Assembly (NCBI GenBank): GCA_964390045.1
Contig: CAYMGP010000009.1
Location: 183 to 64,182, forward strand
Direction of reading: 5' to 3'
Source: an uncultured Spirochaetaceae bacterium
GTDB taxonomy: Bacteria; Spirochaetota; Spirochaetia; SZUA-6; DRHE01
Length of the DNA: 64,000 nt
Below, one piece after another: positions 1 through 64,000 of the stretch. A model generated the notes under the pieces. That model ran no database searches. It worked only from the letters and a program-made list of their open reading frames with translations, and had not been told where the DNA came from. A program made the translations under genes and the position numbers. Position 1 is the first letter of the stretch. Each line of letters begins with the position of its first letter.

Positions 1-918
1 GGCGTGCTTATCCATATGTTCGAGAATGCCTCGCATATCCTTGAAGAACAGCAGATGGCGCAGAATGTTGACCTTGTCCGGGCCGATGGTTTGGGAAAAA
101 AGGCGCGCCCGGGACCACTCCATATTTTTCTCGCTGCCCGCCATGATTGCGATGCCGGCTCCGGGAAGAGAAATTTTTGAAGTCGAGCCGAAAACAAGAA
201 CTCTCTCGGGATTGCCCGCCTTTTCACAGGCCGTCACGATGTTCTTCAAGGCGGCCGGCCCCCCGCCGAGGTGGTGAACGTTGTAGGCGTTGTCCCAGAG
301 GATGAGGAAATCGGCATCTGCTGTGTTCATGGCAGCCAGGCGGTCCACCGTATCATCCGAGTACACGACCCCGGACGGGTTGCTGTATTTGGGCACACAC
401 CACATTCCCCGAATCGCCGCATCCTCTGCAACAAGGCTTTCTACCTCCGCCATGTCGGGACCTTCGCGCCCGAGCGCCACGGGTATCATTTCGATGCCGA
501 AGTGCTCGCAGATCGAAAAGTGCCTGTCATATCCAGGTACGGGACAGAGGAACTTGTTTCGCCCGCCGAACCAGGATCGACCGCCGCCTGACGTTCCGTG
601 CGTCATGCACTGGGCCACGGTATCGTACATCATGTTCAGACTGGAGTTCCCGCCAATGATTACCTGCTGCGGGGGAACATCCAAATACTCGCCAAACAAG
701 GCCTTGGCTTCGGGAAAGCCGTCCAGTCCTCCGTAGTTGCGCGTATCCAATCCTGACGGAGTCAGGTAACTGCGCTCGTCTACCATTGCCAGGAGAGGAC
801 TGGAGATGTCCAGTTGCTCGGCTCCTGGTTTGCCGCGGGTCATGTCGAGGGAGAGCTTCTGCAACCGAAACTCTTCTATTCTGCTTTTGAGGGCTTTTTT
901 TCTTTGCTCCGCCACCAC
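1..918 (-). CDS. PLP-dependent aminotransferase class I/II (Rv3722c/AspAT-like); 3' end lies outside the window
   Basis: Not in the ORF track. Manual translation gives LDMTRGKP..NYGGLDG..GGNSSL..PGYDRHF..WCVPKYSNPSG..WDNAY..STSKI (PLP lysine). GGAGG precedes the GTG at 918. Confidence 0.85.
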   Translation of the reverse strand, partial: MVAEQRKKALKSRIEEFRLQKLSLDMTRGKPGAEQLDISSPLLAMVDERSYLTPSGLDTRNYGGLDGFPEAKALFGEYLDVPPQQVIIGGNSSLNMMYDTVAQCMTHGTSGGGRSWFGGRNKFLCPVPGYDRHFSICEHFGIEMIPVALGREGPDMAEVESLVAEDAAIRGMWCVPKYSNPSGVVYSDDTVDRLAAMNTADADFLILWDNAYNVHHLGGGPAALKNIVTACEKAGNPERVLVFGSTSKISLPGAGIAIMAGSEKNMEWSRARLFSQTIGPDKVNILRHLLFFKDMRGILEHMDKHA

Positions 919-1012
919 TTGATAATCCTCCGTATTTCAAAATACATCTGACAATACGGCAATGTGCGGGCCGTGGTCAACGCACAGGCCGCGGTCAGCG
1001 GGCTGAACGGGC

Positions 1013-1999
1013 TCAACGCGCCAGCCAGGGCAGGGCTTCGAGATCCAGATTACCGCCTGAGAGGATGATCCCGATGCGTCTGTTCGCGACAGCCCGGGGC
1101 TGCTCGAGCACGGCGGCAAAGGGCACGGCAGCCGAGGGCTCGATGAGGATCTTCATTCGCTCCCAGATGCGGCGCATCGCCGTTACGATCGACTCTTCCT
1201 CCACCGTGATGATCTCGCGGACGTGGCGGCGGATGATGGGGAAGGTCAGCTTGCCGAGGGAGGTCCGCAGGCCGTCGGCGATCGTCTGCGGATTGACGGA
1301 TGGATGGATGCGGCCGTCGCGCAGCGATCGATAGGCGTCATCGGCGCCTTTGGGTTCGGCGGCGATCACCTCGATTCGCGGATCGAGGTAATGGCTGGCC
1401 AGAGCTGTACCGCTGATCAGGCCGCCTCCTCCGACGGGAGCCATCACCATATCAAGACCGGGTACTTCCTCGATCAGCTCCAGGGCACAGGTGCCCTGGC
1501 CGGCGATGACTCTGGGATCGTCGTAGGGATGAATGAAAGCCGCCCCCGTCTTTTGTACCACCTGTTCCAGGGTTTGCTCCCTGTCCTTCTGGGTCGGCCG
1601 GCAGAAAACAATGCCGGCGCCGTAGCCCCGAACGGCGGCAACCTTGATCTTCGGCGAGTTTTCCGGCATGACGATGTGTGCCGGAATCCCCTTTAGGTTT
1701 GCCGCCAGAGCCAGGGCCTGGGCGTGATTTCCCGAAGAATGGGTGGCGACACCTTTCTTTGCTTCTGCATCGCTGAGCGAGAAGACGGCGTTGGCGGCGC
1801 CCCGAAATTTGAAGGCGCCAACCCTCTGAAAGTTCTCGCATTTGAAATAGATCTCGGCTCCGGCCATGGAGTTGAGGCTGCTCGAAGTCATAACAGGCGT
1901 GCGGTGAGCATAAGGCCGGATACGAACGGCCGCTTCGCGGATCGCCTGCAAGCTCGGTGCGGATGGGGGCTCCGGGGATCGTTCTTTGGATTCGTTCAT
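1013..1999 (-). CDS. PLP-dependent serine/threonine dehydratase or serine racemase family
   Basis: FKCENFQRVGAFKFRGA, SSGNHAQ, PVGGGGL and EPSAAV motifs; no ACT domain; start moved to MNESK. Confidence 0.9.
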   Translation of the reverse strand: MNESKERSPEPPSAPSLQAIREAAVRIRPYAHRTPVMTSSSLNSMAGAEIYFKCENFQRVGAFKFRGAANAVFSLSDAEAKKGVATHSSGNHAQALALAANLKGIPAHIVMPENSPKIKVAAVRGYGAGIVFCRPTQKDREQTLEQVVQKTGAAFIHPYDDPRVIAGQGTCALELIEEVPGLDMVMAPVGGGGLISGTALASHYLDPRIEVIAAEPKGADDAYRSLRDGRIHPSVNPQTIADGLRTSLGKLTFPIIRRHVREIITVEEESIVTAMRRIWERMKILIEPSAAVPFAAVLEQPRAVANRRIGIILSGGNLDLEALPWLAR

Positions 2000-2146
2000 A
2001 ATCTTTCTGAGTGTACATTGAAGCAGGCGGCGGGGAGAAGCGTCCGTTTCACCTGACGGGAGGCAATGCAGAGGGCACGGAGTCATGGAGAGATTTATTT
2101 GATTTGTTTGGTAAGGATAGTTAAATTTCCTAAGAGAACGGCAACG

Positions 2147-4327
2147 ATGAATCAGAACGAAGAAATCGATTTAAAAGCCCTGGACTGCGCGGTCTGCGGG
2201 ATCACGGTCTCCAGTCAGTCGCACAAACACAGCTCGGTGTTCTATATTCCCGAGATGGATTGCGATGAAGAAATCGCCCTGATCCGCAGGAAACTGAACG
2301 CTCTCGAAGGTATTCTGGATCTTGAGTTCAATATGGTTTCCCAAAAGCTCACAGTGGAGCACAGGAGCGCTCATGAGAAGATCGTCCGAGCCCTGAGAGA
2401 AATCAAGATGAGCCCGCAAGAAAAACGGATCGAACACGACGAGAAAGCCGGGTTCTGGGAAACTCGCGGTCGCTTGATCCTGACGATACTCTCCGGGCTG
2501 TTGGCGGGCGCCGGATTCCTGCTCTCTCGGCTTGAGCTTCGGCCTCTGATCCCCGTCTCTCTGTACTCGGCGGCCATCCTGGCAGGTGGCTGGCTCGTGG
2601 CTCGAAAAGCATTCTACGCGCTGCGCAGCCTGAGCCTCGATATCAATGTTCTCATGGCCCTGGCGGTTGCAGGGGCGGCTGTCATCGGCGAGTGGCTCGA
2701 AGGGGCAACCGTGATCTTTCTCTTCTCCCTCGCCAACCTGCTCGAATCGTACAGCATGAACCGAGCCCGCCGTTCCATCACCAGCCTGATGGACCTCGCA
2801 CCGAACGTGGCCCGCCTGCGCAGCTCAGACGGGGAGAAGACGGTGGCCGTGGAAGAGGTTCGCATCGGCGATCTGCTGGTCGTGCGGCCGGGAGAGCGGA
2901 TTGCCCTGGACGGCGGTGTACAGGCGGGACATTCCGGAGTGGATCAGTCCCCGATTACAGGGGAGTCCATGCCTGTGGAGAAGGCGGTGGGAGATATGGT
3001 GTTCGGGGGATCGATCAACGGGGATGGGTATTTGGAGATCCGGGTGACGAACCTCTCCCGGGATACGACCCTTGCCCGGATCATCCACAGCGTGGAGGAG
3101 GCGCATTCCCGCAAGGCCCCTGCTCAGAGCTTCGTGGACAAGTTCGCTAAATACTACACACCGGCCGTCGTTTTGGCCGCCGCTCTGGTGGCTGTGCTTC
3201 CCCCATTGCTCACGCCGGCGTCCTGGGGTTTGTGGTTTTACAGGGCCCTGGTGCTGCTCGTCGTGGCCTGTCCCTGTGCCCTGGTGATTTCCACGCCCGT
3301 GACCATCGTCAGTGCTCTTGCCAGGGCAACCCGTGACGGTATTCTCTTCAAGGGAGGAGTGTTCCTCGAAGCTATCGGCTCTCTGAAAGCCTTCGCCTTC
3401 GACAAAACAGGAACTCTGACCTACGGCAAGCCGGAGATCAGTTCTGTAATAGCGCTCAAGGAAACCGAAGAGTCCGAGGTGCTGCGCATCGCCGCAGCCA
3501 TTGAATCCCGCTCCGAGCATCATTTGGCCGGGGCGATTCTGAGAGAGGCCTCCAGAGGAGGGCTGAAGATTCCCGCAGCCGGTGACTTTCGCGCTTTGGC
3601 GGGAAAGGGTGCGACCGCCACGATCAAAGGACGACGCTTCTACATTGGCAACCACAGGTTGTTCGAAGAAATGGGCTGGTGCTATCCTGAGCTCGATCGG
3701 CGCCTCGAAACTCTGGAGAAAGAGGGTAAGACAGCCGTGATTCTCGGTGCCGACTCCGTGGTCCTCGCCGTTCTGACGATCTCGGATAATCCGAGAGATG
3801 AGTCTGAGCAGGCGGTAGCCGCGTTGAAGCGCCTCGGTGTACGCCGCACGGTTCTTCTGACAGGAGACAACAGGTCCACCGCTGCCGCTATAGCCGGTCG
3901 GGTTGGCCTGGACGACTGCCGCGCGGAGCTTCTTCCCGAGGACAAGGTGAAGGCTGTACGGCAGCTCGTCGAAGATTACGGAGGCGTCGCCATGGTTGGA
4001 GACGGGATCAACGACGCTCCGGCTCTGGCATCAGCTACGGTGGGGATCGCCATGGGTGTGGCAGGAAGCGACGCGGCCTTGGAGACAGCCGATGTAGCAT
4101 TGATGTCCGACGATCTGAGCAAGCTGCCCCTGGCAGTGCAGTTGGGCAGACGGGCAATGCGCCTGATCAAGCAAAATATCTCTTTTTCGATCCTGCTGAA
4201 AGCTGTATTCCTCGCTCTGACTCCTTTCGGCCTGACCACTCTGTGGATGGCGGTGCTGGCCGACATGGGCGCCAGCCTGTTGGTGATCTTCAACGGCCTG
4301 CGGGCCTTGAGCAGGCGGATTCGCTGA
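2147..4327 (+). CDS. cadA: Heavy-metal (Zn/Cd/Pb) P1B-type ATPase
   Basis: HMA-like MDCDEE, TGES, CPC, DKTGT, SEHH and GDGINDAP motifs. Confidence 0.9.
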   Translation: MNQNEEIDLKALDCAVCGITVSSQSHKHSSVFYIPEMDCDEEIALIRRKLNALEGILDLEFNMVSQKLTVEHRSAHEKIVRALREIKMSPQEKRIEHDEKAGFWETRGRLILTILSGLLAGAGFLLSRLELRPLIPVSLYSAAILAGGWLVARKAFYALRSLSLDINVLMALAVAGAAVIGEWLEGATVIFLFSLANLLESYSMNRARRSITSLMDLAPNVARLRSSDGEKTVAVEEVRIGDLLVVRPGERIALDGGVQAGHSGVDQSPITGESMPVEKAVGDMVFGGSINGDGYLEIRVTNLSRDTTLARIIHSVEEAHSRKAPAQSFVDKFAKYYTPAVVLAAALVAVLPPLLTPASWGLWFYRALVLLVVACPCALVISTPVTIVSALARATRDGILFKGGVFLEAIGSLKAFAFDKTGTLTYGKPEISSVIALKETEESEVLRIAAAIESRSEHHLAGAILREASRGGLKIPAAGDFRALAGKGATATIKGRRFYIGNHRLFEEMGWCYPELDRRLETLEKEGKTAVILGADSVVLAVLTISDNPRDESEQAVAALKRLGVRRTVLLTGDNRSTAAAIAGRVGLDDCRAELLPEDKVKAVRQLVEDYGGVAMVGDGINDAPALASATVGIAMGVAGSDAALETADVALMSDDLSKLPLAVQLGRRAMRLIKQNISFSILLKAVFLALTPFGLTTLWMAVLADMGASLLVIFNGLRALSRRIR

Positions 4328-4399
4328 CGACCGCGGCATTGGTTGCTCTCAGCGCCCTCGGGAAGCGGTTGATTTTTCTTTACTCTAGTGCAGAGGACT

Positions 4400-5509
4400 C
4401 TAAAGAAGGGCTTCGACGGCCTCGGCAATGGTGAGACAGGCCGTCAGACCGGGTGATTCGATGCCCACCAGGTTCACGAGTCCGGGAAGACCTCGATCTC
4501 CCTCTTCGTGTATAATGAAATCCCTTATAGGTTCATCCCTTTCGTAGAGCCTCGGACGAATACCAGACATGTCGGGAGCCAGGTCTTCGAGATTCACAAA
4601 GGGAAGAATTCTATGGGCCTTCTCGTAGAAATCCTTTTGGTGGTCCGCATCTACACCATAGTCGAGCTCGTCCACGTACACGGCGCTGGGTCCGATCTTC
4701 AAGCGGTCATCGAGACCAAGCACTGCATGGGTTCCCAGATGAATCGGCGAGGGCACGGGATAGACCAGCCGCCCCACTTTGCCGGAATGGCGGCCGGAGA
4801 TGCTGAAATATTCGCCTTTGCAGGGAAAGATACGGTAGCCTTCGCTGTCTATCTCGATTCCCGCCATCCAGGCGATTTTGTCAGAGGAAAGTCCGGCGGA
4901 GTTGATCACCACGGTGCTTTCCAGCTGCACGTACTCTCCATCGGCGTCCTTGATCTCCACGACGTATCCATCGGGGCTCTTTTCCAGCCCGATAACTTCC
5001 GTGCCGTAAGCGATCATGACACCCCGCTGTTCAGCGGTCTGCTCAAAATATCTCATCAGCCGGTGGGAATCGATGATGCCGCTCTCCGGGCTGTAAAGGG
5101 CGACACCGGGGAAGCTATAGGGCTCCAGAGCCTGAACTTCGTCTTTGCTGAGAAGGCACACACCGGCCGCACCATTGGTATTGGCCTGCTGCAAGACGGC
5201 AGCGAGCTTCTCCTCGTCGGCCTCGTTCGTTGCTACTATGATCTTTCCTGTCTTACGGTGGGGAATACCGACTTTTTTACACAGCTCATAGAGCATTGGA
5301 TTGCCGCGTACGCAGAGTGTGGTTCTTAGAAATCTTTCCGGGTAGTAGAGGCCGGAGTGGATCACTTCGCTGTTGCGGGAGGAGGTCTCCCTTCCGAATC
5401 CGTCGTTCCGTTCTACGACCACGATATCCGTTGTTCGGCCTGAGAGCCGTTCGGCAATGGCTAAACCTACGACTCCGGCTCCTACGATTACGATTTCTAC
5501 CCGTTCCAC
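4400..5509 (-). CDS. FAD-dependent oxidoreductase, L-2-hydroxyglutarate oxidase (LhgO) family
   Basis: GAGVVG, TSSRNSEVIHSG, KGEY, GIRP and GIESPGLT motifs. Confidence 0.85.
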   Translation of the reverse strand: MERVEIVIVGAGVVGLAIAERLSGRTTDIVVVERNDGFGRETSSRNSEVIHSGLYYPERFLRTTLCVRGNPMLYELCKKVGIPHRKTGKIIVATNEADEEKLAAVLQQANTNGAAGVCLLSKDEVQALEPYSFPGVALYSPESGIIDSHRLMRYFEQTAEQRGVMIAYGTEVIGLEKSPDGYVVEIKDADGEYVQLESTVVINSAGLSSDKIAWMAGIEIDSEGYRIFPCKGEYFSISGRHSGKVGRLVYPVPSPIHLGTHAVLGLDDRLKIGPSAVYVDELDYGVDADHQKDFYEKAHRILPFVNLEDLAPDMSGIRPRLYERDEPIRDFIIHEEGDRGLPGLVNLVGIESPGLTACLTIAEAVEALL

Positions 5510-5516
5510 GCAGTGA

Positions 5517-5545
5517 ATAATAACGAAGCCGGTGCGGCGGGGCAA
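5517..5545 (-). promoter_or_regulatory. Sigma70-type promoter, probably leaderless
   Basis: TTGCCC-N17-TATTAT, 7 nt before the GTG at 5509; no SD. Confidence 0.55.
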
Positions 5546-5675
5546 GTGGCGACCGCGCGGCTGCGTGCGCGCGCCTGCGAAAGGTGGGTTCGGGGGTCAA
5601 AGCGGTCAAGCGAAAAAGAATGGTTTTATTGGGGCGAGGGGTGGTGTATGATGAAGCTCAATACTGGAGGCAGGC

Positions 5676-6161
5676 ATGATTGATGATACGAAGCTCAGGG
5701 AGCAGCTTATCGATCACCTCTCAGGGCACGGAGCCCATATCGACTTCGATACGGCTCTCGACGGGTTTCCGATCGAGCTAGCCGGCAAGCACGTCCCCAA
5801 TCTCGCTCACACAGCCTGGCAGCTCGTCTATCATCTCTGGATCGCCCAGTGGGATATTCTCGAGTTCTGCAAAGATTCCAGGCACATATCTCCGGATTAC
5901 CCCTCCGGGTACTGGCCTCAGGAGGACGGACCGGAAAGCGAAGAGCGCTGGAACGAGACTGTCGATTCCTTCCGCAGGGATCTGAAAGCTGTCACCGCCC
6001 TGGTTCGGGATCCGGCCAATGACCTGCTCGCTTCATTTCCCTGTGGCGACGGGCAGAATCTGCTGCGGGAAGCGATCTTGATCATCGATCACAACTCCTA
6101 TCACATTGGCCAGCTCGTCGATATCCGTATGCTTCTCGATGTCGCGGTGCGGGATTGGTGA
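5676..6161 (+). CDS. DinB family protein
   Basis: WQLVYHL..QWDIL and DHNSYHIGQ motifs; GGAGG SD. Confidence 0.85.
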   Translation: MIDDTKLREQLIDHLSGHGAHIDFDTALDGFPIELAGKHVPNLAHTAWQLVYHLWIAQWDILEFCKDSRHISPDYPSGYWPQEDGPESEERWNETVDSFRRDLKAVTALVRDPANDLLASFPCGDGQNLLREAILIIDHNSYHIGQLVDIRMLLDVAVRDW

Positions 6162-6168
6162 ACCTCTG

Positions 6169-7293
6169 TTAAACCTTCTTGGAGAAAAGCCTGTACGTCT
6201 TGTAGATTTTAGCACCCCAGTTTTCAATGGCGTTGCGCATCGGCAGGTTGTCCTCCAGAATCCAGGAAGCCTCTCCCCTGTGGAATCCGTGCTTGTTGGC
6301 GCGGGTATAGGTTTCGTAGTAGAAGATAGCGTCGAGGCCCAAGCCCTGGAACTTTTTCCGAACCCCCAAGTTGAGGACACGGAGCATGTCGACCTTTCTC
6401 GAGTACCAGAGCAGCTTGAGCAAGCCTAAGGGGAACAGCCGGCCGTTTTTTATCCGCTTCATCGCTTGATTGAGGTCGGGCAGGGAGAGAGCCCAGCCGG
6501 CCAGCTCTCCGTTCACATAGGCAAAGAGGATCAGATCCGGGATGGCCGCCATTTTCAGATCTTCCGCCGTATGCTCCAGCTCCTCGTCTGTCCAGGGAAC
6601 GAAGCCCCAATTCCTCTCCCAGGCATCGTTATAGACGATCTTTATTAGCTTTATCTCCTCTTGGAGCTTTTTCAGGTTGGCGGCGCGAACCGTAACATTT
6701 TTCCGCTTGCGTACCAGCTCGGCCACACGCTGGATCTTGTCGGAGATCGGGATGATGTCCTCCATATAGTAGGCGTACAGGTCGTGAGCCTTCTTCAAAC
6801 CGCAGTCTTCAACGAGCTTCACGTAGTACTCGGGATTGTAGGGCATCTGCAGAACCGGTGATTTGTCAAAGGCGTCGATAAGCAGACCCAGGTTGTTGTT
6901 CGTGGATGGATTGGCAGGACCGAGTATTCTGTTCATTCCCCGATCCCGTATCCATTTCTCCGCTTTCGCGAACAGGGCCCGGGATACCGCCTCGTCATCT
7001 ATGGACTCGAAGAAGCCGAAGAAGCCTGTTTTTTCCTTCTGAAAATCGTTGTAGTTGTGATCTATGATGGCCGAGATGCGGCCCACCAGCTGCCCGTCTC
7101 TACGGGCCAGGTAGCTCTGGATCTCGCTGTGCATGAAAAAGGGATTTTTTTCGGTGTCGAGCAATCCCTTCTGCTCCATGAGCAGGGGGGGAACCCAGTA
7201 CGGGTCTCCTTTGTAGATCTTCCAGGGGAGTTTGATGAATGCGTTGAGCTCTCGTTTGGAAGTAACGGGAATGATCTCCAGATTGTCCGGCAT
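6169..7293 (-). CDS. Double-GNAT-fold N-acetyltransferase-like protein (YghO-like)
   Basis: DPYWVPPL, GRISA, FGFFE, YNPEYY, NWGFVP and SWILEDN motifs. Confidence 0.75.
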   Translation of the reverse strand: MPDNLEIIPVTSKRELNAFIKLPWKIYKGDPYWVPPLLMEQKGLLDTEKNPFFMHSEIQSYLARRDGQLVGRISAIIDHNYNDFQKEKTGFFGFFESIDDEAVSRALFAKAEKWIRDRGMNRILGPANPSTNNNLGLLIDAFDKSPVLQMPYNPEYYVKLVEDCGLKKAHDLYAYYMEDIIPISDKIQRVAELVRKRKNVTVRAANLKKLQEEIKLIKIVYNDAWERNWGFVPWTDEELEHTAEDLKMAAIPDLILFAYVNGELAGWALSLPDLNQAMKRIKNGRLFPLGLLKLLWYSRKVDMLRVLNLGVRKKFQGLGLDAIFYYETYTRANKHGFHRGEASWILEDNLPMRNAIENWGAKIYKTYRLFSKKV

Positions 7294-7373
7294 ATGCAAT
7301 CTCCTCGTTGATGGTAGTTTTACAGGTAAAATCCGGCATTGTCAAATGTAGAAATACGATCCATAGCTAAATA

Positions 7374-8282
7374 TCACGGTTGCAAAGCGTTGCGTCTGTT
7401 GCCGAGACCGAGTACCCGGAAAGCCAGGGGCGCACCCAGCCCGATCCATAGTCCGAGCAGGGCGTAGCGCACAAAACGGAATAGGAGATAGAAGGCTTCC
7501 CCCTCTTCGGGAAAAAACAATTTCAGTCCGAGGTATAGAGCAACAAGGATAACGAGACCCACGGGGAACCTGAAAATCCGCTTCCATAGGCTTCCCGAGG
7601 AGGTGTCTGCAAACAGGCGAGTAAGAATCAGTACCCCGTGGGTGAATCCCCAAAACGCGGCCATTACGGTTACCGTGTCCTTGTTATGGTCGAGTGCAAG
7701 CGCCAAGGCGGTGAATACGCTGATCAGGCCCAGGGCTAGGGGCAGGGAGATTCGTTTGCCCCAAGATGCGATTGCCGGCGCGAAACGTGAAAAAGCGAAC
7801 AGGAGCAAAGCTCCCAGCAGCCAGCCGGCCAGAACATCTGTTGGAAAATGCACGCCGAGATAGATTCTCGAAAGGCCGATCAGCAGGATGAGCAGCCCGG
7901 CAATCACCCAACTCCAACACTTTTTCATGGTGAGGGCCAGGCTTCCCCATATAACAAACGCCGTCTGCGCGTGTCCGCTGGGAAGACCGTAGCCACTGGC
8001 TTCAATGATATTGAGACCGGGTTTCAATACGAAAGGCCGGGGCTGGGTGAAAAGATCCTTGAGCCCGTAGTTGAGAAATCCGGAAACAAGAAAGAGCAAA
8101 GCCAACCTGGTTCCCAACCCGGCATCGAGACACCAATAGAGAAGCGGGAAGAGCAGCAGCAAAAACTCCTCGTCACCGAGAAAAGTGACGCCCTTGAAAA
8201 AGATGTCGGCGAAGGGCCCGCCCACACTCTGCAGCGCCTCTATGAGCTGTATTCCCCATGTGTATATTGCGGCCATAGCCAT
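7374..8282 (-). CDS. PAP2-family membrane phosphatase
   Basis: K..RP, PSGH and SRIYLGVHF..D motifs; several TM helices. Confidence 0.9.
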   Translation of the reverse strand: MAMAAIYTWGIQLIEALQSVGGPFADIFFKGVTFLGDEEFLLLLFPLLYWCLDAGLGTRLALLFLVSGFLNYGLKDLFTQPRPFVLKPGLNIIEASGYGLPSGHAQTAFVIWGSLALTMKKCWSWVIAGLLILLIGLSRIYLGVHFPTDVLAGWLLGALLLFAFSRFAPAIASWGKRISLPLALGLISVFTALALALDHNKDTVTVMAAFWGFTHGVLILTRLFADTSSGSLWKRIFRFPVGLVILVALYLGLKLFFPEEGEAFYLLFRFVRYALLGLWIGLGAPLAFRVLGLGNRRNALQP

Positions 8283-8340
8283 ATTGAGGCATAAAACAAG
8301 CGAGTAAACAAGTAGCTGGATCGCGGTAGGACATTGCCTC

Positions 8341-9801
8341 TCAGCCCTTGATATTGCCCACGGGAATGAGCTTGACCACCGGTCGGCTCAAGCCCGCCAG
8401 TTCTATGGCCCGCACCACTTCGTCGATATCCTTGTAGGCAGCCCCGGCTTCCTCGGCCAGGCTGCCGTAGGAAACACTGCGGATGTAGATTCCCCGCTCC
8501 CGCAAGCGCTTTTCCAGATCCTTTCCCCGGAACTGTTTTCTCGCCTGCCGCCGTCCCATGGTGCGCCCGCTGCCGTGTGCCGTGGTGAAGTAAGCCTGCT
8601 CGCCGCTGGCCACCCCGGCCAGCAGGTAGGAGCCTGTCTCCATACTGCCGCCGATGATCACCGGCTGACCCGCCTCTCTGTACTCTCTCGGAATATCCCT
8701 CATACCCGGAGCAAAGGCCCGAGTAGCGCCTTTACGGTGGACGAGCAGCTGCCGCCGTTTTCCGCCCACCTTGTGGCGCTCGATCTTCGCCGTGTTGTGG
8801 GTCACGTCGTAGATCTGATGCAGGCCCAGATCCATTGGTTCCCGGCCGAAGATCTCGGCGAACACCTCGCGGATTCTGTGCAGGATAAGCTGCCTGTTGA
8901 CAAAGGCCATGTTGATGGCACAGTTCATGGCTCGAAAGTAATCCTGTCCTTCCGGGGACTGGAAGGGAGCGCAGGCCAGCTGTCTGTCCCGCAGGGGTAT
9001 ACCATACTTGGACTGGCTCACATTGAGGAACTTTTGCAGATAGTCCGATGCGATCTGATGACCGAATCCCCGGCTGCCGCAGTGGAACATTACCATCACT
9101 TGTTCGGGCCGGTTGATTCCAAAGGCGCCTGCCAGTTTTTTATCGAAGATGTTTTCCGGTTTGACCACCTGGATCTCCAGGTAGTGATTGCCTGAACCCA
9201 GGGTCCCGACCTGTTCGAGGCCGCGCTCCACGGCCCTCTCGCTGACCTTGGAGGCATCGGCGGCGGCCATGCAGCCCTTCTCCTCGGTCCGCTCGAGGTC
9301 CTGCTCGACGGCGTACCCCTTTTTCAGGCACCATTTCATCCCCTGCTCGCAGAGAGTCAAAAACTCCCCTCGGGACAGCTTCAGAGATCCCTTTCCTCCG
9401 ACACCGGCCGGGATGCGGGCGAAAAGCCTTTCCACGAGCTGAGGCAGTTTCGGCCTGACCTCATCCCAGCTCAGAGAGGTCGCGACCAGGCGCATGCCGC
9501 AGTTGATGTCGAAGCCGATACCTCCGGGAGAGATCACGCCCTCTTCAATGTCAAAGGCGGCCATCCCGCCGATAGGGAAACCGTAGCCGCTGTGTCCGTC
9601 GGGCATACAGAAGGAGTAGCCCACGATACCGGGAAGTGTGGCCACATTGCTGGCCTGTTCGAGAACGGCGCTGTCCAGGCTGCGCATCAGCTTTTCTGTA
9701 GCGTAGATACGGGCGGGAACTCGCATTCCCGCTTTGTATGAGGTAGGTGCTTCCCACAACGCGTCGTCTATCTTTTTCAGCCCTCTGATTGCCATCTGCA
9801 C
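8341..9801 (-). CDS. rtcB: RNA ligase RtcB (archaeal/eukaryote-like long form)
   Basis: MPDGHSGYGFPIGG, DINCG, GSGNHY, HRKGAT and HGSGR motifs. Confidence 0.95.
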   Translation of the reverse strand: MQMAIRGLKKIDDALWEAPTSYKAGMRVPARIYATEKLMRSLDSAVLEQASNVATLPGIVGYSFCMPDGHSGYGFPIGGMAAFDIEEGVISPGGIGFDINCGMRLVATSLSWDEVRPKLPQLVERLFARIPAGVGGKGSLKLSRGEFLTLCEQGMKWCLKKGYAVEQDLERTEEKGCMAAADASKVSERAVERGLEQVGTLGSGNHYLEIQVVKPENIFDKKLAGAFGINRPEQVMVMFHCGSRGFGHQIASDYLQKFLNVSQSKYGIPLRDRQLACAPFQSPEGQDYFRAMNCAINMAFVNRQLILHRIREVFAEIFGREPMDLGLHQIYDVTHNTAKIERHKVGGKRRQLLVHRKGATRAFAPGMRDIPREYREAGQPVIIGGSMETGSYLLAGVASGEQAYFTTAHGSGRTMGRRQARKQFRGKDLEKRLRERGIYIRSVSYGSLAEEAGAAYKDIDEVVRAIELAGLSRPVVKLIPVGNIKG

Positions 9802-9900
9802 TAAATTTACATACTCCCTGCTCCGAAATTCAATAGCGATTCGAGCAATTCAAAGCACCGATTCGTGGCAGCGAAGCGGATGGGTGTGTATACTGTTGAG

Positions 9901-11166
9901 ATGGTGAATGTTCGCAGCTTTGTTCCGCTTTTTCTGTTTGTCTGTCTGGCCGGCTGCCGTACCGGCTTTCCGGATCTCGAATCAGCTGGATCCGCTCGAA
10001 GGGTGAACGACTACCCTATCGTCTTCGTTCACGGCGTGCTCGGTTTCGGCAGGGAGGAGCTGTTCGGCTACAAGTATTGGGGCGGTTTCCTCGACCTGGA
10101 AGAGGAGCTGCGGCGGGCCGGGTATCCGAGCTACACAGCCGCCGTAGGTCCGGTGTCGAGCAATTGGGACCGAGCCTGTGAGCTCTATGCCTGTATCAAG
10201 GGCGGGCGGGTGGACTACGGCAAAGCCCACTCCGAACGCTACGGTCACGAGCGCTACGGCAGGGTCTACCCTGGATTGTATCCCGGATGGGGCGAGGAGA
10301 ACCCGGCTACCGGCAACTTAAGAAAGATCCACATCATCGGACACAGCCTCGGCGGGCCCACTGGCAGGACCCTGATCCAGCTTCTCGAACAGGGTTCGAA
10401 GGAGGAGCAATCGGCGACTCCCGGCGAGGAGTTGCACCCCCTGTTTCGGGGGGGGAAATCCTGGGTGTGCAGCCTGACCACCATCTCCTCGCCGCACGAC
10501 GGAACCACTCTGATCTACAAGTACGATCTCGAGGATTCTCTGCTGAAACCCCTTTTCTCCATGATGATATCCGTCAGCCAAAGCTCCCCCGAGCTTTATT
10601 ACGATTTCAAGCTCGATCAGTGGGGCTTGAGCAGAGGAGAGCATGAGCCGTTCAGTGAATACCGTGACAGAGTGCTGGCAAGCTGTATCTGGGCTGAAAC
10701 AAAGGACACGTCATACTGGGACGGCTCACCCGACGGGGCCAAGGAGCTGAATACCTGGGTGCGGGCTCAGCCCGACGTATTCTATTTCTCGTGGGCCACG
10801 GAGGCCACCTATCGCGAGCCCTGCGACGGCACCCAGGTGCCGGAGTTGGGGCTGCTCGATGTGATGGCTCCCGTTGCCCGGTTTCTCGGCTCGTATTCGA
10901 GCACAGAGTCTGCACGGCTTGGGATCGACAGCTCCTGGTGGCGGAACGACGGCATCGTCAACACGGTTTCCATGGATGGACCGTCACTCGGATCAAGCGA
11001 TCGCATCGTCGAGTTTTCAGGGAAAGCCCGGCCGGGAGTGTGGAACTACATGGGGCTACTCGAATCTGTGGATCATGTGGACATCATCGGCATGCCCCTG
11101 GCCAGCGAGGGACTCAAACGCTGGTATCTCTCCCTCGCCGCCTCGCTCGCCTCTCTGCCCGAGTAA
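9901..11166 (+). CDS. Lipoprotein lipase, family I.5/I.6-like
   Basis: LAGC lipobox, PIVFVHG, VGPVSSNWDRACE, GHSLGG, NDGIVN and DHVDIIG motifs. Confidence 0.85.
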   Translation: MVNVRSFVPLFLFVCLAGCRTGFPDLESAGSARRVNDYPIVFVHGVLGFGREELFGYKYWGGFLDLEEELRRAGYPSYTAAVGPVSSNWDRACELYACIKGGRVDYGKAHSERYGHERYGRVYPGLYPGWGEENPATGNLRKIHIIGHSLGGPTGRTLIQLLEQGSKEEQSATPGEELHPLFRGGKSWVCSLTTISSPHDGTTLIYKYDLEDSLLKPLFSMMISVSQSSPELYYDFKLDQWGLSRGEHEPFSEYRDRVLASCIWAETKDTSYWDGSPDGAKELNTWVRAQPDVFYFSWATEATYREPCDGTQVPELGLLDVMAPVARFLGSYSSTESARLGIDSSWWRNDGIVNTVSMDGPSLGSSDRIVEFSGKARPGVWNYMGLLESVDHVDIIGMPLASEGLKRWYLSLAASLASLPE

Positions 11167-11275
11167 GCTGGCAGAGTGAAAACGGCGAAGTAGAACCGCT
11201 TTGCGCGCCTTCGCGCGCCTGCCCTAAAGAGCTGTCAGAGTAAGAACTCCGGAGTGCGAAAGTCCATCAGCCCGC

Positions 11276-11304
11276 TTGATTTCCGGGCAGGGGCGCTGTA
11301 CTGT
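11276..11304 (+). promoter_or_regulatory. Sigma70-type promoter, probably leaderless
   Basis: TTGATT-N17-TACTGT, 7 nt before the ATG at 11312. Confidence 0.5.
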
Positions 11305-11311
11305 GAAAGCC

Positions 11312-13365
11312 ATGAAAAACACAGGACGTTCGACGAATTGGATTCTGTTCGCTGCCCTGCTCGTATCCGCCGTTGCGCTCCCCGCGGTGCTTCCCGCCCA
11401 GGGACAGTGGGAAAGCCGGACGAGCAGCCAGACGCAGACAGGAGTGCTTCCCCTGTCGGAAGTGGTGTTGTTCACCAGCGGCGTAGGCTATTTTCAGCGC
11501 CAGGGCATGGTTTCAGGCGATACCACGGTGGATCTGTATTTCAAGAACAAGGATATCAACGATTTGCTCAAGAGCCTCGTAGTCCAGGATCTCGACGGCG
11601 GGCAGGTCACGGCCGTGACCTATGCCTCGAGGGATCCTCTGACCAGGACCCTGCGGAGCTACGCCATCGACCTGACCGGCAATCCCGGCCTGGCCGGGAT
11701 CCGGGCCAGGTCCGGGGGGAAGCGGTGGAGCTTGTAGCCTCCTCCGAGCGGATTACGGGCACCGTCGTAGGCGTCGAGTCCACTCCCAGCGGCGAGTTCA
11801 CAGCGGATGTGTATCTGAACCTCACCACGGAGCGAGGGATCGAAAGCGTCAACCTCGAACAGGTGCAGCAGATCCGTTTTCTAAATTCCGAGCTGGAGAG
11901 GGAGCTGCATCAGGCGTTGGCGCTGCTCGCCGCAAGCCGCAGCGCCGAAAAGAAGCGCGTCACCCTGGACTTTACAGGAAAGGGGGAGCGCAGGGTGAGG
12001 GTAGGGTACCTGCTCGAAGCACCACTGTGGAAGACCAGCTACAGACTGGTGCTGGGCGAGGGGGGCGAACACTATCTGCAGGGTTGGGCGATCGTAGAAA
12101 ATACAACAGAAGAGGATTGGCGGGATGTATCCCTGAATCTGGTCTCCGGACGTCCGATCTCCTTCATCATGGATTTGTATCAACCCCTGTACGTGCCCCG
12201 GCCCCGGGTTGAGATGGAGCTTTACTCTTCGGTTTCTCCTCAGCGCTACGACGAGGATCTGGGAATGGCGAGCGAGCCGGCGCCCGCTCCATCGGCAAAG
12301 AGTTATGCTCCCAGAGCCGAGGCGGCACCTTCCGAGAGGCTCGGTTATCGAGACGAGGAAGCCCTCGATCTGAGCAAAGGAGTACGCCCGGTCGCCCAGA
12401 CCGTCGAGGCCGGCAATTTTTTCCGTTACGTGATCGAGCATGCGGTCACGGTCCCCCGCCAGGAATCTGCCATGCTGCCTATCGTCGGCCAGACCGTCGA
12501 AGGGCGGCGGGTCTCTATTTACAATCCGAATGTCCAGGCGAAACATCCCCTGCACGGTTTGAAACTGAAGAACTCGACCCCGTTCGATCTGATGGGAGGT
12601 CCGCTCACCGTTTTCGAGGAGGGCAGCTATGCCGGGGACGCCCGGATCGACACCCTGTCGGCAGGCGCCGAACGCCTGATCAGCTTTGCCGTCGACCTGG
12701 GTACGGAGGTCGCGCTCAGCTCCCGCAGTGTTCCGGAAACCCTGCTTTCGGTGCGCATCGTCAAAGGGACGCTGATCAGCACCCTGTCCCAGCGCGCCGA
12801 ATCCACCTATAAAATCAAGAACTCCGACGACCGCTCCCGTTCGGTGTTGGTGGAGCACCCGCTGAATCCTGACTGGGATCTGGTTGCCCCTGCCAGAGCC
12901 GAGGAAACCACCCGGAGCGCCTACCGTTTCCTGGTGGAGGTCGCCCCAGGAAAGACCGAAGAGCTTCTGGTCGCTCAGGAGCGGCAGATCGACAGGACTG
13001 TGCTGCTGACCAATATCAACGACAACCAGATTACCTACTTCATCAGCGCCCGCAATGTGGACGCCCGGGTCAAACGGGCGCTCGAGGGGCTGGCCGAACG
13101 TAAGAACGCCCTGTCACAGACGGTGAGCCGGCGGCAGGAAGAGGAGCGCAAGGTCAACGCGATTCACAAGGAGCAGAGCCGGATTCGGGAGAACATGGCC
13201 CGTTTGGATAGAGATTCCGACCTGTACAAGCGCTACGTGTCGCTGCTCGACGAGCAGGAGGATCAGCTGGAGAGCTCTCTCGAGACTATCGAAGAGCTGC
13301 GGGCGCGGGAGCTGGAGCAGCGGCGGGAGCTGGACCGCTATATCCTCTCTCTCGATTTACCTTGA
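11312..13365 (+). pseudogene. Secreted DUF4139/DUF4140-type protein with a frameshift near 11702 (pseudogene or sequence error)
   Basis: The signal peptide and VLFTSGVGYF..NDLLKSL are in one frame. GQVRGEAVEL..WKTSYRL..SGRPISF continue in another frame. One added base restores GILGQVRG. Confidence 0.75.
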
Positions 13366-13380
13366 GGTGGGTGACACAAG

Positions 13381-14565
13381 CTATCCTACATGGTCGGACC
13401 ATGGGTAGATAGTTCCGGAAGCGACTGCCTCCCAGGGAAGGGTGGTGATTCCGTGGCCCAGCGACCTGACCTCTTTACCTCGAGTAATAAAGAACCCCCG
13501 GTCAAGTTTCAGGTCTTCCATACAATGTCGTAGACCCGCCGTGTCGTAGTGGCGCACGTCGATCCCTAGCTTGATCTCAACCGGCCAGATCTTTGTTCCA
13601 CTTTGGATCAGGAGATCCACTTCCGCGCCGGCCTGGGTCCTGTAAAAGAAGAATTTGGGAGCTGTGAGATGGTGCGATGCTGCGGTTATTAGTTCCTCGA
13701 TCACAAGCCCCTCAAAGGAGCCTCCCCGATTCGGCCATACCTCGAGAGCAGCTTCATTCGTCAGGCCTGCAAGACGGTGCAGCAGTCCGGAATCACGGAT
13801 ATATAGTTTCTGTCTTTTTACCAGTCGTTTGCGGATACTCGCATGGTACGGTTGCAAGCGACGGATCAGAAGGGCTCCTTCTAAGATATCCAGGTAGTTG
13901 GAGACAGCGGGTGAAGAGAGCTCCAACGATTTGGCCAGCATGGAAACGTTTAGAAGTTGCCCGTGTACATGAGACAGCATCGTCCAGAAGCGAAACAATC
14001 TGCTGGGCGCAACCCGAACACCCAGCAACGGTAATTCACGTTCGAGAAGCGTCTGAATATAGCTCTCCAGCCAGGCTGTTCTTCGTTTGTTCGAATCCAG
14101 CTCATACAACGGAGGTAAGCCGCCCTGCCACCACCTTGAGGACCAGGGGTGGCGGGAGTGCAACTCCTGTACCGTGAAGGGTGTGAGCTCGAGGACTCCA
14201 ATTCTTCCTGCCAACGTTTCCGATACTTTGTGGAGAAGAAGTGGACCTGAGGACCCGAGAAGGACAAAACGGCCGTTCTTTCTGTGCCTATCAATGATGT
14301 ACCGCAGTACAGGAAAAAGCTCGGGATAGCGTTGAGCTTCATCAATGCATACGTTATCTCCGTGTTCTGTTAAAAACAATTCGCTGTCCGAAGAGATCAG
14401 GTTGTAGTCCGCCGGCCTTTCCAGATCGAAATGCTCGAAATGAGGGAGCTCATGTGCTACGAGCGTGCTCTTACCACACTGGCGGGGCCCCCAGATCATC
14501 ACCGTCGGAAAGGTCTGCAGATATTCTTTCAAGCGAGAGCCAAGGGAACGAGGAATATAATCCAT
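13381..14565 (-). CDS. AAA+ ATP-binding protein (AAA_14 + DUF4143)
   Basis: GPRQCGKST, IDEAQ, LLGS, ETLAGR, GGLP, KLYIRDSGL and EVDL..VEIK motifs. Confidence 0.9.
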   Translation of the reverse strand: MDYIPRSLGSRLKEYLQTFPTVMIWGPRQCGKSTLVAHELPHFEHFDLERPADYNLISSDSELFLTEHGDNVCIDEAQRYPELFPVLRYIIDRHRKNGRFVLLGSSGPLLLHKVSETLAGRIGVLELTPFTVQELHSRHPWSSRWWQGGLPPLYELDSNKRRTAWLESYIQTLLERELPLLGVRVAPSRLFRFWTMLSHVHGQLLNVSMLAKSLELSSPAVSNYLDILEGALLIRRLQPYHASIRKRLVKRQKLYIRDSGLLHRLAGLTNEAALEVWPNRGGSFEGLVIEELITAASHHLTAPKFFFYRTQAGAEVDLLIQSGTKIWPVEIKLGIDVRHYDTAGLRHCMEDLKLDRGFFITRGKEVRSLGHGITTLPWEAVASGTIYPWSDHVG

Positions 14566-14606
14566 ACCTTGTAAATTAAAGGATAAGCATTAATTTTACA
14601 AGGTAT
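14564..14606. promoter_or_regulatory. 12-bp inverted repeat overlapping the start codon and promoter of the AAA gene
   Basis: ATACCTTGTAAA-N19-TTTACAAGGTAT. Confidence 0.6.
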
Positions 14607-14644
14607 TAAATCGAAACACTCGAGAAAGCTGGGTTGAAACGGAT

Positions 14645-15577
14645 TCAGTCGATGCTTTTCAAGATATTTTCGACCCTGATCACCTCTTCCTCGGATAGGG
14701 TCATAAAGCTCATTTTCATCCTGGGGCTGCTGCGTCCGTAAAAAGCGGCTCCCGCTTTGACGGCCGCATTGACTTTGCCTTGGCAGGCCCGGATGATTCC
14801 GTAGATATGGTTGATGCGCCGCTGGCAGGCCTTGACCAGATCCCAATTCCCCGCCTGGGCGGCCCGGTACATTTCCACGTAAGGCTCGATGCGTACATTC
14901 CCCAGGCCGGTAACGATGCCGTCGCAGCCGAGAAGCAGGCTCGCCGCGTCCAGATAGTCCTCGCCCTGGATCCAGACGAAATCGGCACGGCTCGCCGGAC
15001 TGCCGCTCGCCGGACTGCCGCTCGCCGGACTGCGGCTCAACAAGCCGCGGCTGAACAGGACGAAATTCCCGGAAGAATCCTTGATGCCGACAATGTTTTC
15101 GTTATCTGCCAGTTCCACTATAGTCTCTACAGTCATCGGACTGGAGGTACGGCCGGGGATGTTGTAAAGAACCAGCGGTGCCTCGGAGGCTGCGGCGACT
15201 TCCCTGTAGTGGGCGAGTATGTGCTCGTTGCGGACCGTGCCGTAAAACGGTGTTACGCTCACCAAGAAATCCGGCTTTAGGTCCGCCAGGCTCTTGATCT
15301 CTTCGATCACCATTTCTGTGGAAGGCCGGATACAGGCCAGGCAGAGAAACTGTCTTCCGTCCGCTACTTGGCTGACTGTCTGAAAAGCCTTCCTCTTTTG
15401 TTCCGTGCTCAGGTAGGCTCCCTCGGAGGTGGTACCGCCGATCATCAAGCCGTCGACCCCGGCGGCGCAGAGATAGGCTGCCTGTTTTTCCAGAAGCTGG
15501 TGATCGATCTCGCCGTTGTCATCGAGAGGCGTGATGACAGCGGGGACAACGCCCTTCAGTGTCACTGCCTTTTTCAT
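14645..15577 (-). CDS. DapA/NanA-family class I aldolase or dehydratase
   Basis: GTTSE, YNIPGR and GIKDSS (Schiff-base Lys) motifs. Confidence 0.85.
   Translation of the reverse strand: MKKAVTLKGVVPAVITPLDDNGEIDHQLLEKQAAYLCAAGVDGLMIGGTTSEGAYLSTEQKRKAFQTVSQVADGRQFLCLACIRPSTEMVIEEIKSLADLKPDFLVSVTPFYGTVRNEHILAHYREVAAASEAPLVLYNIPGRTSSPMTVETIVELADNENIVGIKDSSGNFVLFSRGLLSRSPASGSPASGSPASRADFVWIQGEDYLDAASLLLGCDGIVTGLGNVRIEPYVEMYRAAQAGNWDLVKACQRRINHIYGIIRACQGKVNAAVKAGAAFYGRSSPRMKMSFMTLSEEEVIRVENILKSID
14990..15038. repeat. 15-bp in-frame tandem repeat, 3 copies (encodes SPASG)
   Basis: GCTCGCCGGACTGCC x2 followed by GCTCGCCGGACTGCG. Confidence 0.9.
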
Positions 15578-15612
15578 TGCATACCTTCCTTGTTTTCTTT
15601 GTCCCGGCACAC

Positions 15613-16701
15613 TCAGCCGTTTTTCTCCAGCCCGGAGCAGATTTCCAGGAAATCCCTTACCCTGTCGTCCGGAGTGGAAGCGTCTACATCGGCCATGACG
15701 ATGTCGCAGGGGGCTAAATGTCTGTGTATCTTTTCCATTTCTGCCCTTATTTCTATAAGCGAGCCTTCGCGCAGGGTCACGGGAGAGTACATTATGGCCC
15801 GGCGTGTATCGGGAAACATTTCTCTGACTCTCGATAGATCGGACATGATCCCCATATCCAGATATCCCAGCTTGGGAAGCTCAGCCAGCACCTCCACGTA
15901 GGGAGTAACATCCCAGTTGCAGGTATGCACACCGAAACGCTCGAAGGCGAGGGCAATTTCCCTATCATGGGGGAAGACGAACTCGCGGTAGGCTTGCGGG
16001 GAAATCATGTTCATCACGCAATTGCTGACACTCATCTGGTCGATATAGAACCCCGAGGTCCGCTGGCGTTCCTGGACCGAGTGAGCCAGCCGGATCATCA
16101 CCTCGGTGATCACGGAGAAAAAGTGGTGCGCAAAATCCGGCCTGTCGTACAGATCGAGGAAGATCTCCTCTCCGCGCAGATTGAAGGCATTGTTCAGCAC
16201 GCCCTGCCAGTTGAGGTAGCCGTGTATCTTGCCCCACTCCTTTTCGATCAGCTCCATCTGGCGCAGTATTTCCTCCACAACGGGGCTCTGCAGGACGGAA
16301 TCCGGCTCCAGAGACTCGATCTCCCCAATCCCGAGCCGGTGCTGCGGATTCAAATCGGGCCAACGATCGGGTGCGTATTCGAGAGGCATCCCAAAAACGT
16401 GGGGAATAGGATAAGCCCCGTAGAGCCCCGAAATCGTTGCCAGGTCGTCCCTGTTCTCCAATTTCCAGTAGGGGATCGTGGGAAAGGCACGGATCAGCTC
16501 CGCCTTCATCGTTTCCAAAGCTCGGTAGCGGGTGCGGGGATCCCGGTGCCACCGTTCGCTGAAATCCACCCCGCAGCGTCGCTGGTACCAGGCCGGCACG
16601 AAGCCGAGAGAAACCCGCATGGCCGACTCTGTTCCGTCGGCCGGCTCTCTCCTGGCCGGACCGGATATGGGGATATGGTTTCTAAGCTTCAGGACAGCCA
16701 A
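15613..16701 (-). CDS. UroD/MtaA-superfamily protein
   Basis: LNNAFNLRGEE..DLYD.P, MISP..YREF..P and HTC motifs; GGAGG before the TTG at 16701. Confidence 0.7.
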   Translation of the reverse strand: MAVLKLRNHIPISGPARREPADGTESAMRVSLGFVPAWYQRRCGVDFSERWHRDPRTRYRALETMKAELIRAFPTIPYWKLENRDDLATISGLYGAYPIPHVFGMPLEYAPDRWPDLNPQHRLGIGEIESLEPDSVLQSPVVEEILRQMELIEKEWGKIHGYLNWQGVLNNAFNLRGEEIFLDLYDRPDFAHHFFSVITEVMIRLAHSVQERQRTSGFYIDQMSVSNCVMNMISPQAYREFVFPHDREIALAFERFGVHTCNWDVTPYVEVLAELPKLGYLDMGIMSDLSRVREMFPDTRRAIMYSPVTLREGSLIEIRAEMEKIHRHLAPCDIVMADVDASTPDDRVRDFLEICSGLEKNG

Positions 16702-17858
16702 TTCAGCTTTCCTCCCTCGTAAACGCCGTAGGTCTCGGCCGCCTCCCGCAGGACGGTCACATTCTCCTTTTTTGCATCCCGGGGCACCACGCAGCCGGAG
16801 CTCAAAACATAGCCGCCTGTCTTTCCGGCCTGAGCGATGCACTGCCTCGCTTCCTCTTTCACCTGCTCGACAGAGTTCCGCGCGAAGGAAACTGTGTTTA
16901 CCCCTCCCAACAGGGCGACCGCATTGCCCACACGCTCCCGCATCTGTGCGGGCGTGAATCCTCCCAGAGGATCGAGGGGTCCGATGCAGTCCAATCCGGT
17001 CTCGACCAGGTCCTCGGCCACCGGCAAACTGTTGCCGCAGATGTGGCAGTAGATGCGCACCTCAGGGTCATAGGCGTGCAGCGTGTCGCAAACCTCCTTG
17101 ATCCTGGGATAGACATACTCCCGCCAGTGCTGCGGGGAGATCACAGACATGTTTCCCGCCGAATCGTTGAGCCTGAGGACCTTCAATCCGAGGTCGATGT
17201 TGAACTTGCCCTTCTCCACGGCATAGGCTGTTCCTTTCTCCATGATTTTGTGCACCAGCGGAGGCTCCTCGATCAGGTCGAACATAGCCCGCTCCATGCC
17301 GCGCAGGCTGACCAGAAAGGACATGGTGGCCGTGTCGCAGTCGCCGATCAGAGCCAGCTCGTCCCCGTAGAGGCTCATGATTTTGCGCTGACGCTCGCCG
17401 CAGCCCAGCTGCTCGTACAGTTCTTTGCCGGGAACGGCGATGCAGGCCGCCTTTTGAAGGCTGTCGACCAGAGGATCGGCCGCCGTCCAGAAATGGTAGT
17501 AGGCCATGAAGCAGGGATCTTCGACGTCCACACTGCCGGCATCCTCGAGGCGGGTCATCAGGCCGCCCTGCATGTCGATTTCACCCAGCATCCGGCCTCG
17601 ACGATCCACCTCGAATACCCGTCCCTCCTTTTCCGCAGTCCTCCTTGCGGGGAAATGAAACTGGCGCACGGCATCGACTTGGCAAAGCATCCCCGCCTGG
17701 GCGATCACCTCGAGAGCTGCAAACGGATCCTGCACCACCTCAAGCAGATCCCTGCCTGTCAGACGGGCGCCCAGGTCGACCCAGATCTTGGGAACCGCCG
17801 GCACACGGTCCGGAATGCCGCCGTCCATAGCGGCGTACAGCCTGTCTGCCCCAGTCAC
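16689..17858 (-). CDS. MtaA/CmuA-like (UroD family) methyltransferase
   Basis: DRVPAVP, LRGME..DL...P, ISP..WRE, HICGN, GGV and SSGC (Zn-type H-x-C...C) motifs. AGGAG precedes the GTG at 17858. The upstream part of the 736-aa ORF is out-of-frame overlap with dctM. Confidence 0.8.
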   Translation of the reverse strand: MTGADRLYAAMDGGIPDRVPAVPKIWVDLGARLTGRDLLEVVQDPFAALEVIAQAGMLCQVDAVRQFHFPARRTAEKEGRVFEVDRRGRMLGEIDMQGGLMTRLEDAGSVDVEDPCFMAYYHFWTAADPLVDSLQKAACIAVPGKELYEQLGCGERQRKIMSLYGDELALIGDCDTATMSFLVSLRGMERAMFDLIEEPPLVHKIMEKGTAYAVEKGKFNIDLGLKVLRLNDSAGNMSVISPQHWREYVYPRIKEVCDTLHAYDPEVRIYCHICGNSLPVAEDLVETGLDCIGPLDPLGGFTPAQMRERVGNAVALLGGVNTVSFARNSVEQVKEEARQCIAQAGKTGGYVLSSGCVVPRDAKKENVTVLREAAETYGVYEGGKLNWLS

Positions 17859-17881
17859 CGTTGCTCCTACCGCCCAAGCAT

Positions 17882-19177
17882 CTACTGCCCCAGCATCCTG
17901 GGCATGAAAAGAACGACAGCGGGGATATAGGTGGTGAGAAACAGCACGCCGATTAAGACAATGGTCATGGGCAGGCACTCTCGGATCACATTTTTCAGGG
18001 GTGTTCCCGAAATTCCGGACACGATGAACAGCAGCACCCCGAAGGGGGGAGTGGACAACCCGATCATCATGTTGAGAACGATCACCACGCCGAAATGAAC
18101 CAGATCGATTCCCAGAGCTTCCACCAGGGGCAGCACCATGGGAATGAAAACCAGAGTGATGGCCATGGTATCGATGAACATACCCAGGATGATGAACAGG
18201 ATATTGACCACAAGCAGAAGGACATACTTGTTCTGAGTGATTCCCAAAAGAAATCCTGCAAACACGTCCGGGATATGCTCGACGGCCACGATATAGGAAA
18301 AGCTGTAGGCCGCTCCCACGATGATAGCCAGGGTCCCCGTGGTTTTGGCGGTCTCGAAGATGATGCGGAGCAGCTGCTTGAAACCCAGTACCCGGTAAAT
18401 GAAAAAGGAGATCAACAGAGCCCAGGTTCCGGCCAGGGCGCCCGCCTCGGTAGGTGTCACGATCCCCGTGTATATACCGCCCAGCAGGATCACCGGGGTC
18501 AACAGGGCGGGGAAGGCGATCACCGTGTTCTTTACGAAAATCTTGAACGGATAGCGCGCGCCCTTGGGGTAGCCGCGCCTGTTGGCGATAACGGCTATGT
18601 AGATCATCAGAGCCACAGCCATGATCACGCCCGGCACCATCCCGCCCATGAACAGCGCGCCGATCGACGCCCCGGAGAGCATGGAGTAGAAAACCATCGG
18701 GATGCTCGGCGGAAAGATAGGACCGATCGTAGCCGAGGCGGCGGTTACCCCGCAGCTGAACCCGTCGTCGTAGCCGTGCTGCCGCATGGCCTCGATCTCC
18801 ATGGTTCCCAGACCCGATGCGTCGGCCACTGCCGAACCCGTCATTCCGGAGAAGATCAACGAGGCGACTACGTTGACGTGGCCCATGCCGCCCCGCCATC
18901 TGCCCACCAGGGTATTGGCGAAGCGGAACACCATTTCCGTCACCTGCCCCGTATTCATCACCTTGGCGGCAAAGACGAACAACGGCACGGCCAGGAGAAT
19001 GAATTTTACATTCATGTTGGACAGAAACTGGTTGGCCGCCATGCCGATCCCGGCGGCCGGGCCGGGAGCCAGAGCAAAGTAGAAGATCGAGCTCATGATC
19101 ATGCCCAGGGCGATGGGTACGCGCAGTACGAAAGTGAGAACGAAACAGGTAACAAAGACCAGCAGCGGCCAGTTCAT
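17882..19177 (-). CDS. dctM: TRAP transporter large permease
   Basis: LAVPLF, FSGMTGSAVAD, PPSIP, TPTEA and TPPFG motifs. Confidence 0.95.
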   Translation of the reverse strand: MNWPLLVFVTCFVLTFVLRVPIALGMIMSSIFYFALAPGPAAGIGMAANQFLSNMNVKFILLAVPLFVFAAKVMNTGQVTEMVFRFANTLVGRWRGGMGHVNVVASLIFSGMTGSAVADASGLGTMEIEAMRQHGYDDGFSCGVTAASATIGPIFPPSIPMVFYSMLSGASIGALFMGGMVPGVIMAVALMIYIAVIANRRGYPKGARYPFKIFVKNTVIAFPALLTPVILLGGIYTGIVTPTEAGALAGTWALLISFFIYRVLGFKQLLRIIFETAKTTGTLAIIVGAAYSFSYIVAVEHIPDVFAGFLLGITQNKYVLLLVVNILFIILGMFIDTMAITLVFIPMVLPLVEALGIDLVHFGVVIVLNMMIGLSTPPFGVLLFIVSGISGTPLKNVIRECLPMTIVLIGVLFLTTYIPAVVLFMPRMLGQ

Positions 19178-19178
19178 C

Positions 19179-19682
19179 TCAGACCTCGCCTCGAATGAGT
19201 TTTCTGGAATCGACCACCAGCTCGTAGATCAACCTTCCGATCATGATCAGCAGGAAGGCGATGTAGGGCGAGAAGGCATAATTCATCGGCACCTTGAGCA
19301 CATTGGAGACCTTGAAGCTCATGAACTTCACGTAACTGTAGGAGGGAACGAGGGACACGGCAAAGGCGCTGGCCAGCAGCAGATTGCCGGCGATGCGCAT
19401 CAACAGCTGCCCCCTCGGCTTGACCAGGTCGTAGATCAGGGAGAACTTCACGTGGGACCGGTCCCGCATGGCGTAGCAGGCTCCGAAAAGTGTGGTCCAG
19501 ATGAAGGCCATCAGCGTGAACTCCAGAGGCCAGGTCAGGGGTACGATGAAGTAGCGAAACACGACCTGGATCATGAACACGATAAACATCAGAGAGAAGC
19601 TGACAGCCGGTATATAGATTTCCGTGAAATCGAGAAGGAATGCTCCGATACGCTTCAACGATTTCTTTGCCCGCTCATCCAT
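19179..19682 (-). CDS. dctQ: TRAP transporter small permease
   Basis: QVVFRY..W..E, four TM helices, position between dctP and dctM. Confidence 0.9.
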   Translation of the reverse strand: MDERAKKSLKRIGAFLLDFTEIYIPAVSFSLMFIVFMIQVVFRYFIVPLTWPLEFTLMAFIWTTLFGACYAMRDRSHVKFSLIYDLVKPRGQLLMRIAGNLLLASAFAVSLVPSYSYVKFMSFKVSNVLKVPMNYAFSPYIAFLLIMIGRLIYELVVDSRKLIRGEV

Positions 19683-19700
19683 AGACTCTCCTCGATATCA

Positions 19701-19733
19701 ACAGACCCCACCGCCCGCGGCGATGGGGCCTGT
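19701..19733 (-). terminator. Intercistronic stem-loop between dctP and dctQ (mRNA stabiliser or partial terminator)
   Basis: On the minus strand ACAGGCCCCATCGCC-gcg-GGCGGTGGGGTCTGT forms a 15-bp stem. Confidence 0.65.
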
Positions 19734-19761
19734 TTTTTCTTGAAGCTTCGATCGCTGCTCT

Positions 19762-20805
19762 TTACTTCATTGCCTGAATCTTGTCGTACAACGCCATATC
19801 CCAGGCTTTTGAGATGTCTTTGCTCTCGGTGAGATAGGAGTTCTTGGCGTATTCGGCGAAGGCCGCCCTGTCGGGATCTTCGATGATGATCATTCCTTCT
19901 TTCTTGAAGAAGTCGACGAGCTCCGCCTCGGCCTTCAGATTTTGCTGGGCGCAGGCCTCCCTGGCTTTGTCTATCGCCTTCATCACGAGCGCCTGATCCT
20001 CGGGCGTGAGGGACTGCCATTTCTTCTCGTTCATCGAGGGCCACACCGCGTTGACCACGTGATCGGTCAGTATGATGTACTTGGTGACCTCGTAGAACCC
20101 GGCATTCAAGTCGGTGGGAAGGGGGTTGTCCTGGCCCTCGATGGTGCCGGTTTTAAGGCCCATGTACACCTCGCCGAAGCTCATCGGGGTGGGATTGCCG
20201 CCCAGGGCTTTGCCCAGGGCGATCCAGGCCGGGCTGGTCGGGGTTCTCAGCTTGACTCCCTTCATTTGGTCGGGATGCGTCACTGGACCGGCCTTCTCGA
20301 CCAGATTGAGCTGTCTCGTTCCCAGGTAGAAGGCACCGAGGGGCCGTACACCGGTTTTTTGGGCCACGTCTTCGAAGATCTGCTCGCCGATCTCACCGTT
20401 CAACACGCCGTTCATATGGTCGTAGCCGCTGAACGTGTAAACCGCGCCGAGCATGGACAGATAGGGAACGAACTCGGCCAGCCAGTTGGCGCTGAAGTAG
20501 GCCATGTCCAGGCTGCCTTCGCGGCAGGCAGCCAGCTCGGCCTCCTGGGTGAAGATCGCGCCGGATGTGTAGAGCTCTACCGTGAAGCGGTTGTCAGATA
20601 GCTTCTCCAACTCTGTCTTGAACACCCACATCGCTTTGGTGTGGGCGTCCTTCGGCACGCTGATGGAAGACCAGGTGAGCTTCACAGGCTTGGGCGCCGG
20701 CTTTTCCTCCACCACCGGGGCGGGCGCCTCTTTCTCGCCGCCCGCGAAGCAGACGGTGGCAGCCAGTGCAAAAATCACCAGCAAAGCCAGGATTTTGCTT
20801 TTCAT
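19762..20805 (-). CDS. dctP: TRAP substrate-binding protein (DctP/SiaP-like)
   Basis: Signal peptide; GTRQL, KGVKLRT (carboxylate-binding Arg), FGEVY and GQDNP motifs. Confidence 0.9.
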   Translation of the reverse strand: MKSKILALLVIFALAATVCFAGGEKEAPAPVVEEKPAPKPVKLTWSSISVPKDAHTKAMWVFKTELEKLSDNRFTVELYTSGAIFTQEAELAACREGSLDMAYFSANWLAEFVPYLSMLGAVYTFSGYDHMNGVLNGEIGEQIFEDVAQKTGVRPLGAFYLGTRQLNLVEKAGPVTHPDQMKGVKLRTPTSPAWIALGKALGGNPTPMSFGEVYMGLKTGTIEGQDNPLPTDLNAGFYEVTKYIILTDHVVNAVWPSMNEKKWQSLTPEDQALVMKAIDKAREACAQQNLKAEAELVDFFKKEGMIIIEDPDRAAFAEYAKNSYLTESKDISKAWDMALYDKIQAMK

Positions 20806-20847
20806 AAAGCACCTCCTTAGTAGATTTTTATATATACAAACCCAATC

Positions 20848-21600
20848 CTACTCGGGTTTATATCCCAACCGTTTGGAGATCTCCTCCGCCGTGTTCATTA
20901 CCAGAGGGGCGATCGCCTCGATTCGATCTACCGTCATTCGCTGAGAAGGGCCGGATACGCTGATCGAGGCCAGAACCTCGCCCGTGTGGTTGCGAACCGC
21001 GGCTCCCACACAGCGAACCCCTTGCTCGTGTTCCATGTTGTCGATCGCATAGCCGCGGCGCCTGATCTTGGCCAGCTCCGTGTCCAGCTTCTCCCGATCT
21101 GTAATCGTGGCTTCTGTGAACCGAGGCAGGCCCATGCTTTGCACGACCTCCTCAACCGCGTCCTCATCCATGAATGCCAGTATCACCTTACCGACCGAGG
21201 TACAGTGCAGAGGAGCCCGCACCCCGATCACTGAGTAGGTGCGCAGGCGTTTGGTGGATTCGAAACATTCCACGTACAGGACCTCTCTGCCGTCGAGCAC
21301 GGTGAGATAAATCGTCTCGTCGAGCCGCTCGTGTAGCGCTTTCAGGACGGGTATCGCCACCTGGCGGATCTCCAGGTTCTCTTTGGCCTGGTTGCCCAGC
21401 TCGAACAGCTTCAAGCCCAGGCGATACCTGTTTCTATCGAGATCCTTTTCCAGAATGCCCGTTGTCAGGAGGGTGGAGACGATGTCGTGGATGCTGCTCT
21501 TCGGAGATTGGAGCTTCGTGCTGATTTCCGTGATACTCAGGGAATCTTCTGCGCTGAGGGTGTCGAGGATCTGCATAACCCGAACAACGGATTTGACCAT
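20848..21600 (-). CDS. IclR-family transcriptional regulator
   Basis: N-terminal wHTH, PLHCTSVGK and GYAIDNMEHEQGVRCVG motifs. Confidence 0.95.
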   Translation of the reverse strand: MVKSVVRVMQILDTLSAEDSLSITEISTKLQSPKSSIHDIVSTLLTTGILEKDLDRNRYRLGLKLFELGNQAKENLEIRQVAIPVLKALHERLDETIYLTVLDGREVLYVECFESTKRLRTYSVIGVRAPLHCTSVGKVILAFMDEDAVEEVVQSMGLPRFTEATITDREKLDTELAKIRRRGYAIDNMEHEQGVRCVGAAVRNHTGEVLASISVSGPSQRMTVDRIEAIAPLVMNTAEEISKRLGYKPE

Positions 21601-21603
21601 TTG

Positions 21604-21668
21604 GTTCGAAATAACGAACAGCGTTCGCTATTCTGATTCATTATATAATGCCTGTCGGCGCTTGTCAA
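21604..21668 (-). promoter_or_regulatory. Consensus sigma70 promoter with a downstream IclR-type operator
   Basis: TTGACA(21668-21663)-N17-TATAAT(21645-21640); palindrome GTTCG-N6-CGAAC at 21604-21619. Confidence 0.75.
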
Positions 21669-21694
21669 ATATTTCGCGCTTCGCGCTTCGATTC

Positions 21695-22621
21695 TCAAGC
21701 CTCCAGTCCCATCTCCCGCTGGATCTCGGAAGCGGCGTTCGCCTGCTCTTCTGTCAGGGGCAGAAGCGGGGGCCTTTCGTAGCCTCCGGGCAGCCCTGCG
21801 GCGCGCATGATGCTCTTGGTCAGCTGAATGGATTTCCCCACTTCTCGCATGAAGCGAATAAACAGGTTGAAGCGGCGGCTGAGCATCTCGGCAGGTTCGT
21901 ACTCCCCGTCGGCGCAGGCCTTCCAGAGCCGCACAGCCAGCTCGGGAGCGAAATTCCCGGCCAGGGTATAGTAGCCCCTGGTTCCGGCTAATGTGGCCTG
22001 CGGCTCGGTGAGTGGTCCGCCTCCATTCAACGGCAGCAGTCGGTCGGAAAGCGCTTGGACGGTGAACTTGAACTTGAAAAAATCAGGTGTGCAGTCCTTC
22101 AAGCCCACGATCTTTTCCAGGTCCGCCAGCTCGTCGAGAACTTTCAGCGGGATGTCGACACAGACCTGGACATTGTTATACAACACCACGCCGATGTCGA
22201 TGCTGCTCGTGACGCTGTGATAGAACTCTACGATCTCTTCGTCACTGGGCGGGAAATAGAAGGGCGGCATGACGAGCACCCCATCGGCGCCCTGCTCCTG
22301 GGCACTCCGGCAGTACTCGATCACGGTCCCCGTATCGGTGGCATTGCAGCCCACCACAACGGGGACCCGCCCGGCGGCCTGCTCGACCGCGGCTGCTACG
22401 ATGCTCTCCCGCTCCTCGGAATTCACGGAGAAACATTCGCTCATGCTCCCCAGAGCAACCAGGACCCCGGTGCCCTCACGAATCCCCTTTTCTATCAGAA
22501 AATCGGTCAGCTGCCCTACCATGGGGATGCTTACTCTGCGCTCCTCGTCGAAAGGAGTCACCATAATCACGTGAACACCGTGCAGACGGTTCTGAAGTTC
22601 TTTCGGCTCTGTATGGGCCAC
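21695..22621 (-). CDS. DapA-family aldolase or dehydratase (divergent)
   Basis: TPF, GSMSE, PPFY, YNN and GLKD motifs. Confidence 0.85.
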   Translation of the reverse strand: MAHTEPKELQNRLHGVHVIMVTPFDEERRVSIPMVGQLTDFLIEKGIREGTGVLVALGSMSECFSVNSEERESIVAAAVEQAAGRVPVVVGCNATDTGTVIEYCRSAQEQGADGVLVMPPFYFPPSDEEIVEFYHSVTSSIDIGVVLYNNVQVCVDIPLKVLDELADLEKIVGLKDCTPDFFKFKFTVQALSDRLLPLNGGGPLTEPQATLAGTRGYYTLAGNFAPELAVRLWKACADGEYEPAEMLSRRFNLFIRFMREVGKSIQLTKSIMRAAGLPGGYERPPLLPLTEEQANAASEIQREMGLEA

Positions 22622-22634
22622 CTCGAAAACCTCG

Positions 22635-23543
22635 CTACAGAACTTTCAGGCGTACGAGATGCTTTTTGATCGCTTCCCTTTCCTCCGCCGTGGCCGGATC
22701 GAGGGGAAGACGGGGAGGGCCTACAGGATGGCCGGCCAGCTCGAGCGCCGCCTTCAAGACAGGAATGGGATTCACCCGCCCACCGGGGCAGAGCGCTTTG
22801 AAGAAGGGATCGAGGGCCATGTGGATCGCCCTTGCCTGTTCAACCTCGCCGCCGAGGAACAGATCGATCATTCTGCGTATCCTGTCGCCCAGCAAATGGG
22901 AGCCGCCGCTGATTACCCCGGCCGCGCCCTGCACCATGCCGCAGAGGATCATGATATCGTCGCCGTCGTAGATGACAAAATCCTCGGGGGTGGCCAGAGC
23001 GTATTCGGTCATCTGGGTGGGGTTGATGCCCAGCTCGTCTTTGATTCCCCGTACATTGGCAATCCGCGCCAGCCTGGCCACCGTCTCGGTATCGATGTTC
23101 ACCCCGCAGAACAGCGGGATGTTGTACAGGACGACCGGCAGTTTCGTGTTTTTCGCGATGGTCTCAAAATGCCTGTAGATCCCCTCCTGGCTGGGCTTGC
23201 AGTAGTAGGGGGACACCACCATGGCTGCGGCATAGCCCAGTTTTTCCGCCTCCTGAGTGAGTCTCAGAGCCTGGGCGGTGGAGCTGGCCCCTGTACCTGC
23301 CAGCAGAGGGACCCTGCCGGCGGCCGCGCCCTTTACAACACCGTACAGCTCTATCCTCTCCTCGTCATTGAGGGCGTGGAATTCCCCTGTTGTACCGGCC
23401 ACCAGGATGGAATCGCAGTACTTCTTCGTGATCAGGTGATCGACGAGTTTCTCCGCCTCCCCGTAGTTCAGGTCCCCCTGCTCGGTGAAGGGGGTGAGCA
23501 GCGGTATGATGATTGTTCCCAAGGTATCGCTCAATGGTTTCAT
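22635..23543 (-). CDS. DapA-family aldolase
   Basis: GTTGE, PYY, YNIP, GIKD and NPIPV motifs; lacks the DapA Arg after YNIP. Confidence 0.85.
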   Translation of the reverse strand: MKPLSDTLGTIIIPLLTPFTEQGDLNYGEAEKLVDHLITKKYCDSILVAGTTGEFHALNDEERIELYGVVKGAAAGRVPLLAGTGASSTAQALRLTQEAEKLGYAAAMVVSPYYCKPSQEGIYRHFETIAKNTKLPVVLYNIPLFCGVNIDTETVARLARIANVRGIKDELGINPTQMTEYALATPEDFVIYDGDDIMILCGMVQGAAGVISGGSHLLGDRIRRMIDLFLGGEVEQARAIHMALDPFFKALCPGGRVNPIPVLKAALELAGHPVGPPRLPLDPATAEEREAIKKHLVRLKVL

Positions 23544-23606
23544 TGGATCCTCCCAATTTTATTATTCATAGACACGGCATATATTATAGTACCGTAGCGC
23601 TGTTTT

Positions 23607-24743
23607 GTGAAATTCACCACCGCAGCGGATCAGGATATAATCGAAAAGATGCTTGAAAAAAAGTACAGGTTTTTCGAGGATTTCTGGGCCGGCCAAGGCT
23701 CCTGCCCAATCCTGTTTAGCGAGCCCCACCTGGCCAAAGGGCGGGCCTATAGAAAGCACGACCTGGTGGAGCAGCACGGTGACGTGGACAAGCTTCTCGA
23801 GGACAATCTGCTCGACGTGGAGCCGCATCTGGACCTGATCGACGACGGCATCCCCACGATCCGGCCCGACTTGGGCACCACCCTCCTGCCCAGCGGTCTC
23901 GGGCTCGAGATCGAGATTCAGCCCGACCAGCATCCCTGGCTGAAGAGCCGCCTCTCGGTGCCCGAGTACCTGAGCCTTCCCGAGCTGGACGAGGGGCATA
24001 TCCAACAGGGAGAAATTCCCCTGGCCACGGAGTTCTACAGCCGTTTTGAGAAGAGCAGAGCGGCGGGCGCGATCCGGCGGGAAATCATGCCCTACGTGCC
24101 GGACACCCAGGGGATCTTCGATCTCTCCCACCTGATCATCGGCTCCGATCTCCTGCTTCTCTGCCACGATCGGCCCGAGGCGGTTCACCGGGTGCAGGAG
24201 AGAAGCCTCGAGCTTTTCCTGACGGCGACCCGGCTATTCAAGAGACTCGTGGGCGAAGGCCGGATCGCAATGGTGCACGGCCACGGCATGCCGATTGGTG
24301 TCTGGTTTCCCGACACGGGTGCCAGAATCAGCGAGGACAGCGCCACCTTGATCTCAGATGTCATGATCGGGGAGTTCTGCCTGCCCTACATCCGCAGAGC
24401 CGTACAGCCCTTCGGCCGGGGATTCCTGCACTTCTGCGGCCATCATCCGGGCTTCCTGAAGATGGTCTGCCGGATGCCTGAGATCTCGACCCTCAACCTG
24501 GGGAATCCGGAGAGCTACGATCTGGAGGAATTGTTCGCTCTGTGCGGCGAGACGGGCACCGTTTATTTCGGCCACCTGCCCCTGCTGGGCGGCGAAGACG
24601 GCCCCGGCTACCTCGAGCGCCTCGCCGATCTCTGCCGGCGCACGGGTTCCCGGCTGATCCTCGTATCGGAGTACAAGGCGGCGGGCCGGGAAGAGAAGAG
24701 CGCTCTGGTAAAACGTTGGCACAACCTGACTCGCTTAGGATAG
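23607..24743 (+). CDS. UroD/MtaA-superfamily-like protein
   Basis: PDTQGIFD, ED..TLIS..M..EF.LPY and LHFCG motifs; divergent from the aldolase genes. Confidence 0.65.
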   Translation: MKFTTAADQDIIEKMLEKKYRFFEDFWAGQGSCPILFSEPHLAKGRAYRKHDLVEQHGDVDKLLEDNLLDVEPHLDLIDDGIPTIRPDLGTTLLPSGLGLEIEIQPDQHPWLKSRLSVPEYLSLPELDEGHIQQGEIPLATEFYSRFEKSRAAGAIRREIMPYVPDTQGIFDLSHLIIGSDLLLLCHDRPEAVHRVQERSLELFLTATRLFKRLVGEGRIAMVHGHGMPIGVWFPDTGARISEDSATLISDVMIGEFCLPYIRRAVQPFGRGFLHFCGHHPGFLKMVCRMPEISTLNLGNPESYDLEELFALCGETGTVYFGHLPLLGGEDGPGYLERLADLCRRTGSRLILVSEYKAAGREEKSALVKRWHNLTRLG

Positions 24744-24813
24744 GGCGAAGATCGGCAGCGGTCGGTGAGGCGCAGAACGAGCGATCGATAAGCAACGAAG
24801 TGGAGGACGAGCA

Positions 24814-25143
24814 ATGACAACCTACGATGAGTTTCTCAATGTCGAGATTCGAGCGGGGACTGTGCTGCGAGCCGAGGAGTTTCCCGAGGCCCGCAATCCG
24901 GCGATCAAGATGTGGATCGACTTCGGCGAGCTGGGCGTCATGACCTCCAGCGCCCAGATCACGAAACGCTATACAGCGCAGCAGCTCGAAGGCAGACAGG
25001 TGCTGGCCGTAACCAACTTTTCTCCCAGGACAGTGGCCGGATTTTCCTCTCAGGTCCTCGTCCTGGGCGCCATCCCCGGGCAGGGTGATGTAGTGCTGGT
25101 AAAGCCGGACGAAGAGGTAAGCCCGGGAACCCGGGTGTTGTAG
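24814..25143 (+). CDS. csaA: tRNA-binding / export chaperone CsaA
   Basis: EIRAGTV, FPEARNPA, SSAQIT and NF.P..AGF.S.VLVLG motifs. Confidence 0.9.
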   Translation: MTTYDEFLNVEIRAGTVLRAEEFPEARNPAIKMWIDFGELGVMTSSAQITKRYTAQQLEGRQVLAVTNFSPRTVAGFSSQVLVLGAIPGQGDVVLVKPDEEVSPGTRVL

Positions 25144-25163
25144 AGCCTTTCCGGCGGCGGGGC

Positions 25164-26732
25164 TCAGCCTGTCCCGGCAGTCGCCTGTTCCCCCTTGCGC
25201 GTAGTTCGGCGCAGGCTGCGAATCGTCCGCTGGTAGCGTGACAGCTTCCCGCCGTCCACCAGGTGAGCGGAAAACACGGCCTCCTCGAAAACATCGACTA
25301 CGAAAGCCAGCTGCGCCCTGCAGGCGGGAAGAGCGGCGCTCAGCCTGCCCGTATACTCCTGCGGTGTGTTGAACGAGAAGTAGGGAACACCCCGGCTCTC
25401 CCCCCATTGAATCAGGGAAAGGAAAGATCTGAGGACCCTGCCCATCTGCAGTTTTTTTCTCAGTGAAGGTCGGGCGGACGAGCCGCTGCGGCCAGCTTTG
25501 CGGTTGACAGGCTGTGCGTTTTGCTCGACGGTCAGCTGAGGGGCCGAGCGGAGCAGGCGCAGCCGTCTCGCCAGACGCCGCAGCAGCAGGATACAGAAGC
25601 GCAGGAAGCGACCAAGCTTTCGCGCCAAGCTATGGAGGGGCTTCAGCGCCCGCAGGCGGGCCACGAAGTCTTCGGAAAACAGGGGCGAGGCGATGAACAG
25701 GAACAGGCCGGTACCGAGCAGTGTGATGAACAGCCGGCGCAGGAGCTCGGCGACAATGAACACCAGAGGACCGAAGGAGGGGGGCTGCTGCCTCATGAAG
25801 GATACGTAGTCTCGCTGCCGCGCTATCAGGGCGCGCTGAAGCGTATCGTTCAGGACAGGAGCTCCTTTGAAATGCAGCAGGGAATCGATTTTTCTCAATA
25901 GAGCGATCAATGCAGAAAGGGGCAGCAGGGAAACGTCCCGCGCCGCCAGAGCGATTACGGCAGCGGCGAGAAGAAGAAGCGCCAGGCAGTGGAAAAATCT
26001 CCTTGCTTCGAAGCGCAGGGAAGCCGGGATTCCCGCTCCAAGAAGCAGCTGTTCATCGATGAAATGATGCAGCATTCCGATTACCAGTAGTCCGCCAAGG
26101 GTGTGACAGGCGACTATCCCGGCCCCCGCGAGGGTGAGCTTTCTACCGAGCAGGGTGGCTGTAATGAGGAGAGCAAAAATCACAACCTGAAAGAAAACCA
26201 CAAATATTTTTACCCTTCGTACCCGCCGCATGGTAAGCCCCGCCTGGTAGGAGGAGTCTCTCAACTTGTGCCTCAACGCCGCGCCCCGTTGCCCGGCTAT
26301 CGTGCCGAAGAGGATCTCTCTTTGCCGCAGGCTCGAATGCACTCCTGCCGAGACCAGCCACTGCAGCAGAACGAGCGCCATCGGGTAGATCAGATCTACG
26401 GAAACGGCAAAGCCCCGCCCCGAGGAAACAGCGTGCAGGATGAATAGGCCGGAAAACGCCGCCGCTAAAATTAAACAGAGCTCCCGAAAACGTGCGATCA
26501 GGGAGGCCCGTTCTCGAAACAAAAGATTCCCGACGATCGGCTCTTCTATTGCTATGGTCATCAGCAGGGGTGCGATAAAGCGGGGGAAAAACGAGACCTG
26601 GGGCAGCAGGACCCGCAGGATCTGATCCATGCCGAGCAGAAAGAGCAGGGGCACGAAAATGGCCACGAGAGGATGCACTACGGATCTGTGCACTTTCAGG
26701 TAGCGACTGTCAGCGGAACAGCTCATTTCCAA
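25164..26732 (-). CDS. Multi-TM protein with a C-terminal DUF4129-like domain (start uncertain)
   Basis: Many TM segments; TPQEY..FEEAVFS near the C-terminus; follows moxR-DUF58. Confidence 0.7.
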   Translation of the reverse strand: MEMSCSADSRYLKVHRSVVHPLVAIFVPLLFLLGMDQILRVLLPQVSFFPRFIAPLLMTIAIEEPIVGNLLFRERASLIARFRELCLILAAAFSGLFILHAVSSGRGFAVSVDLIYPMALVLLQWLVSAGVHSSLRQREILFGTIAGQRGAALRHKLRDSSYQAGLTMRRVRRVKIFVVFFQVVIFALLITATLLGRKLTLAGAGIVACHTLGGLLVIGMLHHFIDEQLLLGAGIPASLRFEARRFFHCLALLLLAAAVIALAARDVSLLPLSALIALLRKIDSLLHFKGAPVLNDTLQRALIARQRDYVSFMRQQPPSFGPLVFIVAELLRRLFITLLGTGLFLFIASPLFSEDFVARLRALKPLHSLARKLGRFLRFCILLLRRLARRLRLLRSAPQLTVEQNAQPVNRKAGRSGSSARPSLRKKLQMGRVLRSFLSLIQWGESRGVPYFSFNTPQEYTGRLSAALPACRAQLAFVVDVFEEAVFSAHLVDGGKLSRYQRTIRSLRRTTRKGEQATAGTG

Positions 26733-27876
26733 AATCCTGTACTGTGAAGATCCTGAACTCCTTGGCCCTTGTTTGTCCGTTTTTCAGATGTTCGCTTCCC
26801 AGCATGAACAGCTCTACGCTGCAGCCCATTTCCCTCAACCGGCGCAGGCGCTGCCATTGTTCGTCGGAGAGGTTCGGTGTTATCACCTCAACGCGTGTGC
26901 GCACCGGGATTTCGAGGCCCGCCTCGAAGGGCAGCCGCGTGACATCCAGCTCTCCGCTGGAGGCCTCCATGCGGGCCAGCATCTCCAACAGGAGCATGGC
27001 ATGCTCGTGGGTACCCCGGATCTCCGCTGCGGGAGCACGTCCCGCTTGGTCGAGCTTGGCCGCGGCGATCAGACCGACCTCCTGGTGCAGGGCGAGGAAG
27101 TGAGCTACCAGGGAGGCAGCCAGGGCAGCGGCCCGCTCGATCCTGTGGTAGCGGAGGCGCATCGGGTACTCCTCGCTGTTCAGGTTGAGAAGGATGAGCA
27201 CCGGTGTGCTCAGCAGGGGCAGGTATTCCACTACCTGCAGGCGGCCGCTTTTGGCCGAGACCTTCCAGTTGATCCGCCGCAGCTCGTCTCCCGGAAGATA
27301 GTCTCGCAGCGACCGGTAGCGGGTCACATCTTCATAGATCCTGTTTTCCACCCGAATCGTGCCCGCCGGTATTCCGGCAGGGGTAGGGAGGGAAACGGGC
27401 AGGATCTCGGGGTAGACGATCAGCGTCTGCCTCTCCAGCGCCTGTTTTTTGAAGGGGAAGAGTCCCAGGGGATCGGAGCCTTGCATCACCGCAGGGCCGA
27501 GGAAATACTCTCCCCGCTGCTGGCTTTCGATCCGGTAGCTCAACATCTTCCTCTCGCCGGGCCGCAGTTCTATCAAAAAGTTGCCCGGTTCGGAGACAAA
27601 AAAATAGTTTGCCGCGTCGAGTATATTCAGGTAGGTCACGGGAAGGGGGGATCGATTTTCCACGATCAGTGTGATCTGGGCCGGCTCGAAGCGATACGTC
27701 CGCAGCAGGAGCTCCTTCCTGCGCACCGTTACGTATCGCCTCGCCAGCAGGGAGTAGAGCCAGGAGAGCACGATGAGTGCAATATAGATCAGAGCTACAA
27801 ACTGAAGGGTACGCAGGGGGGAGAACAGAACAACAATCAGGAGCAGCAGGATGAGCAGGACTCGGGAAGCTGTCAC
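26710..27876 (-). CDS. DUF58 protein
   Basis: RGEY, DPLGLF, VYP and LRDY.PGD.LRRINWK.SAK motifs. Confidence 0.9.
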   Translation of the reverse strand: MTASRVLLILLLLIVVLFSPLRTLQFVALIYIALIVLSWLYSLLARRYVTVRRKELLLRTYRFEPAQITLIVENRSPLPVTYLNILDAANYFFVSEPGNFLIELRPGERKMLSYRIESQQRGEYFLGPAVMQGSDPLGLFPFKKQALERQTLIVYPEILPVSLPTPAGIPAGTIRVENRIYEDVTRYRSLRDYLPGDELRRINWKVSAKSGRLQVVEYLPLLSTPVLILLNLNSEEYPMRLRYHRIERAAALAASLVAHFLALHQEVGLIAAAKLDQAGRAPAAEIRGTHEHAMLLLEMLARMEASSGELDVTRLPFEAGLEIPVRTRVEVITPNLSDEQWQRLRRLREMGCSVELFMLGSEHLKNGQTRAKEFRIFTVQDFGNELFR

Positions 27877-28826
27877 CGCGCGGCCTTTACGATCGGCACC
27901 TCCACTCTGTCGACGGCCTCTTTGAGGAGCTCCTCGGCGCTGATTCCCTTGACCAGGTGCTCCGAGCGCACGATCACCCGTTTGGCACAGATGGGAATGA
28001 TCAGCTCTTTCACATCTTCGGGAATCACGTAGTCCCGGCCCCGGACGGCGGCCAGGGCTTGAGCGCCCTTGTAGAGCGCCAGGGAGCCCCGCGGAGACAC
28101 ACCGAGGCGCAGGCGATACTCTTTACGCGTCTGTTCCGTGATATCGAGGATGTAGCTTTGCAGGGCTGCATTCACGTGCACCTCGACCACCCGCTTCTGC
28201 ATCTCGAGAACGGTTTCCAGCTCGGTTACCGCTTCGATATCGGAGACGGGGTGCGTCACCCTTCTCTGACTCTCCAGGATGTCCTGCTCCGAGACACGGT
28301 CCGGGTAGCCGATCTTCAATGCGAGAAAGAACCTGTCCTTCTGGGCTTCGGGCAGGGGAAAGGTGCCCTCGAACTCCACTGGATTTTCAGTCGCCATGAG
28401 GAAGAAGGGCTCGGGCAGGGCAATTTGCCGTCCGTCCACGCTGATTTGGTTCTCCGCCATGGCTTCGAGCAGGGCGGACTGGGTGCGCGGTGTGGCTCTG
28501 TTGATTTCATCGACGAGCAGGACATTGCTCAGGATAGGCCCTTCCCGGAAGGTAAAATCCCCGCTTTTCGGGTTGTATACGGAGACTCCCAGGACATCGG
28601 TGGGCAGGAGGTCAGGGGTACACTGAATTCGTTTAAAGCTTCCGCCGAGGCTTCTGCCCAAAGCCCGGGCGGCGATCGTTTTCCCTACACCGGGAACATC
28701 CTCGATCAGCACGTGACCCCGGCACAGCAGGGCGATGAGCAGCTTCTCGATCACCTCCGCCTTGCCGAAGAAGGCTTTTTCTGTGGATTTCTTGATCCCT
28801 TTCGCCCACTCGCTAACCGCTTTCAC
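27873..28826 (-). CDS. moxR: MoxR-family AAA+ ATPase
   Basis: EDVPGVGKT, RIQCTPDLLP, DEINRA, EGTFPLPEAQ.DRF and SPR motifs. Confidence 0.95.
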   Translation of the reverse strand: MKAVSEWAKGIKKSTEKAFFGKAEVIEKLLIALLCRGHVLIEDVPGVGKTIAARALGRSLGGSFKRIQCTPDLLPTDVLGVSVYNPKSGDFTFREGPILSNVLLVDEINRATPRTQSALLEAMAENQISVDGRQIALPEPFFLMATENPVEFEGTFPLPEAQKDRFFLALKIGYPDRVSEQDILESQRRVTHPVSDIEAVTELETVLEMQKRVVEVHVNAALQSYILDITEQTRKEYRLRLGVSPRGSLALYKGAQALAAVRGRDYVIPEDVKELIIPICAKRVIVRSEHLVKGISAEELLKEAVDRVEVPIVKAAR

Positions 28827-28834
28827 CGCTTGGA

Positions 28835-30166
28835 TTATACACGATAACTCCGTTCTTGTATGCCGACAGCTTGGATGGGAACGGAAGCCTTGTAGATGGA
28901 AAGCTCGCCTTCGATCGTGTAGCCGGGCAGGGCTGCGGGAACGAGCAGCGAATCTCCCTTTTTGACGGCGAGGGTCTGCAAAGGGACTGCAGCGGGCCCG
29001 CTGGGATCGTCGAGGACGCGGAGCGTTCCCCGCCCCTCCAGGCAGATCATCATCTCCACGCTGCGATTGCTGCCGCTGCTGTAGGTTCGACCGGCAGCAA
29101 TCCGGATTTCCGATAGGAGAAACTCCTCCGCCGGCGTGAGAAAAAGGCGCTCTCCTCCCGGCAGCCCCCGGGCCTCCGCCAGCCGCACCTTCCGGCCTTC
29201 GAAACGAAGGACGGCGAGCAGCTCGGACACATCCATATGCTTGGGAGTCAGACCGCCGCGGATCACGTTGTCCGAGTTGGCCATCAGCTCGATTCCGGTT
29301 CCCTCCAGGTAGGCGTGCAGCACCCCCGCTTCCATGAACATCGTGTCCCCCGGCTGCAGGTACACTACATTGAGCAGCAGCGGCGAGAGCACTCCGACAT
29401 CACCGGGGTATAGATCTCCGAGCTTTTCGATCCAGCGAGCCGCCGCGGCGGCTCGGGCCGCCGCTCCGCGGTCGGGGGGCGCTGCCTGACGCCCGGATGC
29501 GGTGCTGCCGCTCAGCGTACGCCGGGCCCACCCGGCCGCCTCGGCCAGGGCCTGTTCCCTGCCCTGTTTGTCGAGGTTCATTATTCTTGAGAAAAGGTGT
29601 TTCAATCCTTCGGGACTTGGATCGGAGCGAAACGATCGGATAGTGCTTGCCAGGCCGCGAAAGCCGACACCTTCAAGAAGGATGAGCATCTCTGTGAAGG
29701 GTCGAAAGCCGTTTAGAGCCCAGAAGGGCGTGAGGGCGGAAATCACCTCCGGTTTGTGGTTGTTATCTCTGTAGTTTCTCCGGAAGGCATCGAGGGCGAT
29801 GCCCTTTTCGTTTTCCCTCTCGAATCCAAGACGGGCCTGCTCGAGATTGGGATGGGCCTGGATCGAAAGAGGCTGGGCCGCCGCCAATACCTTGAAAAGA
29901 AAGGGCAGGCTCTCTGAAAACCGTGCCGCCGTCTCGGCTCCGAGGATCCCCCGCGGGTCCCGGGCGATCAGCTCGGGCAGGGCAATGCGCCGTCCGTCTA
30001 GAACAACCAACGACGGAGCCTTGGGGTGGGCTCCGAGCCAGAGCTCGGCTTGCGGTTTGACCGCCGGAGAAGGATTTCCAAGGAGCTCGGCAATGGCTGT
30101 TTTCGAGCCCCAGGCGTACTCCTGGATCGAATTGCGCAGTTTATAGACCCTGTACGATGGCTTCAT
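28835..30166 (-). CDS. manA: Mannose-6-phosphate isomerase, class I
   Basis: YAWGS, AELWLGAHP, LSIQAHP, HKPE, HAYL and ANSDNVIRGGLT motifs. Confidence 0.95.
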   Translation of the reverse strand: MKPSYRVYKLRNSIQEYAWGSKTAIAELLGNPSPAVKPQAELWLGAHPKAPSLVVLDGRRIALPELIARDPRGILGAETAARFSESLPFLFKVLAAAQPLSIQAHPNLEQARLGFERENEKGIALDAFRRNYRDNNHKPEVISALTPFWALNGFRPFTEMLILLEGVGFRGLASTIRSFRSDPSPEGLKHLFSRIMNLDKQGREQALAEAAGWARRTLSGSTASGRQAAPPDRGAAARAAAAARWIEKLGDLYPGDVGVLSPLLLNVVYLQPGDTMFMEAGVLHAYLEGTGIELMANSDNVIRGGLTPKHMDVSELLAVLRFEGRKVRLAEARGLPGGERLFLTPAEEFLLSEIRIAAGRTYSSGSNRSVEMMICLEGRGTLRVLDDPSGPAAVPLQTLAVKKGDSLLVPAALPGYTIEGELSIYKASVPIQAVGIQERSYRV

Positions 30167-30239
30167 ATCTTTCCATATAGTACAATAGCCGCCCGGGGGT
30201 TCCAATGCCAAGAAAAGCTGAATGCAGGAGGATGTGCAG

Positions 30240-30980
30240 ATGAGCATCGCAGAGAGGATCCGCGAACAGGTGTTGGCCGGCGGCGCGGAGCTTACAATAA
30301 GGAGAGCACAGATCGGTCTCACCTACTGTGCCGTGCAACTGGAGGACGGAAACACGGGGGTGGCCTATACTTTTCCCAGACAGGCTTGTGGATCGCAGCA
30401 CCTCGGGGCGGGACCCTTGGCCGGCAGGCAGGCGGGAGAGCTGGTGAAAAACCTGGGCTCGGAAAACCTGATCGCCTCGGCTCTCGGTCTGGCCGCCGCC
30501 AATGCATTGATCAGCGGCCTTCCGGCGAGCGAGGGGTTGAGCGAAGGGGATATACTCGAGCGCCTCGATATCCACGAAGGCGACCAGGTATGTATGGTCG
30601 GCTGTTTTCTTCCAGTTCTCCAAAGCCTCAAGCTGGCATCTGTTCAAGTGAGAGCTGTGGATCAGGTGGCGAAGCCGGGCGCCGAACCGGCCGAGAACAG
30701 TGAAACCCTTTTGCCGAACAGCCAGGTGGCGATCATCACAGCCACGGCGATCGTCAACGGTACGATGGACAGGCTGCTCGAACTGGCCGCAGGCTGCCGG
30801 GAGGTGGCGATACTCGGTCCTTCGACGCCGATGCTGCCGGCGGCCTTTGGCGATTTGCCTGTGCACTGTCTCGCCGGCATCCGCGTGGAGCAGCCGGATC
30901 CTGTTTTCGGGGTGATCGCGGAAGGCGGGGGCTATTGTTATTTCAAGGATTACACGACCAAGCTCAATATCAGGCTCTGA
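30240..30980 (+). CDS. DUF364 / DUF4213 Rossmann-like (putative metal-binding) protein
   Basis: IGLTY, LGLAAANAL, TATAIVNGT..LL and GPSTP motifs. Confidence 0.8.
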   Translation: MSIAERIREQVLAGGAELTIRRAQIGLTYCAVQLEDGNTGVAYTFPRQACGSQHLGAGPLAGRQAGELVKNLGSENLIASALGLAAANALISGLPASEGLSEGDILERLDIHEGDQVCMVGCFLPVLQSLKLASVQVRAVDQVAKPGAEPAENSETLLPNSQVAIITATAIVNGTMDRLLELAAGCREVAILGPSTPMLPAAFGDLPVHCLAGIRVEQPDPVFGVIAEGGGYCYFKDYTTKLNIRL

Positions 30981-31182
30981 CAGCCGCTGCTGAAGTTCGG
31001 GCCGCATCGTTTCCTGTAGGCTGGGTTGGCCCTCTCGATACAGCTCTCGGTTCTCTGTCCGTATTGCTTTTTCGCTTGACCGCGGGCAGCTCTGCAATCA
31101 AAATAGAGGAACTCGAAGCGAGGATCGTCTTGAAGTAGTCGACCGTGCGCTGGCCTCGAACGCGCGGAGGAGGGGCAAGAAA

Positions 31183-32544
31183 ATGAATGAGAATGAAAAA
31201 CTACCGGTAAAGGTAAAGCTCGGATTTGGAGTGGGGGACCTGGGCGGAAACCTCTACTTCACAGTAATGGCTTTCTGGCTGCTGAACTACCTGACCGATA
31301 CCGTGGGCATAGCCGCCGGAATGGCCGGAATCGTGATCATGATCGGCAAGATCTGGGACGCGGTGACCGACCCGATGATGGGCTACATCTCCGACAGGAC
31401 CCGCAGCCGTTGGGGCCGGCGCCGTCCCTACCTGCTCTTCGGGTCCTTTCCCTGGTTCGCCGCCATGATCGTGCTGTTCACAAATCCCAACCTGGAGAGC
31501 CAGAGATCGCTCTTCGTCTGGGGGGTGCTCGCCTACTGTCTGCTGAGCACGGCCTTCACAGTCGTCAATATTCCCTACTCCTCTCTGACTCCTGAGCTGA
31601 CAAAGGACTATCACGAGCGTAGCAGTTTGAATGGGTATCGGGCCACCTTCATGGTCATCGGCACATTGATCGGTGCGGGGGCCGCCCTGCCGCTGGTCAA
31701 CGCCCTGCCCAACAAGAGCATCGGGTTCACCGTCATGGGCGTCGTATTCGGGGCCTTGATGATGGGAAGCGCGCTGGTTACCTTTTCCACTGTTCGTGAG
31801 CCCGTTCTCAAGCCCGAAAGCGCTCCGAAGATGGGCTTCTTCAAATCGTATCTCTACGTGTTTAAAACCAAGCCCTTTGTGATCATACTTCTGACATATA
31901 TGTTCAATCTGGTGGCGGTGACGATTGTGAGCGGCACCATGATCTACTACTTCACCTACATCCACGGCAATGAGGCGTTGACCACTCTGGGGCTGCTCAT
32001 CCTGCTGGTCACGGCCATGCTTTTGATTCCCGTATCCGTTTGGGTGTCAAAGAAAATCGGTAAGAAGACGACCTATGCGGTGGGGATGCTGATCATCGCT
32101 GCCTCCTGTCTGATCATCTTCGTCCTGGGTCATCAGCTGGATCTGGTGTTCGTAATGGTGATGATGTTCGTAGCCGGAATCGGACTTTCCACAACCTATC
32201 CCATGCCCTGGTCTATGATTCCTGATACCGTGGAGTACGGCTACCTGCAGAGCGGGGAGAGACGGGAGGGCGGCTACTACGGAATCTGGACTTTTGTCGC
32301 CAAGGCCGGTCAGGGTCTGGCCGCCGCCGTAGGCGGGTTGATCCTGCAGGTGACCGGCTATGTACCGGATGTAGCCCAGACCGGGCTGGCAAAGTTGGGA
32401 ATCCGGCTGTTGATCGGTCCTTTCACCGCCGTCTTTTTCGTGGCAGCGGCGATCCTCCTCGTCTTCTATCCACTGAATGAACAGCGCTACAAGGAGGTGA
32501 TGGACAGGATCAAGGAGATGGAGGCCGGCAGGCAGGGCGGATAG
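31183..32544 (+). CDS. MFS glycoside-pentoside-hexuronide (GPH) symporter
   Basis: WDAVTDP..G.ISD.T.SRWGRRRP and PDTVEY..RREG motifs. Confidence 0.9.
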   Translation: MNENEKLPVKVKLGFGVGDLGGNLYFTVMAFWLLNYLTDTVGIAAGMAGIVIMIGKIWDAVTDPMMGYISDRTRSRWGRRRPYLLFGSFPWFAAMIVLFTNPNLESQRSLFVWGVLAYCLLSTAFTVVNIPYSSLTPELTKDYHERSSLNGYRATFMVIGTLIGAGAALPLVNALPNKSIGFTVMGVVFGALMMGSALVTFSTVREPVLKPESAPKMGFFKSYLYVFKTKPFVIILLTYMFNLVAVTIVSGTMIYYFTYIHGNEALTTLGLLILLVTAMLLIPVSVWVSKKIGKKTTYAVGMLIIAASCLIIFVLGHQLDLVFVMVMMFVAGIGLSTTYPMPWSMIPDTVEYGYLQSGERREGGYYGIWTFVAKAGQGLAAAVGGLILQVTGYVPDVAQTGLAKLGIRLLIGPFTAVFFVAAAILLVFYPLNEQRYKEVMDRIKEMEAGRQGG

Positions 32545-32590
32545 CGATCCCGCTTTACAGAAACTGAAGTTTCGTTGTACATATGCACTC

Positions 32591-33268
32591 ATGAACTTCG
32601 TAGAAAAAATTGATGACAAGGTCAGGGTGCAGCGGGTTCTGATCAGCGTGTACGACAAAGGGGGGTTGGACAGCTTCGTTCCCGATCTTCTGCGGATCAA
32701 TCCGGATATCACCATCTACTCCACGGGAGGAAGCTACAGGGCGATTGCTGGAGTCCTGGGTGAGAAGGCCTCCGATCATCTGGTGGCCGTGAGCGAGTAC
32801 ACGGGACAGCCGGAGATGCAGGGAGGATTGGTCAAGACCCTGGATTTCAAGATCTATCTCGGTCTCCTAAGCGAGACCTACAACCCGGCCCATGTCGAGG
32901 ACCTGAAAAGGGCAGAGGCGCTGGCCATGGACATGGTCGTGGTCAACCTCTATCCGTTTGAAAAGACAATCGCCGAGCCCGGGGTGAGCCCGGAGCGCTC
33001 CCGGGCTAATATAGACATCGGCGGCCCCTGCATGATCCGGGCGGCGGCCAAGAACTTCCTGCGGGTGGCTTCGGTTGTGGATCCGGGGGATTACAGTTGG
33101 ATTATCGCTGAACTGGAATCGACAGAGGGGCGGCTTTCTCTCGACACCCGCTTTCACCTGGCCCGGAAAACCTTCGCCTACACCGCGCGCTACGATACCG
33201 CGATCGCCGATTATCTAGGCTCGTGCACGGAGAAACAGGTCGGGGACAGCTATCGGGAGATAAAATAG
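32591..33268 (+). CDS. Stand-alone IMP cyclohydrolase (PurH N-terminal, MGS-like domain)
   Basis: LISVYDK, STGG, VKTL, VNLYPF and IDIGGP..IRAAAKN motifs. Confidence 0.85.
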   Translation: MNFVEKIDDKVRVQRVLISVYDKGGLDSFVPDLLRINPDITIYSTGGSYRAIAGVLGEKASDHLVAVSEYTGQPEMQGGLVKTLDFKIYLGLLSETYNPAHVEDLKRAEALAMDMVVVNLYPFEKTIAEPGVSPERSRANIDIGGPCMIRAAAKNFLRVASVVDPGDYSWIIAELESTEGRLSLDTRFHLARKTFAYTARYDTAIADYLGSCTEKQVGDSYREIK

Positions 33269-33293
33269 AGTTTTTCACGGGAGGAAAGCATTC

Positions 33294-34547
33294 GTGGGGA
33301 AAAAGGACTTCAAGTCGGCCTACAGAACGATCACAGAAGACAGCTTTCCCAAAGACCTGGAGATCTGCTTCGGTGCCGGTGATAAAAAGCAGTGCCTGCG
33401 CTTTCAGAAGGTGAGCTGGGAGATCGGAGGGCAGAGCAAGGGCCTGCGCTACGGAGAAAATCCGGACCAGGAAGCCGCCCTCTACAAGCTGGTTTCGGGA
33501 AACCTCGCTCTGGGTGAGGTGACCTGCATCGAGCCAGGACGGTATCTGGCCTCGGATGTCGAGCTGCTGCAGTCTGGAAAACATCCAGGGAAGATCAACA
33601 TCACCGATGTAGACAGCGCACTGAACATCCTGCGCTACTTCTCAGACACTCCCTGCACCGTAATCGTAAAACACAACAATCCCTGCGGCGTGGCCCGGGC
33701 GGACTCGCTGGCCGAGTCCTACCACAGGGCTTACCTGGCCGATCGCATCGCCGCCTTCGGCGGGGTCATTGCCGTGAACAGAGAGTTGGACAGGGAGACA
33801 GCCGAGCTCATCGCCGAGCAGTACTGCGAAGTGGTGGCCGCTCCGGAGTTTGCCGACGGGGTATTCGACATCCTGGCCCGGAGGAAGAATCTGCGGGTGA
33901 TGCGCATCGGCAATCTGGCCCGCCTTCAGGAGTTCATCGGCATCCGGGCCGTGGAGCTCAAGACCCTTGTGGACGGCGGGCTGGTCGCCCAGTGGTCATA
34001 CGCTCCGGCAACTCTCAGGCCCGAGGATTTTATTCCAGCCGAGGCCAGCTATCGGGGCAGAGAAGTTAAAATCGATCGCCTGCCGACCGATCAGGAGGCT
34101 CAAGACCTGCTTTTCGGCTGGCTGGTGGAATCGGGAATCACGAGCAACTCGGTGATCTACGTGAAAAACGGGGTAACCGTTGGAATCGGCACAGGCGAGC
34201 AGGACCGGGTCGGAGTGGCGGAGATCGCCCGGGACAAGGCCTACAGAAAGCTGGCCGAGCGCATCTGCTGGCAGAAGCACGGCCGGCCCTACAGCGCTTT
34301 GACCGACGAAGAGGAAAAAACCACCATCGACGAAGAGGTTCTGCAGAGACACGGCGACCTGGTCGGGGCCTGTATGGTCTCTGACGCCTTCTTTCCCTTT
34401 CGGGACGGAGTCGATGTGGGCATCCGGGAGGGAATCACGGCGGTGGTGCAGCCCGGCGGCTCGGAGCGGGACTTCGAGGTGATCGAGGCCTGCAACGAGG
34501 CCGGTGTGGCTATGGTGTTCACCGGGCAGCGCAGCTTTCGCCACTAA
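33294..34547 (+). CDS. purH: Stand-alone AICAR transformylase (PurH C-terminal domain)
   Basis: LRYGENP.Q, KHNNPCG, AFGG, SDAFFPF, QPGGS and RSFRH motifs. Confidence 0.85.
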
Positions 34548-34567
34548 TAGATAGAGGGGAGGGGAAG

Positions 34568-35479
34568 ATGAAAAACATCCCGGTTCTCATAGTTGAGGGA
34601 AGATCCCTGGCGGAGGCCTACGAAAAGGCCTTGATTTCGCTTTACGAAAACGGTACCAGAGTGGCGACCCAGTACGACAGGAGCGGGGACCCTCTCAGCA
34701 TCGACGCCACCATGAACATCACCGTGCTCGATCCCTGGTCGGATCCCATGATTCACAAGGCCTTTCCAGGGGGCATCGAAGATCTCCAGGAATACGTCAT
34801 GGAGCTGACAGGCGCCAAGGATCACTGGGTGAAGAACATGAATGATCCTGAAGACACCCGCTGGGAATACACCTATCATATGCGGCTCAAGAGCTACGGC
34901 AGCTGGCGGGAGAAGAGAAACAAAGAGTCAGTTCAGGCCGGAACTTTCAACATCGACCAGATCGAAAAGGTGATAGCCAAGCTGGTCGAACAGCCCCATA
35001 CCCGTCAGGCCCAGATGATCACCTGGATGCCCAACCTGGACTTCGACTGCTACGACCCGCCCTGCCTGCAGTCTCTCTGGTACAGGTTGGTGTTCGACGA
35101 GCAGGGAGTGGCCTGGTTGAACTGCAATGTACGCTTCCGCTCCAACGATGCCTGGGGAGCCAACTTCATGAACATGTTCGGTTTCATTCAGTTCAACAGG
35201 CAGATCATTGCCGACGAGGTGGCCCGCCGGTCGGGCCGGACGGTCGAGCTGGGGCGCTTGAACTGGCACGCCGATTCTTATCATATCTACGGCAAGAGCA
35301 TCGAGGAAGCCGAAGCCAGGCTTTTCAACAGGCTCGAGACGACCTCCTTTGAGGAAAGAGTTTTCAACTTCCGGGATCCCATGATTCATCAAATCTACGA
35401 TGAAGCCCGGGAAGAGGTTGTTAAGAAGATAGAGGTCTTCGATCGAGAGCGCGGGCAGATCCCGCCCCAGAGCAAATAA
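34568..35479 (+). CDS. thyA: Thymidylate synthase, archaeal-like ThyA
   Basis: YTY..RL, TRQAQ..TW.P, PPCLQ, FRSNDA..A..N and SYHIY motifs. Confidence 0.8.
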   Translation: MKNIPVLIVEGRSLAEAYEKALISLYENGTRVATQYDRSGDPLSIDATMNITVLDPWSDPMIHKAFPGGIEDLQEYVMELTGAKDHWVKNMNDPEDTRWEYTYHMRLKSYGSWREKRNKESVQAGTFNIDQIEKVIAKLVEQPHTRQAQMITWMPNLDFDCYDPPCLQSLWYRLVFDEQGVAWLNCNVRFRSNDAWGANFMNMFGFIQFNRQIIADEVARRSGRTVELGRLNWHADSYHIYGKSIEEAEARLFNRLETTSFEERVFNFRDPMIHQIYDEAREEVVKKIEVFDRERGQIPPQSK

Positions 35480-35536
35480 CTACATTGGGACGGCTCTGCC
35501 GCATGTTCGCAAAACGAGCGAGGAGGTAGAAGCAGG

Positions 35537-35971
35537 ATGAGAGATAGAATTCCTTCGGCTGTAGGTGCGAACCGCACGCGGCGCGTTTTGTGCGCTAAGC
35601 TCGCTGCACGCGCTGTGCGCAGCGCGCGCGCTGTGGTTGCTTTCGCACTCGTGCTGTCTTTTTTTACAGGCTGCGCAACAATGGCGGGTTGGGTCGGCAT
35701 CGCCAGCGAGAAGTCTGTGGACGAATCGCTAGGTGCGGCGCGCCGGGATCTGGAGACGGAGATAGCCGGGCTGCGAGGTGATATGGAACAGGTTCAGGAG
35801 CAGGTCGTAAGAATCGAGAGGCTTGGTGCCTTGTTCGAGGAAACCATGCAAGCTACCGAGGAGCTCCAACAGTTGGCCAAGGTCATGGAATCCCGGCTGG
35901 AGAAGACGCCGCGCGATACGATTGAGAAGCTTGTTGAAATCCTTCAAGATTATCTCGAGGCCAGCGAATAG
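35537..35971 (+). CDS. Hypothetical coiled-coil lipoprotein
   Basis: Hydrophobic stretch ending FTGC followed by a heptad-rich region; SD-like sequence upstream. Confidence 0.6.
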   Translation: MRDRIPSAVGANRTRRVLCAKLAARAVRSARAVVAFALVLSFFTGCATMAGWVGIASEKSVDESLGAARRDLETEIAGLRGDMEQVQEQVVRIERLGALFEETMQATEELQQLAKVMESRLEKTPRDTIEKLVEILQDYLEASE

Positions 35972-36020
35972 TGGATCTTATTGACGCTTGCCGCTTCAAA
36001 GAGCTATTGTAGATTTCATC

Positions 36021-37277
36021 ATGTACGAACGAAATGTTACTCAAATAGAGGAGCTGGTGCGCAAGCAGAACCAGTGGCGCCGCAGCACCTTAAACTTAAT
36101 AGCAAGTGAAAACGTATTGAGCGAACGAGCGAGAGAGGTGATGGGCTCGGATTTCGCCCATCGCTATGCAGAGGGTCATCCGGGCGAGCGCTACTACCAG
36201 GGCACGGAAATCATTGATGAGGTGGAAAGCCTGTTGAAGAAACACCTCAAAACCATCTTCCACTGCCGGCAGGTCGACGTGCGGCCCATAAGCGGAACGG
36301 TCGCCAACGACGCCGTGTTCAGCCGTTTCATCCAGCCGGGCGACGTGGTCATGGTCAATTCCACGCCGGGCGGCGGGCACATAAGCCATCACCGGGCAGG
36401 CTCCGTGGGCAAGTATACGAACAACATCGTGAACTTTCCGCTGACTCCGGACGGCTACCACCTCGATGTGCAGCGGACCAAAGAGCTGATTCGGGCGATC
36501 TCTCCCAAGGTGCTTATCTTCGGCAAGAGCCTGTTTCTGTTTCCCGAGCCGGTGAGCGAGCTTGCCGAATTCTGCAGGGAGCGGGAGATTTCGATGCTGT
36601 ACGACGGAGCCCACGTGCTGGGCCTGATCGCCGGCGGCTGCTTCCAGAATCCTTTAAAAGAGGGAGCGCTGCTGATCACAGGCAGTGTTCACAAGACCTT
36701 CTTCGGATCCCAGCGGGGCATCATCCTCAGCAATGCCGGCGAGGCTGTATGGCGCAGGATCGACAAGGGAGCGTTCCCCGGCTCCTCGTCGAACCACCAT
36801 CTCGATACCCTGGTTCCTCTGGCGATCGCTGTCTATGAAATGATGGAGTTCGGCAGGCAATACGCGAAGCAGACAATTGCCAATGCCAAACACTTCGGAA
36901 AGAAGCTCCACGATCTGGGATTCAAGGTGCAGGGGGCGGAGCAGGGTTTCACGGAAAGCCACCAGCTGGCCGTGGATGTGATGGAGTTCGGCGGCGGAGA
37001 CGAGGTGGCGCGGCATCTGAAGGACAACAACATCATACTCAACATGAACCTTCTTCCCCACGAGCCCCTCGAGAATGTGTCAAATCCGTCCGGGATACGG
37101 CTTGGTGTGCAGGAGATGACCCGCTTCGGCATGAAGGAGCCGGAGATGGAGGTCATGGCGGAGCTTTTCAAGCACTGCCTGATGGATGGAAAATACATCG
37201 GCGAGGAAGTCAAGGAGTTCCGGGCTCGCTTCCAACAGGTACAATACAGCTTCGATTCGGCCTCGGTAGAGATATAA
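36021..37277 (+). CDS. glyA: Serine hydroxymethyltransferase, archaeal-type
   Basis: LNLIASEN, RYAEG..RYYQG, GGHISH, HKTFFG.Q.G, FPG..SNHH and GIRLGVQE.TR motifs. Confidence 0.9.
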   Translation: MYERNVTQIEELVRKQNQWRRSTLNLIASENVLSERAREVMGSDFAHRYAEGHPGERYYQGTEIIDEVESLLKKHLKTIFHCRQVDVRPISGTVANDAVFSRFIQPGDVVMVNSTPGGGHISHHRAGSVGKYTNNIVNFPLTPDGYHLDVQRTKELIRAISPKVLIFGKSLFLFPEPVSELAEFCREREISMLYDGAHVLGLIAGGCFQNPLKEGALLITGSVHKTFFGSQRGIILSNAGEAVWRRIDKGAFPGSSSNHHLDTLVPLAIAVYEMMEFGRQYAKQTIANAKHFGKKLHDLGFKVQGAEQGFTESHQLAVDVMEFGGGDEVARHLKDNNIILNMNLLPHEPLENVSNPSGIRLGVQEMTRFGMKEPEMEVMAELFKHCLMDGKYIGEEVKEFRARFQQVQYSFDSASVEI

Positions 37278-37283
37278 CCTGCA

Positions 37284-38060
37284 ATGAAAGACGTTCAGAG
37301 CCAGCACGACGCCCGACGAATAGAAATCCAGAAGGTGGGGGTAAAAAACGTCAAGTACCCCATCGTCGTGCTGGACAAGAAAAATCAGACCCAGCGCACC
37401 GTAGCCACCTTCAATCTGTACGCCGATCTTCCCCATGACTTCAAAGGCACCCACATGAGCCGCTTCATCGACGTGGTCAACGAATACTACGTGGACATCT
37501 CGATGCACAACTTCATGGAGATGCTCGGCAAGATCCGCTCTCTTCTCGATGCCCGCCGGGCCTACGCCGAAGTTTTTTTCCCCTACTTCATCGAGAAGAA
37601 GGCTCCGGTTTCCGGCGAGCGCAGCATGATGGAGTATATCTGCGAATACATAGGGGAGGTTGGGAGCGGGAAAGAGCATTTTTACGTAGGAATCCAGGTC
37701 CCCATTACAACGGTCTGTCCCTGCTCGCTGGAGATCAGCGATCGGGGTGCTCACAATCAGCGGGGCATGGTTCGCCTCAAGCTGCTGCTCAAGAACTTTT
37801 TCTGGATCGAGGACGTCATCAAGCTGGTTGAACAGTCCGGTTCCAGCGAGGTCTTCACCCTGTTAAAAAGGGAGGACGAGAAGTATATCACGGAGCAGGC
37901 CTTCAAGCGGCCGCGCTTTGTCGAAGACGTGGTCCGAGAGGTCACCCAAAAGTTGGTGCGGACGGGCGATTTTCGTTGGTTCAGCGTAGAAGCGGAAAAC
38001 TACGAAAGTATTCATAATCACAGCGCCTACGCCTACGTGGAGAGGGGGTCTATCGTTTAG
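37284..38060 (+). CDS. folE2: GTP cyclohydrolase IB
   Basis: KGTHMSRF, TTVCPCS, AHNQR, LKREDE, FVED.VR and ESIHNH motifs. Confidence 0.95.
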   Translation: MKDVQSQHDARRIEIQKVGVKNVKYPIVVLDKKNQTQRTVATFNLYADLPHDFKGTHMSRFIDVVNEYYVDISMHNFMEMLGKIRSLLDARRAYAEVFFPYFIEKKAPVSGERSMMEYICEYIGEVGSGKEHFYVGIQVPITTVCPCSLEISDRGAHNQRGMVRLKLLLKNFFWIEDVIKLVEQSGSSEVFTLLKREDEKYITEQAFKRPRFVEDVVREVTQKLVRTGDFRWFSVEAENYESIHNHSAYAYVERGSIV

Positions 38061-38065
38061 AAGTC

Positions 38066-39247
38066 ATGCCTGTTCGGGTGCTTGTATCAACAGTTATCGC
38101 CTACCTGCTGGGAAGCGTCTCTCCGGCCTACCTGCTCGGCAGGATCATCAGAGGAATCGATATTCGCAGCGAGGGATACAGAAACGCCGGCGCCCGTAAC
38201 GTGTATCACGTTCTGGGCGCGGTGCCGGCCGCAGTTACAGCGTTGATCGACCTCGGCAAGGGAATCGCCGCCGTGGCTGTCGCCCGTTACCTGCTGTCTG
38301 TTCCGGATCTGCTGCTCGTATTTCCCGCCGCAGCCGCTGTTCTCGGCCATATCTTTCCCTTCTATCTGAAGTTTCGGGGAGGGAAGGGCATGGCCACCGC
38401 GGTTGGTATCTACCTCTTCGCCTGCCTTGTGTCGATCACCTCGGGCCGCTTCGCCGCCGAGCAGCTGCTCGCCGTACTGGTCGTGGCTGCCCTGGTGTTC
38501 CTCGCCTCCCGCAACGGGGATCTCACAGGCCTGGTGGCCTTCTTTTTCCTCAGCGTGGTCACAACACTGCAGATGGGATTCGCCTCGCTCGGATTATTGA
38601 TGTCCGGCCTGGCGCTTTTTACCTTCGCCATGAGCATTCGCAATGTGACATGTAATAAGGTGTTTGTTTTCGATTCTGACATAGAGATTAAATGGTGGCG
38701 CATCATCGCCAGACCCTTCGCACTGCTGTTCGTACCCATCGATATGTTTTTCGGAAGAACCTTCCTTCTGTTTCTCGTGGGCGGTCTCTCTGTCGTATTC
38801 ATAGGCATGGATGTCTTTCGCCTGCTCACCCGCTATCAGCTGCGGCGGTTGTTCAAGAGCAAGGAGAGCAAACGCTTTTCCTCGATGACGAGCTTCCTCG
38901 TGGCGATCTTCATCATCTTTTTGGTTTTTCCGGACATCATACCCTACCTCGGTCTGGCCTATATCACCATGGGAGACATGTTCAGCAAGATCATCGGAAT
39001 CAAGTTCGGAACCACCAGGCTCTTTCGGGAACGGACGCTTCAGGGAAGCATGGGCTTTCTCGCCGGAAGCTATATGGCCGGCTGGGTGCTCTACACCCTG
39101 CTTTCCGTGCCTCTTTACGCGCTGCTCGCCGGTCCCCCGTTCGCCGCGGCGGTGGAGCTGTTTTCCATGGATCTCGATGACAATTTCACCGTCGGCATCG
39201 TCTCGAGCGGGTTTCTCTTCGCTCTTCGCTACTTCCTGAAGCTCTGA
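38066..39247 (+). CDS. Fusion of a PlsY-like acyltransferase and a CTP-dependent DAG/polyprenol-kinase-like domain
   Basis: N-half: YLLGS, NAGA.N, D.GKG, GH.FP..FRGGKG.AT. C-half: GD....IG.KFG....T.QGS and DDN.T. Confidence 0.75.
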   Translation: MPVRVLVSTVIAYLLGSVSPAYLLGRIIRGIDIRSEGYRNAGARNVYHVLGAVPAAVTALIDLGKGIAAVAVARYLLSVPDLLLVFPAAAAVLGHIFPFYLKFRGGKGMATAVGIYLFACLVSITSGRFAAEQLLAVLVVAALVFLASRNGDLTGLVAFFFLSVVTTLQMGFASLGLLMSGLALFTFAMSIRNVTCNKVFVFDSDIEIKWWRIIARPFALLFVPIDMFFGRTFLLFLVGGLSVVFIGMDVFRLLTRYQLRRLFKSKESKRFSSMTSFLVAIFIIFLVFPDIIPYLGLAYITMGDMFSKIIGIKFGTTRLFRERTLQGSMGFLAGSYMAGWVLYTLLSVPLYALLAGPPFAAAVELFSMDLDDNFTVGIVSSGFLFALRYFLKL

Positions 39248-39261
39248 AATCGCCCGGCTTC

Positions 39262-40713
39262 TCAGGATCGTTCGCTGGAGGTTTTTGCTACCACCAGGGT
39301 TCCGAGCTTGAGACGGCGCAGCGTGCTGCGAGCCCACAGAATGCTTAAAATCGCCGCCAGAGTGTTGCCGGTGATTATGCCCAGCCAGACACCGTACATC
39401 TGGAGATTGAAGAGGTAGACGTAGAGATACATGGCCGGCACGGCCAGCAGCAGCAGTCGAGAAAGCGTAATGATCAAAGCGGGCAACGGGTAGCCTATAG
39501 CCTGGAAGAAGGAACGGGAGAGGATTCCGACCACGGCGAACACGAAGGTGAACTCAACGATCCGCGTTTGAAGCACGGCATAGCGAACTACCGGTTCGAG
39601 GTCGCTGAAGAACGGGTATATACGCGGCGCCAGCAGCACCATGAGTGCGGCGGCTGAAACAACGAGCGCCATAGCTGCAAGAAGGCTCTTGCGCCAGATC
39701 TGCCTGACCCGCTCGATGTTGCCCCTGCCGGCGTTTTGCCCGACCATGGTGATCAGAGCGGCGCCGATGGCAAAAATAGGCATCAACACGGCCGAATCGA
39801 GGCGTCCGCAGAGTGCGAAGGCTGTCAGGGCGAGAGGATCGATGCTGACTACGATTCTGTTGAAGATGAAGAAGCTCAAGGCCATAAGAATCTGACCGGC
39901 GGACTGGGGCAGGCCCACGGCCAGAATCTTTTTTATCGTGTTGATATCCACGTTGCTCAGCTTCCAGTGTACCTGGACGAGGGTCTTCCTGCGCACGAAC
40001 ACGCTGACAACAAACACAACGGCCAGTCCTTGAGCAAGATCGGTGGCCAGGGCTGCTCCGCGTACACCGAGATTGAGAGCGAAGATGAAAATCGGGTCGA
40101 GGATGATGTTTCCCGCCGTGCCGATGATCATGGCGATCATCATATACTTCATCATTCCCTCGCCCTGAAGGATTCCGAAAAAGACACTGGAAACGAAAAG
40201 CAGCACCCCAGCGGGGATGATGAAACGCAGGTACTCGAGCCCGTGCACCATATAATCGCCTTCGGCACCGAGAAGTCGCAGAATGCCGTCGGCGAACAGG
40301 TAGGTGGGAACGGCTATTATCAGGGCAACCGCGATGCCGATGGCCAGTCCGCTCTCGGCAGTCCTGTCCAGAACCTCGGTGTTTCGTTCGCCGATGGCTC
40401 TGGCAACGAGGGAGCTTGTACCTACCACGATGCCCTGACTCAACGCGATAGCCATGAACAGAAAGGGAAAGATGATACCCGTGCCGCCGACGTACGAGGG
40501 GTCGGACAGGTCGATGCGGCTGACCCAGATCGTGTCTGTGATGTTGTAGAGCAGCTGAAACAGCATGCCGAAGAAGATCGGTGCGGCCAGCCGGGCCAGG
40601 AGCTTCAGCACAGGTCCTTCAAACATGCCCCGGATCTCCGCTCTCGGGGTGAAACCAGGCGTCTTTGGACCTCTGCCCTCCCCGGAGCCGACGGACGTGC
40701 CTGTTTCCGACAC
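39262..40713 (-). CDS. MATE-family transporter
   Basis: QLLYNITD, NIILDP.FIF..GV.GAALAT and GQN.G motifs; AAGGAGG before the GTG at 40713. Confidence 0.9.
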   Translation of the reverse strand: MSETGTSVGSGEGRGPKTPGFTPRAEIRGMFEGPVLKLLARLAAPIFFGMLFQLLYNITDTIWVSRIDLSDPSYVGGTGIIFPFLFMAIALSQGIVVGTSSLVARAIGERNTEVLDRTAESGLAIGIAVALIIAVPTYLFADGILRLLGAEGDYMVHGLEYLRFIIPAGVLLFVSSVFFGILQGEGMMKYMMIAMIIGTAGNIILDPIFIFALNLGVRGAALATDLAQGLAVVFVVSVFVRRKTLVQVHWKLSNVDINTIKKILAVGLPQSAGQILMALSFFIFNRIVVSIDPLALTAFALCGRLDSAVLMPIFAIGAALITMVGQNAGRGNIERVRQIWRKSLLAAMALVVSAAALMVLLAPRIYPFFSDLEPVVRYAVLQTRIVEFTFVFAVVGILSRSFFQAIGYPLPALIITLSRLLLLAVPAMYLYVYLFNLQMYGVWLGIITGNTLAAILSILWARSTLRRLKLGTLVVAKTSSERS

Positions 40714-40784
40714 CGGCACCTCCTTTCTGTGTCTGTAAAAATTTAGAGGATCATACCTGCAAAGCGCCGGGCTTGCAAGGGGGC

Positions 40785-40829
40785 GGGGTACGGCCAACCG
40801 GGGTACGGGCTGCCGGGGTACGGCCAGCC
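40785..40829. repeat. Imperfect 15-bp tandem repeat, 3 copies, in a divergent intergenic region
   Basis: GGGGTACGGCCAACC / GGGGTACGGGCTGCC / GGGGTACGGCCAGCC. Confidence 0.8.
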
Positions 40830-40884
40830 GGCTGGCCGTGTCAACGGCGTGCCGGTGTGCTATAGTTGTAGCAGGAGGTTGCAC

Positions 40885-41559
40885 ATGGACAAAAAAAATT
40901 CTACACCGGCTGCTGTAGCAACGGCCTTGCTGATCATCGTGACAGCCCTCGTGTTCAGCGGTTGCCTCAGCACAGCGGCGCGCGAGTGCAGCGAGCCGGA
41001 TCAGGTGATCTGGGATAGGGGCAGCGATCCGGATCGGGACGCACCCCGTTGGACCGGCAATCAGAAAGCCGCGGCTCGGGAAGCCAAGGTGAGCAGATTG
41101 GACATCCCCAGGAAGTACGTGCTCTACACCGGTGTCTCGGAAGACAAGAACAACGAGAGGGGAGCCCGCTTCGACGCCATAGACGATATGCTCGAACGCT
41201 ACGCCGTGTATTTGCAGAACGAGTTGGACAGAATCCTGCCCGAAGCGGCGGACAAGGCGGGGGCTCGCCTGCCGGATATCAACACCGCCCTGGGAGCCTA
41301 TCAGGCCATCGGCTATCTGCCCAAGGAACCGATCGAGTCCGACGTTCTGCGAGCCGATTGGACGGCCAAAGGAAAGCGCTGTCCCCTGGAAAGCGGCGAA
41401 CCTGTTTACAGGATTTTCGTGCTCGGCGTGTTCGACAAGGATGTGCGCGAGGTGCACCTCTATGATGCGGCCGTGGAAACCTTCAAATATGCCATCATCC
41501 GAGGCGAGGACAAAGACGCGATCCTAGAAGAAGCCTGGAAACTGATAAGAAAAATCTAG
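40885..41559 (+). CDS. Hypothetical lipoprotein
   Basis: AGGAGG SD; signal peptide ending in an FSGC lipobox. Confidence 0.75.
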   Translation: MDKKNSTPAAVATALLIIVTALVFSGCLSTAARECSEPDQVIWDRGSDPDRDAPRWTGNQKAAAREAKVSRLDIPRKYVLYTGVSEDKNNERGARFDAIDDMLERYAVYLQNELDRILPEAADKAGARLPDINTALGAYQAIGYLPKEPIESDVLRADWTAKGKRCPLESGEPVYRIFVLGVFDKDVREVHLYDAAVETFKYAIIRGEDKDAILEEAWKLIRKI

Positions 41560-41564
41560 ACTCG

Positions 41565-42278
41565 CTAGGCCATCACGATCTTGACATCCAGAGCGACCCA
41601 GCGGCCGGCGCCCCAGCGGTCGGCGGCCCAGACGATGGGATTGATGTCGAGCTGACAGCCGCGGTCTATCAGGGCAACCGCCAGATCCGCTACTTTCTCT
41701 ATGATGTGCGCCAGGGATTTTACGTCGGCGGAAAGGCCGCGGTAGCCGCGCAGCGTGGGGTAGATGGTTAGCTCCTCGAGTAGACGATGTGCCTCCGCCC
41801 TCGTGCAGGGCGCCAGACGGAAAGAGACGTCCTTGTACAGCTCCGTCAGGATCCCACCGGCACCGGCCATGATCGCCGGACCGAAGGTGGGATCGTAGAG
41901 GGCTCCTACTATAATCTCGCTTCCCTCGTACTGCACCATCTCCTCGATCAGGATATCCGAGGCAGGGAAGCTCTCTCGCAGCTTTCCTACTGCGGGGGCC
42001 AGCCGCTGCTCTGAAAGATCAAGAATCACACCACCCTCTTCGGTTTTATGGAGTATCTCCCCGGAACACACCTTGGCCACGCAGGGGAAGGAAATACCGG
42101 CGGCGGATATCCGCTTGCTCGCCGTCTCCGAGGCACCCGGCTCGATAAGGATCGCCTTGGGAACCTCGATTCCGATTTCTCGGAGCAGCTGCTTGTTTTC
42201 CCATTCGCTCGGTTTGCCGGCAACACGGAGAGAGCAGCGCCACTTCTCTACTTTCGATTCCATGGCTGCTGCGCTCAC
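41565..42278 (-). CDS. ADP-forming acyl-CoA synthetase beta subunit (ATP-grasp)
   Basis: HKTE.GGV, DPTFGP.IM.G.GG..E and LDINP motifs. Confidence 0.9.
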   Translation of the reverse strand: MSAAAMESKVEKWRCSLRVAGKPSEWENKQLLREIGIEVPKAILIEPGASETASKRISAAGISFPCVAKVCSGEILHKTEEGGVILDLSEQRLAPAVGKLRESFPASDILIEEMVQYEGSEIIVGALYDPTFGPAIMAGAGGILTELYKDVSFRLAPCTRAEAHRLLEELTIYPTLRGYRGLSADVKSLAHIIEKVADLAVALIDRGCQLDINPIVWAADRWGAGRWVALDVKIVMA

Positions 42279-43666
42279 GGCTGTGCCCCAAGCGATGCGA
42301 GGATCTTGCCTCGTTCAACGAGAAACCTGACGGCTCTCACTGTCCGAGTGAGAGAGGGGAAACCGATCATGCCCCTCTTGTAAAACCTTTTCAGGTAGGC
42401 ATCTGTGAACGGCCCGTATTCGGTAAATACAATAACGGGTTTGCTGCTGCTGTTAATCGTACCGGCCATATCATCGATCAGCTTGTCGGTAATCGAGTGA
42501 GGTGCGAAAAAAGCAATACAGATGATGATATCCACACCGTCGTCGGCTATCAGTGCTTCCAGAGCATGCACGAACATCTCATTGGTCACTTGGGCCGTCA
42601 GATCCACGGGATTGTGACAGGAGGCGAAGGGAGGAGCATGTTCCCGTATCCTGGAAATCGCCTTGCCGGACAGATCGGCCATCTGCAGCCTGGCGCGTGG
42701 GCTGTCGCCCTCTATGTAATCTGTGCACATCACTCCGAATCCTCCGGCCCCGGTCATCACAGCCACCCTGCTGCCCCGGGCCGGCGGCAGGTAGGAGAGG
42801 GCTTTGGCGGCATCACAGAGCTCCTCATCGTCAAATGCCCGTTGGATGCCGTACTGTCTGAACGCGCCGCTGACCACCCTGTCGGAGCCGGCCAGCTTTC
42901 CCGTATGAGAGCTGACCGCCGAGGCACCCGTCGGAGTCCTGCCTGCTTTCAGCGCAATTACCGGCTTGAGTCCTGATACCCTCCTCGCTTCCTCCAAGAA
43001 CTCCCTGCCTCGTTCGACATTCTCTATGTAGAGGGCCAGACAGTCGGTCTTGGCGTCTGCCGCGAAATACTTCAGAAAATCCAGCTCGTTTAAATCGATT
43101 TTATTTCCCAGACCCACGAAGGCTCTCATCGGAAAGCCTGTATTGCTTGCCAGACCCAACGCCTCGACGCCGACAGAACCGCTCTGGCTGACGAAGGCAA
43201 CCCCACCCCCGTCCGCTAGAGATTTGTCGCCGTGTTCTACAAAAATCGTGTCGAAGTTGTTTTCAGGCACAAAAACCCCGAGAGAGTTCGGCCCAAGGAT
43301 ACGGCTGCCGTAGCTCTGCGGTATGGATTTCAAGCGGCTCTCCAAAGCTTTGCCATGCTCCCCCGTCTCTCCAAACCCGCCCGCCACGACGATGATGTTC
43401 TCGATTTTATTCTTGGCGCAGTCTTCGGCGATCGGGACCGCCTGCTCGGCGCTTACCGTGATCACAGCTACATCGACCGGTTGCGGGAGGTCCGATACAT
43501 GCGCGTAGGCTTTGTGACCGAGGATTACCTGTTCGTTGGGATTGACAGGGTAAAGCGTTGCCCTTGAACGCTGCAACCCCGCGAAAACAATGTTGCCGAC
43601 TTTCCCCTTTTTGTTCGAAGCACCGATGACCGCTACCGATTCCGGATTGAGAAGCTTGTGAATCAT
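42275..43666 (-). CDS. ADP-forming acyl-CoA synthetase alpha subunit (CoA-binding)
   Basis: VAVIGAS, GPNSLG, SQSG, GNK.D, SHTG (phospho-His) and NPVD motifs. Confidence 0.9.
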   Translation of the reverse strand: MIHKLLNPESVAVIGASNKKGKVGNIVFAGLQRSRATLYPVNPNEQVILGHKAYAHVSDLPQPVDVAVITVSAEQAVPIAEDCAKNKIENIIVVAGGFGETGEHGKALESRLKSIPQSYGSRILGPNSLGVFVPENNFDTIFVEHGDKSLADGGGVAFVSQSGSVGVEALGLASNTGFPMRAFVGLGNKIDLNELDFLKYFAADAKTDCLALYIENVERGREFLEEARRVSGLKPVIALKAGRTPTGASAVSSHTGKLAGSDRVVSGAFRQYGIQRAFDDEELCDAAKALSYLPPARGSRVAVMTGAGGFGVMCTDYIEGDSPRARLQMADLSGKAISRIREHAPPFASCHNPVDLTAQVTNEMFVHALEALIADDGVDIIICIAFFAPHSITDKLIDDMAGTINSSSKPVIVFTEYGPFTDAYLKRFYKRGMIGFPSLTRTVRAVRFLVERGKILASLGAQP

Positions 43667-43762
43667 ATGACACTTTCAACTGTACCTTCCTCGGCGTCAA
43701 GGAAGCAAGATAGATTTATAATGTTTTTTAGTTCCTGCAGCGAGCCGTTTGCCGTAAACGCT

Positions 43763-43791
43763 TTGACCAGGCCGTCAGACCCCGGTACTAT
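43763..43791 (+). promoter_or_regulatory. Sigma70-type promoter, probably leaderless
   Basis: TTGACC-N17-TACTAT, 6 nt before the ATG at 43798. Confidence 0.6.
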
Positions 43792-43797
43792 AAAAAC

Positions 43798-44388
43798 ATG
43801 CAGTCGCATCTCGGGTACGGTGGGGCGTCCTCGATTCAGCGTTGGTATCGGAAGGACGGGAAGCGCTTCCTGCAGAGTTTGGGTATCCGTCGGGATTTCC
43901 TGGTTTTGGACTACGGCTGCGGATCGGGCAATTATTCCATTCCGGCCGCCGAGGTAGTGGGGGCGCGGGGAAGGGTCCTGGCTGTCGATCGAAGCTCTTA
44001 TTCGCTGCAGACACTGAGGCGGACAGCCTCTTCGTACGGGCTGGACAACCTCGTCCCTATTCGTACGCTGGAGGAAGCGACAGGTTTTATGGGGGAACGG
44101 CTTCTCGACGCGGTGCTGCTTTTCGACGTGATCCATTCCTACTACTTCACAGCCGTCGAACGCAGGGAGCTGTTGGAATCACTAGCACCCTTGATGCGCT
44201 CCGGAGCTCTGGTCTGCCTCTATCCGCGGCACATGGACAGCCGGGAGATAGAGGATGTTGTCGACCGGCTGGGCGAGCTCGGCATCGCGTTCGAGCGCGC
44301 GATTGAGTCCCGGCTGATCCACGACGGAAGCGAGACCGCGGGGCGGGTGCTCGTTTTTCGCAAACAGAAGGGAAAAAGTAATGGCTAG
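43798..44388 (+). CDS. Class I SAM-dependent methyltransferase
   Basis: VLDYGCGSG motif I. Confidence 0.8.
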   Translation: MQSHLGYGGASSIQRWYRKDGKRFLQSLGIRRDFLVLDYGCGSGNYSIPAAEVVGARGRVLAVDRSSYSLQTLRRTASSYGLDNLVPIRTLEEATGFMGERLLDAVLLFDVIHSYYFTAVERRELLESLAPLMRSGALVCLYPRHMDSREIEDVVDRLGELGIAFERAIESRLIHDGSETAGRVLVFRKQKGKSNG

Positions 44389-45025
44389 AACAGAGGCTTT
44401 TAACGCACACCACGAGCAGTACGAGCAGTGGTTCGAGGAGAATCGCTACGTGTATCAGTCGGAGCTCGAGGCCGTCCGGAACTTCCTCCCCTCTCGAGGC
44501 GAAGGGTTGGAGATCGGTGTGGGCAGCGGGCGATTCGCCGCGCCCCTGGGTATTCGCTTCGGGGTGGAACCTTCGGAAGCCATGCGGGAAATCGCCAGGA
44601 GCCGGGGAATAGAGGTCTACGACGGCGTAGCGGAGAGTCTGCCCTTTGACGATGAGCGCTTTGATTTCGCACTGATGGTGACCACCATCTGCTTCGTTGA
44701 CGATTTGAATCTTTCTTTTCGCGAAGCCTTCAGGGTGTTGAAGCAGGGGGGAGCGTTCATCGTCGGGTTCGTGGACAGCGCCAGTGCCCTGGGCAAAACC
44801 TATCAGCGACACAAAGCGCAAAACGTTTTTTACAGCCGGGCGACCTTCTACTCCACGCAGGAAGTGCTCGACCGGCTGAAGGCCTGCGGATTCGAAAATC
44901 CCGCAATGGTGCAGACTGTATTCGGAGCCCTGCCTGAAATTCGCAGTGTTCAGAAACACAGATCCGGGTACGGCCGGGGAGGTTTCGTGGTCGTCAGAGC
45001 GTGGAAATCTCCCCGCCCGCAATGA
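44381..45025 (+). CDS. Class I SAM-dependent methyltransferase (Methyltransf_11)
   Basis: LEIGVGSG, AESLPF and RVLK.GG motifs. Confidence 0.9.
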   Translation: MARTEAFNAHHEQYEQWFEENRYVYQSELEAVRNFLPSRGEGLEIGVGSGRFAAPLGIRFGVEPSEAMREIARSRGIEVYDGVAESLPFDDERFDFALMVTTICFVDDLNLSFREAFRVLKQGGAFIVGFVDSASALGKTYQRHKAQNVFYSRATFYSTQEVLDRLKACGFENPAMVQTVFGALPEIRSVQKHRSGYGRGGFVVVRAWKSPRPQ

Positions 45026-45074
45026 AGTCGGCGGTAGATCACCGTTGCCCCGGCCGAAACCCGGATCAGGCCCC

Positions 45075-45467
45075 TCACTCTTCCGGAAGGTTGAGCAGCT
45101 CCTTTACCTTCTCCACCAGCATATCCGGCTCTACGGGCTTATCGAGGAAGTAGTCCACGGGCAGCCACTTGTCATCCGGACCGAAGCGGTAGGGAACTTT
45201 CTTCTCGGCATGGACGGCGGTGAGCAGCAGGATGGGAAGATCCCGCAGTTTCAGCTGCTCCCGTATATTGCGGGCCACCTCGAAGCCCTCGTAGTTGGTG
45301 GGCATGAGCACGTCAAGAATTACCAGATCGGGTTTTTCCGACTGTACCATGTTGAGACCTTCCTCCGGGCCGTAGGCCGAGGCGGTTTCAAAGCCTTTCT
45401 TCTCCAGCACTATCCTGGTGGCATCTTGGAAATCCCTGTCGTCATCGATTATCAGTATCTTCGGCAT
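45075..45467 (-). CDS. Stand-alone response regulator receiver
   Basis: IIDDD, LDVLMP, LTA and DKP motifs; AGGAG SD. Confidence 0.9.
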   Translation of the reverse strand: MPKILIIDDDRDFQDATRIVLEKKGFETASAYGPEEGLNMVQSEKPDLVILDVLMPTNYEGFEVARNIREQLKLRDLPILLLTAVHAEKKVPYRFGPDDKWLPVDYFLDKPVEPDMLVEKVKELLNLPEE

Positions 45468-45481
45468 ACCTGCACTCCTCT

Positions 45482-46822
45482 CTACGAGATATTCATCAGG
45501 GCCGACTCGGCGGCATTCACGAACTGATACACCACGGGAGAGGCCGTCAGGGCGGGATGGGTACCCATCTGAAAGCAAGCGATGTCATCGATGGTCATCT
45601 TGTGCTGTATACAGGCGCTGGCCGTATTGATCAGCTCGCCGACCGCATGGTCGCCCATCATCTGTGTACCAATCAGTACCTTTGTGCGTCTCTCGAAGAT
45701 CAGCTTGACCCGTTGTATGGCCATGCCGGGCATCTTGCCCGGGTGACGGTTCGGCCCTTCTGCCACGCCCGTGATCACGTCGTAGCCCTGACGCTTGGCT
45801 AAGGCTTCCTGCATTCCGGCCACGGCGAAGCTGCGGTCGCCCAGAGCGGAGGAGAACACGCCGATCGTACCTACGCTTTCCCTCTGGATTCCGTAAAGGT
45901 TGGCGCCGGCGATGCGGGCCTCGGAGCAGGCTATCGAAGCTAACTTCAGCTTGGAGGGCATGCCTCCAAAGAAGGAGAACTTTTCGGCACAGTCTCCACA
46001 GGAGAAGATGTTCTCGTCGCTGGTGCGCATGGTGCGATCCACCCAGATCGAGCCGGTGGGACCCAGACGCAGGCCTGCCTGTTTGGCCAGATCGATATTA
46101 GCCACGGTACCGATGCCTATGATCACCATGTCGGCTTCGATCACAGTGCCGTCGGCGAACTTCACTCCGGTAGCTTTGGTGTTGCCCTCGATCGAAGCCA
46201 CTTTCTGCTCAACCAGGACTTTGACACCCCGCTCGCGCAGCAGCTTCTCCGCTTCTGTGCAGAATTCGGGATCGAAAGCCAGCTGCAGGCAGTGGGGCAG
46301 CAGCTCGCAGATCGTAACTTCCTTGCCTTCGATTTTGTTGATTTCGTCGGAGACTTCCACGCCGATGAAACCGCCTCCAATCACCGCCACCCGTTTGACA
46401 GTGCTCATGAACTGCTGCATCTTGGTCAGGTGATCGACATCCTTGTACACAGGGTAGACGTTCTCTTTGTCGAAGCCGGGAATCGGCGGCATCATAGGCG
46501 ACGAACCGGTAGCCAGTACCAGTTTGTCGTAGCCGACTTGCTCTCCGGAATCTGTCTTTACAGTTTTTTTCTCCCTGTCGACCTCTACAACCGTGTCGAG
46601 CATCAGCTCCACGTTGTTTTTCTCCAAGGGAGTATCCGGCATCAGGTTGTTCTGTGGAGTTCCCACTGTTCCAAATACGTAGGGAATACCGCAGGGAATG
46701 GGAACCAGCTTCTCCTTGCGTATTAATAGAATGCTCTTATCCGGGTAACGTCTGCGCGCCGTTAACGCGGCTGTAAGCCCGGCCGCACTCCCCCCAATGA
46801 TCAGTACGTCTGATCGTTTCAT
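45482..46822 (-). CDS. FAD-dependent CoA-disulfide reductase / NADH oxidase family
   Basis: GGSAAG, CGIPY redox Cys, ATGS, GGGFIGVE and GDC motifs. Confidence 0.9.
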   Translation of the reverse strand: MKRSDVLIIGGSAAGLTAALTARRRYPDKSILLIRKEKLVPIPCGIPYVFGTVGTPQNNLMPDTPLEKNNVELMLDTVVEVDREKKTVKTDSGEQVGYDKLVLATGSSPMMPPIPGFDKENVYPVYKDVDHLTKMQQFMSTVKRVAVIGGGFIGVEVSDEINKIEGKEVTICELLPHCLQLAFDPEFCTEAEKLLRERGVKVLVEQKVASIEGNTKATGVKFADGTVIEADMVIIGIGTVANIDLAKQAGLRLGPTGSIWVDRTMRTSDENIFSCGDCAEKFSFFGGMPSKLKLASIACSEARIAGANLYGIQRESVGTIGVFSSALGDRSFAVAGMQEALAKRQGYDVITGVAEGPNRHPGKMPGMAIQRVKLIFERRTKVLIGTQMMGDHAVGELINTASACIQHKMTIDDIACFQMGTHPALTASPVVYQFVNAAESALMNIS

Positions 46823-46869
46823 AAAAAAATCCTCCTGCCTGTTGTTATTTGGGTATAAAGGTGCGACTT

Positions 46870-46923
46870 ATTATAGTGAGAATATTCTCGTTTTGCAAGT
46901 GAAAATCGAGAAATTTTTCACAT
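46870..46923 (-). promoter_or_regulatory. Sigma70 promoter with palindromic, Rex-like operator(s)
   Basis: TTGCAA(46898-46893)-N17-TATAAT(46875-46870); GAGAATATTCTC in the spacer; TCGAGAA-N4-TTCACAT at 46906-46923. Confidence 0.6.
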
Positions 46924-46937
46924 TCTCCTGATTTACT

Positions 46938-48042
46938 CTACATGAGGATTTTTGCCACCTCGGCCGTACTGAGGAAGTTCATCACCAGCGGCTGGGACAG
47001 GCCTTTCTGAGACTGCATCCAGAGGGCGTAGATACCCCTGTCTGTCTGCAGGGTCGATACATAGCGGCTGCTGCCCGTACCGTACGGCGAAACAAAGAGA
47101 GGCGGGTTGATCGAAAGCCGCCGCAGGCGGGGGAACTGCTCCGCCGTCGAGAAGGCCAGCCCGCCGATCTCTTCGCAGGCGTATCCTCGGGGTCGTTTGA
47201 CGGCTTTGTTGTGCTCTGCGTGGCGCCGCACCGACTCCCCTCCGTCGTAGAAAAAAAGGAAGGTGTCGGGCAGATCTTTGAACAAGCCCAGCTTGGGCAC
47301 CTTGAGCGCGTCGGTGAGGCGGGTGATGGCCACGTCCCAGGTGAAGCCCCGGGGAAAGAAGGTGTAGTCGAGCCGGCCATACTCCTCAGCGTTTTTGGGC
47401 CTGAGGCAGAGGGCCGGGTTGGCGCTGGACCAGTTGAAGGGATGGGTGCAGACGATCAACACGGTGTTTCCCGAAGCATCTTCGAACACGAAAGGGTCTT
47501 TGAGGTGGCAGCAGCGGCTGGATAGCGGCTGGATCGAGGGCTTCGATCGACCCGGCTTCTATACGGTCGATTGTCCAGACGCCTGTTCCCGGCTTCCTGA
47601 AGTCTTCCAGTCCCTCGGGATAAGGGATGCCGCTCTTTTCACTGGAGATGTAGAGCTCGATCCCGCCCCTATAATGGTGCAGCCAGGCCCGTTCGATGGA
47701 AAGGACCTGCTGGTTCCCGTGGCTGAGGTCTTGCTTGGAAAAGCTGAGGGTTTTCTCGAATCGCTTGCCCCCGTCATCGGACCTGAACACGGCCAGCTCG
47801 AAGCCCCGTACGCCTGCTCCGACACCGGTTCGCGAATCCCCCTGATTGCGGTAGCGGCCGCAGAGGTAGAGTCTGCCCCGGCTGTCTTCGATCATGTTGC
47901 CGGCGCCGAACCAGTATCCGGATCTCGCTTGGGTGGGAGGGATCAGAACGCGCGCCCTATGCTGATCGATCAGCTTCAGAGCGAATCTTCTCAATCTGTC
48001 TTTGAGCTCCGCGGGAAAATCGTTCACCAATCCTTCTTTCAT
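46938..48042 (-). pseudogene. Beta-propeller glycosidase/sialidase-like protein, frameshifted near 47508
   Basis: GYWFGAG..RYRN, Asp-box SDDGG..F and SIER in one frame; HLKDPFV..SRYV..W.QSQ in another frame. Confidence 0.6.
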
Positions 48043-48164
48043 TATTCTTCGCGCTGAGAACGATCTATTGTATTTTCTGCAAGGACTTTTTACTAGCTGT
48101 ATAATGAAATGCGGAGAAGAATATTGATTTCGAAGTCAGAATCCAGGCCCGGGAGCCCGAACTT

Positions 48165-50909
48165 CTACGCCCGGGCTTTAGTCCGCCTGGCTTTCCCTTT
48201 GCTCTCGGTTCCGATCTTCCGAATGCGTACGGCGCAGACCTTGTACTCAGGGATCTTGGCCACGGGATCGAGGGCGTCGTTTGTCAGGATGTTGGCCGCC
48301 GCCTCCCTGTAGTGGAACGTCATGAAGATCGAGCCGGGACGGGAGCGCTCGGTAACCACGGTCTTGGCCCTCACCGTACCGCGGCGCGACGTTACCTCAG
48401 CTGGCTCGCCGTGCTCGAGACCGAGCTTGCCGGCGTCCTGCGGATGGATTTCGAAGAATCCGTCGGGGCGAATGGCATCGAGCCCGTCGACCCGCCGGCT
48501 CATCGTGCCGGTGTGGAAATGATAGAGTATCCGGCCCGTGGTCAGCAGGTAGGGGTAGTCTCTGTCAGGTTCCTCCGCCGGTGGAATGTACTCCACGGCG
48601 TTGAAAAGGCCCTTGCCCCTGGAGAACATGCCCTTATGAAGGTAGGTCGTGCCCGAATGCTTGTCGTCCGGGCAGGGCCACTGCAGGCCCGTTTCCTGCA
48701 GGCGGCTGTGATGGATGCCGCCGTATATCGGGGCCAGGCCGGCGATCTCGTCCATGATCTCGGCGCTGCTCCTGTAGCTCATAGGGTAGCCGAGACGGGA
48801 TGATACCTCCCCGAGGATCTGCCAATCCGGCTTGGCCTCTCCGGGAGGATCGAGGACCCGGCGCAGCAGCTGCACGCGCCTTTCCGTGTTGGTAAAGGTG
48901 CCGTCCTTCTCGGCGAAGCTGGCCGCCGGAAACACAACGTCGGCGTATTGAGCGGTCTCGGATAGGAAAATGTCCTGGCAGACGAGGAACTCGAGAGCCT
49001 CGAGGTCCTTCTTGACGCGGTTGACATTGGGATCACTCAGGAAAGGATTCTCGCCCATCATGTACATGGCCCGGATCGAGCCGTCCTCCGCACCGTGAAG
49101 CATCTCCACCACGGTAATTCCCGGGGTGGGAGACAGCGAAGCCTGCCAGGCCTTTTCGAATTTCTCCTGAACCTGCGGGTTGGCCACCTGTTGGTAGCCG
49201 GGGTAGACATTGGGAAGGGCACCGAGATCGCAGGCTCCCTGTACATTGTTCTGTCCGCGCAGGGGATTGACTCCCGTGGATTTTTTACCCACGTTGCCGG
49301 TGAGCATGGCCATGTTGGCCAGGGAAAGGACATTGTCCGTTCCGGTTGTGTGCTGGGTGATGCCCATGCTGTAAATGATCGAGGCGGCTCCCGCGCGGGC
49401 ATAGAGCCGGGCGGCCTGGACGATTTTCTCTTTGGGAACGCCGGTGATCTTCTTCACCTTTTCCGGAGTGTACTGCATCACTACGGATTTAAACTTTTCG
49501 AAGTCTTCGGTGCGCTGCTTAATAAATTCGCTATCCTCCAGCCCCTCGCTCAGGATCACATGCATCATGCCGTTGAACAGGGCCACGTCGGTACCGGAGC
49601 GCTGACGGAGGTGCAGGGTGGAGAAACGCACCAGGTCGATTTGCCTGGGGTCCGCCACGATGAGGGTAGCTCCGTTCTTCTTGACGGCGGCCTTGATCTC
49701 CAGGGCGATGATCGGATGGGCTTCGGTTGTATTGCTTCCCGTTACAAAGATGCAGTCGGCAAAACGAAGCTCGGTGATCGAGTTGGTCATGGCACCGCTT
49801 CCGAAGGCCTTGGCCAGACCGGCTACCGTGGAGGAGTGGCACAGCCGGGCGCAGTGGTCTACATTATTGGTACCCAGACCGGCGCGCATGAATTTCTGAA
49901 AGACGTAGTTCTCTTCATTTGTACATTTTGCGCTCGAGAGGCCCGCGATGACGTTGGGACCGTGTTTTTCCTTTATCTCCCGCAGGCGCTTGGCAACCAG
50001 ATCGAGGGCTTTGTCCCAGGTGGTCTGCTCGAACTTGCCGTTCTTCTTTACCAGGGGATGGGTGAGGCGTTCCGGGTGATTTATATAGTAGGTGCCGAAC
50101 TTGCCCTTTACGCAGAGGTTCCCCCTGCTTACCGTGCCTTTGGCGGGCGTCGTGACCTTGACCAGCTTGCCGTCTTTTGTATGCATCTCCAGGGTGCAGC
50201 CGCAGCCGCAGTAGGGGCAGATCGTTGCCGTGGTCTCGAACTCCCACTCACGTCCTTTTTTCACCCGCTCTCTCTCCATCAACGCTCCCACGGGGCAGAC
50301 GCTGATACAGCGCCCGCAGAACTCACAGGTCGTTTCCTGAAGAGGCCTGCCGAAGGCGGTGGAGATGTGGGCCTTGAAGCCCCGATCGGCGTAGTCGATG
50401 GCGTTGTCGAACTGCAGCTCGGCGCAGGCTAAAACGCAGCGTCCGCAGGTAATACACTTGTTGTAGTCCCGCACGATGAAGGGATTCTCATCGAGTATCG
50501 GAAAGGAGCTCTTGGCCCGATGCTCCCCTGTGAATATCGATTCACTGATGCCGAACTCATACGCATATTTCTCCAGCTGGCAGTCCCCGCTCTTCTCGCA
50601 GGTGATGCAGGAGATGTCGTGGTCGGAGAGGATCAGCTCCAGGTTCATCCTGCGGGCTTTTTTCACCCTCTCGCTGTTGGTGTGTACCACCATACCTTCG
50701 CGCGCCGGATAGCTGCACGAGGAGGGAAGGTTCTTCACACCCTCGACCTCCACGACGCACAGCCGGCAGGAGCTCAAGGGGGGGAGGTCCTCGTTGTAGC
50801 AGAGATGGGGAATCTCGATTCCCGCGGCCTTGGCCGCCCAATATACGGTCACGCCCGGCTGGACCTGAACCTGTTTTCCATCGATTGTCAGCGTCACTAA
50901 CTCTCTCAT
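48165..50909 (-). CDS. fdhF: Mo/W-bisPGD formate dehydrogenase alpha subunit with N-terminal FeS domains (Cys, not Sec)
   Basis: [2Fe-2S] and [4Fe-4S] motifs, CPYCGCGC, HCARLCHSS (TGC codon), PLRGQNNVQG and PEYK. Confidence 0.95.
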   Translation of the reverse strand: MRELVTLTIDGKQVQVQPGVTVYWAAKAAGIEIPHLCYNEDLPPLSSCRLCVVEVEGVKNLPSSCSYPAREGMVVHTNSERVKKARRMNLELILSDHDISCITCEKSGDCQLEKYAYEFGISESIFTGEHRAKSSFPILDENPFIVRDYNKCITCGRCVLACAELQFDNAIDYADRGFKAHISTAFGRPLQETTCEFCGRCISVCPVGALMERERVKKGREWEFETTATICPYCGCGCTLEMHTKDGKLVKVTTPAKGTVSRGNLCVKGKFGTYYINHPERLTHPLVKKNGKFEQTTWDKALDLVAKRLREIKEKHGPNVIAGLSSAKCTNEENYVFQKFMRAGLGTNNVDHCARLCHSSTVAGLAKAFGSGAMTNSITELRFADCIFVTGSNTTEAHPIIALEIKAAVKKNGATLIVADPRQIDLVRFSTLHLRQRSGTDVALFNGMMHVILSEGLEDSEFIKQRTEDFEKFKSVVMQYTPEKVKKITGVPKEKIVQAARLYARAGAASIIYSMGITQHTTGTDNVLSLANMAMLTGNVGKKSTGVNPLRGQNNVQGACDLGALPNVYPGYQQVANPQVQEKFEKAWQASLSPTPGITVVEMLHGAEDGSIRAMYMMGENPFLSDPNVNRVKKDLEALEFLVCQDIFLSETAQYADVVFPAASFAEKDGTFTNTERRVQLLRRVLDPPGEAKPDWQILGEVSSRLGYPMSYRSSAEIMDEIAGLAPIYGGIHHSRLQETGLQWPCPDDKHSGTTYLHKGMFSRGKGLFNAVEYIPPAEEPDRDYPYLLTTGRILYHFHTGTMSRRVDGLDAIRPDGFFEIHPQDAGKLGLEHGEPAEVTSRRGTVRAKTVVTERSRPGSIFMTFHYREAAANILTNDALDPVAKIPEYKVCAVRIRKIGTESKGKARRTKARA

Positions 50910-50924
50910 CTTGTAAAAAAACCT

Positions 50925-52781
50925 CTATTCTAGTGAGATGGCATCGAAACGGCAGGTGTTGTAGCACATGCCGCACTTGATACACTTCTCCTGGGCAATG
51001 ATGTGCACTTCTTTCTTCTGCCCCGTGATGGCATCGGAAGGGCAGACCTTCAAACAGGCGCCGCAGCCTGTACATTTGTCTGCAATGATCTCGTAGCGGA
51101 TCAGGGATTTGCAGACGCCGGCCGGACATTTGCCCTCTTCTATATGAGCAAGGTACTCATCCCTGAAGTATTTCAAGGTGGTGAGCACGGGATTGGGAGC
51201 GGTCTGTCCGAGGCCGCAGAGGGCGCTGTCCTTGATCGTATAGGCCAGCTCGCCGAGAAGCTCGAGATCCTCTACGCTGCCCCGGCCCTCGCAGACGTCG
51301 ATCAGAATTTCCAGCATGCGCTTGGTCCCGACTCGGCAGGGAACACATTTTCCGCAGGATTCATCCTGGATGAAGTCCATGAAGAAGCGCGAGATGTCCA
51401 CCATACAGGTCCGGTCGTCGGCAACGATCATACCGCCGGATCCCATGATAGCTCCCACCTCCGCCAGGGATTCGTAGTCTACAGGCAGATCGAGGTGCTC
51501 CTCGGGGATGCAGCCTCCCGAAGGTCCGCCTGTCTGAATGGCTTTGAACGCCCGTCCGTCGGGGATTCCCCCGCCTACCGCGAACACAACGTCCTTGAGG
51601 GTGATTCCCATCGGCACTTCTACCAATCCCGTGTTGTTGACCTTGCCGGCCAGGGCAAAAACCTTGGTTCCCTTGCTCTTCTCTGTACCTATTTTTGAAT
51701 ACCAAGAGCCGCCATTGTTGATGATCACAGGTATATTGGCCAGGGTTTCCACGTTGTTTATACAGGTGGGCTTTCCCCAGATTCCGGACTGCACGGGAAA
51801 AGGCGGCCGCGGTCGGGGCATGCCCCGTTTTCCCTCCAAGGAGGCGATCAGTGCCGTCTCCTCGCCGCAGACAAAGGCTCCCGAGCCCTTTTTGATCTTG
51901 ATGCGGAGGGAGAACCCGCTCCCCAGGATGTTGTCTCCCAGAAAACCCATCTGCTCGGCGTCCTTCAAGGCTTTTTTCAGGTGCTCTACGGCGATGGGGT
52001 ACTCTGCCCGTACATAGACGAAACCGACAGAGGCGCCGATCGCATAGGCGGCGATGGTCATGCCCTCGATGGCTGTGTGGGGGTCTCCTTCGAGCACGGC
52101 CCGGTCCATGAAGGCTCCCGGGTCTCCCTCGTCGGCGTTGCAGACCATGTATTTCGTGTCTCCCTGCGCCGCCCTAGCGAAGCTCCACTTGCGTCCCGTG
52201 GGGAAGCCAGCCCCACCGCGCCCGCGCAGGCCCGACATGGTAACCTCTTCGACGACCTGTTCGGCGGTCATCTCGCCTAGGACCCGGGCCAGGGCCGAAT
52301 ACCCGTTTCTCTCTATGTAGTGGAGGATGTTCTTGGGATCGATCTCCCCACAGTTGCGCAGTACGATCTTCTTCTGATTCTTGTAAAAGGGGATGTCCCG
52401 GGCGTGAACGATCTTCTCGCCGCTGGCGGGATCCTGATAGAGCAGCCTTTCAACGGGTTTGCCCTGTTCTATCGTTTCGCTCACGATCTCCGCTACGTCC
52501 TCGGGACGGATACCGCCGTAGAAGATGTCGTAGGGATCCACGACCAGAACAGGGGCCTGGGCGCAGAAGCCGTGGCATCCGGTGGCAACGATCTGCACGG
52601 GAATCTTTCTCTTGCCGATCTCGGCCTCGAAGGCTTTCAGCACCTCCTCGGCGCCGTGGGCTCTACAGCCTGTCATACAGATGCGTACCCGTACTGCCTC
52701 GCTGTCGCGCCGGCTCTTCAGATCTTCCTGCAGTTTGTGCAGGTCTTCTGGACTCGAGATGGTTTGTGGACTCTGCTGCAT
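50925..52781 (-). CDS. NuoF/HydB-like flavin subunit
   Basis: N-terminal Trx-like [2Fe-2S], LRGRGGAGF, NADEGDPGAFMD, GEET, GGPSGG, ESCGKC..C and C-terminal 2x[4Fe-4S]. Confidence 0.92.
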   Translation of the reverse strand: MQQSPQTISSPEDLHKLQEDLKSRRDSEAVRVRICMTGCRAHGAEEVLKAFEAEIGKRKIPVQIVATGCHGFCAQAPVLVVDPYDIFYGGIRPEDVAEIVSETIEQGKPVERLLYQDPASGEKIVHARDIPFYKNQKKIVLRNCGEIDPKNILHYIERNGYSALARVLGEMTAEQVVEEVTMSGLRGRGGAGFPTGRKWSFARAAQGDTKYMVCNADEGDPGAFMDRAVLEGDPHTAIEGMTIAAYAIGASVGFVYVRAEYPIAVEHLKKALKDAEQMGFLGDNILGSGFSLRIKIKKGSGAFVCGEETALIASLEGKRGMPRPRPPFPVQSGIWGKPTCINNVETLANIPVIINNGGSWYSKIGTEKSKGTKVFALAGKVNNTGLVEVPMGITLKDVVFAVGGGIPDGRAFKAIQTGGPSGGCIPEEHLDLPVDYESLAEVGAIMGSGGMIVADDRTCMVDISRFFMDFIQDESCGKCVPCRVGTKRMLEILIDVCEGRGSVEDLELLGELAYTIKDSALCGLGQTAPNPVLTTLKYFRDEYLAHIEEGKCPAGVCKSLIRYEIIADKCTGCGACLKVCPSDAITGQKKEVHIIAQEKCIKCGMCYNTCRFDAISLE

Positions 52782-52803
52782 GGTTACTCCATCCGTTGGG
52801 GAA

Positions 52804-53289
52804 CTACAACGGGTTCCCCTCTTGATAACTCTTTATTATTTTTCTCACCTTGGTGCGTGTAAGCTTGCCGTAGTACTTGTCGCCGATCATCATCACCGGA
52901 GCGAGGAAGCAGGTACCCAGGCAGCGGACCACTTCAAGGCTGAACAGGCGGTCTTTCGTGGTTTTCTCGTTTTCCAGGCCGAGAAACGATCGGATCTCGT
53001 CGAGCACCATCTGGCCGCCGCGGATATGACAGGCTGTTCCCAAGCACATCTTGATGATGTGTTTGCCTCTCGGTGTGAGAGAGAACTGGGAATAGAAGCT
53101 GATCACTCCGTATATATGGCTGAGAGGCACGTTGAGGTGCCTGCCTACATCCTCGAGAGCTTCGACGGGCAGGTAGCCGACCTCTTCCTGTATATCCTGA
53201 AGCAGCGGCATCAAGACATCCTGTCCGTCCTCTCCCGGGTAACGTTCCAAGAGATACGCGATGTCTGGTTCGGTAGTCTTTACACCCAT
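52804..53289 (-). CDS. NuoE/HydC-like [2Fe-2S] subunit
   Basis: CLGTAC...CLGTC..APV motif. Confidence 0.92.
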   Translation of the reverse strand: MGVKTTEPDIAYLLERYPGEDGQDVLMPLLQDIQEEVGYLPVEALEDVGRHLNVPLSHIYGVISFYSQFSLTPRGKHIIKMCLGTACHIRGGQMVLDEIRSFLGLENEKTTKDRLFSLEVVRCLGTCFLAPVMMIGDKYYGKLTRTKVRKIIKSYQEGNPL

Positions 53290-53307
53290 GAGATTGCCCT
53301 TCTGTTG

Positions 53308-54615
53308 TTATTTTGAAACGCCCGGTCCGGTTGGACCCTGCCCGGAAGGCCTCAGATAAGCGCTCCAGTAGCTCATGCCTACGAATACGGCACCGCCGAT
53401 AATGTTGCCTATGGTGACGGGGAGCAGGTTCCTCCAGAGGAAGCTAATCCAGCTCAGAGATCCGGCCGTGAAAGCGCCCGGTGCGGCAACCCCTCCCCAG
53501 GCTCTTAGAAAAAGGCCCGTGGGAATGAAGTACATGTTGGCCACGGAGTGTTCGAAGCCGAGGGCTACGAAACCCATGATCGGAAAGAAAATGGCGAAGA
53601 TCTTGCCGATTGTCTGGCGGGCGGCCAAAGCCATCCATACAGCAAGACAAACAAGCCAGTTACAGCCCACTCCCCGCAGCAGGGCTTGGATGAAGCTCAG
53701 GTTCACCTTGCCGTAGGCTATCTTCACAGCCGCCGCCCCCAGCGCGCCGTCGCTGAGCTTCCAAAGGCCGGAGAAAACGAACAGCAGAGCGATCAGGATC
53801 GAGCCTATTAAGTTCGCCACGTACACCAGGCCCCAGCGCTCCAGCATCCTGCCGAAGGTGATCTCACGTGCTATGGCGCTGGAAATCATCAGATTGTTGC
53901 CCGTAAAAAGCTCGGCACCGGCTATGATGACAAGCATCAGGCCGAGGCTGAACACCGAGCCTGTCATGAACTTCGTGAAGCCTACCCCGAGATGGGAAGC
54001 CATGTCGAAGGAAACGGTTGTGGCCAGCATGCCGCCGAAACCGATGTAAGCTCCCGCCAGGATACCGAGAACAAGCACTGACAGCCAGGGAGAGGTCGTT
54101 TTGCCCACTCCTACTTTCTGGGCCACGGTCTCGGCGATTGTCTTGGGCGATTTGTCCTCGATGCTGGGCACGGGGAAGGTGAGGGAACGCACGATCTTTT
54201 CCACCTCCACGGCCCCTTTTGCTTTCTGATGCTCTTTGCGCTTGATCGCTTTCTGCACGGCGATGAGGATCTCCTCCGGAGTGAAGGGCTTGGCAACGTA
54301 GTCAACGGCGCCGCGCTTCAGGGCCTCCGTGGCTCTTTCCACCGCAGGATATCCGGTTATCATCACGATCGCCGAATCCGGGCAGCGTTTATCGATCATC
54401 TCCACGGCGTCGATTCCGTTGAGCTCGGGCATGCGCCAGTCGCAGAGAATCACATCGAACCGTGTCTCGGAGGCCAGCTCTAGACCTTTGCGGGCGCTGT
54501 CTGTGGTCACCACCTGGTAGCCTTCGCTGCCGAAAATGCGCTGGCATGATTCCAGAACAATGTCCTCATCATCTATGACCAGCATGTTGCGGATATTTTT
54601 CTCCGTATCACTCAT
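53308..54615 (-). CDS. Response-regulator receiver fused to a formate/nitrite (FNT) channel
   Basis: REC: IDDE, CDWRMP, ITGY, AKPF. FNT: AGAYIG, ELFTGN, CNWLVCLA, FEHSVANM, GNIIGG. Confidence 0.9.
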   Translation of the reverse strand: MSDTEKNIRNMLVIDDEDIVLESCQRIFGSEGYQVVTTDSARKGLELASETRFDVILCDWRMPELNGIDAVEMIDKRCPDSAIVMITGYPAVERATEALKRGAVDYVAKPFTPEEILIAVQKAIKRKEHQKAKGAVEVEKIVRSLTFPVPSIEDKSPKTIAETVAQKVGVGKTTSPWLSVLVLGILAGAYIGFGGMLATTVSFDMASHLGVGFTKFMTGSVFSLGLMLVIIAGAELFTGNNLMISSAIAREITFGRMLERWGLVYVANLIGSILIALLFVFSGLWKLSDGALGAAAVKIAYGKVNLSFIQALLRGVGCNWLVCLAVWMALAARQTIGKIFAIFFPIMGFVALGFEHSVANMYFIPTGLFLRAWGGVAAPGAFTAGSLSWISFLWRNLLPVTIGNIIGGAVFVGMSYWSAYLRPSGQGPTGPGVSK

Positions 54616-54640
54616 ATCAACAGTCCTCGTTTTATGGTTT

Positions 54641-55267
54641 TTACCAGATCTCGGCGCTGAGCCGGCTTTCCAGCCAGCGCTTCTGTTCAGGAGTCAGGGC
54701 ACCGATCTGGTTTTCTATCCAATGGATATCGCCTGTAAGGATCGCCAGTTTTTCAGGGCCTGTAAGATCGTAATCCTGGAGGGCATCGGCCCCGTAGTAG
54801 AACAGGCTGGCTACGAACTGGCTGTCCACGGCTGCTCTTTCCAGCACCCGGATCACCTCGTCCTTGTGGATCAGCTCCTGCTTTTCCGGCTCTTCCTTGG
54901 CTGCTTTTTCCAGGGCTTTCCTGACGCTTGTCACCAGCATGTCCGGGGTGAAAGGTTTTTCTACGTAGTCCGCCGCCCCAAGCTTCATCGCCTGGACCGC
55001 GCTCTGCACGGTGGCGTAGCCTGTGAAGATCACAATGGGCACAGCCGGCTTGGAGCGCTTGATATCCCGTAGTATCCGCATTCCGCCGATTTCAGGCATG
55101 CGGATATCTGTCAGAACCAGATCGTATTGCCGGTTCATGGCCCAGTCCAGTCCCTCGCGGCTGGAGATGGCCGTATCGATATCGAAGTTCTCGGCTGTAA
55201 GAATTTTTTTGACGCTGTCCAGCACAATCTGTTCATCGTCGATTACAAGAACTTTTTTTCTCTCCAT
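54641..55267 (-). CDS. Receiver domain plus a ~75-aa C-terminal helical domain of unknown function
   Basis: IDDE, TDIRMP, FTGY and EKPF motifs; no HTH recognisable. Confidence 0.85.
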   Translation of the reverse strand: MERKKVLVIDDEQIVLDSVKKILTAENFDIDTAISSREGLDWAMNRQYDLVLTDIRMPEIGGMRILRDIKRSKPAVPIVIFTGYATVQSAVQAMKLGAADYVEKPFTPDMLVTSVRKALEKAAKEEPEKQELIHKDEVIRVLERAAVDSQFVASLFYYGADALQDYDLTGPEKLAILTGDIHWIENQIGALTPEQKRWLESRLSAEIW

Positions 55268-55288
55268 ACCATACCTGCTCTTTTTCTT

Positions 55289-55654
55289 TTATCTGCTTTG
55301 CTCGAGGGCTCTGTCCACTGCATCTATCAGCTCATCCGGTGTGAACGGCTTGGCTATGAAATGGGTGGCGCCCATGCGCATCCCGCTAGATATCGTCTCC
55401 GGAGTAGGGTAGCCGCTCATTACTAGAATGGGTAGATCAGGCCGTCGCTCTTTTACGTTTGCTATGAGATACATGCCATCATACTCAGGCATAATCACAT
55501 CGACAAGTAGTAGATTGAAATTTTCCGCCTCCAGGGCTTGAAGCGCTGTCTTTGCTGTCGAGGTGATGGTTGCCGCGTACCCCTCGGCTTCAAGGATACG
55601 TCTACAGCTCGACAGTACCACCGGGTCATCGTCGACCACGAGGATCTTCTTCAA
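55289..55654 (-). CDS. Stand-alone response regulator receiver
   Basis: VDDD, VDVIMP, MSGY and AKPF motifs; TTG start overlaps the kinase stop codon. Confidence 0.9.
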   Translation of the reverse strand: MKKILVVDDDPVVLSSCRRILEAEGYAATITSTAKTALQALEAENFNLLLVDVIMPEYDGMYLIANVKERRPDLPILVMSGYPTPETISSGMRMGATHFIAKPFTPDELIDAVDRALEQSR

Positions 55655-57588
55655 TATTCGTCCTCCAGAGGCAGCCAGATCGTGAAGATGCTTCCCTTGC
55701 CCTCGGTACTCTGTACTCGAATCGCCCCGTGGTGGCGCTCGACGATTCCCTGGGATACCGACAGCCCCAGACCTGTTCCCGCCCCCACCTCTTTTGTGGT
55801 GAAGAACGGATCGAAGAGCTTGTCCAGATGCTCGGCGGGAATACCGCAGCCTGTGTCGGAAATCTCGATCTCTATTCCCTTGCTCTCCTCGGGTCCGGCC
55901 GAGTAGACCAGGCGGGAGTAGATGTTTATATGCCCGCCCTTGTCCGTTGCATCGATCGAGTTGAGTATGATATTGAGCAGCACACTCTGAAACCGACCGC
56001 GGTCGAGGGTGCGCATGGGGATGTCTTTCCCCGCATCGAAGCAGAAGATCACGCCTTTTACCAGTGCCTGGTTCTCGACCAGAGGAATCGTCTTTTCGAT
56101 CAGGTCGTTGATATCCGTAGGCTCCGGCTCGATCTTGGTCTGCCGGGAGAAATCCAGCAGGCCTTTGACGATTCGCCGCACCCTTTCGGTGGCATCGGCG
56201 ATCGTCTGCAGGTCCTGGCGTATTTCCTCGCTCAGGTCCTCCCGGCGCAGAAGCATGTGGGTGAAGGTGAGCACCCCCGTCAATGGGTTGTTGATCTCGT
56301 GGGCTACACCGGCCGCCAGCCTGCCCACGGAGGCCTGCTTTTCCGACTGCAGCAGTTTGAGCTCGCTCTCCGCCCGCTGAGAACGGTCCCGCTCACGCAG
56401 AGAGGAAAGCATCTCCTGAAATGTCTTCTGAAGCACGCCGATCTCGGCGGTTGATATCGGGCCGATTTCAGGAGACAGATCACCTGCCGATACGCGGCGG
56501 CTGACGTCGATCAGCCTGTGCACGGGCTCGAGAATCCTTTGCCCTAGGATGTAGCCGAGCACGACGGCCAGCACCATGCCGGCTGCCGTGATCAGAATAA
56601 AAACGAGCAGCGTGCTGCGCCGGATATTAACGTACTTGGCCTCGAGCACACCTACGTAGAGGATACCCACCCGCTTATCGTAAATATCGACGATGGGCTC
56701 ATAAGCCGTTATATACCAGTCATTGACGACGAAGGCCCTGTCGGTCCAGCGCTCACCCTCGCCCAGCACCTTGTTCCTCACCTCTTCGGACACCCGGGTT
56801 CCGATTGCCCGCTCGCCGCGAGCCGTCATGACGTTGGTGGAGACGCGCAGATCGTTGAAGAAGATCGTGGCTGTGCCGATGTTCTGTCCACGGTACTCCT
56901 CTTCCCTGAATACAGTTTCCCGTACCCTGTCCACGATTTGCTCGCTCCTGTTCAACAGCACTCCCCCGTACAGGACTCCTATCAAAGTGTTGCCCTCGAA
57001 CAGCGGCACGGCGCAGGAGATCGTCATTCCCGAGGTCTCCTCTGTTTCCGCACGGGGAGCCGCCCGGGGTGTGGGAACGATCTCGATCCGGGCCCTCTCG
57101 GCCAGGGCTCCATCCTCCGCGGCCAGGGTTTCCCTTTCCAGAATCACGGTACCTGAAACTGTGTTTTTCCTATCGAGGCAGAGCAGGGCCGCGGGATTGC
57201 CGGCGGCAGCCGGCAGATCGCCTCCGGCGGCCGGCAGGCCTAGGCGTACCCTGGTTATACCGCCGGCATCTACATAACCGGCGAAATCCATATGCAGCTT
57301 TCCGGCGAGCAGCCGCAGCCTGTCGGCCATATATTCCGAGTTTCCGAGTTTGGCCGCCTGGAGACATCCCTGCTCCTGACAGGCTATCTGCAGAGCTAAA
57401 CGCAGCCGGGTCTCCACATCGTTGTAGATCTCCCTGGCGGCGTTCAGGTCAAGGCGAATACGATTTGTCGCTTCATTGAGCACGGTTCTATTGATCAGCC
57501 CGACGCCGACAATGAGAGAGAGGCCGCCCACCAGGATGCAAACGCCGAGGAAGCTCGATATCAACCGAAAACGGGTCGTGTAGATCAC
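55651..57588 (-). CDS. Cache-HAMP sensor histidine kinase (NtrB-like HisKA)
   Basis: TM-periplasmic-TM, ATIF..RVSTNV..RAIGT Cache segment, AHEINNPL, N box, DTGCG, FDPFFTTK and GTGLGL motifs. Confidence 0.92.
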   Translation of the reverse strand: MIYTTRFRLISSFLGVCILVGGLSLIVGVGLINRTVLNEATNRIRLDLNAAREIYNDVETRLRLALQIACQEQGCLQAAKLGNSEYMADRLRLLAGKLHMDFAGYVDAGGITRVRLGLPAAGGDLPAAAGNPAALLCLDRKNTVSGTVILERETLAAEDGALAERARIEIVPTPRAAPRAETEETSGMTISCAVPLFEGNTLIGVLYGGVLLNRSEQIVDRVRETVFREEEYRGQNIGTATIFFNDLRVSTNVMTARGERAIGTRVSEEVRNKVLGEGERWTDRAFVVNDWYITAYEPIVDIYDKRVGILYVGVLEAKYVNIRRSTLLVFILITAAGMVLAVVLGYILGQRILEPVHRLIDVSRRVSAGDLSPEIGPISTAEIGVLQKTFQEMLSSLRERDRSQRAESELKLLQSEKQASVGRLAAGVAHEINNPLTGVLTFTHMLLRREDLSEEIRQDLQTIADATERVRRIVKGLLDFSRQTKIEPEPTDINDLIEKTIPLVENQALVKGVIFCFDAGKDIPMRTLDRGRFQSVLLNIILNSIDATDKGGHINIYSRLVYSAGPEESKGIEIEISDTGCGIPAEHLDKLFDPFFTTKEVGAGTGLGLSVSQGIVERHHGAIRVQSTEGKGSIFTIWLPLEDEY

Positions 57589-57741
57589 AATCTGGCGATA
57601 CGATAGATCGGATGGTTTTGCCCTGTCAAGGAGAGCCGGAGCCAAGTGAATCGGAGCCGAGGTTTGTTCCTGGTGGCCGATCCACCTTTCAAGATGGTAC
57701 ATTATCAAGTATGCAATCCGGTTGCGGGAGTGGAGTAGTAT

Positions 57742-58371
57742 TTGAACGCAAAGTATCCTGATCTGGCGGCTTTGATCCTTGCCGGCGGGCGCAACACGCG
57801 CATGGGAGGGATGGAAAAAAGTCGTATTGCAGTCAACGGGACTCCACTTGTACACAGCATCGCCTCGCTGCTTCAAGATTTATTTTCCGAAGTGATTTTG
57901 GTGACAAACAGACCGGATCTGCACAGGGATCTTGCCGGCCAGCTGATCATCAGCGAGGACATCTACAGGGAACGCGGACCTCTCGGGGGCATCCATACAG
58001 GATTGGCCCGCACGAGCAAAGAAGCCCTGTTCTGTGTGGCCTGCGACATGCCTTCGCTCGATCCTGAGCTCATCGAACGTGAGATCGAACATTTCTTGAG
58101 CCTTCCCCGGGAACAGTGCGATGCCCTGATACCACGCGTGGGCGAGTTGATCGAGCCCCTCCACGCCGTATACCGCCGGCGCCTGGAATCCCTGGCCCGG
58201 GAGATACTGCTCGGCGAAAGAGGGTATTCGGTGCGGGTACTGCTCGACAAGGCGCGGACCTGCTACCTGGATCTCCATGCGGCACCGGAGGTTGCCAGGG
58301 CGTTTTTCAATCTCAACACTCCGAAAGACATCCATTTGCACCTGGATGCCGGGAGGCAGGGAGGCAGCTGA
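57742..58371 (+). CDS. mobA: Molybdenum cofactor guanylyltransferase
   Basis: LAGG..RMG..K, GPLGGI, ACDMP, EPLHA.Y and N.NT motifs. Confidence 0.92.
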   Translation: MNAKYPDLAALILAGGRNTRMGGMEKSRIAVNGTPLVHSIASLLQDLFSEVILVTNRPDLHRDLAGQLIISEDIYRERGPLGGIHTGLARTSKEALFCVACDMPSLDPELIEREIEHFLSLPREQCDALIPRVGELIEPLHAVYRRRLESLAREILLGERGYSVRVLLDKARTCYLDLHAAPEVARAFFNLNTPKDIHLHLDAGRQGGS

Positions 58372-58373
58372 CC

Positions 58374-59168
58374 GTGCGTAGCTTGAAGATCATTCGTGTT
58401 CGCGACGGGAAGTGGGAAACCCTGGAAGATCTGATTACCGAGGAGATTTCCCTCGCCCTGCTCGCCGAGCATCGCCGGATCGCCGTGCTCATGTGCTCGC
58501 CCTCAGACCTGGAAGACCTGGTGACCGGTTTTTTCTATACAAATGGATTCATTCAGAGGGCCGATCAGATCCGCCGGATTGTGATCAACAGGGCGAATTG
58601 GACAGCCTTCATCGAGCTGGCTCCGGAGATCGATGTAGAGCGGCTGCGCCCCGGCGGCATAATAGGTTCAGCCTGCGGCGACGGTCACGGCCTGCCGGAA
58701 CGACGGCACCAGGCCGCCGGGGGTGAAGAAAGGCGGGACGCAGCGAGGGGTTCTGTGAGCTCCCGGCTCATCATCGATCTCATGGATAGTTTTCGAAAAC
58801 GCTCGAAAATTCATCGAAAAACAGGAGGTGTTCACGCCGCCGCGATTGCCTCGGCGGCGGATCTGCTCGTTTTTCGAGAAGATATAGGCAGGCATAATGC
58901 GGTAGACAAGGTGATCGGCGCCTGTCTGGCCGAAGACTGCCCGTTTGAAGACAAGATCCTGCTGACCAGCGGCAGACTCTCCTCGGAAATTATATACAAA
59001 GCAGATGCCTGCCGCCTGCCCATTATTGTTTCCCGCAGCGCCCCCACGGATCGAAGTATATCCCTGGCCAGGGACAGAGATATCACTCTGGTTGGCTTTG
59101 CCAGAGGGCGTCGCCTAAACATCTATTCGGCATCTAGACGGCTGTTCGAAGCGGACCGCAGGCTTTGA
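58374..59168 (+). CDS. fdhD: Formate dehydrogenase accessory sulfurtransferase
   Basis: MCSP, TGGVH.A, EDIGRHNAVDK and SGR.S motifs. Confidence 0.92.
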   Translation: MRSLKIIRVRDGKWETLEDLITEEISLALLAEHRRIAVLMCSPSDLEDLVTGFFYTNGFIQRADQIRRIVINRANWTAFIELAPEIDVERLRPGGIIGSACGDGHGLPERRHQAAGGEERRDAARGSVSSRLIIDLMDSFRKRSKIHRKTGGVHAAAIASAADLLVFREDIGRHNAVDKVIGACLAEDCPFEDKILLTSGRLSSEIIYKADACRLPIIVSRSAPTDRSISLARDRDITLVGFARGRRLNIYSASRRLFEADRRL

Positions 59169-59203
59169 GGCTCGCTTGAAGCTGGCTGCGCCCCTGCTCC
59201 TAT

Positions 59204-59233
59204 TTGACTCATTTTGTAATGATGCTGTATACT
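59204..59233 (+). promoter_or_regulatory. Sigma70-type promoter, probably leaderless, for cooC
   Basis: TTGACT-N18-TATACT, 7 nt before the GTG at 59241. Confidence 0.55.
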
Positions 59234-59240
59234 GAGTGCC

Positions 59241-59999
59241 GTGAAAATCGCACTTACAGGAAAAGGGGGTGTGGGCAAGAGCACCCTCGCAGCAATGATT
59301 GCTCGGGTCGTTCGGGATCAGAGCAACAAAGTCGTGGTCATCGATGCCGATCCGGATATGAACCTGGCCACAATATTCGATGTTTCCCAGAACATCGAAA
59401 TCACTCCGATCGTAGAGATGAAGGAACTGATCGCCGAGCGTACCGGTACAAAGGTCGGCGAGCCGGCTCCGTTCTTCACTATGAATCCCAAGGTAAGCGA
59501 TCTGCCTGAGAAGTACTGGGTCGACAAAAACGGCGTCAAGCTGCTCGTCATGGGAACGGTACAGAGCGGCGGAGGCGGCTGCGCCTGCCCGGAGAATGCT
59601 TTTTTAAAGAGTCTTCTCGGCCATATGATGATTGCCCGTCAGGAGTGGGTTATTCTCGACATGGAGGCGGGTATCGAGCATCTCGGCCGTGGCACCGCCT
59701 TGGGTGTGGACTATATGCTGGTGGTCGTCGAGCCGAACAGGACCAGCACCGAAACGGCCCACCGCATTCAGAAGCTGGCCCATGATATAAACATCAAGAA
59801 GGTCCTGGTTGTGGGCAACAAGATCCAGAAACAGGAAGAAGAGGAGTTTATCCGCGAAGCCTGTCAAGGCCTTGAGGTGCTTGGATTTCTGCGGCTTTCC
59901 GAGCAGGTTCGACAGGTCAGCACCGGCGAGATTTCTCTGGAAGAAATTGGCGGGGATTTCCTCGAGCAGGTGAAAAAGCTGGTCGAGCGCCTGTCGTAA
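59241..59999 (+). CDS. cooC: CO dehydrogenase nickel-insertion ATPase
   Basis: GKGGVGKST, DADP, GCAC and DMEAGIEHLGRG motifs. Confidence 0.92.
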   Translation: MKIALTGKGGVGKSTLAAMIARVVRDQSNKVVVIDADPDMNLATIFDVSQNIEITPIVEMKELIAERTGTKVGEPAPFFTMNPKVSDLPEKYWVDKNGVKLLVMGTVQSGGGGCACPENAFLKSLLGHMMIARQEWVILDMEAGIEHLGRGTALGVDYMLVVVEPNRTSTETAHRIQKLAHDINIKKVLVVGNKIQKQEEEEFIREACQGLEVLGFLRLSEQVRQVSTGEISLEEIGGDFLEQVKKLVERLS

Positions 60000-60057
60000 A
60001 GCGTTTTGGTAATTTCGTGTCATTTTTTGGTATATTTTTAAAATTCTAAAATTCATA

Positions 60058-60086
60058 TTGCAACAATGCTCGAGGCACTGTATAAT
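60058..60086 (+). promoter_or_regulatory. Near-consensus sigma70 promoter upstream of cooS
   Basis: TTGCAA-N17-TATAAT, preceded by an AT-rich UP-like tract. Confidence 0.7.
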
Positions 60087-60356
60087 ACGCCGATTACGTT
60101 GCGGTATTAGAGGTAAGGAGCATGATGTGCTATCTTCCATCCCTCTTCCAACATACGCCCCTCCTAAGTTTTTACACCATCAGGTCTTTGTCTTGGCAAA
60201 CAGCAAAACGACTCAACATAGTAAGGCTAATAAGGCTTGGTAATGGATACTAGGCATCAGGATGGCAAGACGAGGACAAAGATCGATACTTACCCATATC
60301 GCTAAAAACGTATACAACGAAAACAAAGCTTAGCAAACAATAAATGGAGGTGCCGG

Positions 60357-62282
60357 ATGGCCAAAGAACTGAAGTATGCTGACAAAGCCTCGCAGCAGAT
60401 GTTCAAACGGGCGCAGGAGCAGCAGATCCCCACCGTCTGGGATCGTTATGAAGCGATGCAGCCGCAGTGCGGGTTCGGAACTCTCGGCCTGTGCTGCCGG
60501 AACTGCAGTATGGGTCCCTGCCGCATCGATCCTTTCGGAGATGGACCGAAGTTTGGAATCTGTGGGGCTGATGCCGATACCATTACAGCCAGAAATATCG
60601 TTCGGATGATCGCAGGAGGAGCGGCGGCTCATTCCGATCACGGGCGGGACATCGCTCACACCCTGTTTCTGATCTCGGAAGCTGAGGATTGCGACTACAA
60701 GGTCAAGGACGAGCGCAAGTTGAAGAGCATCGCCGAGCATTACGGGATCGAAACCAAGGGCAAGGATCTCAAAGAGATCACCCGAGCGGTAGCAGAGGCA
60801 ACATTGAACGAGTTCGGGCAGATGCACGGAACCGTGCGTATGGCCGATTACGCCCCCCCGGCCCGGGTGAAGCTTTGGAAGGAACTGGGCATCATGCCCC
60901 GGTCCATCGACAGGGAGATCGTGGAGATCATGCACCGTACCCATATCGGTGTGGATGCCGACTACAAGAACCTCATGAGGCAGGGCATGCGGGCGGCTAT
61001 CAGCGACGGCTGGGGCGGATCGATGATCGCGACCGAGCTTTCCGATGTCATCTTCGATACCCCGAAAATTCAGCCCTCCACCGCCAATCTCGGAGTGCTG
61101 AAGAAAGATATGGTCAACCTCGTCGTCCACGGCCACGAGCCGACACTTTCAGACATCATCGCCATTGTAAGCCAGCGCGAGGATCTCGTGAAAAGGGCCA
61201 AGGATAGGGGCGCCAAGGGCATCAATCTGGCCGGTGTTTGCTGCAGCGCCAACGAAATCCTGATGCGCCACGGGATCCCTCTGGCCGGCAGCTTCATGCA
61301 GCAGGAGCTGGCCGTTTTGACAGGGGTCGTGGAGCTGATGGTTGTGGATGTTCAGTGCCTGATGCCGGGAGTGGCGCACACGGCCCAGCATTTTCATACC
61401 AAGCTGGTGACCACCTCGCCCAAGGCCAGGATCCCCGGCTTCGATCACATCGAGTTCGAGGAAGAGAGAGCGGTGGAGATCGCCACCCAGATTATTGAAG
61501 CGGCGATCGACAACTATCCCAACAGAAACGACCTGAAGGCAGATATCCCCCAGGTCAACGAGGGAATCGTGGCCGGATTCACCACGGAGAGTGTCTTCCA
61601 GTTTCTCGGCGGTACCTACCGTTCGACCTACAGGCCCCTCAACGATGCGGTGATCGCCGGCAGGATCCGGGGAGCCGCCGGGGTGGTAGGCTGTTCCAAT
61701 CCCAACGTGGATTACGAGGAAGGCCACATCAGGATGGTAAAAGAGCTGCTCAAGAACGATGTTCTCGTTGTCACGACTGGGTGCAACGCCATCTCCTGTG
61801 CAAAGCACGGCCTGATGAAACCGGAGTCGGCCTTCCAGTTCGCCGGCGAGGGCTTGCAGGAGGTCTGCCGGGCCGTGGGCATACCCCCGGTTCTCCACCT
61901 CGGTTCCTGTGTCGACAACAGCCGGATCCTGAGGGTGCTGGCCAGTGTGGTGGCCGAAGGGGGATTGGGCGATGACATCTCCGATCTCCCCGTGGCCGGT
62001 GCGGCTCCCGAATGGATGAGCGAGAAGGCCGTTTCGATAGGTATGTACTTTGTGGCCTCCGGCGTGTATACAATGATCGGACACCCCCTGCCCATGATGG
62101 GCAGCAAGAACATGTACAATTACCTGACAGACGAGATAGAGAAGGAAGTGGGAGGCAAATGGGACTTCGAGCTCGATCCGGTGGTGGCGGCACACAAGAT
62201 GATCCACCACATCGACAAAAAGAGACAGGCATTGAAGCTCAAGCCCATGATGTACGAGCAGGCCTTGAAGCCTGCTGTGTGA
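60357..62282 (+). CDS. cooS: Ni,Fe carbon-monoxide dehydrogenase catalytic subunit
   Basis: QCGFG..GLCCRNCSMGPC (D/B clusters), HSDH, HGHEP, CCSANE, DVQC, GCSN, GCNA, GSCVDN and SEKA motifs. Confidence 0.97.
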   Translation: MAKELKYADKASQQMFKRAQEQQIPTVWDRYEAMQPQCGFGTLGLCCRNCSMGPCRIDPFGDGPKFGICGADADTITARNIVRMIAGGAAAHSDHGRDIAHTLFLISEAEDCDYKVKDERKLKSIAEHYGIETKGKDLKEITRAVAEATLNEFGQMHGTVRMADYAPPARVKLWKELGIMPRSIDREIVEIMHRTHIGVDADYKNLMRQGMRAAISDGWGGSMIATELSDVIFDTPKIQPSTANLGVLKKDMVNLVVHGHEPTLSDIIAIVSQREDLVKRAKDRGAKGINLAGVCCSANEILMRHGIPLAGSFMQQELAVLTGVVELMVVDVQCLMPGVAHTAQHFHTKLVTTSPKARIPGFDHIEFEEERAVEIATQIIEAAIDNYPNRNDLKADIPQVNEGIVAGFTTESVFQFLGGTYRSTYRPLNDAVIAGRIRGAAGVVGCSNPNVDYEEGHIRMVKELLKNDVLVVTTGCNAISCAKHGLMKPESAFQFAGEGLQEVCRAVGIPPVLHLGSCVDNSRILRVLASVVAEGGLGDDISDLPVAGAAPEWMSEKAVSIGMYFVASGVYTMIGHPLPMMGSKNMYNYLTDEIEKEVGGKWDFELDPVVAAHKMIHHIDKKRQALKLKPMMYEQALKPAV

Positions 62283-62291
62283 GAGGGTAGC

Positions 62292-62843
62292 ATGGCAAAA
62301 AGAATCACGGTAAGGATAGAGAGATGCATGGGCTGTCATACTTGCGAGCTGGCCTGTGCCATTGCTCATTCGCAGAGCAAGGACATCGAAAGCATGATGC
62401 TGAGCGGTGAAAAACCGGGATACAGGATCCACGTGGAATCCTACGGTCCACGTTCGATTCCCCTGAACTGTCAGCACTGCGAGGAGCCGGCCTGCGTGAT
62501 GGCCTGCCCCACAGGTGCGATACACAGAAAGGCGCCGGGGAAACCCGTGCTCTTCGACAAAGAGCGCTGCATAGGCTGCGGAATGTGCGTACAGGCCTGC
62601 CCCTTCGGGGTCATCACCATGAGCGCGGAGGGAAAGGGCGTGTTGAAGTGCGACCTCTGTATAGAGAGGCTGGCCCAGGGGTTGGAGCCGGCCTGCGTAT
62701 CCTCCTGCCCGACCCATGCTCTGGTCTTCGAAGATGACAGGCAATCGGCCCAGACCAAGCGAAAAGCAGTAGCCGAGAAAATGGCGACCGCCGTGGCAGC
62801 GGGCGAGGCCGCGGCAGCAGAGGCCGAAGCCGAGGAGGTGTAA
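62292..62843 (+). CDS. cooF: 4x[4Fe-4S] electron-transfer subunit
   Basis: Four CxxC..CP-type groups, KCDLC and CPT.AL motifs. Confidence 0.9.
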   Translation: MAKRITVRIERCMGCHTCELACAIAHSQSKDIESMMLSGEKPGYRIHVESYGPRSIPLNCQHCEEPACVMACPTGAIHRKAPGKPVLFDKERCIGCGMCVQACPFGVITMSAEGKGVLKCDLCIERLAQGLEPACVSSCPTHALVFEDDRQSAQTKRKAVAEKMATAVAAGEAAAAEAEAEEV

Positions 62844-62850
62844 CGATTCG

Positions 62851-63126
62851 ATGGTAACCGTGACCGTTTGCGTGGGTAGCTCATGCCACATCAAAGGCGC
62901 CCGGCAGGTCATCGTGCGCTTCAATGAGCTGCTCAAGAATCACGGTCTGGAAGAAAAAATAGAGCTGAAAGGATCGTTCTGCATGGAACGCTGCGGGGAA
63001 GGCCTTAACTGGCAGATAGACGAACAACCTGTCACCAGCAGCAGTGTTGAAGAGGCGATCGAGACGTTCACAGAGAAGGTGCTGCAGCCGCAGCTGAAGA
63101 CCGGCGGCGGCAGCAGCTCTGAGTAG
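62851..63126 (+). CDS. Thioredoxin-like [2Fe-2S] protein (HfsA-like)
   Basis: VCVGSSCHIKG...GSFCMERC motif. Confidence 0.85.
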   Translation: MVTVTVCVGSSCHIKGARQVIVRFNELLKNHGLEEKIELKGSFCMERCGEGLNWQIDEQPVTSSSVEEAIETFTEKVLQPQLKTGGGSSSE

Positions 63127-63136
63127 GAAGGAGCCG

Positions 63137-63688
63137 TTGGCAAAGGCAGATCAGGGCCGGGCGGAGCCGGATCCAGGCCCGGTGGACGGCAGGGAAACCT
63201 CACCGTATATTGCGGCCATCCTGCAGCATACTCCCAACGGAGTGCTGCTCGTGGACAGGGAGACCCGAATCCAGTTCGTGAATCCCTCGTTTCGGAGTAT
63301 GTTTCACTGCGCCGACGAGAAGCTGTTGGACGAACCGGCAGCCAAGTTTGTGCACTGCGACTGCTTCGAGAGGGCGATTGCAGCGGGGGGAAATCTCATG
63401 GTCAAGGAGAACATCCCCGACCATGATGTCAGCTTCCGGGTGGGGCTTTTCCCCATCGAGGGCGAAGACCTGTATTGCGGGATCTTCATCGATATCTCCG
63501 AGGAGGAACAGGCCAAGAAGGATTTGCGCGATCTCAGGGCGCAAACGCTGGAGAGGGCGCAGGAGGTCATCTCGCGGCAGATGAAGACCGCTCAAGAGAT
63601 AGCCCGCCTGCTGGGAGAAACCACGGCGGAGACCAAGATCCTGCTTGTGAAGCTCATGTCGCTCTTTGTCGAAGAAGAGACGAAATGA
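63137..63688 (+). CDS. PAS protein carrying the HydS/HfsB C-terminal helix but no hydrogenase domain
   Basis: TPNGVLLVD..I..VN PAS start; VISRQMKTAQEIARLLGETTAETK..L..L tail; AAGGAG before the TTG start. Confidence 0.8.
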   Translation: MAKADQGRAEPDPGPVDGRETSPYIAAILQHTPNGVLLVDRETRIQFVNPSFRSMFHCADEKLLDEPAAKFVHCDCFERAIAAGGNLMVKENIPDHDVSFRVGLFPIEGEDLYCGIFIDISEEEQAKKDLRDLRAQTLERAQEVISRQMKTAQEIARLLGETTAETKILLVKLMSLFVEEETK

Positions 63689-64000
63689 GGCTGTACTACG
63701 AGTGGGGCATCAAGCAGGTTCACAAGCACGGCGAGGAGCTCTGCGGCGACAACATCGCTTTCTCCCGCCAGGCTGACAAGGTTACCCTTGCTCTGTCGGA
63801 CGGCCTGGGAAGCGGGGTGAAGGCCAATATACTGGCCACCCTGACAACCCAGATCGCCATACGGATGCTCGAGGACAACCTGCCCCTTGGGGAGGTTGTG
63901 CAGACCCTGACCGAAACGCTCCCCGTGTGTGCGGTGCGCAAGGTTGCCTACAGCACCTTCGCGATAGCCCAGTTTTTCAGCCAGGGCTATGCGCGGGTCG
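63685..64000 (+). CDS. SpoIIE/PP2C-family Ser/Thr phosphatase (HfsC-like); truncated by the window end
   Basis: Not in the ORF track. Manual translation gives K.GEELCGD..LSDGLGSGVKANILATLT..TLPVC..R.VAYSTF. ATGA overlap with the PAS gene. Confidence 0.88.
   Translation, partial: MRLYYEWGIKQVHKHGEELCGDNIAFSRQADKVTLALSDGLGSGVKANILATLTTQIAIRMLEDNLPLGEVVQTLTETLPVCAVRKVAYSTFAIAQFFSQGYARV

Follow-up and report, generated by a model that had tools for sequence, protein, structure and literature searches.

What could a receiver domain do at the end of a formate channel? How FNT channels are gated, and what makes them export or import, has been studied in E. coli through the N-terminus of FocA and its partner PflB. 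According to the part of PMC11841067 that was available, PflB gates FocA through this cytoplasmic N-terminus; the N-terminal helix binds PflB, and its removal disrupts translocation. The window analysed here is a 64,000-nucleotide stretch of DNA from an uncultured Spirochaetaceae bacterium. An earlier note on it, made from the letters alone, had read one gene as a receiver (REC) fused to an FNT channel and had proposed that a neighbouring kinase opens or closes formate flux directly. The features discussed below are collected in Table 1.

Table 1. Features of the REC-FNT locus, in window coordinates.
Feature	Position	Strand	Remarks
Formate dehydrogenase alpha subunit (FdhA), NuoG-like N-terminus	48165..50909	-	TIGR01591 885.9 bits, cut-off 666.25
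NuoF-like FMN/NAD-binding subunit	50925..52781	-	no REC in the window copy (Pfam)
NuoE-like 2Fe-2S subunit of cytoplasmic formate dehydrogenase	52804..53289	-	
REC-FNT fusion gene (P0001)	53308..54615	-	435 aa: N-terminal receiver, conserved connector, FocA-like channel
FNT channel domain (residues 166-417)	53365..54120	-	Pfam; pore Thr T238 codon 53902-53904, pore His H356 codon 53548-53550
Connector (residues 126-177)	54085..54240	-	residue conservation, FocA alignment
In-frame GTG (codon 142)	54190..54192	-	GGAGGT at 54202-54207; earlier-proposed internal start
Receiver domain (residues 12-120)	54256..54582	-	Pfam; phospho-acceptor D59 codon 54439-54441
Response regulator (P0271, 208 aa)	54641..55267	-	REC + conserved C-terminal five-helix domain outside known families
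Single-domain receiver (P0273, 121 aa)	55289..55654	-	start overlaps kinase stop by 4 nt
Sensor histidine kinase (P0272)	55651..57876	-	two predicted TM segments, periplasmic region with sCache_3_3, HAMP, HisKA, HATPase
sCache_3_3 module of kinase (residues 308-420)	56617..56955	-	Pfam E 1.6e-30; carries T337, R344, Y392
Small ORF (P0274, 153 aa)	57880..58341	-	directly upstream of kinase; cassette membership uncertain
FdhD (sulfur-transfer maturation factor)	58116..59168	+	divergent; Pfam FdhD-NarQ at residues 109-343

A receiver and a channel in one reading frame

Translation and Pfam bore out the single uninterrupted frame of 435 residues that the earlier note had described. It lies on the minus strand, begins with ATG and has no internal stop, the plus-strand reading of the same span being rich in stops. 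Response_reg covered residues 12-120 with 98 bits (cut-off 30.2; E 4.6e-28), and Form_Nir_trans residues 166-417 with 273.9 bits (cut-off 34.6; E 1.4e-81). All the motifs named earlier were found: D15-D16, D59 in 'CDWRMP', T87 and K109-P110 in the receiver, and T238 in 'LFTGN' and H356 in 'FEHS' in the channel. When 93 REC-FNT fusion sequences were compared, D15, D16, D59, K109 and P110 were kept in 93/93; position 87 was T in 42 and S in 51 (T/S 93/93), and position 106 was Y or F in all 93. On the channel side, pore H356 and N240 were kept in 93/93 and T238 in 92/93. Since the profile scores lie above the cut-offs and the phospho-acceptor and pore residues are kept in all or, for T238, all but one of the sequences, both domains of P0001 look functional. 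An AlphaFold monomer model gave confident helices over residues 177-421, with pLDDT 86-98 in most 10-residue blocks, corresponding to a predicted FNT protomer fold; over residues 134-174 the pLDDT was below 50 and, at a pTM of 0.59, the model held no confident arrangement of REC relative to FNT. Complex prediction of the FNT part (145-435) with the REC part (1-135) returned scores of 0.00 and 0.00, which carry no weight for or against docking.

The connector falls into two parts. Residues 126-146 form a variable extension of helix alpha5 (mean majority-residue frequency 0.49), and residues 147-177 carry the motif FPxPxxxDxxPKTIAETVA..GKTTSPW, with a mean majority-residue frequency of 0.84 against 0.82 for the FNT part. 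P0001 residues 163-424 align with FocA 17-282, T238 corresponding to FocA T91 and H356 to FocA H209; segment 147-177 includes the counterpart of the FocA N-terminal helix, the alignment beginning at FocA residue 17. Judged by this conservation, the connector is more than a loose linker. The receiver with its long alpha5 resembles receivers of the NtrC1/DctD type, 1zy2 aligning over residues 10-140 and 4l4u over residues 9-146.

Independent assemblies, from another sample and another study, bear on whether the two halves truly belong together. A contig of run X3 (1267 nt) spans 53389-54655 and is identical to it, with no gaps; one of run X5 (2104 nt), a run that belongs to a different study, spans 53536-55639 with 9 substitutions and likewise no gaps. 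Both cross the REC/FNT junction without indels. Both domains were present in 119 of the 120 best database clusters, and 16 MAG loci contained the fusion at full length; their labels span five phylum-level groups (Spirochaetaceae/Spirochaetales, Deltaproteobacteria/Thermodesulfobacteriota, Acidobacteriota, Planctomycetota and Myxococcota). An intact full-length frame was present in 13/41 related genomes. A few relatives have no intact copy: G030 carries a single in-frame TAA, the gene of G014 reads in two frames with a TAG, and in G019 the gene is divided between contigs. That the fusion might be an artefact of assembly or frameshift, or a gene in decay whose receiver no longer works, could draw on these few cases; set against the independent contigs, the clusters and MAG loci, the intact frames and the invariant phospho-acceptor residues, this explanation is scarcely conceivable and is already refuted. 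The REC-FNT fusion is genuine and widespread, and is neither the artefact nor the singleton that the earlier note had named as fatal to its proposal. The stretch occurs in runs whose labels are marine sediment, estuary and marsh metagenome, none of them classed as RNA; in run X13, whose library is labelled metatranscriptomic and flagged 'probably DNA', only pieces of the REC-FNT gene were present.

A further suggestion, that translation from the GTG at 54192 yields REC-less subunits, fared less well. Eight relatives (L003-L009 and L012) keep Val at the position of codon 142, but encode it by GTC, which is no start codon; the position is Ala in L010 and L013 and ATG (Met) in L016-L021. Among the relatives compared, a Shine-Dalgarno-like word precedes this position only in the window and in L016. 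The internal start is thus unsupported as a conserved feature and we reject it for the family, while its use in this organism alone is conceivable.

The kinase cassette around the fusion

The fusion closes a conserved cassette, in which it is preceded, in this order, by a Cache histidine kinase, a single-domain REC and 0-2 copies of a protein with REC and a helical domain. Synteny, which the earlier note had put forward as a check, was upheld on the kinase side: the Cache kinase adjoins the fusion in 16/16 full-length loci, and the single-domain REC follows the kinase in 14/16. The 208-residue regulator is found in 10/16 (it is missing from L017, L019, L020, L022, L024 and L025), and kinase, single REC and REC-FNT remain in the loci that do not have it. 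Three receiver proteins follow the kinase in the window, and up to four in L016, L018, L021 and L023. In the phylum sample, an sCache_3_3 match shared contig and strand with the fusion, about 2.3-2.7 kb upstream of it, in 14/14 intact-fusion genomes, these being the genomes with an intact fusion present in both samples. The genes downstream of the fusion are unrelated to one another outside the spirochaetes; consequently, the FNT is the only recognisable output domain in the cassette.

Several members of the cassette call for comment. The N-terminal start of the kinase P0272 is uncertain, most relatives aligning only from about residue 92-100. Orthologues of the single-domain receiver P0273 form one clade of 13 rows in the REC tree (support 97*). 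The C-terminal domain of P0271 is conserved and has a confidently predicted fold (pLDDT 91); it gave no Pfam match even at E <= 10, PDB sequence matches covered the REC only, Atlas gave no usable match, and Foldseek matches in the PDB were driven by the REC (TMq ~0.55). P0274 likewise had no Pfam match even at E <= 10, and locus L012 has an ORF 36% identical to it in the same position. Between 46800 and 59600, counts of promoter-like sites (7, against 4.9 +/- 2.2 in shuffles) and of terminator-like sites (15, against 10.9 +/- 3.0) were uninformative, and Rfam gave no match within the window.

What the kinase senses is of particular interest. Its sensor also matches Pfam Cache_3-Cache_2 (E 1e-19), and its only PDB sequence matches were 8PY0 (E 4.6e-4, weak) and 8PY1 (0.011). 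In the available text of PMC11804620 these are formate-bound sCache domains (8PY1 being R3 and 8PY0 being R6), and formate-type Cache domains occur almost exclusively in chemoreceptors. Among 19 kinases of these loci, the equivalents of the formate-contacting residues were R in 19/19, Y in 19/19, and T in 17/19 or S in 2/19. The kinase sensor resembles the formate-binding chemoreceptor Caches (PacF; R3, R6) in its Cache_3-Cache_2 homology and its Thr/Arg/Tyr; it differs in that the domain sits in a histidine kinase, the match is weak, and the triad is shared by 31/31 sCache_3_3 domains sampled in the phylum (30 TRY, 1 SRY), 26 of them without a known FNT link. As far as these sequences tell, the T/R/Y triad is not diagnostic for formate or for FNT-linked kinases and, because it is common to all sampled sCache_3_3 domains, the ligand could be another small acid. 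The ligand would be a small extracytoplasmic molecule, probably formate. A paralogous kinase on contig C12 also carries the T/R/Y triad.

Formate dehydrogenase neighbours and the substrate of the channel

The fusion gene was found where the earlier note had placed it, with the kinase and two REC proteins upstream and the NuoE-like and NuoF-like subunits and FdhA downstream; gaps of 18-25 nt separate it from the kinase genes and from the formate dehydrogenase (FDH) operon. FdhA is the sole TIGR01591 match above cut-off in the genome, P0001 is the only FNT found in it (91% complete), and its single PFL-like gene lies on another contig. The true start of FdhD is probably near 58356, the relative in L012 aligning from residue 81. 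Among N-terminal fusions, FDH genes are adjacent in the spirochaete loci only, which weakens the connection with formate in the other phyla. Unfused relatives, presumably of the type named 'FdhC', adjoin FdhA in L030, L031 and L033-L035, and an FdhD was found too in all five except L035. P0001 is like them in having FdhA and FdhD as neighbours, and unlike them in bearing a receiver and having an adjacent kinase.

A second family shows the two domains in the reverse order. P0131 and its relatives consist of an FNT followed by a C-terminal REC, and FDH subunits are adjacent in four of the five loci scanned (L095, L096, L098 and L099, not L101). In the REC tree their receivers form a separate clade (support 98*), which also holds stand-alone RECs encoded beside an FNT and a REC fused to a NuoF-like subunit. 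The latter is found in L095, where the NuoF-like FDH subunit has a C-terminal REC of the same lineage as that on the neighbouring FNT; L099 shows a split form, in the order FdhA, FNT, REC and a kinase with sCache_3_3, HAMP, HisKA and HATPase. The P0131 family and the split form thus have the same two domains as P0001 and keep the same company of sCache_3_3 kinase and FDH, whereas the P0131 family differs in domain order, in REC lineage and in its place in the FNT tree. That tree (FastTree, 131 rows, 22/150 listed proteins having been left out beforehand as fragments or REC-only) is poorly resolved, with 63/128 inner branches open; in it seven N-terminal-REC rows form one clade (96*), while P0125, also with an N-terminal REC, lies elsewhere, as do the forms with C-terminal REC, CBS or PilZ. 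REC and FNT have been joined at least twice independently, once N-terminally and once C-terminally. Some other FNTs carry C-terminal CBS or PilZ domains, so that cytoplasmic sensor domains recur on FNTs. The FDH link, for its part, belongs to the spirochaete loci and to the C-terminal-REC family and does not extend to the cassette as a whole.

Does the channel carry formate? P0001 scored 251.5 bits with TIGR00790 (fnt; cut-off 232.3), but stayed below the cut-off of the FocA equivalog TIGR04060 (229.9, cut-off 290.1) and of NF008069 (189.4 against 440); by these profiles it is FocA-like, but outside the FocA equivalogs. Among solved structures, E. coli FocA comes closest (3kcu, E 2e-49), the bicarbonate-related LCIA being the second-best class (9v2a, E 1.8e-42) and NirC (1e-29) and HSC (4e-29) far weaker. 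Compared with FocA of E. coli, Salmonella and Vibrio (3kcu, 3q7k, 3kly), P0001 has the pore Thr and His and a counterpart of the N-terminal helix; however, the N-terminus of FocA is free, whereas that of P0001 runs through the conserved connector into a 125-residue receiver, its gene is not beside pflB, and its equivalog score falls short. This shortfall, the standing of LCIA among the solved relatives, the absence of FDH genes from the neighbourhood outside the spirochaetes, and a Cache triad that is not specific to FNT-linked kinases would all fit a channel for nitrite, hydrosulfide, bicarbonate, lactate or another small acid, with the cassette regulating that traffic. We nevertheless consider another substrate unlikely, given that FocA is the closest solved relative, with NirC and HSC far behind, that the gene is wedged here between kinase genes and an FDH operon, that unfused relatives sit beside FdhA, and that FDH subunits adjoin most of the scanned loci of the C-terminal-REC family.

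How the receiver might act on the channel

The explanation that fits best, and that we hold to be modestly probable, is a channel-type response regulator: a FocA-like, presumably pentameric formate channel with a receiver joined to its cytoplasmic N-terminal gating segment. The membrane kinase would sense a small extracytoplasmic ligand, probably formate, via sCache_3_3 and would phosphorylate the receiver at D59. From the alpha4-beta5-alpha5 face, the change so induced would travel via the extended alpha5 and the conserved FPxP...PKTIAETVA segment, which matches the N-terminal helix on which FocA function depends, and the pore would open or close, or its direction would be biased. Because a cytoplasmic NAD-linked FDH is encoded immediately downstream here, movement of formate to or from this FDH would be under post-translational control. 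Direct phospho-control of a formate channel is the most likely function, although we infer phosphotransfer, the ligand and the effect on transport alike, and gating by phosphorylation purely so. A functional link of phosphorylation to the channel is likely, since the fusion is widespread, the receiver is intact, the kinase is adjacent in 16/16 loci, and the joining has happened at least twice. The proposal of the earlier note that the kinase directly controls formate flux is therefore supported in part: the fusion, the intact receiver residues and the adjacent kinase favour it, while no fixed link to FDH genes was found. A stronger version, tenable but somewhat doubtful, is a self-contained 'sense-and-gate' cassette without a transcription step, in which the Cache kinase would sense formate outside and the phosphorylated REC would switch the conductance or direction of a pentameric FNT within seconds; formate would then be both signal and cargo.

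Two other readings place the receiver's role elsewhere. With one kinase facing three receiver proteins, the REC of the channel might be secondary among its targets, or might act as a phosphate sink. The signal might then run in reverse, the channel serving as co-sensor or flux reporter and its receiver as a sink or competitor whose accessibility follows the transport state and tunes phosphorylation of the other two receivers, notably the 208-residue regulator, so that the real output lies elsewhere. Transporters do act as kinase co-sensors, as DctA and DcuB do with DcuS and BceAB with BceS; the surplus of receivers here and in the loci with four, the conservation of the single-domain REC, and the well-predicted C-terminal domain of the 208-residue regulator, which could be the true effector, are all in keeping with such an arrangement. 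Yet that regulator is missing from 6/16 loci, so that no output-like domain other than the FNT is left there, and a sink would explain neither the pore-like conservation of the connector nor the occurrence, at the cytoplasmic end of other FNTs, of CBS and PilZ domains, which are ligand-binding regulators and not sinks; we judge this reading improbable. Alternatively, instead of moving the gate itself, the receiver might be a phosphorylation-dependent REC-REC docking module for the receivers of the cassette or for FDH, assembling or releasing a complex of channel and enzyme, in analogy to the docking of PflB on FocA. NtrC1- and DctD-type receivers, which receiver and alpha5 resemble, dimerise via the linker helix. 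The shared REC lineage of the NuoF-like subunit and the FNT in L095 would suit docking, as would the need of FocA for PflB bound at its N-terminus (PMC11841067, in the part available). The NuoF-like subunit in the window, however, has no REC, and outside the spirochaetes most loci have no FDH genes beside the fusion; we hold docking to be very unlikely.

No description of a REC-FNT fusion was found in the literature searched, which included the available parts of PMC10787695, PMC11841067, PMC2700814 and PMC12838822; Galperin's censuses of response-regulator outputs may list the architecture, and Dataset S1 of PMC11804620, on the domain composition of formate-type Cache proteins, and the supplementary data of PMC10787695 may bear on these claims. 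The main text of the FNT family survey PMC5525234 makes no mention of a receiver, response regulator, fusion, additional domain or CBS. Among known systems, the 'transceptor' CbrA, as portrayed in the text available, physically couples transport to two-component signalling. DcuS with DctA or DcuB is likewise a case of transporter-linked two-component signalling. In the CbrA and DcuS systems, however, the transporter is on the kinase, or input, side, whereas here the channel is joined to the receiver, or output, side.

Were direct control of the channel confirmed, P0001 would add a membrane channel to the outputs of response regulators. If the 'sense-and-gate' version held, it would be the first response regulator with a membrane-channel output domain and a natural, genetically tractable counterpart of PflB-dependent FocA gating. 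A standard, switchable signalling domain sits on exactly the end by which FocA is gated, and a comparable fusion occurs at the other end in a second family. The fusion also offers an experimental handle, as D59A, D59E, beryllofluoride or the kinase could be used to fix channel states for flux assays and cryo-EM. Under the 'sense-and-gate' reading, the related forms (C-terminal REC, REC on a NuoF-like subunit, CBS, PilZ) would mean that post-translational control of FNTs is general and has been overlooked. Formate is a main currency of interspecies electron transfer in anoxic sediments of this kind. The REC-FNT cassette is a widespread yet unstudied design, and it suggests that bacteria can regulate the passage of formate through signals sent straight to the channel.

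A receiver-channel fusion within a kinase cassette

Translation and Pfam matches bear out the earlier description of an uninterrupted 435-aa ORF, here called REC-FNT, that joins a receiver (REC) to a formate/nitrite channel (FNT); it lies on the minus strand and contains all of the REC and FNT motifs quoted in the earlier note. The nearest solved structures of the FNT part are FocA of E. coli, Salmonella and Vibrio (E 2e-49 to 5e-48), with NirC (E 1e-29) and the hydrosulfide channel (4e-29) well behind. In the alignment to FocA, T238 and H356 were paired with the pore Thr and His of FocA, and the alignment starts at FocA residue 17, within the cytoplasmic N-terminal segment. REC-FNT passed the family-level NCBIfam model TIGR00790 (251.5 bits, cut-off 232.3) and did not pass the FocA equivalog model (229.9, cut-off 290.1). 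It is the only FNT found in the window's genome, which is 91% complete.

Features of the window and of related genomes and loci
Feature	Position	Strand	Description
REC-FNT ORF	53308..54615	-	ATG start, 435 residues, stop-free
Receiver domain	REC-FNT residues 12-120	-	Pfam E 4.6e-28
Formate/nitrite transporter domain	REC-FNT residues 166-417	-	Pfam E 1.4e-81
NuoF-like subunit	50925-52781	-	618 aa; extra N-terminal thioredoxin-like 2Fe-2S segment (residues 26-102), two C-terminal 4Fe-4S motifs
P0271, 208-aa regulator	54641-55267	-	conserved five-helix C-terminal domain, residues about 125-208, pLDDT 91
P0274, 153-aa ORF	57880-58341	-	between FdhD and kinase; no known family
FdhD	upstream of kinase cassette	divergent	
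Second sCache_3_3 protein (L173)	G000 contig C12:191-1624	-	477 aa; not beside FNT; ends early compared with the 741-aa window kinase
REC-FNT copy, related genome	G030:C338:2566-3855		one in-frame TAA
REC-FNT copy, related genome	G014:C44:6334-7591		reads in two frames, with TAG
PFL-like glycyl-radical enzyme	L022:13428-15848	+	Acidobacteriota MAG; two genes downstream of REC-FNT
Histidine kinase	L027:11971-14007	+	Myxococcota MAG; directly downstream of REC-FNT; [FeFe]-hydrogenase large-subunit-like sensor, Fe-S motifs
NuoF-like protein with REC	L095:285-2003	+	Complex1_51K + NADH_4Fe-4S, C-terminal REC 453-568; directly upstream of an FNT with C-terminal REC

The minus-strand order is the 153-aa ORF, the kinase, a 121-aa single-domain REC, the 208-aa REC protein, REC-FNT, NuoE-like, NuoF-like and FdhA, which agrees with the placement of the fusion between a kinase/regulator cluster and the formate dehydrogenase (FDH) genes described earlier. 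The kinase and first REC genes overlap by 4 nt, and the gaps from the single-domain REC through FdhA are 15-25 nt. In the kinase, HAMP, HisKA and HATPase domains come after an sCache_3_3 module. The composition of the NuoF-like subunit resembles that of multimeric NAD-linked or bifurcating FDH/hydrogenase modules. One relative, L012, has an ORF 36% identical to P0274 in the same position.

An internal start at an in-frame GTG (54192, codon 142, with GGAGGT nine bases upstream) had also been suggested. This start is not conserved: the codon is GTC in eight relatives (L003-L009 and L012), Ala in two (L010, L013) and Met in six more distant ones, where the ribosome-binding word is inconsistent. 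Judged from these alignments, the position is just a hydrophobic residue of the alpha5 extension.

Distribution, conservation and movement of the cassette

The possibility that the fusion is an assembly artefact or a singleton, raised in the earlier note, was countered by independent contigs that span the junction. A 1267-nt contig from another run is identical across it, and a 2104-nt contig from a different study crosses it with 9 substitutions, neither showing an indel. In a collection of 5.8 billion proteins, both Pfam domains were present in 119 of the 120 best clusters listed, the sole exception being a 346-aa protein. Among 41 related genomes the full-length frame is intact in 13, carries an in-frame TAA in one and is partial or split in three. 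An artefact or a decaying gene is consequently a highly improbable explanation of the fusion. Separately, the 344-aa database protein P0124, which combines a REC and half of an FNT with a match to Por_Secre_tail, is probably the product of a chimeric contig.

Of 401 genomes sampled from the phylum, 16, the window's own included, gave an end-to-end match to a junction-spanning probe and one a partial match; 27 have a plain FNT only. In a search over one genome per species, the full-length fusion was found at 16 loci, all in MAGs: four labelled Spirochaetaceae/Spirochaetales, eight Deltaproteobacteria/Thermodesulfobacteriota lineages, two Acidobacteriota, one Planctomycetota and one Myxococcota. 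After clustering at 50%, there were four full-length N-terminal fusion clusters (P0121, P0122, P0123 and P0125) among the best 150 matches; the family is therefore populous but compact. None of the fusion records examined came from a cultured strain.

Conservation was assessed in 93 aligned fusion proteins, 90 of them sharing 66% identity or more with the query and three 43-48%; close relatives make up most of the alignments. D15, D16, D59, K109 and P110 are invariant, as are N240 and H356; T238 is found in 92 of the 93, and throughout the set T or S occupies position 87, and Y or F position 106. The mean frequency of the majority residue is 0.76 in the REC core, 0.49 in the alpha5 extension (126-146), 0.84 in residues 147-177 and 0.82 in the FNT part. 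Connector segments 157-167 and 168-176 reach 0.87 and 0.88, above every REC helix. These patterns indicate that REC, connector and FNT are all under selection. AlphaFold models both domains confidently; because pLDDT is below 50 at residues 134-174 (mean over the model 79.6) and pTM is 0.59, the model does not give the placement of REC relative to FNT. A connector that is conserved and has no confident structure in the model is as expected if the segment works by contact with the pore mouth or a partner.

The window's proteins were used as tblastn queries against the 16 loci. The kinase adjoins REC-FNT in all of them: 14 loci have it upstream in the same orientation, and in those of Planctomycetota and Myxococcota it is divergent. 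A single-domain REC comes after the kinase in 14, and the 208-aa regulator is present in 10, with two copies in L016, L018, L021 and L023. Likewise, in each of the 14 intact-fusion genomes common to both phylum samples, sCache_3_3 is matched some 2.3-2.7 kb upstream of the fusion, on its contig and its strand. FDH genes adjoin only in the spirochaete loci, in variable orientation. In other phyla the first downstream genes are mutually unrelated (TonB plug, DAO oxidoreductase, porin, MscS channel, NMT1 protein, sigma-54 regulator). The PFL-like gene in L022 recalls the focA-pflB pairing of enterobacteria, and the hydrogenase-like kinase in L027 may be an H2 or redox sensor beside the formate cassette.

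A tree built from 52 receiver domains contains three clades: receivers on the FNT (13 rows, support 99), single-domain ones (13 rows, 97) and those of the 208-aa regulator (11 rows, 94). Since their internal groupings are similar, the cassette moved as a unit, between phyla too. The receivers of L026 and L027 cluster with their own 208-aa-type regulators (support 93). Of the domains in the cassette, FNT alone is recognisable as an effector.

Separate joinings of receivers and FNT channels

In P0131 the domain order is reversed: the FNT (20-277) comes first, and the REC (307-414) behind it has the acidic pair, Asp, Ser and Lys. Its full-length relatives from a metagenome scan are L092 and L093, which are 93-96% identical, and L094, L095, L096, L098, L101, L103 and L105, which are about 50% identical. 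Neighbours were scanned at L095, L096, L098, L099 and L101. FdhA lies upstream of the fusion in L096, and in L098 a NuoE/F fusion and FdhA follow it; the one ORF scanned at L101 was not an FDH gene. The REC on the NuoF-like protein of L095 suggests that the FDH electron-input module may itself be a two-component target. L099 encodes, in this order, FdhA, a 309-aa FNT, a REC of 126 aa as a gene of its own, a kinase with the domains sCache_3_3-HAMP-HisKA-HATPase and a REC-kinase, and L133 looks the same from its ORF sizes and aligned kinase.

Receivers at FNT C-termini, those that stand alone and the one on the NuoF-like protein group in a single clade (98), distant from the N-terminal receivers, and the FNTs of these loci fall in the other half of a weakly resolved FNT tree. 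REC, FNT, FDH and sCache_3_3 kinases have thus come together on at least two occasions. Other FNTs have a CBS pair (P0137, P0148) or PilZ (P0179) at the C-terminus, which suggests nucleotide or c-di-GMP control; with the C-terminal REC form, they indicate that FNT channels repeatedly gained cytoplasmic signal-receiving domains. In P0181, DUF4389 is N-terminal to the FNT.

Possible formate sensing and proposed control of the channel

The only PDB sequence matches of the kinase's periplasmic region were 8PY0 (E 4.6e-4) and 8PY1 (E 0.011), chemoreceptor sCache domains described as crystallised with formate, which is held by an Arg salt bridge and by Thr and Tyr hydrogen bonds (PMC11804620). The triad, located in 8PY0 by spacing (T, R 11 residues on, Y 49 residues after R), aligns to kinase T337, R344 and Y392. 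The 19 kinases from REC/FNT loci all have R and Y; T is found in 17 and S takes its place in two. All of the 31 sCache_3_3 domains in a phylum-wide sample share this triad (30 TRY, 1 SRY), 26 of them having no known FNT link; it is thus compatible with formate sensing and not proof of it. L173, a paralogous kinase, has this triad as well and, over the Cache region, shares about 50% identity with the kinase of the window.

We consider direct phospho-control of the channel by REC the most likely mechanism, at somewhat better than an even chance. The kinase, probably responding to external formate, would phosphorylate D59; this would change the alpha4-beta5-alpha5 face, and the alpha5 extension and conserved connector would carry the change to the cytoplasmic mouth of the pore. 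FocA's N-terminal helix is described as acting with PflB at that same place (PMC11841067). The evidence is almost wholly comparative: the architecture, its conservation, the synteny and the independent fusions are observed, and the transfer of phosphate, the identity of the ligand and the way the channel responds (opening, closing or direction) are inferred.

Alternatively, the receiver could serve as a flux reporter or a phosphate sink, with the 208-aa regulator as the true output, which we regard as unlikely. The C-terminal domain of P0271 (L-T/S-x-x-E-K-L-A-I-L-T-G-D-x-x-W-I-E ... A-E-I-W) had no match in Pfam, PDB sequences or Atlas, and looks like an undescribed response-regulator output domain; 10 of the 16 cassette loci carry it, four of them in duplicate. 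A receiver that docks FDH, or the other receivers, in a phosphorylation-dependent way seems less probable still. Independently of these readings, there is a minor chance that the cargo is something other than formate.

The fusion is already public in that both domains and their joining are visible in databases, under automatic names only ('formate/nitrite transporter (family protein)' or 'formate transporter'). The literature searched, with response-regulator censuses that might list it left aside, gave no description of a receiver-fused FNT. The protein can be viewed as an FNT channel equipped with a putative two-component switch, or just as well as a response regulator whose output is a channel.

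Follow-up and report, generated by a model that had tools for sequence, protein, structure and literature searches.

A hydrogenase-less HydS-type cassette in a spirochaete CODH/ACS operon: a candidate redox-poise phosphatase switch

An uncultured Spirochaetaceae bacterium carries a three-gene signalling cassette (a small [2Fe-2S] protein, a stand-alone PAS protein and a SpoIIE/PP2C phosphatase) that appears to have been inserted between cooF and a Bfu flavin module, in the order cooC, cooS-cooF-[cassette]-bfuC-bfuB-bfuA-acsB onward. The cassette probably derives from HfsA/HydS/HfsC, the module of group C 'sensory' [FeFe]-hydrogenases, through loss of the H-cluster domain and of a C-terminal [4Fe-4S] motif. 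In our favoured reading, to which we assign a probability of about 50%, it is a redox-poise phosphatase switch that takes its input from the CooF/Bfu electron chain. Its setting suggests that the module reads the electron pressure of a working enzyme, not hydrogen itself. We observed directly the order of the genes and their domain content, the homology, the conservation of ligands and catalytic residues, the purifying selection, and a pair of operons with and without the cassette.

The window, the whole 64,000-nt stretch of DNA analysed, ends inside this operon, whose genes all lie on the + strand. The cluster begins with a cooC-like Ni-insertion ATPase gene (59241–59999; 252-aa ORF, CbiA/ParA-type P-loop), 357 nt upstream of cooS; cooC homologues also precede cooS in 14/20 related loci, as they do in the two cassette-less (T2) loci that are complete. 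The best sigma-70-like promoter match, TTGCAA-17-TATAAT at 60058–60086 (241–269 of L002; 10/12, a consensus match only), lies within that gap. The Ni-CODH catalytic subunit CooS/AcsA (60357–62282; 641 aa; Prismane, E = 1e-173; TIGR01702, 667 bits) has among its closest solved structures the CODH of the Clostridium autoethanogenum CODH/ACS (6ytt, E = 5e-197), and is followed after 9 nt by a CooF-like poly-[4Fe-4S] electron-transfer protein (62292–62843; 183 aa; Fer4_11, E = 1e-22). Then come the genes for the HfsA-like [2Fe-2S] protein (62851–63126), the PAS protein (63137–63688) and the phosphatase (63685–64000, continuing to C9:65018 on the source contig, 836 nt past the window). Direct reading confirmed the order of these five genes, their intergenic spacings (9, 7 and 10 nt) and an ATGA overlap at the PAS/PP2C junction, all as given in an earlier, sequence-only reading of this DNA.

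A single operon running off the window had also been anticipated, and the contig continues accordingly, with overlaps or gaps of ≤23 nt at the junctions. ORFs and Pfam domains identified a nuoE-like gene (bfuC, C9:65015–65500), a nuoF-like gene (bfuB, C9:65493–67376) and a 278-aa 2Fe-2S/4Fe-4S gene (bfuA or FeS278, C9:67390–68226; like the HydA N-terminus, with no H-cluster), and then acsB (C9:68250–69356; CODH_A_N and CdhC domains), inside which the contig ends. The caveat that a hydrogenase or full hydS partner might lie downstream fell away: the 5.3 kb to the contig end hold neither, and the Bfu-type module and acsB stand in their place. Because these follow downstream, we regard the locus as a CODH/ACS operon, with Ni-CODH and acsB in one cluster. 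The view of cooS as a stand-alone CO oxidiser was considered and rejected; it encodes the CODH subunit of a CODH/ACS operon, with acsB here and acsC and RACo in relatives' operons, one of which (L115) has a CdhD-family corrinoid protein subunit and RACo after acsB.

By domain content, the nuoE, nuoF and FeS278 genes are predicted to form a Bfu-type (HydABC-type) module. BfuB combines a NuoF core with N-terminal 2Fe-2S and C-terminal 2x[4Fe-4S] domains, BfuC is NuoE-like, and BfuA has a 2Fe-2S plus 4Fe-4S N-terminal module (Pfam). NuoF is a full-length, Bfu-type match to HydB, NfnB and NiFe-HydB structures (E = 1e-237 to 1e-196), and FeS278 resembles the N-terminus of group A6 [FeFe] hydrogenase and HoxU. 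A domain search of the nine operon proteins found no HTH, LytTR or CRP-type domain.

The PAS gene starts with TTG, 4 nt after a GGAAGGAG Shine-Dalgarno sequence, and encodes 183 aa (Pfam PAS_8/PAS). Its predicted model (pLDDT 85) consists of a PAS fold (residues 23–119) and a single C-terminal helix of 62 residues (121–182). As the sequence-only reading had noted, the tail RQM..AQEIA.LLGETTAETK is present and the H-cluster domain is not: a domain search for Fe_hyd_lg_C in this protein returned PAS families only. Across the genome (91% complete), PF02906 matched on contig C55 alone, and no second copy of the PAS gene was found. The tail is invariant against the C-termini of ~570-aa HydS proteins; an alignment of 80 short and HydS sequences (51 HydS C-termini) gave 15 invariant columns, eleven of them in I155–K167, with M149, I155, A156, L158–K167 and L170 invariant. 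HydS carries a CxxCx4C...C motif ahead of its PAS domain, whereas the short forms start after this 4-Cys [4Fe-4S] motif (ELNCGxCGYxxCxxKAxA...C) and lack it.

The thioredoxin-like product of the first cassette gene (91 aa) matches PF01257 at E = 1.6e-4, below the Pfam cut-off, and its C7, C12, C44 and C48 are invariant in 54 sequences. A small Cys4 gene lies alongside the PAS or HydS gene in 80/92 loci (29/30 short-PAS, 51/62 HydS). A homologous domain is fused to the HydA C-terminus in two loci (L011 and L012), and a second copy of the gene directly follows hydA in six further loci; these arrangements give a Rosetta-stone hint in favour of a redox-poise switch.

The phosphatase, 383 aa in full and translationally coupled to the PAS protein, retains the metal-binding PP2C aspartates (D22, D39, D154, D209, D210), which together with 32 further columns are invariant over the full length of 69 sequences. 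Its model (pLDDT 90) matches SpoIIE/RsbX/RsbU-type PP2C folds. The family's C-terminal domain is also present, and these 159 aa matched no known family. Neither within the operon nor next to it is there a gene for a kinase, a STAS protein or another obvious substrate, which counts against a redox-poise switch. Elsewhere the genome has 3 STAS matches and 14 HATPase_c_2 matches (7 above the curated cut-off), and contig C55 carries a kinase/H-cluster-like gene; none of these is linked to the CODH locus.

Comparison with 62 HydS-type loci, which encode a ~570-aa H-cluster-like and PAS protein, supported the proposed kinship. A SpoIIE gene was present in 61/62 and a small 2Fe-2S gene in 51/62, directly flanking the HydS-type gene in mapped loci. 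Alignments and invariant residues bear out the homology of the [2Fe-2S]/PAS/PP2C triad to the HfsA/HydS(HfsB)/HfsC module, with the H-cluster domain gone. No NuoF occurs within 10 kb in 41/62 HydS-type loci; a Bfu partner is therefore not a general requirement of the module, a further point against the redox-poise reading.

Synteny with cooS-cooF proved not to be confined to this genome. In 20/20 related short-PAS loci, drawn from two classes of Spirochaetota and one Kiritimatiellae MAG, the order is kept without intervening genes over the length that each contig covers (cooF seen in 19, cooS in 17, SpoIIE in 19, nuoE in 19 and acsB in 13, contigs permitting), and their fetched flanks contain no H-cluster ORF. 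This gene order is more than chance. Hosts of the CODH-linked cassette are marine-sediment spirochaetes. Nor is the PAS gene a one-off deletion remnant, as had been feared: it has 958 short relatives, all 120 of those listed being 76–99% identical, and dN/dS is 0.04–0.18 for all three cassette genes. On account of these dN/dS values and the invariant Cys4 and PP2C aspartates, cassette function appears to have been retained.

Two sister operons (L166 and L167; cooC-cooS-cooF-nuoE-nuoF-FeS-acsB) have none of the three cassette genes, the [2Fe-2S] gene being absent along with the PAS and PP2C genes. NuoF proteins from operons with and without the cassette form one clade (SH-aLRT 100), apart from hydrogenase HydB. 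The cassette thus looks like one unit, an optional add-on to the CODH/ACS-Bfu operon. In cassette-less operons, CooF and the Bfu subunits are 37–56% identical to the proteins of this operon, compared with 74–82% for CooS and AcsB, and because the former diverge far more, the cassette seems tied to the electron-transfer block.

In a second hydrogenase-less clade the cassette directly follows hoxH (cyanobacterial hoxEFUYH) or hydA (Chloroflexota hydCBA); these cassette-bearing hox and hydABC operons have no CODH, and we found no paper on such cassettes in either. In a quick tree, the CODH-linked and hox/hyd-linked short clades were separate, each with SH-aLRT 100. NuoEF-type redox operons host or adjoin both hydrogenase-less clades and a third of HydS loci, and an Ignavibacteria locus places a hydrogenase-less cassette beside an iron alcohol dehydrogenase, not a hydrogenase or CODH. 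Judged from the hoxEFUYH and hydCBA neighbourhoods, the cassette's partner is probably an electron-transfer enzyme, not CODH as such.

In the redox-poise phosphatase switch that we favour, the small [2Fe-2S] protein would equilibrate with the FeS chain (CooF and/or BfuA/B/C) and so report its reduction state. It would act on the PAS protein, whose long helix with AQEIAxLLGETTAETK would control the PP2C phosphatase; this in turn would dephosphorylate a Ser/Thr target encoded outside the operon. Dephosphorylation may tune CO2 reduction, acetyl-CoA synthesis or a partner-switching regulator to ferredoxin/NADH poise. We infer here that the cluster is bound, as well as every protein contact, the way in which the signal runs and its target. 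The FeS redox state as a signal is not established even for the parent HydS family.

The sequence-only reading had proposed a CO- or ferredoxin-responsive switch. We favour electron-pressure sensing in the CooF/Bfu chain, because of the CODH/ACS setting, the adjacent Bfu module, the CODH-free hox/hydABC cassettes and the cassette-less sisters; the CO specificity has no sequence feature to speak for it. CO turnover by CODH could nevertheless reduce CooF and then the [2Fe-2S] protein, so that the phosphatase would report CO availability, and the system would then join CooA, RcoM and CorQR as a fourth type of CO-responsive regulator. The cassette begins 7 nt past cooF, with which it is translationally packed, cooS-cooF precede it in every locus whose contig extends there, and the position of the other hydrogenase-less clade directly after a catalytic gene (hoxH/hydA) fits an enzyme replacing the H-domain in trans. 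We nonetheless consider a CO sensor unlikely: this CODH belongs to a CODH/ACS operon, where CO is an internal intermediate rather than a signal from outside, the cassette is missing from sister operons that have the same cooS-cooF, and the divergence of CooF/Bfu relative to CooS/AcsB ties the cassette to electron transfer.

Sensing might instead reside in the PAS domain itself, through a cofactor, a metal or a thiol switch at C58, C76 and C114 (with H73 and H96), responsive to CO, redox state or a metabolite, with the [2Fe-2S] protein as carrier or accessory only. The three cysteines, which could make the domain a sensor and in that measure weigh against a redox-poise switch, are invariant in 121/121 CODH-clade sequences and also in the two most divergent members (~70% identity), and neither the other short clade nor the PAS domains of HydS have C76 and C114. 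In the model, they map to the start of an F-alpha-like helix and to the last beta-strand, parts that border the ligand pocket of many PAS domains; the nearest folds are cofactor-binding PAS proteins (LOV, FixL). Cysteine invariance carries little weight, however, since the 121 sequences are 76–99% identical overall, and the [2Fe-2S] gene always travels with PAS/PP2C and is gone from cassette-less operons, which argues for a part of the switch rather than a Bfu accessory. We hold this to be less likely still than CO sensing. Least probable of all, and in our view very unlikely, is that the cassette has no functional tie to CODH/Bfu and is a general partner-switching input (RsbP/RsbU-like), co-transcribed by chance, whose target, for instance a sigma factor or a fermentation enzyme, lies elsewhere. 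In its favour, partner-switching phosphatases of the SpoIIE, RsbX and RsbU type are the closest match to the PP2C fold, STAS and RsbW-like genes occur elsewhere in the genome, the Ignavibacteria cassette adjoins an alcohol dehydrogenase, and hfs deletions alter adhE expression according to the available text of PMC5707799. Yet the cooF/nuoE position is exact in 20/20 loci, across two Spirochaetota classes and a Kiritimatiellae MAG, and NuoEF-type redox operons recur in or beside both hydrogenase-less clades and a third of HydS loci.

A fuller version of the redox-poise phosphatase switch, tentative and, taken as a whole, rather improbable, would make the CODH-CooF-Bfu chain of the Wood-Ljungdahl pathway an in-trans receptor that loads the [2Fe-2S] reporter, possibly aided by the PAS Cys3 site, while the HydS-derived PAS-helix/PP2C pair would set Ser/Thr phosphorylation of the acetyl-CoA pathway machinery. 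If true, CODH/ACS would be under post-translational, electron-pressure (or CO) control, and the 'H2-sensing' HydS proteins would be a particular instance of a general type of redox sensor coupled to an enzyme.

Among known systems, the closest are Thermoanaerobacterium hfsABCD and the HydS-PP2C clusters of Ruminococcus albus and Thermotoga maritima. They share with this cassette the small Cys4 [2Fe-2S] gene, a PAS domain with the invariant AQEIAxLLGETTAETK helix, and a translationally coupled SpoIIE/PP2C with the same C-terminal domain. The cassette here lacks the N-terminal FeS domain, the H-cluster domain and the C-terminal 4-Cys [4Fe-4S] motif, and lies inside a CODH/ACS-Bfu operon with no HfsD/HydA2 hydrogenase adjoining. 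The hfs background invoked by the sequence-only reading holds in part: in the portions of PMC5707799 and PMC11837493 available to us, HfsB/HydS is a PAS hydrogenase and HfsC a serine phosphatase, but HfsA is not called a [2Fe-2S] protein.

The host operon itself recalls Codh-Bfu, an uncharacterised class of BfuABC electron-bifurcating enzymes proposed by Schut et al. 2022 (PMC9304861). In the available text of that paper, the class combines CODH and CooF-type genes in one operon with those for a NuoE-like BfuC, a BfuB that has a 2Fe-2S domain at its N-terminus and a 2x[4Fe-4S] domain at its C-terminus, and a truncated BfuA. That text gives 4 sequences, from Firmicutes only, with the CODH genes between bfuB and bfuA. 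Here, by contrast, the operon is found in Spirochaetota and Kiritimatiellae, its genes run cooS-cooF-(cassette)-bfuCBA, and the module sits in an acs operon directly before acsB, with a signalling cassette present.

The hox/hydABC-linked cassettes match this one in their three genes and invariant tail, likewise have no H-cluster domain, and directly follow the gene for the catalytic subunit of a redox enzyme linked to NuoEF. They differ in their SLWELLWDYDPNGL-type PAS N-terminal region, in lacking C76/C114 and in their partner, a [NiFe] or [FeFe] hydrogenase rather than CODH/ACS. The Bacillus subtilis energy-stress sensor RsbP has a PAS-coiled coil-PP2C layout, and the cassette shares with RsbP, RsbU and SpoIIE the PP2C fold and the logic of a PAS domain and long helix ahead of PP2C. 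Unlike in those proteins, PAS and PP2C are here on separate polypeptides, an FeS protein belongs to the unit, the conserved 159-aa C-terminal domain is extra, and no STAS/kinase partner is nearby. The likeness to CooA, RcoM and CorQR is a functional analogy only: these transcription factors, which join a DNA-binding output domain to a CO-binding haem domain, also have their genes beside cooS and are believed to link CO metabolism with regulation, whereas the cassette proteins have no DNA-binding domain and their predicted output is a protein phosphatase.

The operon lies on the + strand of C9 (CAYMGP010000009.1; the window is C9:183-64182), in a source genome of 3.8 Mb in 137 contigs that is 91% complete; the nearest public loci come from Spirochaetaceae/Spirochaetales metagenome-assembled genomes (MAGs). 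A cooC ORF (59241-59999) precedes a 357-nt gap, between 59999 and 60357, where the best promoter-like match is located. Then follow cooS (60357-62282), cooF (62292-62843), a thioredoxin-like [2Fe-2S] gene of 91 aa (62851-63126), a PAS gene of 183 aa (63137-63688, TTG start behind GGAAGGAG) and a SpoIIE/PP2C phosphatase gene that runs from 63685 out of the window and encodes 383 aa in full on the contig; we refer to these last three as the cassette. Direct reading of the sequence gave intergenic gaps of 9, 7 and 10 nt from cooS to the PAS gene and an ATGA overlap at the PAS/phosphatase junction and, together with the ORFs and Pfam/NCBIfam domain searches, bore out the gene order and spacing of the sequence-only reading. 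No terminator-like site of any strength on the + strand breaks up the nine operon genes. The nearest CODHs to CooS include the Clostridium autoethanogenum CODH/ACS enzyme. Short contigs from an RNA-labelled run (X20) match the operon exactly or nearly, their matches being confined to the end of nuoF and to cooS. Not one lies on the cassette or crosses a gene junction by at least 31 nt, and DNA carry-over is possible.

That reading had cautioned that a hydrogenase might follow downstream. C9 extends 5.3 kb past the window, and up to the contig end no hydrogenase follows the cassette. This stretch encodes, on the + strand, a NuoE-like protein (BfuC; 161 aa, its gene overlapping the phosphatase stop), a NuoF-like protein (BfuB; 627 aa, bearing 2x[4Fe-4S] at its C-terminus and an additional 2Fe-2S domain at its N-terminus), a 278-aa FeS-binding protein (BfuA) that corresponds to the HydA/HoxU/NuoG N-terminus without the catalytic domain and, 23 nt later, AcsB, whose gene reaches the contig end. 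The NuoF-like protein has full-length matches to solved electron-bifurcating HydB, NiFe-HydB, NfnB and Stn subunits (E 1e-237 to 1e-196). The caveat is thus settled, with a Bfu-type flavin module and acetyl-CoA synthase in place of a hydrogenase. In relatives, acsB is followed by genes for a CdhD-family corrinoid protein subunit and RACo.

PMC9304861 proposes an uncharacterised 'Codh-Bfu' class from four Firmicutes sequences, and Inoue 2019 (PMC6344411) reports NuoEFG-like COGs in WLP-type Ni-CODH neighbourhoods. CooF and BfuABC are presumably this operon's electron chain, joining CODH/ACS to NADH and ferredoxin. The locus is a spirochaete case of a CODH-Bfu module within an acs operon, an arrangement that bears on low-potential electron supply for CO2 reduction in acetogenic or acetate-oxidising sediment bacteria.

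The H-cluster genes of the source genome are confined to another contig, C55, where they belong to an unremarkable hydABC cluster that has kinase-type regulators of its own, and a PAS query of this 91% complete genome found no second copy of the PAS protein. In the C55 cluster (C55:14521-23596; hydA-hydB-hydC), HydB is extended to 1032 aa, and upstream are a 185-aa histidine-kinase-like ATPase, a PHP-domain protein and a 527-aa protein in which an RsbW-like kinase domain is joined to a weak H-cluster-like match. These look like different regulators for the real hydrogenase.

We scanned one genome per species for relatives of the PAS protein, found 483 and kept the best 80 loci; 12 loci fetched later brought the final count to 92. 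Loci were annotated by blast of the operon proteins and the C55 hydABC-cluster proteins, including the HydA H-cluster region, against all locus ORFs, which came from a simple longest-ORF scan and received blastp labels at E < 1e-5, so that absences on short or cut contigs mean little. The short PAS gene, lacking an H-cluster domain, occupies the same position in 8 of the best 80 loci (7 Spirochaetota MAGs and 1 Kiritimatiellae MAG; 70-90% identity). Among 401 evenly sampled Spirochaetota genomes, 25 gave a PAS match (E <= 1e-10), with 13 short forms and 12 HydS forms of 565-611 aa. The short-form genomes were the source genome and 12 of the 17 members of a single family outside the source genome's class. 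All 12 short-form loci with flanks read cooC-cooS-cooF-2Fe2S-PAS-SpoIIE-nuoE-nuoF-FeS-acsB. Across 20 loci of the CODH clade, as far as contigs reach, cooF was found in 19, cooS in 17, SpoIIE in 19, nuoE in 19 and acsB in 13, and an H-cluster ORF in none. The synteny of cooS with the cassette, noticed by the sequence-only reading, recurs elsewhere, in the same order in Spirochaetota and Kiritimatiellae.

A near-length protein search returned 958 short relatives, the 120 listed being 76-99% identical, and pairwise dN/dS was 0.04-0.18 for all three cassette genes, unsaturated pairs included (L004 versus L006, two related loci, dS 0.56). Because of these relatives, the conserved order and the dN/dS values, we rejected a contig-edge or deletion artefact as the origin of the short PAS gene in the CODH clade; in one row, a 1.9-kb contig (L036), it really is a contig-edge artefact. 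We infer from these sequences that the CODH-linked cassette arrangement is maintained and functional.

On the - strand of the window (53308-57876) we also noted a 435-aa protein with an N-terminal response-regulator receiver and a formate/nitrite transporter (FNT) domain and, on the same strand and upstream in the sense of transcription, two stand-alone receiver proteins and an sCache-HAMP-HisKA-HATPase kinase. This set is divergent from mobA-fdhD-cooC-acs; the closest relative (L006) also has it next to the operon, whereas the other family does not. The receiver-FNT protein may be a phosphorylation-gated formate channel.

The majority of the best 80 loci, chiefly from Clostridia, carry a small 2Fe-2S gene, a gene for a ~570-aa H-cluster-like protein ending in PAS, and SpoIIE. 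This arrangement is that of hfsABC/HydS, and often an HfsD-like hydrogenase comes next or hydABC adjoins it. HydS-type loci made up 62 of the 92 and contained the SpoIIE gene in 61, the 2Fe-2S gene in 51, NuoF in 21 and a catalytic HydA in 19 of the 62, with CooS or AcsB in none. Short and long forms have an invariant tail in common, QM.vAQEIA.LLGETTAETKI.L.KL, which upholds the view of the PAS protein as a HydS relative without the hydrogenase domain. The four cysteines of the 2Fe-2S protein are likewise invariant among relatives. A 4-Cys motif directly before the PAS domain occurs in HydS proteins and not in short forms; a 2026 study (PMC13104023) argues against the C-terminal cluster as the H2 reporter of 'sensory' [FeFe]-hydrogenases.

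Hydrogenase-less cassettes also occur outside the CODH setting. A quick tree built from PAS tail and phosphatase (73 rows, one a contig-edge artefact, with long-branch and composition warnings) resolved two short-form clades with SH-aLRT 100 each, one CODH-linked and one of Ignavibacteria, Chloroflexota and Cyanobacteria. Both fall within a larger clade with HydS of Peptococcaceae, Desulfotomaculaceae, Dethiobacter and Ignavibacteriales, and a single loss of the H domain may lie behind both. In one Oscillatoriales genome the cassette sits between hoxH and hydrogenase maturation genes in a hoxE-hoxF-hcp-hoxU-hoxY-hoxH operon, in two Chloroflexota loci directly 3' of hydC-hydB-hydA, and in an Ignavibacteria locus next to a VIT-family gene and an iron alcohol dehydrogenase. 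The gene between hoxF and hoxU (L021, the Oscillatoriales hox locus, 4762-6411) was labelled hybrid-cluster-protein-like from its N-terminal Cys pattern only. In two loci HydA ends in a fused domain that is a homologue of the small 2Fe-2S protein, and in six others a second copy of the 2Fe-2S gene directly follows hydA.

AcsB was present in 61 of the 401 sampled Spirochaetota genomes, and we fetched 12 further acs loci to compare operons with and without the cassette. In seven of the 12, acsB lies directly 3' of cooS. Two others (L166, L167) read cooC-cooS-cooF-nuoE-nuoF-FeS-acsB; here cooF directly meets nuoE, and all three cassette genes are missing. The partial loci L169 and L170 have the same cassette-less look, and L168, cut at nuoE, has Bfu genes of the cassette type. 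CooS and AcsB of the cassette-less operons are 74-82% identical to the proteins studied here, and CooF, NuoE, NuoF and the FeS protein 37-56%. In a quick NuoF tree, the groups with and without the cassette are sisters in one clade (SH-aLRT 100), separate from HydB of hydrogenase operons. Taken together, these operons, identities and the tree indicate that the [2Fe-2S] protein is part of the switch and not of the Bfu enzyme, that the CODH-linked Bfu module is no recently decapitated hydrogenase, and that the cassette was gained or lost inside a pre-existing cooS-cooF-bfu-acsB operon. Derivation of the Bfu module from a HydS-adjacent HydABC after H-domain loss was rejected, the CODH-linked NuoF forming its own clade apart from HydB. 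The operon pair is a natural, directly comparable control.

Spirochaetota acs operons came in three layouts: cooS-acsB adjacent (L171-L177), sometimes with an acsB reading frame of ~1170 aa; cooS-cooF-bfuCBA-acsB (L166, L167); and the latter plus the cassette (L110-L121). Both bfu layouts occur within one genome family.

On this comparison, the conserved signalling core of the family is the [2Fe-2S] protein, the PAS protein with its invariant helix and the PP2C phosphatase, the H-cluster domain apparently being dispensable. The H-cluster-less cassettes lie within the operon of a multi-FeS, NuoEF-linked enzyme, immediately after its catalytic genes. In the simplest mechanism, the [2Fe-2S] protein would sample the redox state of the host enzyme's electron chain, the PAS-helix adaptor would pass the signal on to the phosphatase, and the phosphatase would reset a phospho-Ser/Thr target. 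Neither a kinase gene nor a STAS gene accompanies the locus. The genome has 3 SpoIIE-family genes, 3 STAS and 14 HATPase_c_2 matches, none of them near it. The sequence-only reading had proposed a CO-sensing system: a hydrogenase-less putative switch homologous to Hfs/HydS does stand beside CODH, but specificity for CO is weakened by the acs nature of the operon, by its sister operons that do without the cassette, and by co-variation of the cassette with CooF and Bfu instead of CooS. CO-specific sensing would be a special case, compatible with the data but not demanded by them.

Alternatively, the PAS domain itself may be the direct sensor. The PAS protein model (pLDDT 85) has a PAS fold at residues 23-119 plus one 62-residue helix and resembles short-LOV, YF1 and FixL proteins. 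We noted C58, C76, C114, H73 and H96 (gene at 63137-63688) as a set of residues. The case for direct sensing is that all 121 CODH-clade PAS proteins, as well as two ~70%-identical outliers, keep C58, C76 and C114, and that C76 and C114 occur neither in the other short clade nor in HydS PAS domains; the three cysteines could bind a cofactor or metal, or act as a thiol site, in this clade.

Across relatives, the PP2C aspartates of the phosphatase are conserved, as is its C-terminal 159-aa domain. In its model (pLDDT 90) the PP2C half resembles SpoIIE/RsbX/RsbU and dominates the Foldseek matches of the whole protein. Residues 225-383 gave only noise in Pfam at E up to 10 and matched unnamed 'hypothetical protein' clusters in the protein atlas. 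This domain (C9:64539-65015, just past the window) is alpha/beta, carries the motifs GKKVVCGGTTA, DVPP and NPAHQNPDLP, and has ~150-aa stand-alone 'hypothetical' look-alikes in the atlas. A co-fold of SpoIIE and the [2Fe-2S] protein with PAS as partner, using alignment inputs, scored 0.02 against a mark of 0.32 and gave no verdict.

The preferred reading, redox input from the host enzyme, bears on the signalling mechanism and the targets of 'sensory' [FeFe]-hydrogenases, a question that is now testable. Natural variants under strong purifying selection, placed with three redox enzymes (CODH/ACS-Bfu, Hox and HydABC), define a minimal signalling core. These genomes of uncultured organisms point to electron input from a partner enzyme, rather than H2 binding, as the conserved principle. 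We found no description in the literature of the hydrogenase-less cassette, of its CODH/ACS link or of its occurrence with hox, though supplementary neighbour tables could list the genes; Bohm & Land 2026 (PMC13056359) mention neither a PAS domain nor a phosphatase in their main text, and the available part of Inoue 2019 does not show the cassette. The parent hfs/HydS and phosphatase system has been characterised genetically and spectroscopically. Compared with that system, the locus represents a separate clade that is well conserved, has a new kind of enzyme as its setting, and brings a natural pair of operons with and without the cassette.
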